A stretch of 24,000 bases of DNA from Methanosarcinales archaeon (GCA_905339155.1 CAJPFJ010000068.1:1-24000), one strand, 5' to 3'; positions 1-24,000 are shown, counted from the stretch's first letter. The notes: a model not told the origin generated them from the sequence alone. Made by a program: numbers and translations.

Positions 1-443
1 ACGTTCACTGAATATCCGCTGTATGTGAAAGTGTCGTAATTGTAGTTTGATTCCATGTACTGGTTAAATGTTGAATTTGTCATGGCGCGAGCCCAGTTCA
101 TGTTGAATTTATAAGGGTCGCCGTTTGTGCCGTTGTAGTACACGCTTGTGTTATCAGGTTTGATAACAGGACTTTCGCCAAGTTTCTTGAGTGCTTCCAT
201 GCCTGCATAGTTCAGAGCCCGCGAAAGGTCTGCCTTTGCATATGATAACGCCTGGTCTGGCGCTGATATTTCAAGATTTGAGGACATCGTCTTTGCCATT
301 CTTATGTCCATGCGGGTGAGGTTCAGGGAGACGAGCGTGGAGAGGATCACGAGGAATATGCCGATAACGACAAACGGCACGCGAGCGGAGTCGTCGCGCA
401 GGAATTGGGGTTTCTGGTGTCTTTTGTCGTTTTTTATATGCAT
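1..443 (-). CDS. Hypothetical membrane-anchored protein, N-terminal part only (gene runs off the left edge); the N-terminus resembles an archaeal pilin-like / class III signal region
   Basis: Absent from the ORF track because the window edge truncates it. My translation of the minus strand from the ATG at 443..441 reads MHIKNDKRHQKPQFLRDDSARVPFVVIGIFLVILSTLVSLNLTRMD... and stays open to position 1. It has a charged N-region, a ~20-aa hydrophobic helix, then an Asn/Tyr/Thr-rich soluble part. It starts 3 nt after the stop of the upstream gene (446), so it is probably co-transcribed. Confidence 0.4.
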   Translation of the reverse strand, partial: MHIKNDKRHQKPQFLRDDSARVPFVVIGIFLVILSTLVSLNLTRMDIRMAKTMSSNLEISAPDQALSYAKADLSRALNYAGMEALKKLGESPVIKPDNTSVYYNGTNGDPYKFNMNWARAMTNSTFNQYMESNYNYDTFTYSGYSVN

Positions 444-445
444 TA

Positions 446-1897
446 TCAATACCTTGGACACTTTGCTGGTGCCAGAATCACAGAAACTCCATTCTTTTTA
501 AGTTTTTCATTTAAGATATTTCTGATATTTTTTTCATCAGGATTCAAAATTACCGTATCCTTGATATAATTACTCACAAGCCCTGTAAGGTCCGGGACTT
601 CCTGTCCTCCGGTCATGGCAGCCACTTCGTTCTGGAGAACAACTACAACGACTTCATGTTCATTATGGACTGCGTTTATCATTGCAGGGATCCCTGAATG
701 TGCAAGTCCATAATCACCGATGATGGCGATGCCTTTCCTGTTAAATCCGCAGGCTGTACTTATAGATGAACCTAATGAGAACGCAGCATCAATAATTGAA
801 AGAGGCGGCGAGGATGTCATGATGGAGCATCCAAGGTCGCCTGCAACAGGTACATCCAGCTCTTTTATTGCGAAATACAAAGGCATATACGGGCAGTCCT
901 CGCACATGGGACGAGTTCCTCGTTTTTCTATAGTCTGCGGCACAATATCGCGCTTTACTGTATCAATATTAATATTTCCAATAGCTCTTTTAATATCCTC
1001 TTCTTCTGCGATGCCATAGGGCATGTGTCCTGTGAGCTTTCCAAACACTCTTTTTGAAACCTGCTTTTCAATAACAGGCTCTGTCTCTTCCACAACAAGT
1101 ACTCTTGAATGCTTTTTAATAAAGCGGTCGATAAGATCAATAGGTAAGGGGTTTACAATCGTGAGGGAAAGATGGGAAATATTATCGGGTATTATGGAAT
1201 CAACAAGCGATGATGGAAAACCAGATGAGATTATTCCAATATCGCCTTTTTTCTCATTTATCTTATATAAGTTCAATATTGAGGTTTCAGCGTACTTACA
1301 CATATGTGGAAAGGATTCAACATGGAATCGCTGGTGTTTCCCCAGCATAGTAAGATGCCATATTTTTTTATCAATTGGCTTTGATTGGATCTGCTCGCTT
1401 TTTCGTACGAAGTCGCCATTACTTTTCAATAGCCTGTTAGTAAGCCTGATTATCACAGGAGTTCTCACTTTTTCAGATAACATGAAAGCTTCTTTCACAC
1501 AAATATAAGCATTTTCCGTTGTTCCCGGGTCAAAAACCGGTACTTCTGCGATCGATCCGTAAAAACGCGAATCCTGTTCGTTTTGGGATTTTTCGATACC
1601 CGGGTCATCACCAGCAAATATCACAACGCCTGCGCCGATCGTATGTATTGCCGAGGTAACAAGAGGGTCTGAAAGTATATTCATGCCCACATGTTTTGTA
1701 ATGACAGCACAACGTTGCCCGCATACCGAAGAACCCAATGCAATTTCAAGTGCCACTTTTTCATTAATAGACCATTCGTGCTTGATAATATCGCCGAGTG
1801 CTTCCATGAGGTCTGTTATCGGATAACCCGGGACCCCTGTAACTTTTTTCACACCGCTATCAATAATGCCGCTAACTATTGCTTCAAGGCCATTCAT
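446..1897 (-). CDS. Thiamine-diphosphate-dependent enzyme, indolepyruvate:ferredoxin oxidoreductase alpha-subunit-like (IorA-like), without a visible ferredoxin domain
   Basis: 483-aa ORF. The N-terminal PYR-domain-like region reads GLEAIVSGIIDSGVKKVTGVPGYPITDL. A Cys pair RPMCEDCPYMPLYFAIKEL sits where IorA has its CxxCPH motif. The C-terminal TPP-binding signature is IGDYGLAHSGIPAMINAVHNEHEVVVVVLQNEVAAMTGGQ (GDx...N). I see no CxxCxxCxxxCP motif and no iorB-like gene nearby. Confidence 0.65.
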   Translation of the reverse strand: MNGLEAIVSGIIDSGVKKVTGVPGYPITDLMEALGDIIKHEWSINEKVALEIALGSSVCGQRCAVITKHVGMNILSDPLVTSAIHTIGAGVVIFAGDDPGIEKSQNEQDSRFYGSIAEVPVFDPGTTENAYICVKEAFMLSEKVRTPVIIRLTNRLLKSNGDFVRKSEQIQSKPIDKKIWHLTMLGKHQRFHVESFPHMCKYAETSILNLYKINEKKGDIGIISSGFPSSLVDSIIPDNISHLSLTIVNPLPIDLIDRFIKKHSRVLVVEETEPVIEKQVSKRVFGKLTGHMPYGIAEEEDIKRAIGNINIDTVKRDIVPQTIEKRGTRPMCEDCPYMPLYFAIKELDVPVAGDLGCSIMTSSPPLSIIDAAFSLGSSISTACGFNRKGIAIIGDYGLAHSGIPAMINAVHNEHEVVVVVLQNEVAAMTGGQEVPDLTGLVSNYIKDTVILNPDEKNIRNILNEKLKKNGVSVILAPAKCPRY

Positions 1898-2784
1898 AAA
1901 AATACCGATTCAACGTTTCTTGAAAACCAGGGAAGAGCTGCAAGCGCCCCGATTATACCTTTTCCATCTATGCAAATTTCAACACCGTTTTGTGCTGCGG
2001 TTTCCAGGGTCAATTCTTTGGAGATCATTTTGCTTCTGCATAGTCTGCTGTATTCCATAAGAGAAGAGGCGTCAAAATCAGTTAAAGCGACCATCCCTGT
2101 CTCATGGGAAACGCTGTATTTAAGAAGTCCTTCTTTTATTTTAGTAAGTAATTCTTCCTTAGCCCCACCCATGCAGGCAAATTCAAGCACTGTCGCCACG
2201 CAATTCTGGGTCTTGTCTGGCACAGGATAAAGCTGGACAAGCGTATGTGAAATATATTTATGTTCCAGGGAATCCACGGCTGCCCCGATATTATGGGCAA
2301 GAGTCCATGTTGCTCCCACTTCCTTTGAATCAGTATTGTCCATTCCCACCAGGATCCGTTCCCTTCGCGGAACTACGATCGTACCGCTTGCACGTTTTCC
2401 TCCGCCTGACTCTGAAATATTGGAGCGGATAACCCCGTTTGCGCATGACCTGCATGTAGTCGCTCCAACGCCTCCGCCACCGAGGCCGCTATAGGTTATC
2501 TCGATTTCATCGCCATTCACGATGACTGATTCAATACCAGCAGCAGCAGTTGATGATTGCAGCGCAAGGTTTGACTTTCCCACATGCACCAGATAGCGCA
2601 TCATGTCCCCAACAGAGCGGCTTTTAATTACAAGCGGGCTTTTGGAATAATGATACAGCGCCCAGGCAGAGCCGCCATAACAATTGGAATGTTCCATAAT
2701 TTCCACACATTCATTATTTCGGTCGGCTACTGCGTAAATGCCTTTATAAGGTATTGTATAGGGATCTTGTAGATTCATAAACAC
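1894..2784 (-). CDS. Hypothetical protein; the C-terminal half resembles the N-terminal (kinase-like, DxTDS) domain of archaeal TiaS
   Basis: 296-aa ORF with a 4-nt ATGA overlap onto the IorA-like gene. ILVGMDNTDSKEVGATWTLAHNIG, LVQLYPVPDKTQNCVATVLEF and GKGIIGALAALPWF parallel, from memory, the TiaS N-domain motifs GIDDTDS..GMCTTY, LIRLNP.IP.KTRGNGA and GRGLIGALAA. The N-terminal ~140 aa, including a Gly-rich SGLGGGGVGATTCRSC stretch, is unassigned. Confidence 0.5.
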   Translation of the reverse strand: MFMNLQDPYTIPYKGIYAVADRNNECVEIMEHSNCYGGSAWALYHYSKSPLVIKSRSVGDMMRYLVHVGKSNLALQSSTAAAGIESVIVNGDEIEITYSGLGGGGVGATTCRSCANGVIRSNISESGGGKRASGTIVVPRRERILVGMDNTDSKEVGATWTLAHNIGAAVDSLEHKYISHTLVQLYPVPDKTQNCVATVLEFACMGGAKEELLTKIKEGLLKYSVSHETGMVALTDFDASSLMEYSRLCRSKMISKELTLETAAQNGVEICIDGKGIIGALAALPWFSRNVESVFL

Positions 2785-2809
2785 TGGTTTTAAGTATTTT
2801 ATCTGATAT

Positions 2810-4693
2810 ATGAGTTATGGGTATAATAAAATGACATATAGAATCCTTTGTATCTTTTTACTGATCTTGACAATAAATGGTGTTTTTGCACTCGAAGAAG
2901 GTGTTTCGGTTCCTCTTGTTGCTGACCGGAGCACAGGTGATGGGGAAGAAGGGGTCCTACTTGGTGCGGAGGTAATTGTCACAAACGGCACGGGCCATGT
3001 ATTCGTGGATACTAATCCATACACACAGGTTGATCTTCAGGGTTCGGCAAGAATCGCAGCGATGGTCGCATCTGATGTACTGGGTGTTGATGAAAAGGTA
3101 TATGATTTCTATTATATTATCGATATAAGTTCACCTATCATCGGCGGGCCCTCGGCAGGTGGAGCTTTGACGGTGGCAACCATTGCTTCCATTCAAAAAT
3201 GGCCTTTGAAAAGTGATGTTGTAATGACAGGGATGATAAATCCCGACGGATCAATAGGACCTGTGGGTGGAATACCATTCAAGCTTGAGGCTGCAGCAGA
3301 AAAAAACGCCACGCTTTTCTTGATACCAGAGGGCCAGAGTATAGTAACAGTGAAAAATACCTCCTCCCGATTAAGAGGCACACTGATAGTCATTGAAGAA
3401 AAAGAGGAATCGGTGGATGTTGTAGAACTCGGGAAAAAACTCAATGTCACAGTTAAAGAAGTAAATACGATCCAGGATGTTGTCCTGGAATTTACAGGTC
3501 ATGAGATAACTAAGCCTGCATATGAGGGCTCAATTCTGACATCTGAATATATGGATCTTCTAAAACCTCTTGCCCAGAACCTGAAAGGCGAATCGGGAAA
3601 TATGTACAGGGAAATGGAATCAAAGATGCCTAAAACCCAGTTCACAGAGACTGCAAAAGATATCCTGGACAGGGCGGATAAGATGTATGATGATAAGAAA
3701 TACTATGCTGCGACCTCCTTATATTTTAATTCAATGTACACGATGCGCTTTGTTGAATGGAAGGACGGATATGATAAAGCATCAGATAAAGAACAATATC
3801 TTAACGAGATCGTAAGAAGGGTAGAGAAACAGATAAAGTCCTCTGAGACTGACCTTGAAAACTTTACATTGTACGGAGTAAGTGATGTGGAAGCAGTAGG
3901 GGCTGCCGAATCAAGGATCACAACTGCCAGGATTGGACTTGATGAAGCAGCAAAATTAAATGATACAGAGGAAAAGATATCATCGCTAGCCTTTGCTAAT
4001 GAGAGGGCGCGCACGGCACAATGGTGGCTTACACTTGCAACACCTGATGGAAATATCGTACCTGAAAAAACATTGAAAGACCGCGCTGGATGGTATTTGA
4101 GCCAGGCGCAATCCATCAATACCTATATGATAACACTTATTTCAGAAAGCGGTTCGCATCCGGATATCTCAGGAGGCGCTGGTGAAGACATAATTCATGC
4201 CCAGAAGGAAATGGAACGAGGATATTATGCAGGCTCAATATTTGATTCGCTCCAGGCCACTATAAAATCCACCACCTCGATAGGGTTGTTGGGTAAAACA
4301 GATTCGCAAAAGAAAGTTAATGAGAGTTACGAAGCAGCAAAAGTTGCGATAAACGAGGCCCGCATGATGGGAATTGAACCAACTCTTGCTGTCAGTGCGT
4401 ATGAGTATGGGGAAACGATGACAAATCCATATGAAAAGATATCCCAATATTCTTATGCAAAGATGATCGCAAAGACCTCCATTGTGCTAAAATCACATTC
4501 CATTCCTTCAAATCAATCACCTGTTAAACCGGTCATCACTCCTTATGTATCTGAACCATTTGAGCCTTTGGCGCCAGAGCCTAATGTTACCGGGAAAATA
4601 TCAAAGACAAAAATACAAGTGCCGGGTTTTGAAGCCGTTATGGCTATATCGATATTGCTGGTCGCAAGGAGGTTATATAAGAAAATAAAATAA
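2810..4693 (+). CDS. Secreted S16-family (Lon protease-domain) serine peptidase with a C-terminal PGF-CTERM archaeal sorting signal
   Basis: The Lon proteolytic-domain catalytic motif IIGGPSAGG has its Ser codon at 3152-3154. The Lys-containing GGIPFKLEAAAEKNATLFLIPEG lies ~45 aa downstream. The N-terminal signal peptide is MTYRILCIFLLILTINGVFA/LEEG, so the true start may be the ATG at 2831. The C-terminus has a Pro/Ser/Thr-rich linker followed by PGFEAVMAISILLVARRLYKKIK (4622-4690), which matches the PGF + hydrophobic + basic tail pattern. Confidence 0.8.
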   Translation: MSYGYNKMTYRILCIFLLILTINGVFALEEGVSVPLVADRSTGDGEEGVLLGAEVIVTNGTGHVFVDTNPYTQVDLQGSARIAAMVASDVLGVDEKVYDFYYIIDISSPIIGGPSAGGALTVATIASIQKWPLKSDVVMTGMINPDGSIGPVGGIPFKLEAAAEKNATLFLIPEGQSIVTVKNTSSRLRGTLIVIEEKEESVDVVELGKKLNVTVKEVNTIQDVVLEFTGHEITKPAYEGSILTSEYMDLLKPLAQNLKGESGNMYREMESKMPKTQFTETAKDILDRADKMYDDKKYYAATSLYFNSMYTMRFVEWKDGYDKASDKEQYLNEIVRRVEKQIKSSETDLENFTLYGVSDVEAVGAAESRITTARIGLDEAAKLNDTEEKISSLAFANERARTAQWWLTLATPDGNIVPEKTLKDRAGWYLSQAQSINTYMITLISESGSHPDISGGAGEDIIHAQKEMERGYYAGSIFDSLQATIKSTTSIGLLGKTDSQKKVNESYEAAKVAINEARMMGIEPTLAVSAYEYGETMTNPYEKISQYSYAKMIAKTSIVLKSHSIPSNQSPVKPVITPYVSEPFEPLAPEPNVTGKISKTKIQVPGFEAVMAISILLVARRLYKKIK

Positions 4694-4755
4694 AAGGGGA
4701 AAAAACTTGTGAATTCTATCCTTGCCATGTCTGCCCAAAGCAGATGCTTAAAGAA

Positions 4756-5094
4756 TTATAACATTATGTTTCCTTTTTTTACGATCTGCAAAATCTCAGG
4801 TCTAGATTCACAGCAAGAACTGCCGCAACCGCACGTTACTTCCTTCTGCCCTTTTACAGCAGCCCATATCATCGCAGATGCGCATCCAACGCCGTTGTCT
4901 ACTTTGATAGCGTTTGTTGGACAGTTGAGCTGACAGGCTCCGCATTCCATGCATGCTTTTGGGTTCACTAATTGCGCTGCCTTTCCACTCGTACTGAATA
5001 CACCATGAGGACATACAGTACTGCACATTCCACAGTTAATACACAATTCCGGATCGTATTTAAGAGTGTTTGAATCATACGAATTAAACATCAT
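4756..5094 (-). CDS. hgcB: HgcB, the 2x[4Fe-4S] ferredoxin of the mercury methylation pair
   Basis: Taken from the internal ATG at 5094 (MMFNSYDSNT...), 112 aa. It has two CxxCxxCxxxCP motifs, CINCGMCSTVCP and CMECGACQLNCP; the second contains the HgcB-typical CMECGA. The tail is Cys-rich with a vicinal pair (CGCGSSCC). The start overlaps the hgcA stop as ATGA. The track's longer 183-aa form would overlap hgcA by 200+ nt. Confidence 0.85.
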   Translation of the reverse strand: MMFNSYDSNTLKYDPELCINCGMCSTVCPHGVFSTSGKAAQLVNPKACMECGACQLNCPTNAIKVDNGVGCASAMIWAAVKGQKEVTCGCGSSCCESRPEILQIVKKGNIML

Positions 5095-6104
5095 ATTCCT
5101 CCAAATATTTTCATTAATGATAACGCAATTACCAGGATAATACCGATCCCGAACATCCAGGCCATTGTTGGAACATATGTAAATATTTCGCGCTTTACCC
5201 CTATCACTGAGGTAAAAGTTGTAGAACCTGTAAAGTTCAGTGCCAAAAAGGCAGTTACAGGCGGCATGGTCAGCATATAAGTCAATGCCCAACCTGAACG
5301 CAACCACAGGGCTTCATTCATCATGCCATAAAACACGTTCATGGCAAACGGTAGCGCCATCAGTCCGCCTATAATGAATCCCTTTGTACTGAAATCTTTT
5401 GTTGGGATCCAGGGCAGCAGGATTGGAAATAACACCACTCCTGACAGGATGGCTGTAATGGCAGCCGCTGCCGCTATATATCCTCCAAAAAGTGAAAGGA
5501 TTAAGGATGCGATCAACCCGGGTATCAGGATCGAGTTCATCTCAACAGGTATAAGGACAATTCGGTCAGGGAGAGTAAAGCGAACGCGGCGCATTTCTTC
5601 TGTTGCCTGGTGGGTTTTAAGATACGCTGGAAGATCAGATGCTCTCACTGGCCCGAACTCGACTTTGAATCCTGAACGCTTCCTGACCTCCTGGGCAGAT
5701 ACTCCCGTTGCGGCAAGTTGTGGAACAATAAGTATTCTGTGGCTGACTATATCATGAAGTTTTACTGCTTCGATGCGTCGTACCATCTCATCAGTTCCAA
5801 ATGTGCCTTTACCCGCAGCGCACCATACATTAATGCCTCTGGTGTCAAGAACGAGAATATAGGCATCAATACCAGCCAATGCTGATCTTAGGGCATCAAA
5901 ACTGAGGGTATAATTTGCACTGGCAAATACTGGTGAATCTTTTGTAGGTTTTCCTATGGCGTATAGCCCGGATGCTATTGAATGCTCGCTTCGTTTTACT
6001 CCAAGACGGGCCAGAAAATGGTCCAGATGATTGGCAAGTGTTATGTCGCTGGAAGTGGATTTAATATCAATTTCTTTTGTTATTGTTTCAGGTGGATTTT
6101 TCAA
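5091..6104 (-). CDS. hgcA: HgcA, the corrinoid protein of the mercury methylation pair
   Basis: 337 aa. The exact cap-helix signature INVWCAAGKGTF lies at 5808-5831, with the Cys codon at 5820-5822. A C-terminal domain follows with several hydrophobic helices (LIPGLIASLILSLFGGYIAAAAAITAILSGVVLFPILLPWIP...). The TTG start at 6104 is preceded by AAGGAG 6 nt upstream. Confidence 0.9.
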   Translation of the reverse strand: MKNPPETITKEIDIKSTSSDITLANHLDHFLARLGVKRSEHSIASGLYAIGKPTKDSPVFASANYTLSFDALRSALAGIDAYILVLDTRGINVWCAAGKGTFGTDEMVRRIEAVKLHDIVSHRILIVPQLAATGVSAQEVRKRSGFKVEFGPVRASDLPAYLKTHQATEEMRRVRFTLPDRIVLIPVEMNSILIPGLIASLILSLFGGYIAAAAAITAILSGVVLFPILLPWIPTKDFSTKGFIIGGLMALPFAMNVFYGMMNEALWLRSGWALTYMLTMPPVTAFLALNFTGSTTFTSVIGVKREIFTYVPTMAWMFGIGIILVIALSLMKIFGGI

Positions 6105-6156
6105 TTATACTCCTTCTCTTTGAGATTTCCTTCTTCAACCAATATTTTAAATTCTT

Positions 6157-6432
6157 TTATCTCTCCAGTATATCCTTCATCACCGGACCAAGCATACCTT
6201 TTACCATCCCTTCGAGTTTCTCGACCTTGATTAAGGATATACAGCATACTTCGCCGTCCTTTTCCCAGCTTACAACAGCCAGCTTATCACCGGCATGAAT
6301 ATTTGCTTTTTCTCTTATCTCTTTGGGAAGCACCATCTGCCCCCTGTCATCTACAGTTATCACGGATTCAACCTTGCAGCAACCCAGATCGGCAGGAGCA
6401 CAGCATGATTTGTTTTCATCTTTCTTTGCCAT
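6157..6432 (-). CDS. Small AbrB/SpoVT-fold (looped-hinge helix) protein with three vicinal Cys-Cys pairs
   Basis: Taken from the internal ATG at 6432, giving 91 aa: MAKKDENKSCCAPADLGCCKVESVITVDDRGQMVLPKEIREKANIHAGDKLAVVSWEKDGEVCCISLIKVEK.... VDDRGQMVLPKEIREKANIHAGDKLAV matches the AbrB-family pattern VDskGRivIPkeiReklgikeGDkl. The CC pairs are at residues 10-11, 18-19 and 63-64. A TTTAAATA box lies ~35 nt upstream of this ATG. The stop is 52 nt upstream of hgcA on the same strand. Confidence 0.7.
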   Translation of the reverse strand: MAKKDENKSCCAPADLGCCKVESVITVDDRGQMVLPKEIREKANIHAGDKLAVVSWEKDGEVCCISLIKVEKLEGMVKGMLGPVMKDILER

Positions 6433-6466
6433 TTTTATCACTTTTGTGGCAACTATGTATTCTGAA

Positions 6467-6474
6467 TATTTAAA
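6467..6474 (-). promoter_or_regulatory. Candidate archaeal TATA box for the AbrB-like/hgcAB transcription unit
   Basis: The minus strand reads AAAGTTTAAATATTCA, with TTTAAATA at 6474..6467. Its 3' edge is 35 nt from the ATG at 6432, which fits a short 5' UTR. This is motif-only evidence. Confidence 0.3.
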
Positions 6475-6525
6475 CTTTTCTGAATAATCAGAATAAGCTG
6501 AAAAAAGAATTTGTTTAAAAAGCTG

Positions 6526-6606
6526 GTCAATCTCCGGTATTTTTCCGAAATGAAGGAAAGGAAAATCTGTTGTCAGGCGCTGGTTTGGGGGAAGACGGGA
6601 CATCAT
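6526..6606 (-). pseudogene. 5' remnant (first ~26 codons) of a molybdopterin oxidoreductase gene; copy A of a 78-nt direct repeat
   Basis: Minus strand 6603..6526 aligns without gaps to 12309..12232, the 5' end of the intact gene. By hand alignment 71 of 78 positions are identical, including a 35-nt perfect core CGTCTTCCCCCAAACCAGCGCCTGACAACAGATTT. The encoded peptide is MSRLPPNQRLTTDFPFLHFGKIPEID versus MPRLPPNQRLTTDFPVLHFGKVPEFD. Similarity ends abruptly after codon 26. The frame happens to stay open into the AbrB-like gene, which produces the track's 149-aa ORF. Confidence 0.55.
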
Positions 6607-7059
6607 TTAACTTTTTTTTCTATGACCGAAAAGAAATGATATAGGGGATTTGAAGCCCTTAAGAAGCCTGGGCACCTCTGCATGTCCTGTCTGTTTTACA
6701 AGATTCGGAAGCTCATTCAACCTCGGTTTTCTTTGTAGCTGCAAAACCTCAAAATCCTGGATTTCACCGGTTTCATTTTTTATCTCTGAAAAAGTGACAT
6801 TTTTCACAATATCAGCCTTTTTTTCCTTTGCCTCACTGGGCTTGTCCCTGCTAGCTTTGCCTTTGATTTTACCATCCTGATAATAGCTTTCCGGCGATTT
6901 TATACCAAGTTTGCGGGCATTCTCCACAAGAGTGTTATATTCCCTTAATACCCAGCCAATTTCAGAGTGACTTTTGACCCCCACTTCAAAGCCAAGCTCA
7001 TATATTTTCTTTATTAGTTCAGCCCTCTCCTTTTCCATATTTGTATTGGTAATACCCAA
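6607..7059 (-). CDS. Hypothetical protein, small partner ORF downstream of the KaiC-like ATPase
   Basis: 150-aa ORF beginning 12 nt after the KaiC-like stop. The TTG start at 7059 is preceded by AGGGGGG; an alternative ATG lies at 7038. The N-terminal half looks helical, followed by a Lys/Glu-rich linker (SRDKPSEAKEKKAD). I recognise no family motif. Confidence 0.5.
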   Translation of the reverse strand: MGITNTNMEKERAELIKKIYELGFEVGVKSHSEIGWVLREYNTLVENARKLGIKSPESYYQDGKIKGKASRDKPSEAKEKKADIVKNVTFSEIKNETGEIQDFEVLQLQRKPRLNELPNLVKQTGHAEVPRLLKGFKSPISFLFGHRKKS

Positions 7060-7071
7060 AACCCCCCTGGT

Positions 7072-7824
7072 TTACTTCTTGAGCAGCTTTCCAACTTTTA
7101 TGCCCTTATCTGAAAATTCAATGGCTCGCATCTCGCAGTCATGCTTTGTCCCGCGCATTTTAATGATCTGTAAGCCTCGGACCATACTTCCCTGCTTGTC
7201 CATGAAATTATGCAGGAATATCACACCATGCGATGCGAATTGTTCTATGGTATAAGCATCTGGATTTGTAAGTTCGGAGAGCAGTATAGTTGTACATCCT
7301 AGAGTTTTCAGGTTGCGGATGAACCTGCTAATGGAACGCTCTTCCGATGCTATGTCCTTTGAGGCGAACCTGATCGAAGACAATGAGTCGATCACCAATC
7401 TCTTAATACCGAACTGTTTGATCTGGTTTTCCACTTCTTTAAATACGGAAAATGGGGTGGGTGGTTGATTCACAAGGGAGTCGCCAGATTGCTGAACATA
7501 ATCCGGAGTAATAAGACTTGACATCTCATCATATTCTCCATAATTTATAGTCGGACCAAGATCTATAAAGAACAATTTTTTCGTCTTGATCATATCATCG
7601 ATCTGTGGATTATATCGTAACATATCTTCTACAAGGGTGCCGATATTTTCGGATAATGCAACGTATGCTCCTATCTCGCCTAAAAGCGCCCCTGCTGCAA
7701 GAAATTGGACGCCAAAAGTACTCTTGCCACTGCCCGGAGTGCCGCTCAACAAGTACTGCCTTCCCTGTAATAATCCTCCCTCAACCAGCGTATCAAATCC
7801 TTCAATCCCTGATTTTATTCTCAT
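7072..7824 (-). CDS. KaiC/RecA-superfamily single-domain ATPase (archaeal KaiC-like)
   Basis: 250 aa. The N-terminus GIEGFDTLVEGGLLQGRQYLLSGTPGSGKSTFGVQFL carries the Walker A motif GTPGSGKST. The Walker B-like strand is KRLVIDSLSS. The C-terminal LQIIKMRGTKHDCEMRAIEFSDKGIKV is typical of KaiC-like proteins. Confidence 0.8.
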   Translation of the reverse strand: MRIKSGIEGFDTLVEGGLLQGRQYLLSGTPGSGKSTFGVQFLAAGALLGEIGAYVALSENIGTLVEDMLRYNPQIDDMIKTKKLFFIDLGPTINYGEYDEMSSLITPDYVQQSGDSLVNQPPTPFSVFKEVENQIKQFGIKRLVIDSLSSIRFASKDIASEERSISRFIRNLKTLGCTTILLSELTNPDAYTIEQFASHGVIFLHNFMDKQGSMVRGLQIIKMRGTKHDCEMRAIEFSDKGIKVGKLLKK

Positions 7825-7955
7825 AATCTACCTCATAATTGCGGTTATTGGTGTTATAATTTTTTGAATATATATATGCATTGAAAAATGATTGGATTTA
7901 AGATGATTATTCTTGTTTTTTCTACTTTGAAATTGTCATGTTAAACTTTCCAATA

Positions 7956-8594
7956 TCATTCTTTATCAGCAGTTTGTTTCTTTTGAAAATCAATATCCTT
8001 TAATGACTCGGACGATGTAGTTGATTTTTCAAACCTGTGAACCTCTTCGATAGTATCATTAATTGATTCAAGAAGTATATCCTGGTCACTCTTGAGACCG
8101 GAGATCCCCCATTCACATGAATTTTTTATTGTTCTAATCGCTGATTTCATTGGTTTCCTTCGTGATTCATATTCTCCAAAACTTGTTAATAATGCTGATC
8201 TTTCAAGCATATATATATTCTCCCTGAATTTTTTTAATTGTAGTATAAAAAGTGTATTTTCTCTAACATTCGTAAGTAGGTTCTTGTCAGCATCAGAAAT
8301 ATTTCTAACATTGCATAAAGTATTAATTTTTAAATTTAAATTTTCAAAATTTACATTTTCATTTGTAGTAAACTCAATATAGATTTCGCCAGCACTTTTA
8401 ATTACATTTGAAATAGGTTTATATAGCTCTGTTTTTGAATAGTCCAGGAAGAACTTCGCCTTTATTGATAAAGGCAAGAGTCTGAAAGAAGAAGCTGATA
8501 TAAATGAAGAGGATGTTGATTCGTTTTTCAAAGCAATATTCTTGCGTAATATTGATTTAAAAATTAAATTATCTTTAGAGTCCATGGAAACCAC
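7956..8594 (-). CDS. Hypothetical protein (AT-rich orphan ORF)
   Basis: 212-aa ORF on the same strand as its neighbours, 43 nt downstream of the response regulator. It is rich in Asn/Lys/Ser/Ile and has no recognisable motif. Local composition is markedly AT-rich: a hand count of 8221-8280 gives 16 G+C out of 60. Confidence 0.4.
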   Translation of the reverse strand: MVSMDSKDNLIFKSILRKNIALKNESTSSSFISASSFRLLPLSIKAKFFLDYSKTELYKPISNVIKSAGEIYIEFTTNENVNFENLNLKINTLCNVRNISDADKNLLTNVRENTLFILQLKKFRENIYMLERSALLTSFGEYESRRKPMKSAIRTIKNSCEWGISGLKSDQDILLESINDTIEEVHRFEKSTTSSESLKDIDFQKKQTADKE

Positions 8595-8637
8595 AATTCT
8601 TACCTCTGCACAATTTCATCACCAAAATCTAACGCGT

Positions 8638-9438
8638 TCATGGATCCCTCTCAAAAATATCCGAGAAAACCATTACAATACCAATTATACTATCTCCGTC
8701 AATTTTGATGCTTGAGCCCATAATATCGACAGGTATTTTCAAACCTTCCTTTGTTATTAATACCGTATGCTCAGATAGACCGTAGAACATGTCTTCTTCA
8801 ATTGCTTTTGTTACAAGATCCACTATTTGTTCCCCGGTTTCTTCGCCAATAATATTGAAGACACCTGCCAGAGGTTTTCCTATAGCATCCTTCTGATTCC
8901 AACCTGTTAGTGCCTCTGCGATCGGATTCATGAGTCTTATCATTCCTTCCGGATCTGTAGCGATCACTGCGTCACCTATGCCCCCAATTACTGAAGAAAG
9001 CCATTGGTTTTTCTCTCTCAAACTCTTTTCACTCTCTTTTAACATCTTCTCCATTTTGTTTTTATAGAAAGCAATTTCAAGATTTATCTGTAATTCCCTG
9101 TCTTTAAATGGTTTTATTAAGTATGCATAAGGCTCAGTGATTTTTGCCCTTTCAAGTGTCTTATTATCCGCATATGCAGTGAGATATATTACTGGTATAT
9201 CGGAAAAAGAATGAATTTTTGATGCAGCTTCAATCCCATCCATTTTGCCATACAGGTTTATATCCATTAAGACAAGGTCGGGATTATTTTCTTTTGTCTT
9301 TTTGATAGCCTCTTCCCCGGAAGATACTATTACGGGAACAGCATATCCCATTGCCTTTAATTTTCTCTGTAATCCTTCAGCAATAAGTATTTCATCTTCA
9401 ACAACAAGTATCTGTTTTTCGTCCGACATTTTATTCAC
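8638..9438 (-). CDS. Response regulator: CheY-like receiver domain + PAS domain
   Basis: The receiver domain reads ILVVEDEILIAEGLQRKLKAMGY...PDLVLMDINLYGKMDGIEAASKI...IPVIYLTAYAD...IKPF (acidic pocket, phospho-acceptor D in LMDI, conserved T and K). A PAS-like region follows (GDAVIATDPEGMIRLMNPIAEALTGWNQKDAIGKPL). It has no DNA-binding output domain. Its start overlaps the kinase stop by 8 nt. Confidence 0.85.
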   Translation of the reverse strand: MNKMSDEKQILVVEDEILIAEGLQRKLKAMGYAVPVIVSSGEEAIKKTKENNPDLVLMDINLYGKMDGIEAASKIHSFSDIPVIYLTAYADNKTLERAKITEPYAYLIKPFKDRELQINLEIAFYKNKMEKMLKESEKSLREKNQWLSSVIGGIGDAVIATDPEGMIRLMNPIAEALTGWNQKDAIGKPLAGVFNIIGEETGEQIVDLVTKAIEEDMFYGLSEHTVLITKEGLKIPVDIMGSSIKIDGDSIIGIVMVFSDIFERDP

Positions 9439-11572
9439 CTTTAAAATTAATTTGAAATTCTGTTCCTCTTTCCCTATTTAAAGTGATCTCCCCATGAAGC
9501 TGATTTTCAGAAAGCGTGTAGATTAGATGCATGCCCAATGATTTCGTATTTCGAGTATCCATATCCCCTGGAATGCCTATACCATCATCACTTACTGAAA
9601 AATAGATCATATTACCATCCATTTTTTGAAATATAATTTTAATTTTGCCGTGTCTATCTTTAGGAAATGCGTATTTTAATGAATTAGTAATAAGTTCATT
9701 TAGTATCAATCCGCATGGGACTGCATAATTAATATTCAGTGGAATATTATCAACGTTAATTTCTAATTCTGCATTGCCTTTAGTCCCATAAGAACCCATC
9801 AAGTTGGAAGCAAGATCGTTAATGTACTCCTGGATATTAATTTGTGCAAGGTTCTCGGATTGGTAGAATTTTTCATGAATAAGGGCCATAGAAAGTATCC
9901 GGTTATTACTATCATTAAAAATATCAAGATACTTTTGATCAACAATATTCTGGGACTGAAGAAGGAGAAGACTGGAAATAATCTGCATATTGTTTTTTAC
10001 GCGATGATGAATTTCCCGCAGAAGCGTTTCTTTCTCGTGGAGAGAGTCTTGAATTAGCTTCTCAGACTTCTTGCGCTCGGTTATGTCCCGTGATACATGA
10101 ATTACACTTACGACCTTTCCATTTTCATCCCCTATGGGGGATGTTGAAACCTCAAAATATCGCTTTTCTTCCCCCTTATTATAGTGAACAAGCTCAGAAG
10201 TTGAATTTGTACCTGTCTTCAAAGTTTCAATAAGAGGGCAGATATCAATCGGAGGGGCACATGGTTCAGCACAATTATGGATAATCTCGTGGCAGGTTTT
10301 TCCAATCACTTCATCTTTCTTCATCTCATAATTACCCAGGAAAACTGAATTTGCATCGATTATCCTGAAATTATTGACATCAATGACAGAAATAGCGTCG
10401 TTCATACTGTTGAGCACGGTTTCAGTGAATTCCTTTGATCTAATAAGTAAATCCTCTGCTTTCTTTCGTTGCGAGATATCATGGATAATGAACGACAGGC
10501 CGGTTAATTTATTATTTAAATCCAGCAATTGGGATATTGTCAAACTCACAAATATCCTGGTACCAGTCTCATGTATATGCACAGTTTCAATTCCGGAAGC
10601 CGATTGACCCAGAAGGAATAGGTCAGAAAGTTTTTTTCCCATTACATTTCCCACTTCCCATCCAAAAAGTTTCTCTGCACTGTGGTTCCATGATGTAACA
10701 AAATCTTGAAGGTCAGTTGTAATGATTGCATCGTTTGCATTATCAAATAGATTACGGTATTTATTCTCTGCCCCTATGCGAAGCTTTTCCTCCGCCAGAG
10801 CCAGCTTTTCATAGGGTAGATCTACGGATGATTTATACAGGCCAAGATGAAAATAGAAAAAACCAGTGATTATAAGAAAATGCCCTGAGATTTCATAAAA
10901 GAAGTAAACCAGATTACTGAGAAGTATGATGAGAGGACCGTATATTAAAAAATGCAGGTCATCCTGCCCGGTTTCTTTGGCTCTTTTTGCATAAAGATAG
11001 CATGCAACTAAAATAATAATTGTAATAACAAGTAATAATAATGCAGTTGTCGTGGAATAACCATCAATGTTATTTGATGCAAGAAAATCTTCACGAAATA
11101 ATCCGGAAGCCAGGAAGACAGATAATATTGTTATCATGAACAAAACTATGACACGTTTGTTGATCAATTTAGGAAGTGAATCTTTATGCACAAATACACT
11201 GGCAAGGATTAAAACAGCCAGGACGAATCGGGATTCAAGAAAGAAAATCGCTGATTTATGGGCGGAGTTGGGGTTGATGAAATCGGGCATAAAAGGATAG
11301 GAAAGTAAATGAAATAGAATTAAAAGTCCAGTTATACAAAAAGTTGCACCCAGAAAAAGAGAATGTCGATCCCGGCTTTTACTATATGCATACCACGTTA
11401 AGCCAAATATTGAAAGAGCAACGAAAACAGAGAATAATTCGGATATGATCTCAAAAGTTTCTTCCAGTGATTTAGAGACATTTGATTTTGATGAATCTAT
11501 CGTTTCTTGAAGGAAAACTCCTATCAGGAAAACCGACACAATTATTGCTAATAATTTATATTCATCTTTCAA
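9431..11572 (-). CDS. Membrane sensor histidine kinase: polytopic N-terminal sensor (MASE3-like), two PAS domains, HisKA_2 and HATPase_c
   Basis: 713 aa. About 7 hydrophobic helices span the first 245 aa, including LFHLLSYPFMPDF. PAS1 contains NANDAIITTDLQDFVTSWNHSAEKLFGW. PAS2 contains NSMNDAISVIDVNNFRIIDAN and a 4-Cys insert. The HisKA_2 H-box is LLREIHHRVKNNMQIISSLLLLQ. The ATPase N and G boxes are LNELITNSLKYAF and DDGIGIP. Confidence 0.85.
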   Translation of the reverse strand: MKDEYKLLAIIVSVFLIGVFLQETIDSSKSNVSKSLEETFEIISELFSVFVALSIFGLTWYAYSKSRDRHSLFLGATFCITGLLILFHLLSYPFMPDFINPNSAHKSAIFFLESRFVLAVLILASVFVHKDSLPKLINKRVIVLFMITILSVFLASGLFREDFLASNNIDGYSTTTALLLLVITIIILVACYLYAKRAKETGQDDLHFLIYGPLIILLSNLVYFFYEISGHFLIITGFFYFHLGLYKSSVDLPYEKLALAEEKLRIGAENKYRNLFDNANDAIITTDLQDFVTSWNHSAEKLFGWEVGNVMGKKLSDLFLLGQSASGIETVHIHETGTRIFVSLTISQLLDLNNKLTGLSFIIHDISQRKKAEDLLIRSKEFTETVLNSMNDAISVIDVNNFRIIDANSVFLGNYEMKKDEVIGKTCHEIIHNCAEPCAPPIDICPLIETLKTGTNSTSELVHYNKGEEKRYFEVSTSPIGDENGKVVSVIHVSRDITERKKSEKLIQDSLHEKETLLREIHHRVKNNMQIISSLLLLQSQNIVDQKYLDIFNDSNNRILSMALIHEKFYQSENLAQINIQEYINDLASNLMGSYGTKGNAELEINVDNIPLNINYAVPCGLILNELITNSLKYAFPKDRHGKIKIIFQKMDGNMIYFSVSDDGIGIPGDMDTRNTKSLGMHLIYTLSENQLHGEITLNRERGTEFQINFKGE

Positions 11573-11751
11573 AATCTTTCAACCTCAGTTAAGTGGTTCA
11601 ATATTTTTTATCATCATCATGATTATAATAATTATTTTCATATATAAAGTTATCTATCGACCTCTACATTATGAAAAACAAATCCAAGAAGAATGCAACT
11701 GCAGAAAATACATGTCAGGTGCAATAGGATAAATAGGGATTTTACTTCAGA

Positions 11752-12309
11752 TTAATACGAATATCTCTCCTCTTTCCACGGATCTGCGCTGTCACTGTAT
11801 CCCCTCTGTTCCCAGAAGCCCAACTCCTTTTCTTCTGTGAATATAACTCTTCTAACCCATTTTGCGCTCTTGTATGCGTATTTTTTCGGAACGACAAGCC
11901 GAAGCGGCCCGCCATGTAACGGTTCAAGGGGCTTTCCCTCAAAATTATATGCAAAAATGACATCAGGCTCCATGAGTTCGGCAAGCTCCATGCTTGTGGT
12001 GTATCCGCCGTCAGCCTCTATCGTGGCGAACCGGGCATTGCTTTTTGGTCTTACAAGTTTTGCCAGGTCACTGAATCGAATGCCCTCCCATTTATTTTCA
12101 AACCGGCTCCATCCGGTCACACAATGAAAGTCGCTTACATCAACTGTTTTTTCAAGAGCGAGCAATTCATCGTATGTCAGCCTGATGGGATTTTCAACAA
12201 GCCCTTCAACACGGAAATCCCAGGTTTTGCTGTCGAATTCCGGTACTTTTCCGAAATGAAGGACAGGGAAATCTGTTGTCAGGCGCTGGTTTGGGGGAAG
12301 ACGGGGCAT
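11752..12309 (-). CDS. Sulfite-oxidase-family molybdopterin-binding oxidoreductase (small YedY/MsrP-like catalytic domain)
   Basis: 185 aa. FHCVTGWS contains the Mo-ligand Cys motif of the oxidoreductase molybdopterin-binding domain. HGGPLRLVVP..YAYKSAKWV is also characteristic. Its first 78 nt are copy B of the direct repeat. Confidence 0.8.
   Translation of the reverse strand: MPRLPPNQRLTTDFPVLHFGKVPEFDSKTWDFRVEGLVENPIRLTYDELLALEKTVDVSDFHCVTGWSRFENKWEGIRFSDLAKLVRPKSNARFATIEADGGYTTSMELAELMEPDVIFAYNFEGKPLEPLHGGPLRLVVPKKYAYKSAKWVRRVIFTEEKELGFWEQRGYSDSADPWKEERYSY
12232..12309 (-). repeat. Copy B of the 78-nt direct repeat (5' end of the intact Moco oxidoreductase gene)
   Basis: See 6526-6606. 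Both copies have the same orientation and their starts are 5706 nt apart. Confidence 0.9.
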
Positions 12310-12325
12310 AAATCTAACTCAGGGC

Positions 12326-12547
12326 CTAAAGCTTATTCTCATCCGCGAACTTAACCAGCGCCTCGCCCAGGGTCCGCACATACTTCGGATTGATATTGAA
12401 CCTTCCGCGCTTCTGGCCGCTTCTTTCCTTGGCTATCTCCACATATTCCTTTTCTTCCTCGAATTTATCGCTCTTCTGCATCGAGATAGTCATGAACCAG
12501 CCTGAACTCATCTTTATTTCAGTATAACCTTTATCTTCTTCAGTCAT
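12326..12547 (-). CDS. Hypothetical small protein
   Basis: 73-aa ORF with a 4-nt ATGA overlap onto the upstream AcnX-small-subunit gene. It ends 16 nt before the Moco oxidoreductase start. It is charged and Lys/Glu-rich, and I cannot place it in a family. Confidence 0.45.
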   Translation of the reverse strand: MTEEDKGYTEIKMSSGWFMTISMQKSDKFEEEKEYVEIAKERSGQKRGRFNINPKYVRTLGEALVKFADENKL

Positions 12548-12948
12548 AAAATTTCAACACTTCCTAATATCGCATCAACTAAAACCTTATCGCCATTTTT
12601 TATTACATTAACAGGATTCTCTTCAACATTGTCAACAAGAGGGATATCCGAGATTATTGCACCTACTGCCACGATCGGCTCAGTCCTGATATTTATCATA
12701 GCCAGGGGTGCAGCATTGTTCTTTTTGAGCTGGTAAATTGAATAAGAGCCAACAGTCGAGCCTTTACCGCCCGGAAATACAAGCACTTTCCCCTTTATGC
12801 TCATACCAAAAAGCTCATGCCCCTTTTCAACAACGATACCTGTTTTTACATCAATGCTTCCAAGAAAAGAAATGGGTTGTGCGCTCACAAGTGCATCCCC
12901 CTGTGCTTTCCCCCGCGAAACAATGTGCGCTTTGAGTTTTTTGGTCAT
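12544..12948 (-). CDS. Aconitase X swivel-domain protein (DUF126); probable small subunit of phosphomevalonate dehydratase in the archaeal mevalonate pathway
   Basis: 134 aa. GKAQGDALVSAQPISFLGSIDVKTGIV...GKVLVFPGGKGSTVGSYSIYQLKKNNAAPLAMINIRTEPIVAVGAIISDIPLV fits the DUF126 pattern (G.a.G..l....lSf.Gg.d...G.i; GkilvfP..kGSt.gs; aP.Aii; Gai...iP.v). The functional assignment rests on family knowledge. No large subunit (DUF521) is present in this window. Confidence 0.7.
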   Translation of the reverse strand: MTKKLKAHIVSRGKAQGDALVSAQPISFLGSIDVKTGIVVEKGHELFGMSIKGKVLVFPGGKGSTVGSYSIYQLKKNNAAPLAMINIRTEPIVAVGAIISDIPLVDNVEENPVNVIKNGDKVLVDAILGSVEIL

Positions 12949-13745
12949 TTGACTCCCAGCATTCTTATGATCTTTTCATGAAGTTCGCTATTTTTTGTTC
13001 CTGCAATTGATAAACCTGTCACCTGGACATTATTTGTCAAATTCTTACCTTTAATATCAGTAAGAGTTCCTCCTGATTCCTTCAATATCAAAGCAGATGC
13101 CATGATATCATAACCGCTCACGAGTCCCCGTGTGTCAATTATCCCATCAAGCGTCCCGTCGGCAACAAAACACATATCAAGCGCGATACTTCCCAGAGCC
13201 CGGACGATTATGGATTTTTCAAGCTCTATCAGACCCTCAGGTACATGAGGAACGCCATAAGAATAGACAGATACAACTGGTTTAGGTCTTGTGCCCCGTT
13301 TTTTCCCGATCATCTGTTTTTCATTTAAAAAGGCACCTTTTCCCTTCTCGGCACAATATGTATTCCCCTGTATATCGCATATCACTGCCATGCTGATATC
13401 ATCAAATGTGGCAATTTCGGTTGTATCAGTATAAGCAAGAGACGTGCAGAAAAAAGGTATGCCGCAAGTAGCATTCGTTGAACCGTCAATAGGATCCACT
13501 ACAAGCATGAAATCAGGATGATTGCCTACAATGCGGTCGCCAAGCTCCTCAGAAATTATCCTGGCAGAAAGACCTCTTGTTAAAAGAGCAGTATCGAGCG
13601 CGTTTTCGGCGGCCATGTCCATCTTGCGTGTGATATCCTTTGGGCGTTGAACTAGCATTTCGCCATAATCCTCATTATTCTTGATAAATGAGCTAATTAC
13701 ATCACGGATCTCAACGCCGATCTCAACTAAGGTCTCAATTTTCAT
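12945..13745 (-). CDS. Inositol-monophosphatase-family phosphatase (archaeal IMPase/FBPase or CysQ-like PAP phosphatase)
   Basis: Taken from the internal ATG at 13745 (MKIETLVEIG...). The IMPase motifs are ISEELG, the metal-binding VVDPIDGSTNA, and ALGSIALDMCFVADG. The track's longer start at 13796 would overlap the upstream gene by 60 nt. The gene sits directly downstream of an APS-kinase-like gene. Confidence 0.75.
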   Translation of the reverse strand: MKIETLVEIGVEIRDVISSFIKNNEDYGEMLVQRPKDITRKMDMAAENALDTALLTRGLSARIISEELGDRIVGNHPDFMLVVDPIDGSTNATCGIPFFCTSLAYTDTTEIATFDDISMAVICDIQGNTYCAEKGKGAFLNEKQMIGKKRGTRPKPVVSVYSYGVPHVPEGLIELEKSIIVRALGSIALDMCFVADGTLDGIIDTRGLVSGYDIMASALILKESGGTLTDIKGKNLTNNVQVTGLSIAGTKNSELHEKIIRMLGVK

Positions 13746-14289
13746 TAAACATGTCCCCAAAAAAGTTAATAATAGCATCCGCTGCGATATTTGCACTTGT
13801 ATCTGGCTTTGTTTTGTCGCTGTCGATTATGATAATTGGATCAACGGGTTCCTCATAAGCAACATTTACACCTGGAACATTGGCGCCGGCTTTTGCTGAT
13901 TTCTCATAAATCCCTTTGGGTGAAAAAATGGCTATTCTGTGGGCTTCACGTTCCATACAAACTTCAAGAGGACAGCGGATGTAGACTTCACCGAATTGCG
14001 GGATAAGTCTTCGTGCCGCATCACGATACTTTCTTTTGTTCGCGGTCGCATCGATAAAAACATTCATATCGCATTCAACCACGAGTTTTGCCATATAAGC
14101 AAGGGATGCATAAACGATTTCACGCTCATCATCCGTATATTTCGGGTTCGGTGTAAGAACTTTTCTTATCTCATCTAATTGAAGGATCTTTACATCAATG
14201 CCTTCATTCCTGAGAATAGCAGCGGTTCGGGAGGCGATCACTGTTTTACCGCTCCCGGGAAGACCTGTGAACCATACTGCAAAAGCCAT
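13735..14289 (-). CDS. P-loop kinase, adenylylsulfate (APS) kinase-like
   Basis: 184 aa. The Walker A motif is VWFTGLPGSGKTVIA. LQLDEIRKVL sits where APS kinases have LDGD.(V/I)R. The size and layout fit the CysC family. The substrate cannot be read from the sequence. A GGGGAT Shine-Dalgarno-like motif lies 5 nt upstream of the ATG. Confidence 0.6.
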   Translation of the reverse strand: MAFAVWFTGLPGSGKTVIASRTAAILRNEGIDVKILQLDEIRKVLTPNPKYTDDEREIVYASLAYMAKLVVECDMNVFIDATANKRKYRDAARRLIPQFGEVYIRCPLEVCMEREAHRIAIFSPKGIYEKSAKAGANVPGVNVAYEEPVDPIIIIDSDKTKPDTSANIAADAIINFFGDMFNEN

Positions 14290-14298
14290 TTCGATCCC

Positions 14299-15387
14299 CT
14301 AAAAATAAGAATTCACATTCTTATAATCAAATTCTTCGCTATCCAGGATATTGTTTATAAAATTAAATATCTTTGTCCTCACAATTGGGTCAAGATTGGG
14401 ATACCATATCGGGCTTGCCACAACAACGGATCTAAAGACATAAAATGGCTGGATAACCCTCAAGAGCTCCATGTCACCTGTTTTTTCAATGTAATTATTA
14501 AAGAATAGATCAAACATTTCTTTAAATGGCCCTTTTAATTGCCCGTATTTCTGGAGTGAATAGAACAGGTAGTTCATGGTTATTGAGGAAACATCATCTG
14601 CCGCCTCACCCCATTCTCCCCGGCTCCTGTCAAGCACCGTGAAATCCGCACCTTTACGGAACATTATGTTCCATGGATGGAAATCACCGTGCGTCATGCA
14701 CAGGCGCGCAGTATTGCCTTTAATTTTATATCGCCAGTCCACACATTTCTTTTCGATAGCACACAGGTCAACTTGCCTCACAAAATCAAGATTGTCCGGA
14801 TAGCTGTCCATCAATCCCATGATGCATTCGCCATGTCCCACAAGATCCCTGATCTTTCGCAAATACAATTCACGGTCATCATGTTTATTTGCATGGATCC
14901 GGGCAAGGTATGACGATAATGCACGTGTCCTGTCCCTGTCAAGAGTTATGAGTTTCCCGTCCTTTTTTATTCTTTCAAGATCAATGAAATACTCTTTTCC
15001 TTCGATCTTTTCCATTAAAATAAAATATTCTTCAGCTTTGCCAGATGAATAAAGTTCTCCTTCGTGTGTGAAGTAGCCCACATCAAGCGATTTTACATGC
15101 TCTGGCAGATTGTTAAAAACCGAGTTTTGCCATATCAGGATTTGAGCCCGATCGGAAAAATGGTCGTGCCCGAAACCTTTCTGCACGCGCATTGAAGAAA
15201 GCACTACAGAATGCTTTTTCCCGCCGGCTTCAAATTCAATGAGATATGGCTTGCCATATCCGAAGCCTTTTATTCCTTCCTCAACCTCAACGGGCATTCC
15301 GCCAAGCTCGCCGATCTTTGTGACTTTTGAGCTTCCGTACAGCGCTCCCAGGTAATTCTCAACCGCGTTAATCTGCAACTGCATCAT
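14299..15387 (-). CDS. Aminoglycoside-phosphotransferase/choline-kinase-fold small-molecule kinase (APH family), substrate unknown
   Basis: 362 aa. The catalytic-loop motif is [15 protein letters not shown] (HGD.H..N). The downstream metal-binding Asp lies in [18 protein letters not shown]. The N-lobe is a beta-strand region with an FILMEKIEG hinge. It has a 4-nt ATGA overlap with the ahcY stop. Confidence 0.7.
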
Positions 15388-16640
15388 GTTCCCATAGTCC
15401 AGGAATGGAGGTATTTATCCTGCTCTTTTGTCAGTGTCTCTATCTCTATACCCATAGATTCAAGCTTTAATTTTGCAACCATACTGTCCACTTCCGGAGG
15501 AACCTTATAGACCTGGTTCTCAAGAGTATCTCCCTTTTCTGATATCAATTTTACAGCAAGGGCCTGGTTCGCAAAGCTCATATCCATGACTTCAGGAGGA
15601 TGCCCGAATGCGCTGGCAAGATTCACAAGTCTTCCCTCGGCAAGAATATAGATCCGCCGTCCATCTTTCAATGCATATTCCTGTACATCGTTCTTTATCT
15701 GGCTGGCTTTCTTTGCCAATTTAGCAAGGTCAGGGATATCTATTTCAACATTAAAATGACCTGAATTGCATACGATCGCCTGGTCTTTCATTACCTGGAA
15801 GTGCTCTTTGCGAATGACTGAGATGTCTCCCGTGACCGTAATGAACAGGTCCCCGATTTTCGCCGCTTCCTTCATTGGCATGACCCTGTATCCATCCATG
15901 ACAGCTTCGAGAGCTTTTCTTGGCTCAACTTCCACGACAACCACATTACCGCCAAGACCGCGTGCACGTGAGGCAACACCGCGCCCGCACCAGCCGTATC
16001 CGGCAACAACGATTGTTTTTCCTGCGAACAGGATATTCGTGGCATTCATTATCCCGTGTAATGTGCTCTGGCCTGTTCCATATCGGTTATCGAACATCAT
16101 CTTTGTCTCAGCGTCATTAACAGCTATGACAGGATATTTAAGAGCCCCATCAGCTGCCATTGCTCGAAGCCTGATAACGCCAGTTGTGGTCTCTTCACAT
16201 CCGCCTTTAATGTTCTTAATAAGATCCTGGTGTTTGGAATGCACAAGCGCAATGGTATCCGCCCCATCATCAAGCGTCACATGCGGCTTGATCTTTAGCG
16301 CTTCTTCAAGGCATTCGTAATATTGCTTTTCGTCCATGCCTTTGATAGCATAGGTTTTTATGCCTTCCGAGGCCAGCGCAGCCGCCACGTCATCCTGCGT
16401 GCTCAGTGGATTAGAAGCAGTGAGTGCGATATTTGCACCACCTGCTTTCATGGTGTAAATAAGATTGGCTGTTTCAACCGTTACATGTAGACAAGCTACT
16501 ACGTTGATGCCTTCCAGGGGTTTTTCTTCCGCGAATTGTGCTTTTATTTTTTCAAGAACTGGCATATGTCTTCGTGCCCATTCGATCCTTTGTTTACCTT
16601 CGTCTGCGAGGTTTATGTCTTTTACTATGTAATCTTTCAT
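15384..16640 (-). CDS. ahcY: S-adenosyl-L-homocysteine hydrolase (archaeal AhcY; some methanogen homologues act on S-inosylhomocysteine)
   Basis: 418 aa with the canonical layout. Key stretches are [45 protein letters not shown], the NAD-binding [13 protein letters not shown], and [10 protein letters not shown]. Confidence 0.92.
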
Positions 16641-16739
16641 CGAAAATCCCTTTATTTAATTCTTAAAACGGATGTAAAATGCTTTAGATGCATAATAAGG
16701 TTGTTGGTTTTTATATTTACTGCTTTTTCATCAAGAGCG

Positions 16740-16985
16740 TCAAAATGTCCATGCATACCCCTTGTTAAATTCTTTCACTTCCCCGGTCATTGCATCTATA
16801 ATAAATAACGCTGTAGTAGGCAATTCTATAGCACCAGTCTTCTCTTTAAACTCTATGCTAACCTTCCAAATATCCCCATCTTGTTTGGCGGAGTTAATTG
16901 AAAATTCTTCAATATTTAGCGCCATTTTTAAATGTTCTCTAATTCTATACTTCATATCTGCAAAGCTTAATTTTTCTGATGCCAT
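16740..16985 (-). CDS. Hypothetical small protein
   Basis: 81-aa ORF with normal composition and its own AT-rich upstream region. I recognise no motif. Confidence 0.4.
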   Translation of the reverse strand: MASEKLSFADMKYRIREHLKMALNIEEFSINSAKQDGDIWKVSIEFKEKTGAIELPTTALFIIDAMTGEVKEFNKGYAWTF

Positions 16986-17094
16986 ATTAGTGCCACATCT
17001 TATACACTGTTACGCGTATGCTTGAACCTTTATGTTATAGAGCTCGAGAAATAAATCAATTTGTTGCGCCAGTCGCTTTCTATCAATAACAGTA

Positions 17095-17409
17095 TTATTT
17101 CAAAATCTCCAGGATAGTCAGACCATTCAACCAGGTTATAGTCATCCCCATGCCTGCAACAAGCCCAAGGACGGCCCCGCATAAATGATTATCTCGTTTC
17201 TCAAGAAACATAATCAGAAAATACAGGGCTATGAAAAAGATCATCTTCATGATTACCATATCTGCAATATCAGGGCTTTCAATCACACTGATAAATCCCT
17301 TTTCCGTTACTCCATTATTCAGGCCGATATAGGTCGTTGTCAGGTCCCCAATGAAATAAAACACGAATCCGAAGATGAATAGTGCTTTGTTATCGTCATT
17401 CATTTTCAC
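17095..17409 (-). CDS. Small integral membrane protein (3 predicted TM helices)
   Basis: 104 aa with three hydrophobic segments: ALFIFGFVFYFIGDLTTTYIGL, IMKMIFFIALYFLIMFL and GAVLGLVAGMGMTITWL. The GDLTTTYIGL..G..E pattern recalls a small archaeal DUF family, but I cannot name it with certainty. Confidence 0.5.
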   Translation of the reverse strand: MKMNDDNKALFIFGFVFYFIGDLTTTYIGLNNGVTEKGFISVIESPDIADMVIMKMIFFIALYFLIMFLEKRDNHLCGAVLGLVAGMGMTITWLNGLTILEILK

Positions 17410-17502
17410 TCAATATCCAAATTAACTTATATTAACATAGCGCGATGACTGAACTGCAATGCTTATATTTACATATCGCATCTTGGTGGTCGGAGAATTT
17501 TA

Positions 17503-18402
17503 TTGACCACTACATGCACAGCCCCGGGCAAAATATACCTGTTTGGTGAGCATGCCGTGGTATATGGTGAACCAGCTATCGCCTGCGCAGTGGAGCTTCG
17601 GACAAGCGTTACCGTAAAAAGATCAAATGATATTTCCATCACATCAGAAATCGGGTCAACCGGGCTTGATTACCAGATGCATCCTTATGTTTCATCAGCT
17701 ATACAGATACTGGGTGAGCCAGACGTTTCAATAGAAATAACATCCGAGATCCCCGTTGGTTCAGGCCTTGGCTCATCTGCCGCTGTAACCGTTGCAACAC
17801 TTGAGGCTATCAATATCGAATGCAGCCTTGGATATGATAAAACCAATATTGCAAAAATGGCGCATGAGATAGAAAGGGAAGTTCAGGGAGCAGCAAGTCC
17901 TACTGATACATTTGTTTCGACTTTTGGAGGGGTTATTGTAATCCCATCCCGAAAAAAGCTTGAAATCCTTGATTGCGGTATCGTGATAGGCAATACCAAT
18001 AAAGGCGCATCTCCCAGGAAAACCGCAAAACTGGTAAAACAGGTAGCCCGGCTTAAGGAAGAATACCCTGATTCCATTGATCCCATAATCAAAACCATTG
18101 GTTCATTTGCAAGACATGGGGAGATAATGGTAATGCAAAAAAAATATGCAGCGCTGGGTAAACTGATGAATGTCAATCACGGATTGCTTGATGCTCTTGG
18201 CGTGTGCACTATGGAATTATCCGCACTTGTCTATGCTGCACGCAATTCCGGTGCATACGGGGCAAAACTGACAGGCGCCGGAGGCGGCGGCTGCATGGTA
18301 GCGCTTACTGATTCGCCCCGGCAAGTAGCTGATGCGATTGAGAAAGCCCGGGGTACGGCAATTATTTCCAGTTTTACTCCTGATGGGGTGTTACAGGTTT
18401 GA
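17503..18402 (+). CDS. mvk: Mevalonate kinase
   Basis: 299 aa. The N-terminal motif is APGKIYLFGEHAVVYGEPAIA. The GHMP ATP-binding motif is PVGSGLGSSAAVTVA. The C-terminal motif is KLTGAGGGGCMVAL. The TTG start is preceded by GGTGGTCGGAG, with a CTTATATTTA box ~32 nt upstream. Confidence 0.9.
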   Translation: MTTTCTAPGKIYLFGEHAVVYGEPAIACAVELRTSVTVKRSNDISITSEIGSTGLDYQMHPYVSSAIQILGEPDVSIEITSEIPVGSGLGSSAAVTVATLEAINIECSLGYDKTNIAKMAHEIEREVQGAASPTDTFVSTFGGVIVIPSRKKLEILDCGIVIGNTNKGASPRKTAKLVKQVARLKEEYPDSIDPIIKTIGSFARHGEIMVMQKKYAALGKLMNVNHGLLDALGVCTMELSALVYAARNSGAYGAKLTGAGGGGCMVALTDSPRQVADAIEKARGTAIISSFTPDGVLQV

Positions 18403-19166
18403 GCCTTATCATTTTGAAGATCGGTGGAAGTGTAATTACTGAAAAAGGTTCAATATCAAAAGCAAGGGAAGCTGAAATTGACCGGATATCAAATGAGATC
18501 GCTTCATTTAAAAAAGATTCGGATTCACAGCTCATCCTTGTTCATGGGGCAGGGTCATTCGGTCACCCACATGCGATGAAATACAGGTTGAGCGAAGGAT
18601 TTGATGCTTTAGGCTTATATCTTACCCATGCTTCTGTGAAACTGTTGAATTCAAAAGTTCTGGAGTCTTTGAATAATGCAGGTGCGCATGCCCTGCCAGT
18701 TCATCCTTTGAGCTCATGTCTTCTGGATAACGGGAATATAATTGATTTCCAGACCGGCCAGATAAAAGTGATGCTTGAAAAAGGCATTATTCCTGTGCTT
18801 CACGGAGATGTGGTCATGGACAGGATCAAAGGCGCTTGTGTCCTTTCGGGTGACAGGATAATCCCATATCTTGCCGTTACATTAAGCGCTTCGCAAATAG
18901 GCGCTGGAAGCGATGTTGATGGAGTACTTGATGATAAAGATGCGGTTATTAAGAAAATAACGCAGTACAGCTTTGTTGATATGAAAAAAAATATCAAGGG
19001 TTCAAGTTCAACTGACGTGACAGGGGGAATGCTCGGAAAAGTATCCGAGCTGCTGGAACTTGCCAATAAAGGAATAAGCTCACGCATATTCAATGCTTCC
19101 AGGAAAGGTGTAGTATCGAGATTTTTATATGGAGAAGATGTTGGAACTTTGATCTCAGACAAATGA
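18399..19166 (+). CDS. ipk: Isopentenyl phosphate kinase (amino-acid-kinase fold)
   Basis: 255 aa. Key motifs are ILKIGGSVITEK, LVHGAGSFGHPHA (the His motif typical of IPK), SGD and DVTGGM. The TTG start overlaps the mvk stop as TTGA. Confidence 0.88.
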   Translation: MSLIILKIGGSVITEKGSISKAREAEIDRISNEIASFKKDSDSQLILVHGAGSFGHPHAMKYRLSEGFDALGLYLTHASVKLLNSKVLESLNNAGAHALPVHPLSSCLLDNGNIIDFQTGQIKVMLEKGIIPVLHGDVVMDRIKGACVLSGDRIIPYLAVTLSASQIGAGSDVDGVLDDKDAVIKKITQYSFVDMKKNIKGSSSTDVTGGMLGKVSELLELANKGISSRIFNASRKGVVSRFLYGEDVGTLISDK

Positions 19167-19199
19167 GTTATATATAGTTGATTTAATAAGGGATATGAA

Positions 19200-20306
19200 A
19201 TGAGTACGTCGGAAAGGAAGATAGAACATTTATTATTATGCGTTGAAAAAGATGTTGAAGCGCATAAGAGTAATACTGGTCTTCGGGCATCAGGTTTTGA
19301 TGATATAGACCTTGTTCATGATTGTCTTCCGGAAATAAATAAAAAGAATCTTAATCTTGAAACTGAATTCCTGGATAAGAAATTACGGGCGCCCATATTG
19401 ATAGCATCAATGACGGGCGGACATCCGGACACCAAAACAGTAAATGCAACGCTTGCCGGGGCAGCAGAAGAGCTTGGCATAGGTATCGGTGTGGGCAGCC
19501 AGAGAGCGGCGATCGAAGACCCTTTTATGGAGGATTCATTCAGGATAGTAAGGGATAAAGCGCCTAATGCGTTCATTTACGGAAATGTGGGTGCTGCACA
19601 ACTTAATGAATTCGGGATCGATGGACTTGAGAGGGCAGTCGAGATGATAGGGGCAGATGCCATGGCCATTCACTTGAATTTCCTGCAGGAAGCAATACAA
19701 CCTGAAGGAAATGTTGATGCCACAGGATGCCTTGCAGCCATAAAGAAAGTATGTGAGGAGCTATCTGTTCCGGTTATAGTAAAGGAAACAGGTGCGGGTA
19801 TAGCTCATTATCAGGCTCTCGCAATATCTGAAGCAGGTGCAGGCGCAATTGATATTGGAGGTCTTGGCGGAACAAGCTGGGCAGGTGTGGAAACATATCG
19901 TGCACAAAAACGAGGAGACCTATTATCCGAACATCTTGGCAAAGAATTCTGGAACTGGGGAATACCCACAGCTGTAAGTATTGTGGAATCCACCATTTCA
20001 ATACCTGTAATTGCAACAGGTGGCATACGTTCAGGCATAGATGTGGCAAAATCCATCGCACTGGGCGCATCCCTTTGCGGTATTGCATTGCCCCTTGTAG
20101 CTCCTGCTTTAAAAGGACATAAGGATGTAGTAGACAGGTTGAATCTTATTATTGAAGAATTACGAGTCGCTATGTTCTTATGCGGAAGCAGTACAATTGA
20201 AGAACTGGGCAATGTGGCTTTAGTGATCCGCGGAAGCACGAAAGAGTTCCTGGAACAGAGAGGATTTGAGACGGGTAAATTTGCAATAAAAAGATATAAT
20301 ATATAA
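19200..20306 (+). CDS. fni: Type 2 (FMN-dependent) isopentenyl-diphosphate delta-isomerase
   Basis: 368 aa. Key motifs are RKIEHL, SMTGG, GVGSQR, VKETGAG, GGLGGTSWA and ATGGIRSGIDVAKSIALGA, all typical of IDI-2. Confidence 0.92.
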   Translation: MSTSERKIEHLLLCVEKDVEAHKSNTGLRASGFDDIDLVHDCLPEINKKNLNLETEFLDKKLRAPILIASMTGGHPDTKTVNATLAGAAEELGIGIGVGSQRAAIEDPFMEDSFRIVRDKAPNAFIYGNVGAAQLNEFGIDGLERAVEMIGADAMAIHLNFLQEAIQPEGNVDATGCLAAIKKVCEELSVPVIVKETGAGIAHYQALAISEAGAGAIDIGGLGGTSWAGVETYRAQKRGDLLSEHLGKEFWNWGIPTAVSIVESTISIPVIATGGIRSGIDVAKSIALGASLCGIALPLVAPALKGHKDVVDRLNLIIEELRVAMFLCGSSTIEELGNVALVIRGSTKEFLEQRGFETGKFAIKRYNI

Positions 20307-20350
20307 AATAATAAAATATCTAATAAAATAATAATTATGGAGTAATTTAA

Positions 20351-21688
20351 ATGACAGAAATAGGAATTATTGCGGTTGGCGGCTATAATGAAATGGGCCG
20401 GAACATGACCGGGGTAAGGGTAGGTAGTGACATTATTGTCCTTGATATGGGACTACAGCTGGACAGGGTCCAGATACATGAAGATGTCGAAATAGACAAA
20501 ATGCATTCAATGGACCTTATAAAAATGGGAGCAATCCCGGATGATACTATCATGAAGGACGCAGGGGGAAGCGTAAAAGCTATAATATGCACACACGGTC
20601 ATCTTGACCATATCGGGGCCATACCAAAGCTCGCCCACAGGTATAAGGCGCCCATAATAGCCACGCCATACACCGCAGAGCTTGTCAAGCATGAAATATC
20701 AGATGAAAAGAAATTCAGAGTAAATAATGAAGTTATTCCCTTAAAGATCGGTGGAAGATATAATCTTACGCCGGATATCCAGATCGAATTCGTACGTATT
20801 CAGCACAGCATAGTGGATTCGGCTTTTGCAGCGATCCATACTCCCGAAGGAGTTGTTCTGTATGCCAGCGATTTCAAACTGGACAGAACCCCGACCATAG
20901 GTGAAGCCCCGGATTTCGCAAGGCTAAGAAAACTCGGTAAAGATGGCGTCAGGGCTATGATAACCGAAAGCACAAATTCAGGACTATCCGGGAAAACACC
21001 CTCAGAACAAATCGCAAAAGACCTGGTCCGCGACGTACTTCTCGGTACTGAAGAAACAGAATCGGGCGTAATTATTACTACATTCTCATCACATGTTGCG
21101 CGTATCAATGCAATAATCCAGGCGGCACAGGAGATGGACAGGATCCCTGTATTGCTGGGCAGATCAATGGAACGCTATCTTTCAATAGCCCAGAAGATGG
21201 GTTATATAAAATTCCCTAAAAATCTTGAAATATATGGTAACAGGAACTCAGTTGATAAATTCCTGAAACGCATATCCCAGGAAGGAAAGAAAAATTATCT
21301 CCCTATAGTCACAGGCCACCAGGGAGAGCCGGATGCCATCCTGACAAGGATAGCAAATGGAGAAACACAATTCAGGATCGAGCCAGGAGATAAAGTCATA
21401 TTCTCTGCAAATACCATTCCCAGTCCTATGACAATGGCGAACAGGCATGTCCTTGAGATAAAACTGAAAATGGCGGGAGCTCGTATTTATGAAAATGTCC
21501 ATGTATCGGGTCATGCTTCAAAGGAAGACCACTGGGAACTACTTCGTATGGTGAATCCGGAGCAGGTCATCCCATCACATGGAAATATGGTAATGCATTC
21601 CCATTATGTTGAGCTGGCTGAAGACGCCGGATACCACTTCGGTGATACGGTTCATATCATGAGAAATGGTGAGGAACTGGTATTATGA
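20351..21688 (+). CDS. rnj: Archaeal RNase J-like ribonuclease (metallo-beta-lactamase / beta-CASP family)
   Basis: 445 aa. The MBL motif 2 is THGHLDHIGA. The N-terminus is GGYNEMGRNMT. The late His motifs are HVSGHAS and PSHG. Size and layout fit archaeal RNase J. GGAG lies 8 nt upstream of the ATG. Confidence 0.85.
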   Translation: MTEIGIIAVGGYNEMGRNMTGVRVGSDIIVLDMGLQLDRVQIHEDVEIDKMHSMDLIKMGAIPDDTIMKDAGGSVKAIICTHGHLDHIGAIPKLAHRYKAPIIATPYTAELVKHEISDEKKFRVNNEVIPLKIGGRYNLTPDIQIEFVRIQHSIVDSAFAAIHTPEGVVLYASDFKLDRTPTIGEAPDFARLRKLGKDGVRAMITESTNSGLSGKTPSEQIAKDLVRDVLLGTEETESGVIITTFSSHVARINAIIQAAQEMDRIPVLLGRSMERYLSIAQKMGYIKFPKNLEIYGNRNSVDKFLKRISQEGKKNYLPIVTGHQGEPDAILTRIANGETQFRIEPGDKVIFSANTIPSPMTMANRHVLEIKLKMAGARIYENVHVSGHASKEDHWELLRMVNPEQVIPSHGNMVMHSHYVELAEDAGYHFGDTVHIMRNGEELVL

Positions 21689-21737
21689 AAATCCCTATTA
21701 TATATGCTAAAAAAGGAGATAAACAATATGTCAATCA

Positions 21738-21757
21738 CCCTGCCCTAAAGAGCAGGG
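21738..21757. repeat. Hairpin repeat R1 (CCTGCCCTAAAGAGCAGGG)
   Basis: The 19-nt sequence at 21739-21757 is identical to 22087-22105. It is itself a stem-loop: CCCTGC at 21738-43, an 8-nt loop CCTAAAGA, and GCAGGG at 21752-57. Confidence 0.9.
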
Positions 21758-22086
21758 CTTGTCCTGTGAGGGATAAGGTAACAGGTTGACAAGGAGGCTT
21801 AGGTAAAACTATGCAGAAGTTGGAAAGAAGAAATATATACACACCTACGGGCATTCCGCACACTCGTGGCAACTGTGATCTGTCATTAAATGTAGAGGAA
21901 ACTCTCTGTGTGGCAGGTTTAAAAACATTTTCCAACAACTCCGATGCGGCTCTAACTGGTTTAGGAGAGAGTTCCAGAGCAAAACCTGCGGGTACTTGCT
22001 ACAAAAACCATCTCAACCTATTAAACAATAGAATACGAAGGCAGAGGCGTTATCCTGCAACTACTAACGCAAGGGTACGCTTCCTT

Positions 22087-22105
22087 CCTGCCCTAAAGAG
22101 CAGGG
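22087..22105. repeat. Hairpin repeat R2 (CCTGCCCTAAAGAGCAGGG)
   Basis: An exact second copy 348 nt downstream of R1. It ends 28 nt before the idsA ATG at 22134. Confidence 0.9.
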
Positions 22106-22133
22106 TATCCGCTACCTCTTGACCCCAACGATT

Positions 22134-23096
22134 ATGATCGAAGAGATCCTCCAAAAAAAAGCTAAATTGGTTGACGAATCTATCCCCAAATTCCTTCCAA
22201 TTACTCCGCCGGATGAATTATATAAAGCCATGCGCCATCTTCTTGATGCCGGAGGAAAGAGACTTCGTCCATCCGCATTGTTGCTGGCATCCGAAGCGGT
22301 GGGGGGAAAGCCCGAAGATGTTCTTCCTGCGGCAATAGCTGTTGAACTTGTACATAATTTTACACTGATACATGATGATATCATGGACGAGGCGGATTTA
22401 AGGAGGGGACTTACAACGGTTCATAAGAAATGGGGTGTTCCGAGGGCGATCATCGCAGGGGATGCCCTCTATTCAAAGGCTTTTGAGATACTTTCATGTA
22501 CAAAAAGCGAACCACAAAGACTTGTTGAAAGTCTTGAGCTATTGTCAAAGACATGCACTGATATATGCGAAGGCCAGTGGATGGATATGAATTTCCAGAC
22601 ACGCAAGGATGTTAATGAAGAAGAGTATATGCGCATGGTCGAGAAAAAAACCGCTGTACTTTTTGCATCAGCACTAAAATTAGGAGCAATGTTATCCGGA
22701 GCAAACCGTGAGCATGTCAGGGCTTTATGGGATTTTGGCAGGCTGACCGGTGTGGGATTCCAGATATATGATGATGTGATTGATCTTATCACCCCGGAGG
22801 AAGTACTTGGAAAAGCGCAGGGTGGGGACATAATGGAAGGAAAACGTACTCTTATCATCATCCATGCGCTTTCAAAAGGAGTAAGTATTGATGCTCTTGG
22901 GAAATGCAATGCAACCAGAAGCGAGATTTCCGCAGCTCTTATTACACTTCAAAAATCAGGTTCCATCGATTACGCTATGAACAAGGCGCTCGGTTTTGTG
23001 GATCAGGGCAAAGCCGCACTTGCTGTGCTTCCGGATTCAGAGGCAAAGAAGACCCTTATTGAACTTGCTGATTATATGATCGAGCGGAAGTATTAG
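22134..23096 (+). CDS. idsA: Geranylgeranyl diphosphate synthase (short-chain trans-prenyl diphosphate synthase)
   Basis: The first Asp-rich motif is LIHDDIMDEADLRRG and the second is FQIYDDVIDL. GKRLRP is also conserved. I prefer the ATG at 22134 (MIEEILQKK...) over the track's TTG at 22119. Confidence 0.88.
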   Translation: MIEEILQKKAKLVDESIPKFLPITPPDELYKAMRHLLDAGGKRLRPSALLLASEAVGGKPEDVLPAAIAVELVHNFTLIHDDIMDEADLRRGLTTVHKKWGVPRAIIAGDALYSKAFEILSCTKSEPQRLVESLELLSKTCTDICEGQWMDMNFQTRKDVNEEEYMRMVEKKTAVLFASALKLGAMLSGANREHVRALWDFGRLTGVGFQIYDDVIDLITPEEVLGKAQGGDIMEGKRTLIIIHALSKGVSIDALGKCNATRSEISAALITLQKSGSIDYAMNKALGFVDQGKAALAVLPDSEAKKTLIELADYMIERKY

Positions 23097-23100
23097 TAAT

Positions 23101-23146
23101 AAAAAATTAAAAATTATTAGATTAGCGTTTGGATATCCAGAACGCT
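23101..23146 (-). terminator. Candidate terminator for rps6e: hairpin followed by T-runs on the minus strand
   Basis: The hairpin spans 23124-23146: AGCGTT-TGG-ATAT-CCA-(G)-AACGCT. Read on the minus strand it is followed by TTTTTAATTTTTT (plus-strand 23101-23119), and oligo-T is the archaeal termination signal. It lies between the convergent idsA and rps6e genes. Confidence 0.4.
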
Positions 23147-23157
23147 ATATCTAAAGA

Positions 23158-23589
23158 TTATCTTTTGCTCTTTGGTCTTTCCTTTTCCTTCTTTGCTTCT
23201 TCGCCTTCCTTCTTAACGAAGATTTCACTCATTGGTTTTTGGCCATATTCTACGATGACAGTATTGATCTGTGAGATCTCTGATGAAATCTCATGTCCCC
23301 TCATGGATTTTCGCTTCTTTACCCCATCAGCTTTTGGAATATAACCAACGCCGCCTGCAACTAATATCTTTCGTCTTGCTGGCCCTGGTAAATCCCCTCT
23401 CATAGCGAATCCATCCTTATCGGTTCCGCCAGTCACCTTAAGAGTGTATCCTGCCATTCCTGCAATATCACCGCTTACAACTTCCCCGATTTTTTTTCCG
23501 ATCATTTTGTTGGCTGCAGGGCCTGTTACAGCTACCTGATAAGCCAATTTACTCTTACTGTCCGAAACAGTTACTCTGAAATCTGCCAT
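23158..23589 (-). CDS. rps6e: 30S ribosomal protein S6e
   Basis: 143 aa. The sequence MADFRVTVSDSKS...GYTLKVTGGTDKDGFAMRGDLPGPARRKILVAGGVGYIPKADGVKKRKSMRG is the canonical S6e pattern. AGGAG lies upstream of the ATG. Confidence 0.92.
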   Translation of the reverse strand: MADFRVTVSDSKSKLAYQVAVTGPAANKMIGKKIGEVVSGDIAGMAGYTLKVTGGTDKDGFAMRGDLPGPARRKILVAGGVGYIPKADGVKKRKSMRGHEISSEISQINTVIVEYGQKPMSEIFVKKEGEEAKKEKERPKSKR

Positions 23590-23823
23590 TACTTTTATTC
23601 TCCTGTATTAATAATAATAATTAATCCCTTTAATAGGAATATTATAATTTGACCTAACTTGCAGTTAATCTACTTAAATATATTGATACGGGCACAAACC
23701 CAAAATGAACAATTTCAGGAATTTTTGGGAAATCTATTTATAGTTAAAAATGAGTATATGTGATTAAGTATGATTATATATAGTTAAATATATGAATAAA
23801 TAGTTCAAAAATCGGGTGATATC

Positions 23824-24000
23824 GTGAAAAAACCATTAATGTATATCCTATTAGCTTTAGCAGTCCTTTTATCAGGATGTGTATCGACAATTGCTCCTGT
23901 TGACCCGTCGGACATAACAATTAATGTAGCGCCGATCGAAATGAAAGAATTCCAGGAAAAAGAAATATCAGTGAGCGTAATGAATAATGCTACACTTCCA
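23824..24000 (+). CDS. Putative lipoprotein, N-terminal part only (runs off the right edge)
   Basis: My own translation from the GTG at 23824, which is preceded by GGGTGAT 3 nt upstream, reads VKKPLMYILLALAVLLSGCVSTIAPVDPSD.... This is a signal peptide with a lipobox-like LLSGC. The frame stays open to the window end. Confidence 0.5.
   Translation, partial: MKKPLMYILLALAVLLSGCVSTIAPVDPSDITINVAPIEMKEFQEKEISVSVMNNATLP

Follow-up and report, generated by a model that had tools for sequence, protein, structure and literature searches.

The mercury-methylation genes of an archaeon assigned to Candidatus Methanoperedens are headed by hgcC, a small gene for a cysteine-rich protein of the AbrB/SpoVT fold, which in our judgement probably encodes an autoregulated repressor of the hgcC-hgcA-hgcB operon that is released from its DNA by a thiophilic metal or metalloid. 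The prediction that HgcC binds DNA is well supported by a conserved operator, while repression and the nature of the ligand are suggested by where that operator lies and by the genes that the regulator accompanies. One and the same module of promoter and regulator would control arsM in the majority of genomes and hgcAB in roughly a quarter of them, and a single sensing device therefore appears to have been coupled to arsenic methylation in some cases and to mercury methylation in others. All coordinates below refer to the window, that is, the whole stretch of 24,000 nucleotides that was analysed, counted from its first letter.

Neither the family nor its position beside hgcA is new. Zhang et al. 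(2023, PMC10349881) found that hgcA is directly preceded by an AbrB/PrlF/MazE-like gene on 14 hgcAB contigs and in 8 of 31 confirmed methylators (6 of the 8 being archaea); they proposed it as a putative archaeal regulator and discussed it as toxin-antitoxin (TA)-related. In 112 genomes, McDaniel et al. (2020, PMC7438021) saw a conserved 'putative transcriptional regulator' lying just before hgcAB, and its transcripts followed those of hgcAB; it probably belongs to the same family as HgcC. A preliminary description of this DNA had held that the regulators described next to hgcAB are ArsR-like and that this one would be different, a statement overtaken by the published AbrB-type gene (PMC10349881) and by a curated protein family, NF040962. 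Its suggestion of an uncharacterised AbrB-fold regulator survives in that the protein is experimentally uncharacterised and is placed to control hgcAB, but not as a claim of novelty for family or position. Whereas the gene was presented in PMC10349881 as archaeal and TA-related, here HgcC is found in many bacterial phyla and without a toxin partner. The searchable parts of PMC10349881 and PMC7438021 contain no mention of the cysteines, of an operator or of a predominant linkage to arsM, and no functional study of the HgcC family, or of AbrB/SpoVT-type genes with arsM, was found in the literature. The predominant arsM linkage, an operator common to both domains and a triad of cysteines (C19, C63 and C64) are likewise not found in the searchable literature, and together the three define a testable variant of metalloregulator built on an AbrB scaffold.

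The hgcC gene and its operon

The gene lies on the minus strand at 6157-6432 (ATG at 6432-6430, stop codon ending at 6157) and translates into a protein of 91 residues, MAKKDENKSCCAPADLGCCKVESVITVDDRGQMVLPKEIREKANIHAGDKLAVVSWEKDGEVCCISLIKVEKLEGMVKGMLGPVMKDILER, with Cys-Cys pairs at residues 10-11, 18-19 and 63-64. The AbrB-type motif singled out in the preliminary description corresponds to residues 27-53, and the protein passes the domain tests of both PF04014 from Pfam (33.4 bits, cut-off 24.7) and TIGR01439, the AbrB family (44.1 bits, cut-off 28.3). It is a member of NCBIfam NF040962, 'HgcAB-associated protein HgcC' (near_HgcAB), a family thus already known by name, which it matches at 125.3 bits against a curated cut-off of 70, with residues 18-87 aligned to the full profile (1-70 of 70). 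Chance does not explain the cysteine pairs: the 15 other long open reading frames (ORFs) of the window (4,900 residues, 1.0% cysteine) contain zero Cys-Cys dipeptides, and three adjacent pairs from 6 cysteines placed at random in 91 residues have a probability of p = 1.6e-4. Translation and domain matches therefore bear out the 91-residue AbrB-fold protein with three pairs that had been described at the outset. The same is true of its placement on the strand of hgcA at a distance of 52 nt (both genes are on the minus strand, separated by 6105-6156) and of its own TATA-like box, which is TTTAAATA at 6474-6467 and recurs throughout an alignment of 21 archaeal promoters.

The NCBI entry for the window protein (P0001), already named 'HgcAB-associated protein', runs to 149 residues. 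As homologues are 89-95 residues long and the additional N-terminal part spans the promoter together with a duplicated gene fragment, the start of the 149-residue call is too far upstream and must be wrong. The start used here is preceded by a Shine-Dalgarno-like GTGAT read from the sequence (6437-6441, minus strand, 4 nt before the ATG), and this element, (G)GTGATAAAATG, recurs in loci L001, L003 and L089.

Downstream follows hgcA (5091-6104, minus strand), which encodes the corrinoid protein with its NVWCAAGK motif (NF040863, 425.6 bits, cut-off 275) and begins with a TTG at 6104 behind an AAGGAG in the 52-nt spacer (6105-6156, minus strand). It is followed in turn by hgcB (4756-5094, minus strand), whose product is a 2x[4Fe-4S] ferredoxin with the C-terminal tail CGCGSSCC (NF040864, 108.7 bits, cut-off 99) and whose ATG (5094 or 5091) overlaps the hgcA stop codon TGA (5093-5091). 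Because the spacer between hgcC and hgcA contains neither an operator half-site nor an oligo-T run, the two genes are likely to be co-transcribed; at other loci 14-50 nt usually separate the regulator from its partner. Oligo-T runs 3' of hgcB (4680-4705, minus strand) are likely to be the archaeal terminator region of the operon. On the other side of hgcC lies an ORF of 150 residues that matches no family, and no arsA adjoins hgcC in the window. The spacer also holds a TATA-like TTTAAAATATT, which was weighed as a separate promoter for hgcA and has no half-sites near it; the corresponding spacer of L089 is likewise AT-rich, but its sequence differs from that of the window.

A regulator shared by arsM and hgcAB

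Relatives of HgcC are abundant, forming 3,943 clusters when grouped at 90% identity and 471 when grouped at 50% (E ≤ 1e-3). A scan of one genome per species confirmed at least 421 of them, and the best 80 loci were taken for a census of gene neighbourhoods. Among these 80 are archaea of the Methanoperedens, Methanothrix, Bathyarchaeia, Thermoplasmata and Promethearchaeota, and bacteria of the Nitrospirota, Chloroflexi/Dehalococcoidales, Syntrophales and other Deltaproteobacteria, Aminicenantes, Zixibacteria, Gemmatimonadota and Actinomycetota. The next same-strand gene downstream is arsM in 57 of these best 80 of at least 421 loci and hgcA with hgcB in 21, while in 2 the contig ends too soon; 78 of the 78 assessable loci in this set thus precede a metal(loid)-methylation gene, and other partners number 0. 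The arsM calls were made with NF008823, whose cut-off is 263 bits (one example scores 366.5).

The name under which the family is curated is consequently too specific, since 57 of 78 loci precede arsM and the arsM-linked homologues pass the model too (10 of 10 tested score 113-129 bits on NF040962). The model is typed as an 'equivalog' without a function attached, and the adjacency to hgcAB that it implies is true of the window gene and fails in 57 of 78 loci. The first description of this gene was too narrow in the same way, being centred on hgcAB when 57 of 78 close homologues in the census precede arsM and 21 precede hgcAB. Its caveat that the linkage might not be specific to hgcAB proved well placed (arsM 57, hgcAB 21, of 78), but the permease or redox partners that it expected are replaced by arsenic genes.

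The two contexts are mixed throughout the family. In a neighbour-joining tree of the 73-residue core, 8 parsimony switches between arsM and hgcAB suffice, where shuffled labels need 19.4 on average and never fewer than 14. The nearest genome relative of the window HgcC in this tree is an arsM-linked Methanoperedens protein, and two such arsM-linked proteins from Methanoperedens are 84% and 80% identical to it. Within lineages, hgcAB-linked and arsM-linked proteins share 77-84% identity and their cysteines. Six more distant members were also sampled for their downstream partner: P0262 precedes arsM (332.5 bits), P0263 a truncated arsM and P0219 hgcA (412.5 bits), while P0185, with 10 cysteines, is followed by a weakly ArsC-like LMW phosphatase and a MIP channel, P0207, without cysteine, by a 675-residue protein of unknown kind, and P0240, with 2 cysteines, is an orphan that has no downstream partner.

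Viewed from the side of hgcA, the association is a minority arrangement. An HgcC gene lies directly upstream in 18 of 66 assessable metagenomic hgcA loci (27%), in line with published fractions, and with only about 27% of hgcA loci carrying the gene HgcC is not a general regulator of hgcAB. Nor do nearby arsenic genes add much: acr3 or a strong arsM match occurs within 6 kb in only 3 of 21 hgcAB-linked loci (L053, L069 and L078) and in L089, and none was found in the window, so that the neighbours of hgcAB-linked loci lend only modest support to an arsenic link.

This modularity is visible at the level of DNA. A region of the window comprising just the promoter and hgcC (6154-6501, about 350 bp) is 85.7% identical by blastn to L001, a Methanoperedens arsM operon; the homology stops at the hgcC stop codon, after which arsM follows in L001. 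A longer mobile cassette of promoter, hgcC, hgcA and hgcB (4761-6521, minus strand) shares 87% DNA identity by blastn with L089, where arsM and hgcAB modules stand in tandem beside acr3 and arsR. The first module of L089 consists of an operator, a truncated hgcC' of 61 residues and arsM (367 bits), and the second of an operator, hgcC, hgcA and hgcB; a nitroreductase/BluB-like gene separates the two, and acr3 (449 bits) and arsR come last, on the opposite strand. Presumably the single intact HgcC of this locus serves both promoters.

A phased operator over the core promoter

The promoter of hgcC carries four copies of a short half-site around its TATA box, all on the minus strand. The TATA box itself (TTTAAATA, 6467-6474) lies about 35-42 nt upstream of the ATG and is conserved as TTAAATA across 21 aligned archaeal promoters. 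Furthest upstream is a degenerate half-site, TTCAGC at 6497-6502 (family consensus ATCAGA), recognised in the alignment of those 21 promoters and positioned 9 nt upstream of the second. The second, TTCTGAT at 6487-6493, agrees with the archaeal consensus and forms the left arm of a palindrome, of which the third, TTCAGAA at 6478-6484, is the right arm, abutting a purine-rich stretch directly upstream of the TATA box in the position expected for a BRE. The fourth, TTCAGAA at 6460-6466, follows the TATA box directly and precedes the expected transcription start.

Within the window the palindrome TCTGAT-TA-TTCAGA (6492-6479) is unique, and there is one strict phased cluster, at 6460-6492. Taken by itself, however, the window has little statistical weight: with 1 mismatch allowed the palindrome occurs 2 times against 0.84 expected, a number reached in 21 of 100 shuffles and not significant, and TTCAGAA occurs 4 times against 5.7 expected. 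The weight of the operator therefore rests on comparison across loci. ATCAGA/TCTGAT is present in 71 of 79 family upstream regions, where 9.2 would be expected, and AATCAGAA in 38 of 79, where 1.7 would be. A strict search of 806 kb of loci, which required three or more half-sites at intervals of 8-11 or 18-20 nt, gave 52 phased clusters, and 52 of 52 were located directly upstream of an HgcC-type gene.

The consensus of the 21 archaeal promoters, aTCAGa.TaTTCtGATTTaTCAGAAAAg.TTAAATAcTCaGAa, keeps a single layout: the palindrome adjoins the TATA box, a further half-site precedes the palindrome by 9 nt, and another comes immediately after the TATA box. In 50 bacterial promoters, which have a −35 box of the form cTTGACAa and a −10 box of the form tataat, 2-4 half-sites are laid over the region of the −10 box and the start, at core spacings of 8, 9 and 10 nt in 23, 34 and 38 cases. 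The same half-site is thus used in bacteria and archaea, fitted to two promoter architectures, and this is the strongest evidence that HgcC binds DNA and regulates itself. The placement of the half-sites over the core promoter, in turn, points to repression.

Conserved cysteines and a proposed mechanism

Structural modelling assigns HgcC the AbrB/SpoVT swapped-hairpin fold (β-β-α-β-β). An AF2 model of the monomer (mean pLDDT 81) predicts a disordered tail (residues 1-19), a core (21-70, pLDDT 94-96) and a C-terminal helix (70-89), and its best Foldseek matches in the PDB are SpoVT, the AbrB N-domain, C68 and Sso7c4 (2w1t, 2ro5, 3o27, 5itm and 1yfb; probability 0.94-1.0, with E-values of 0.04-0.1 that reflect the shortness of the domain). 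D28, G31, Q32 and R40 are invariant in an alignment of 76 sequences (A1), and among 150 representatives of the 50%-identity clusters R30 is kept in 133 and K37 in 144.

Among the same 150 representatives, C19 is present in 112, C18 in 79, C63 in 109 and C64 in 122, whereas the pair at 10-11 is kept in only about a third. Three of these cysteines are near-invariant in arsM and hgcAB contexts alike (77 of 79 for C19, 75 of 79 for C63, 78 of 79 for C64). Both C19 and C64 are missing in only 1 of 135 representatives, and paired cysteines vanish jointly (p = 1e-10 for 63/64 and p = 1e-7 for 18/19). The N-terminal tail nearly always contributes additional cysteines, as CxC, CC, CCC or up to four Cys-Cys pairs. 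Some members of the family have few or no cysteines, and in L001, a close arsM-linked relative, C63 and C64 are gone (VYSISL); the thiols must therefore be dispensable in some members. In the AF2 model the 63-64 pair is located inside the last β-strand of the core, and as neighbouring side chains of a β-strand face opposite ways the two thiols may not chelate one ion together.

From these features we propose the following mechanism. HgcC would presumably dimerise through its swapped-hairpin fold, and higher oligomers may form through the C-terminal helix (70-89). It would occupy one face of the DNA, binding three or four (A/T)TCAGA(A/T) half-sites at intervals of 9-10 nt. On archaeal promoters the bound protein would bracket the TATA box and so block TBP/TFB, and in bacteria it would cover the −10 box and the transcription start and so block RNA polymerase. 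Release would follow when a thiophilic metal(loid) is ligated by C19, C63 and C64, with the variable, cysteine-rich and disordered N-terminal tail assisting.

Three thiolates form the classic As(III) site, as in ArsR, ArsD and ArsM. As(III) is the most likely ligand of HgcC, ahead of Hg(II) or methylated As(III) species: it is favoured by the number of conserved thiols, by the dominance of arsM among the partners, and by the identity of 77-84% within lineages between hgcAB-linked and arsM-linked proteins with the same cysteines. There is also a parallel in bacteria, as the hgcAB genes of P. mercurii ND132 are under an unrelated ArsR-like repressor that responds to arsenic (10.1101/2022.10.17.512643).

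Other roles for the cysteines

Regulation may be absent or secondary if HgcC is instead a metallochaperone whose Cys-Cys pairs take up Hg(II) or As(III) and hand it on, through thiol exchange, to the cysteine-rich tails of HgcB, HgcA or ArsM, much as ArsD serves ArsA. ArsD, a protein with three vicinal cysteine pairs that represses weakly and also acts as a chaperone for As(III), gives the idea a precedent. A disordered tail with a variable number of cysteines would suit such a role, and the partners have comparable thiol motifs: a Cys-Cys dipeptide falls within the first 70 residues of 49 of 53 ArsM partners and 9 of 20 HgcA partners, HgcB ends in CGCGSSCC, and the tail motif of HgcC itself, SCCxP...CC, resembles the N-terminus of ArsM. 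A pure chaperone, however, leaves unexplained a DNA-binding fold with invariant loop residues and a promoter-specific operator in both domains. Nor does it account for the orphan P0240, which still has the operator with no partner gene to supply, or for the truncated copy in L089, of which only the promoter and the N-terminal half are kept. As the whole of its function, then, chaperoning is improbable; as an additional role of the cysteine-rich tail it is possible, given the similar motifs in ArsM, in bacterial HgcA N-termini and in the HgcB tail. The initial proposal of a sensor or regulator, or else a chaperone, is accordingly narrowed to its first half, for which the conserved operator over the core promoter and partners that are all thiophilic-metal(loid) genes both speak.

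Just as improbable is a variant that keeps the proposed DNA binding but makes the cysteines of HgcC sensors of oxidative or disulfide stress, or ligands of an Fe-S cluster. In its favour, HgcAB is sensitive to oxygen and its hosts live strictly anaerobically, the cysteines of HgcC are conserved, and a cysteine-dependent regulator of the AbrB type is on record in Synechocystis AbrB2, which is controlled through Cys34 (PMC4360819). A redox sensor would be expected to accompany redox genes, however, and the partners are almost exclusively arsenic and mercury genes (78 of 78). Cys-Cys dipeptides, moreover, are not known as typical Fe-S ligand motifs.

The toxin-antitoxin reading, in which hgcAB merely happens to lie beside a type II antitoxin of the PrlF/MazE kind, was rejected as very improbable: KEGG, Pfam and some JGI annotations point that way (the matching Pfam family is named MazE_antitoxin, JGI calls several homologues 'antitoxin PrlF', and PMC10349881 treats the gene as TA-related), but there is no adjacent toxin gene, hgcA or arsM being downstream in 78 of 78 loci (among the best 80 of at least 421) and the upstream 150-residue ORF having no family match, and the TA-specific models score far below their cut-offs (PrlF NF007429 16.1 bits against 125, MazE NF050106 17.1 against 65, doc_partner 17.7 against 55.9).

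Implications

The reading of HgcC as a metal(loid)-released repressor bears on two open questions in mercury biogeochemistry, namely how hgcAB is controlled and what HgcAB is truly for. Methylmercury production is poorly predicted by gene abundance, and a defined operator with three candidate sensing thiols makes the control of hgcAB directly testable, all the more readily as bacterial HgcC promoters look σ70-compatible. A second regulator family, unrelated to ArsR, now links hgcAB to arsenic genes, and the operator motif could serve to mark operons that respond to the same signal. There is a practical side too: automated pipelines place the label 'HgcAB-associated' on arsM-linked proteins, which can mislead surveys of methylators.

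A bolder generalisation, which we offer tentatively and consider rather unlikely in its full extent, is that HgcC represents a new class of As(III)/Hg(II)-sensing AbrB-fold repressors in both domains, that it is a main regulator of arsM in anaerobes, and that its module has repeatedly swapped arsM for hgcAB. Were such a class to exist, hgcAB would be a physiological output of a response to arsenic or metalloid stress, and the native function of HgcAB may be corrinoid-dependent methylation or detoxification of metal(loid)s, with mercury methylation as a side reaction.

Comparison with known systems

In genomic role, HgcC has counterparts in the ArsR/SmtB proteins, including the ArsR2 encoded upstream of hgcAB in P. 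mercurii ND132, which is arsenic-responsive (10.1101/2022.10.17.512643). Both are small cysteine-containing proteins encoded by the first gene of an ars, arsM or hgcAB operon that they repress together with themselves, a role that for HgcC is predicted. The likeness is one of functional analogy, since ArsR is a winged helix and HgcC a swapped-hairpin barrel, two unrelated folds, and HgcC has no match to the winged helix-turn-helix models PF01022 and NF033788.

ArsD is a small protein of ars operons with a dual history as repressor and chaperone, and it binds As(III) and Sb(III) through three vicinal cysteine pairs. This chemistry is its only likeness to HgcC: there is no ArsD family match, the thioredoxin-like fold of ArsD differs from that of HgcC, and its partner, the ArsA ATPase, is absent here. 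Synechocystis AbrB2 (CyAbrB) is an AbrB-type repressor that relies on a cysteine to bind DNA and to oligomerise (PMC4360819), but it has a single cysteine, which is glutathionylated, and it regulates hydrogenase and antioxidant genes without a link to arsenic or mercury genes.

With AbrB, SpoVT and Sso7c4 themselves (PF04014, TIGR01439), HgcC has its fold and the motifs of its DNA-binding loop in common, and their recognition of phased, loosely palindromic sites would match its operator. To this scaffold HgcC adds a disordered, cysteine-rich tail at the N-terminus, a Cys-Cys pair within the final strand and a short helix at the C-terminus. And whereas the regulon of AbrB is broad and degenerate, that of HgcC would be a single operon marked by a tightly defined operator.

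Mobility of the HgcC module

Among the metagenomic hgcA loci L092-L112, the HgcA proteins closest to that of the window share 57-67% identity with it, and in none of the loci that could be assessed does an HgcC gene lie upstream of these closest hgcA genes. Gain or loss of the HgcC regulator has thus not followed the lineage of HgcA. A close relative (locus L089, 6150-9671 and 9719-11193) carries two HgcC-type modules in tandem, flanked by acr3 and arsR: the first comprises an operator, a truncated hgcC' of 61 aa and arsM, and the second an operator, hgcC and hgcAB. Between them lies a nitroreductase/BluB-like gene (72 bits against the BluB model, below its cut-off), a gene that could have a bearing on HgcA's corrinoid.

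The window contains a 78-nt direct repeat, whose copies at 6526-6603, directly upstream of the boundary of the hgcC cassette (6521), and 12232-12309 are 91% identical. The repeat duplicates the first 26 codons of a molybdopterin-oxidoreductase gene (MsrP/YedY-like, PF00174; 12309 to 11752, minus strand), and the copy at 6526-6603, the source of the false start in the 149-aa NCBI call for HgcC, is probably a scar left by rearrangement or insertion. Five minus-strand genes (6607-11572) separate the two copies: a 150-aa ORF for which family searches returned no match, a KaiC-like ATPase (PF06745, 155 bits), a 212-aa ORF of unassigned function, a putative response regulator (266 aa, judged by eye) and a putative large membrane histidine kinase (713 aa).

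Elsewhere in the window, a HEARO RNA, the RNA of IscB/OMEGA-type HNH-endonuclease elements, occupies 21730-21956 on the plus strand (91.7 bits on Rfam RF02033, whose gathering score is 83) and is adjoined by ORFs at 21811-22122 and 22119-23096; it has no relation to the HgcC finding.

The hgcC-hgcA spacer

On the minus strand, the spacer between hgcC and hgcA contains a further TATA-like string at window 6142-6152, TTTAAAATATT, which may or may not belong to a separate hgcA promoter. It lies 38-48 nt ahead of the TTG start of hgcA, and no operator half-sites accompany it there.

Cysteine pairs in HgcC and its partners

Cysteine pairs extend to the enzymes encoded downstream of HgcC homologues. 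Across the best 80 genome loci (L001-L080), CC pairs occur within the first 70 residues of 49 of 53 ArsM partners and of 9 of 20 HgcA partners, the latter mostly bacterial with N-terminal extensions, and often take the form SCCxP...SCC, a motif also of the HgcC tail.

Within the family itself, cysteine content varies. In an arsM-linked Methanoperedens homologue (L001, 6001-6273; 84% identical) VYSISL replaces VCCISL: the C63/C64 pair has been lost naturally, while the rest of the module is intact. The distant member P0207 (L082, 211-2516) is the only one sampled without any cysteine, and the gene that follows it, overlapping by 4 nt, encodes a 675-aa protein with no NCBIfam model match and no recorded Pfam match. 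Another distant member, P0185 (L083, 2487-3970), has 10 cysteines, with four CC pairs in its tail, and lies upstream of genes for a low-molecular-weight phosphatase, weakly ArsC-like (40 bits, below the cut-off), and a MIP-family channel, an arrangement similar to that of arsenic operons of the arsC-aqpS type.
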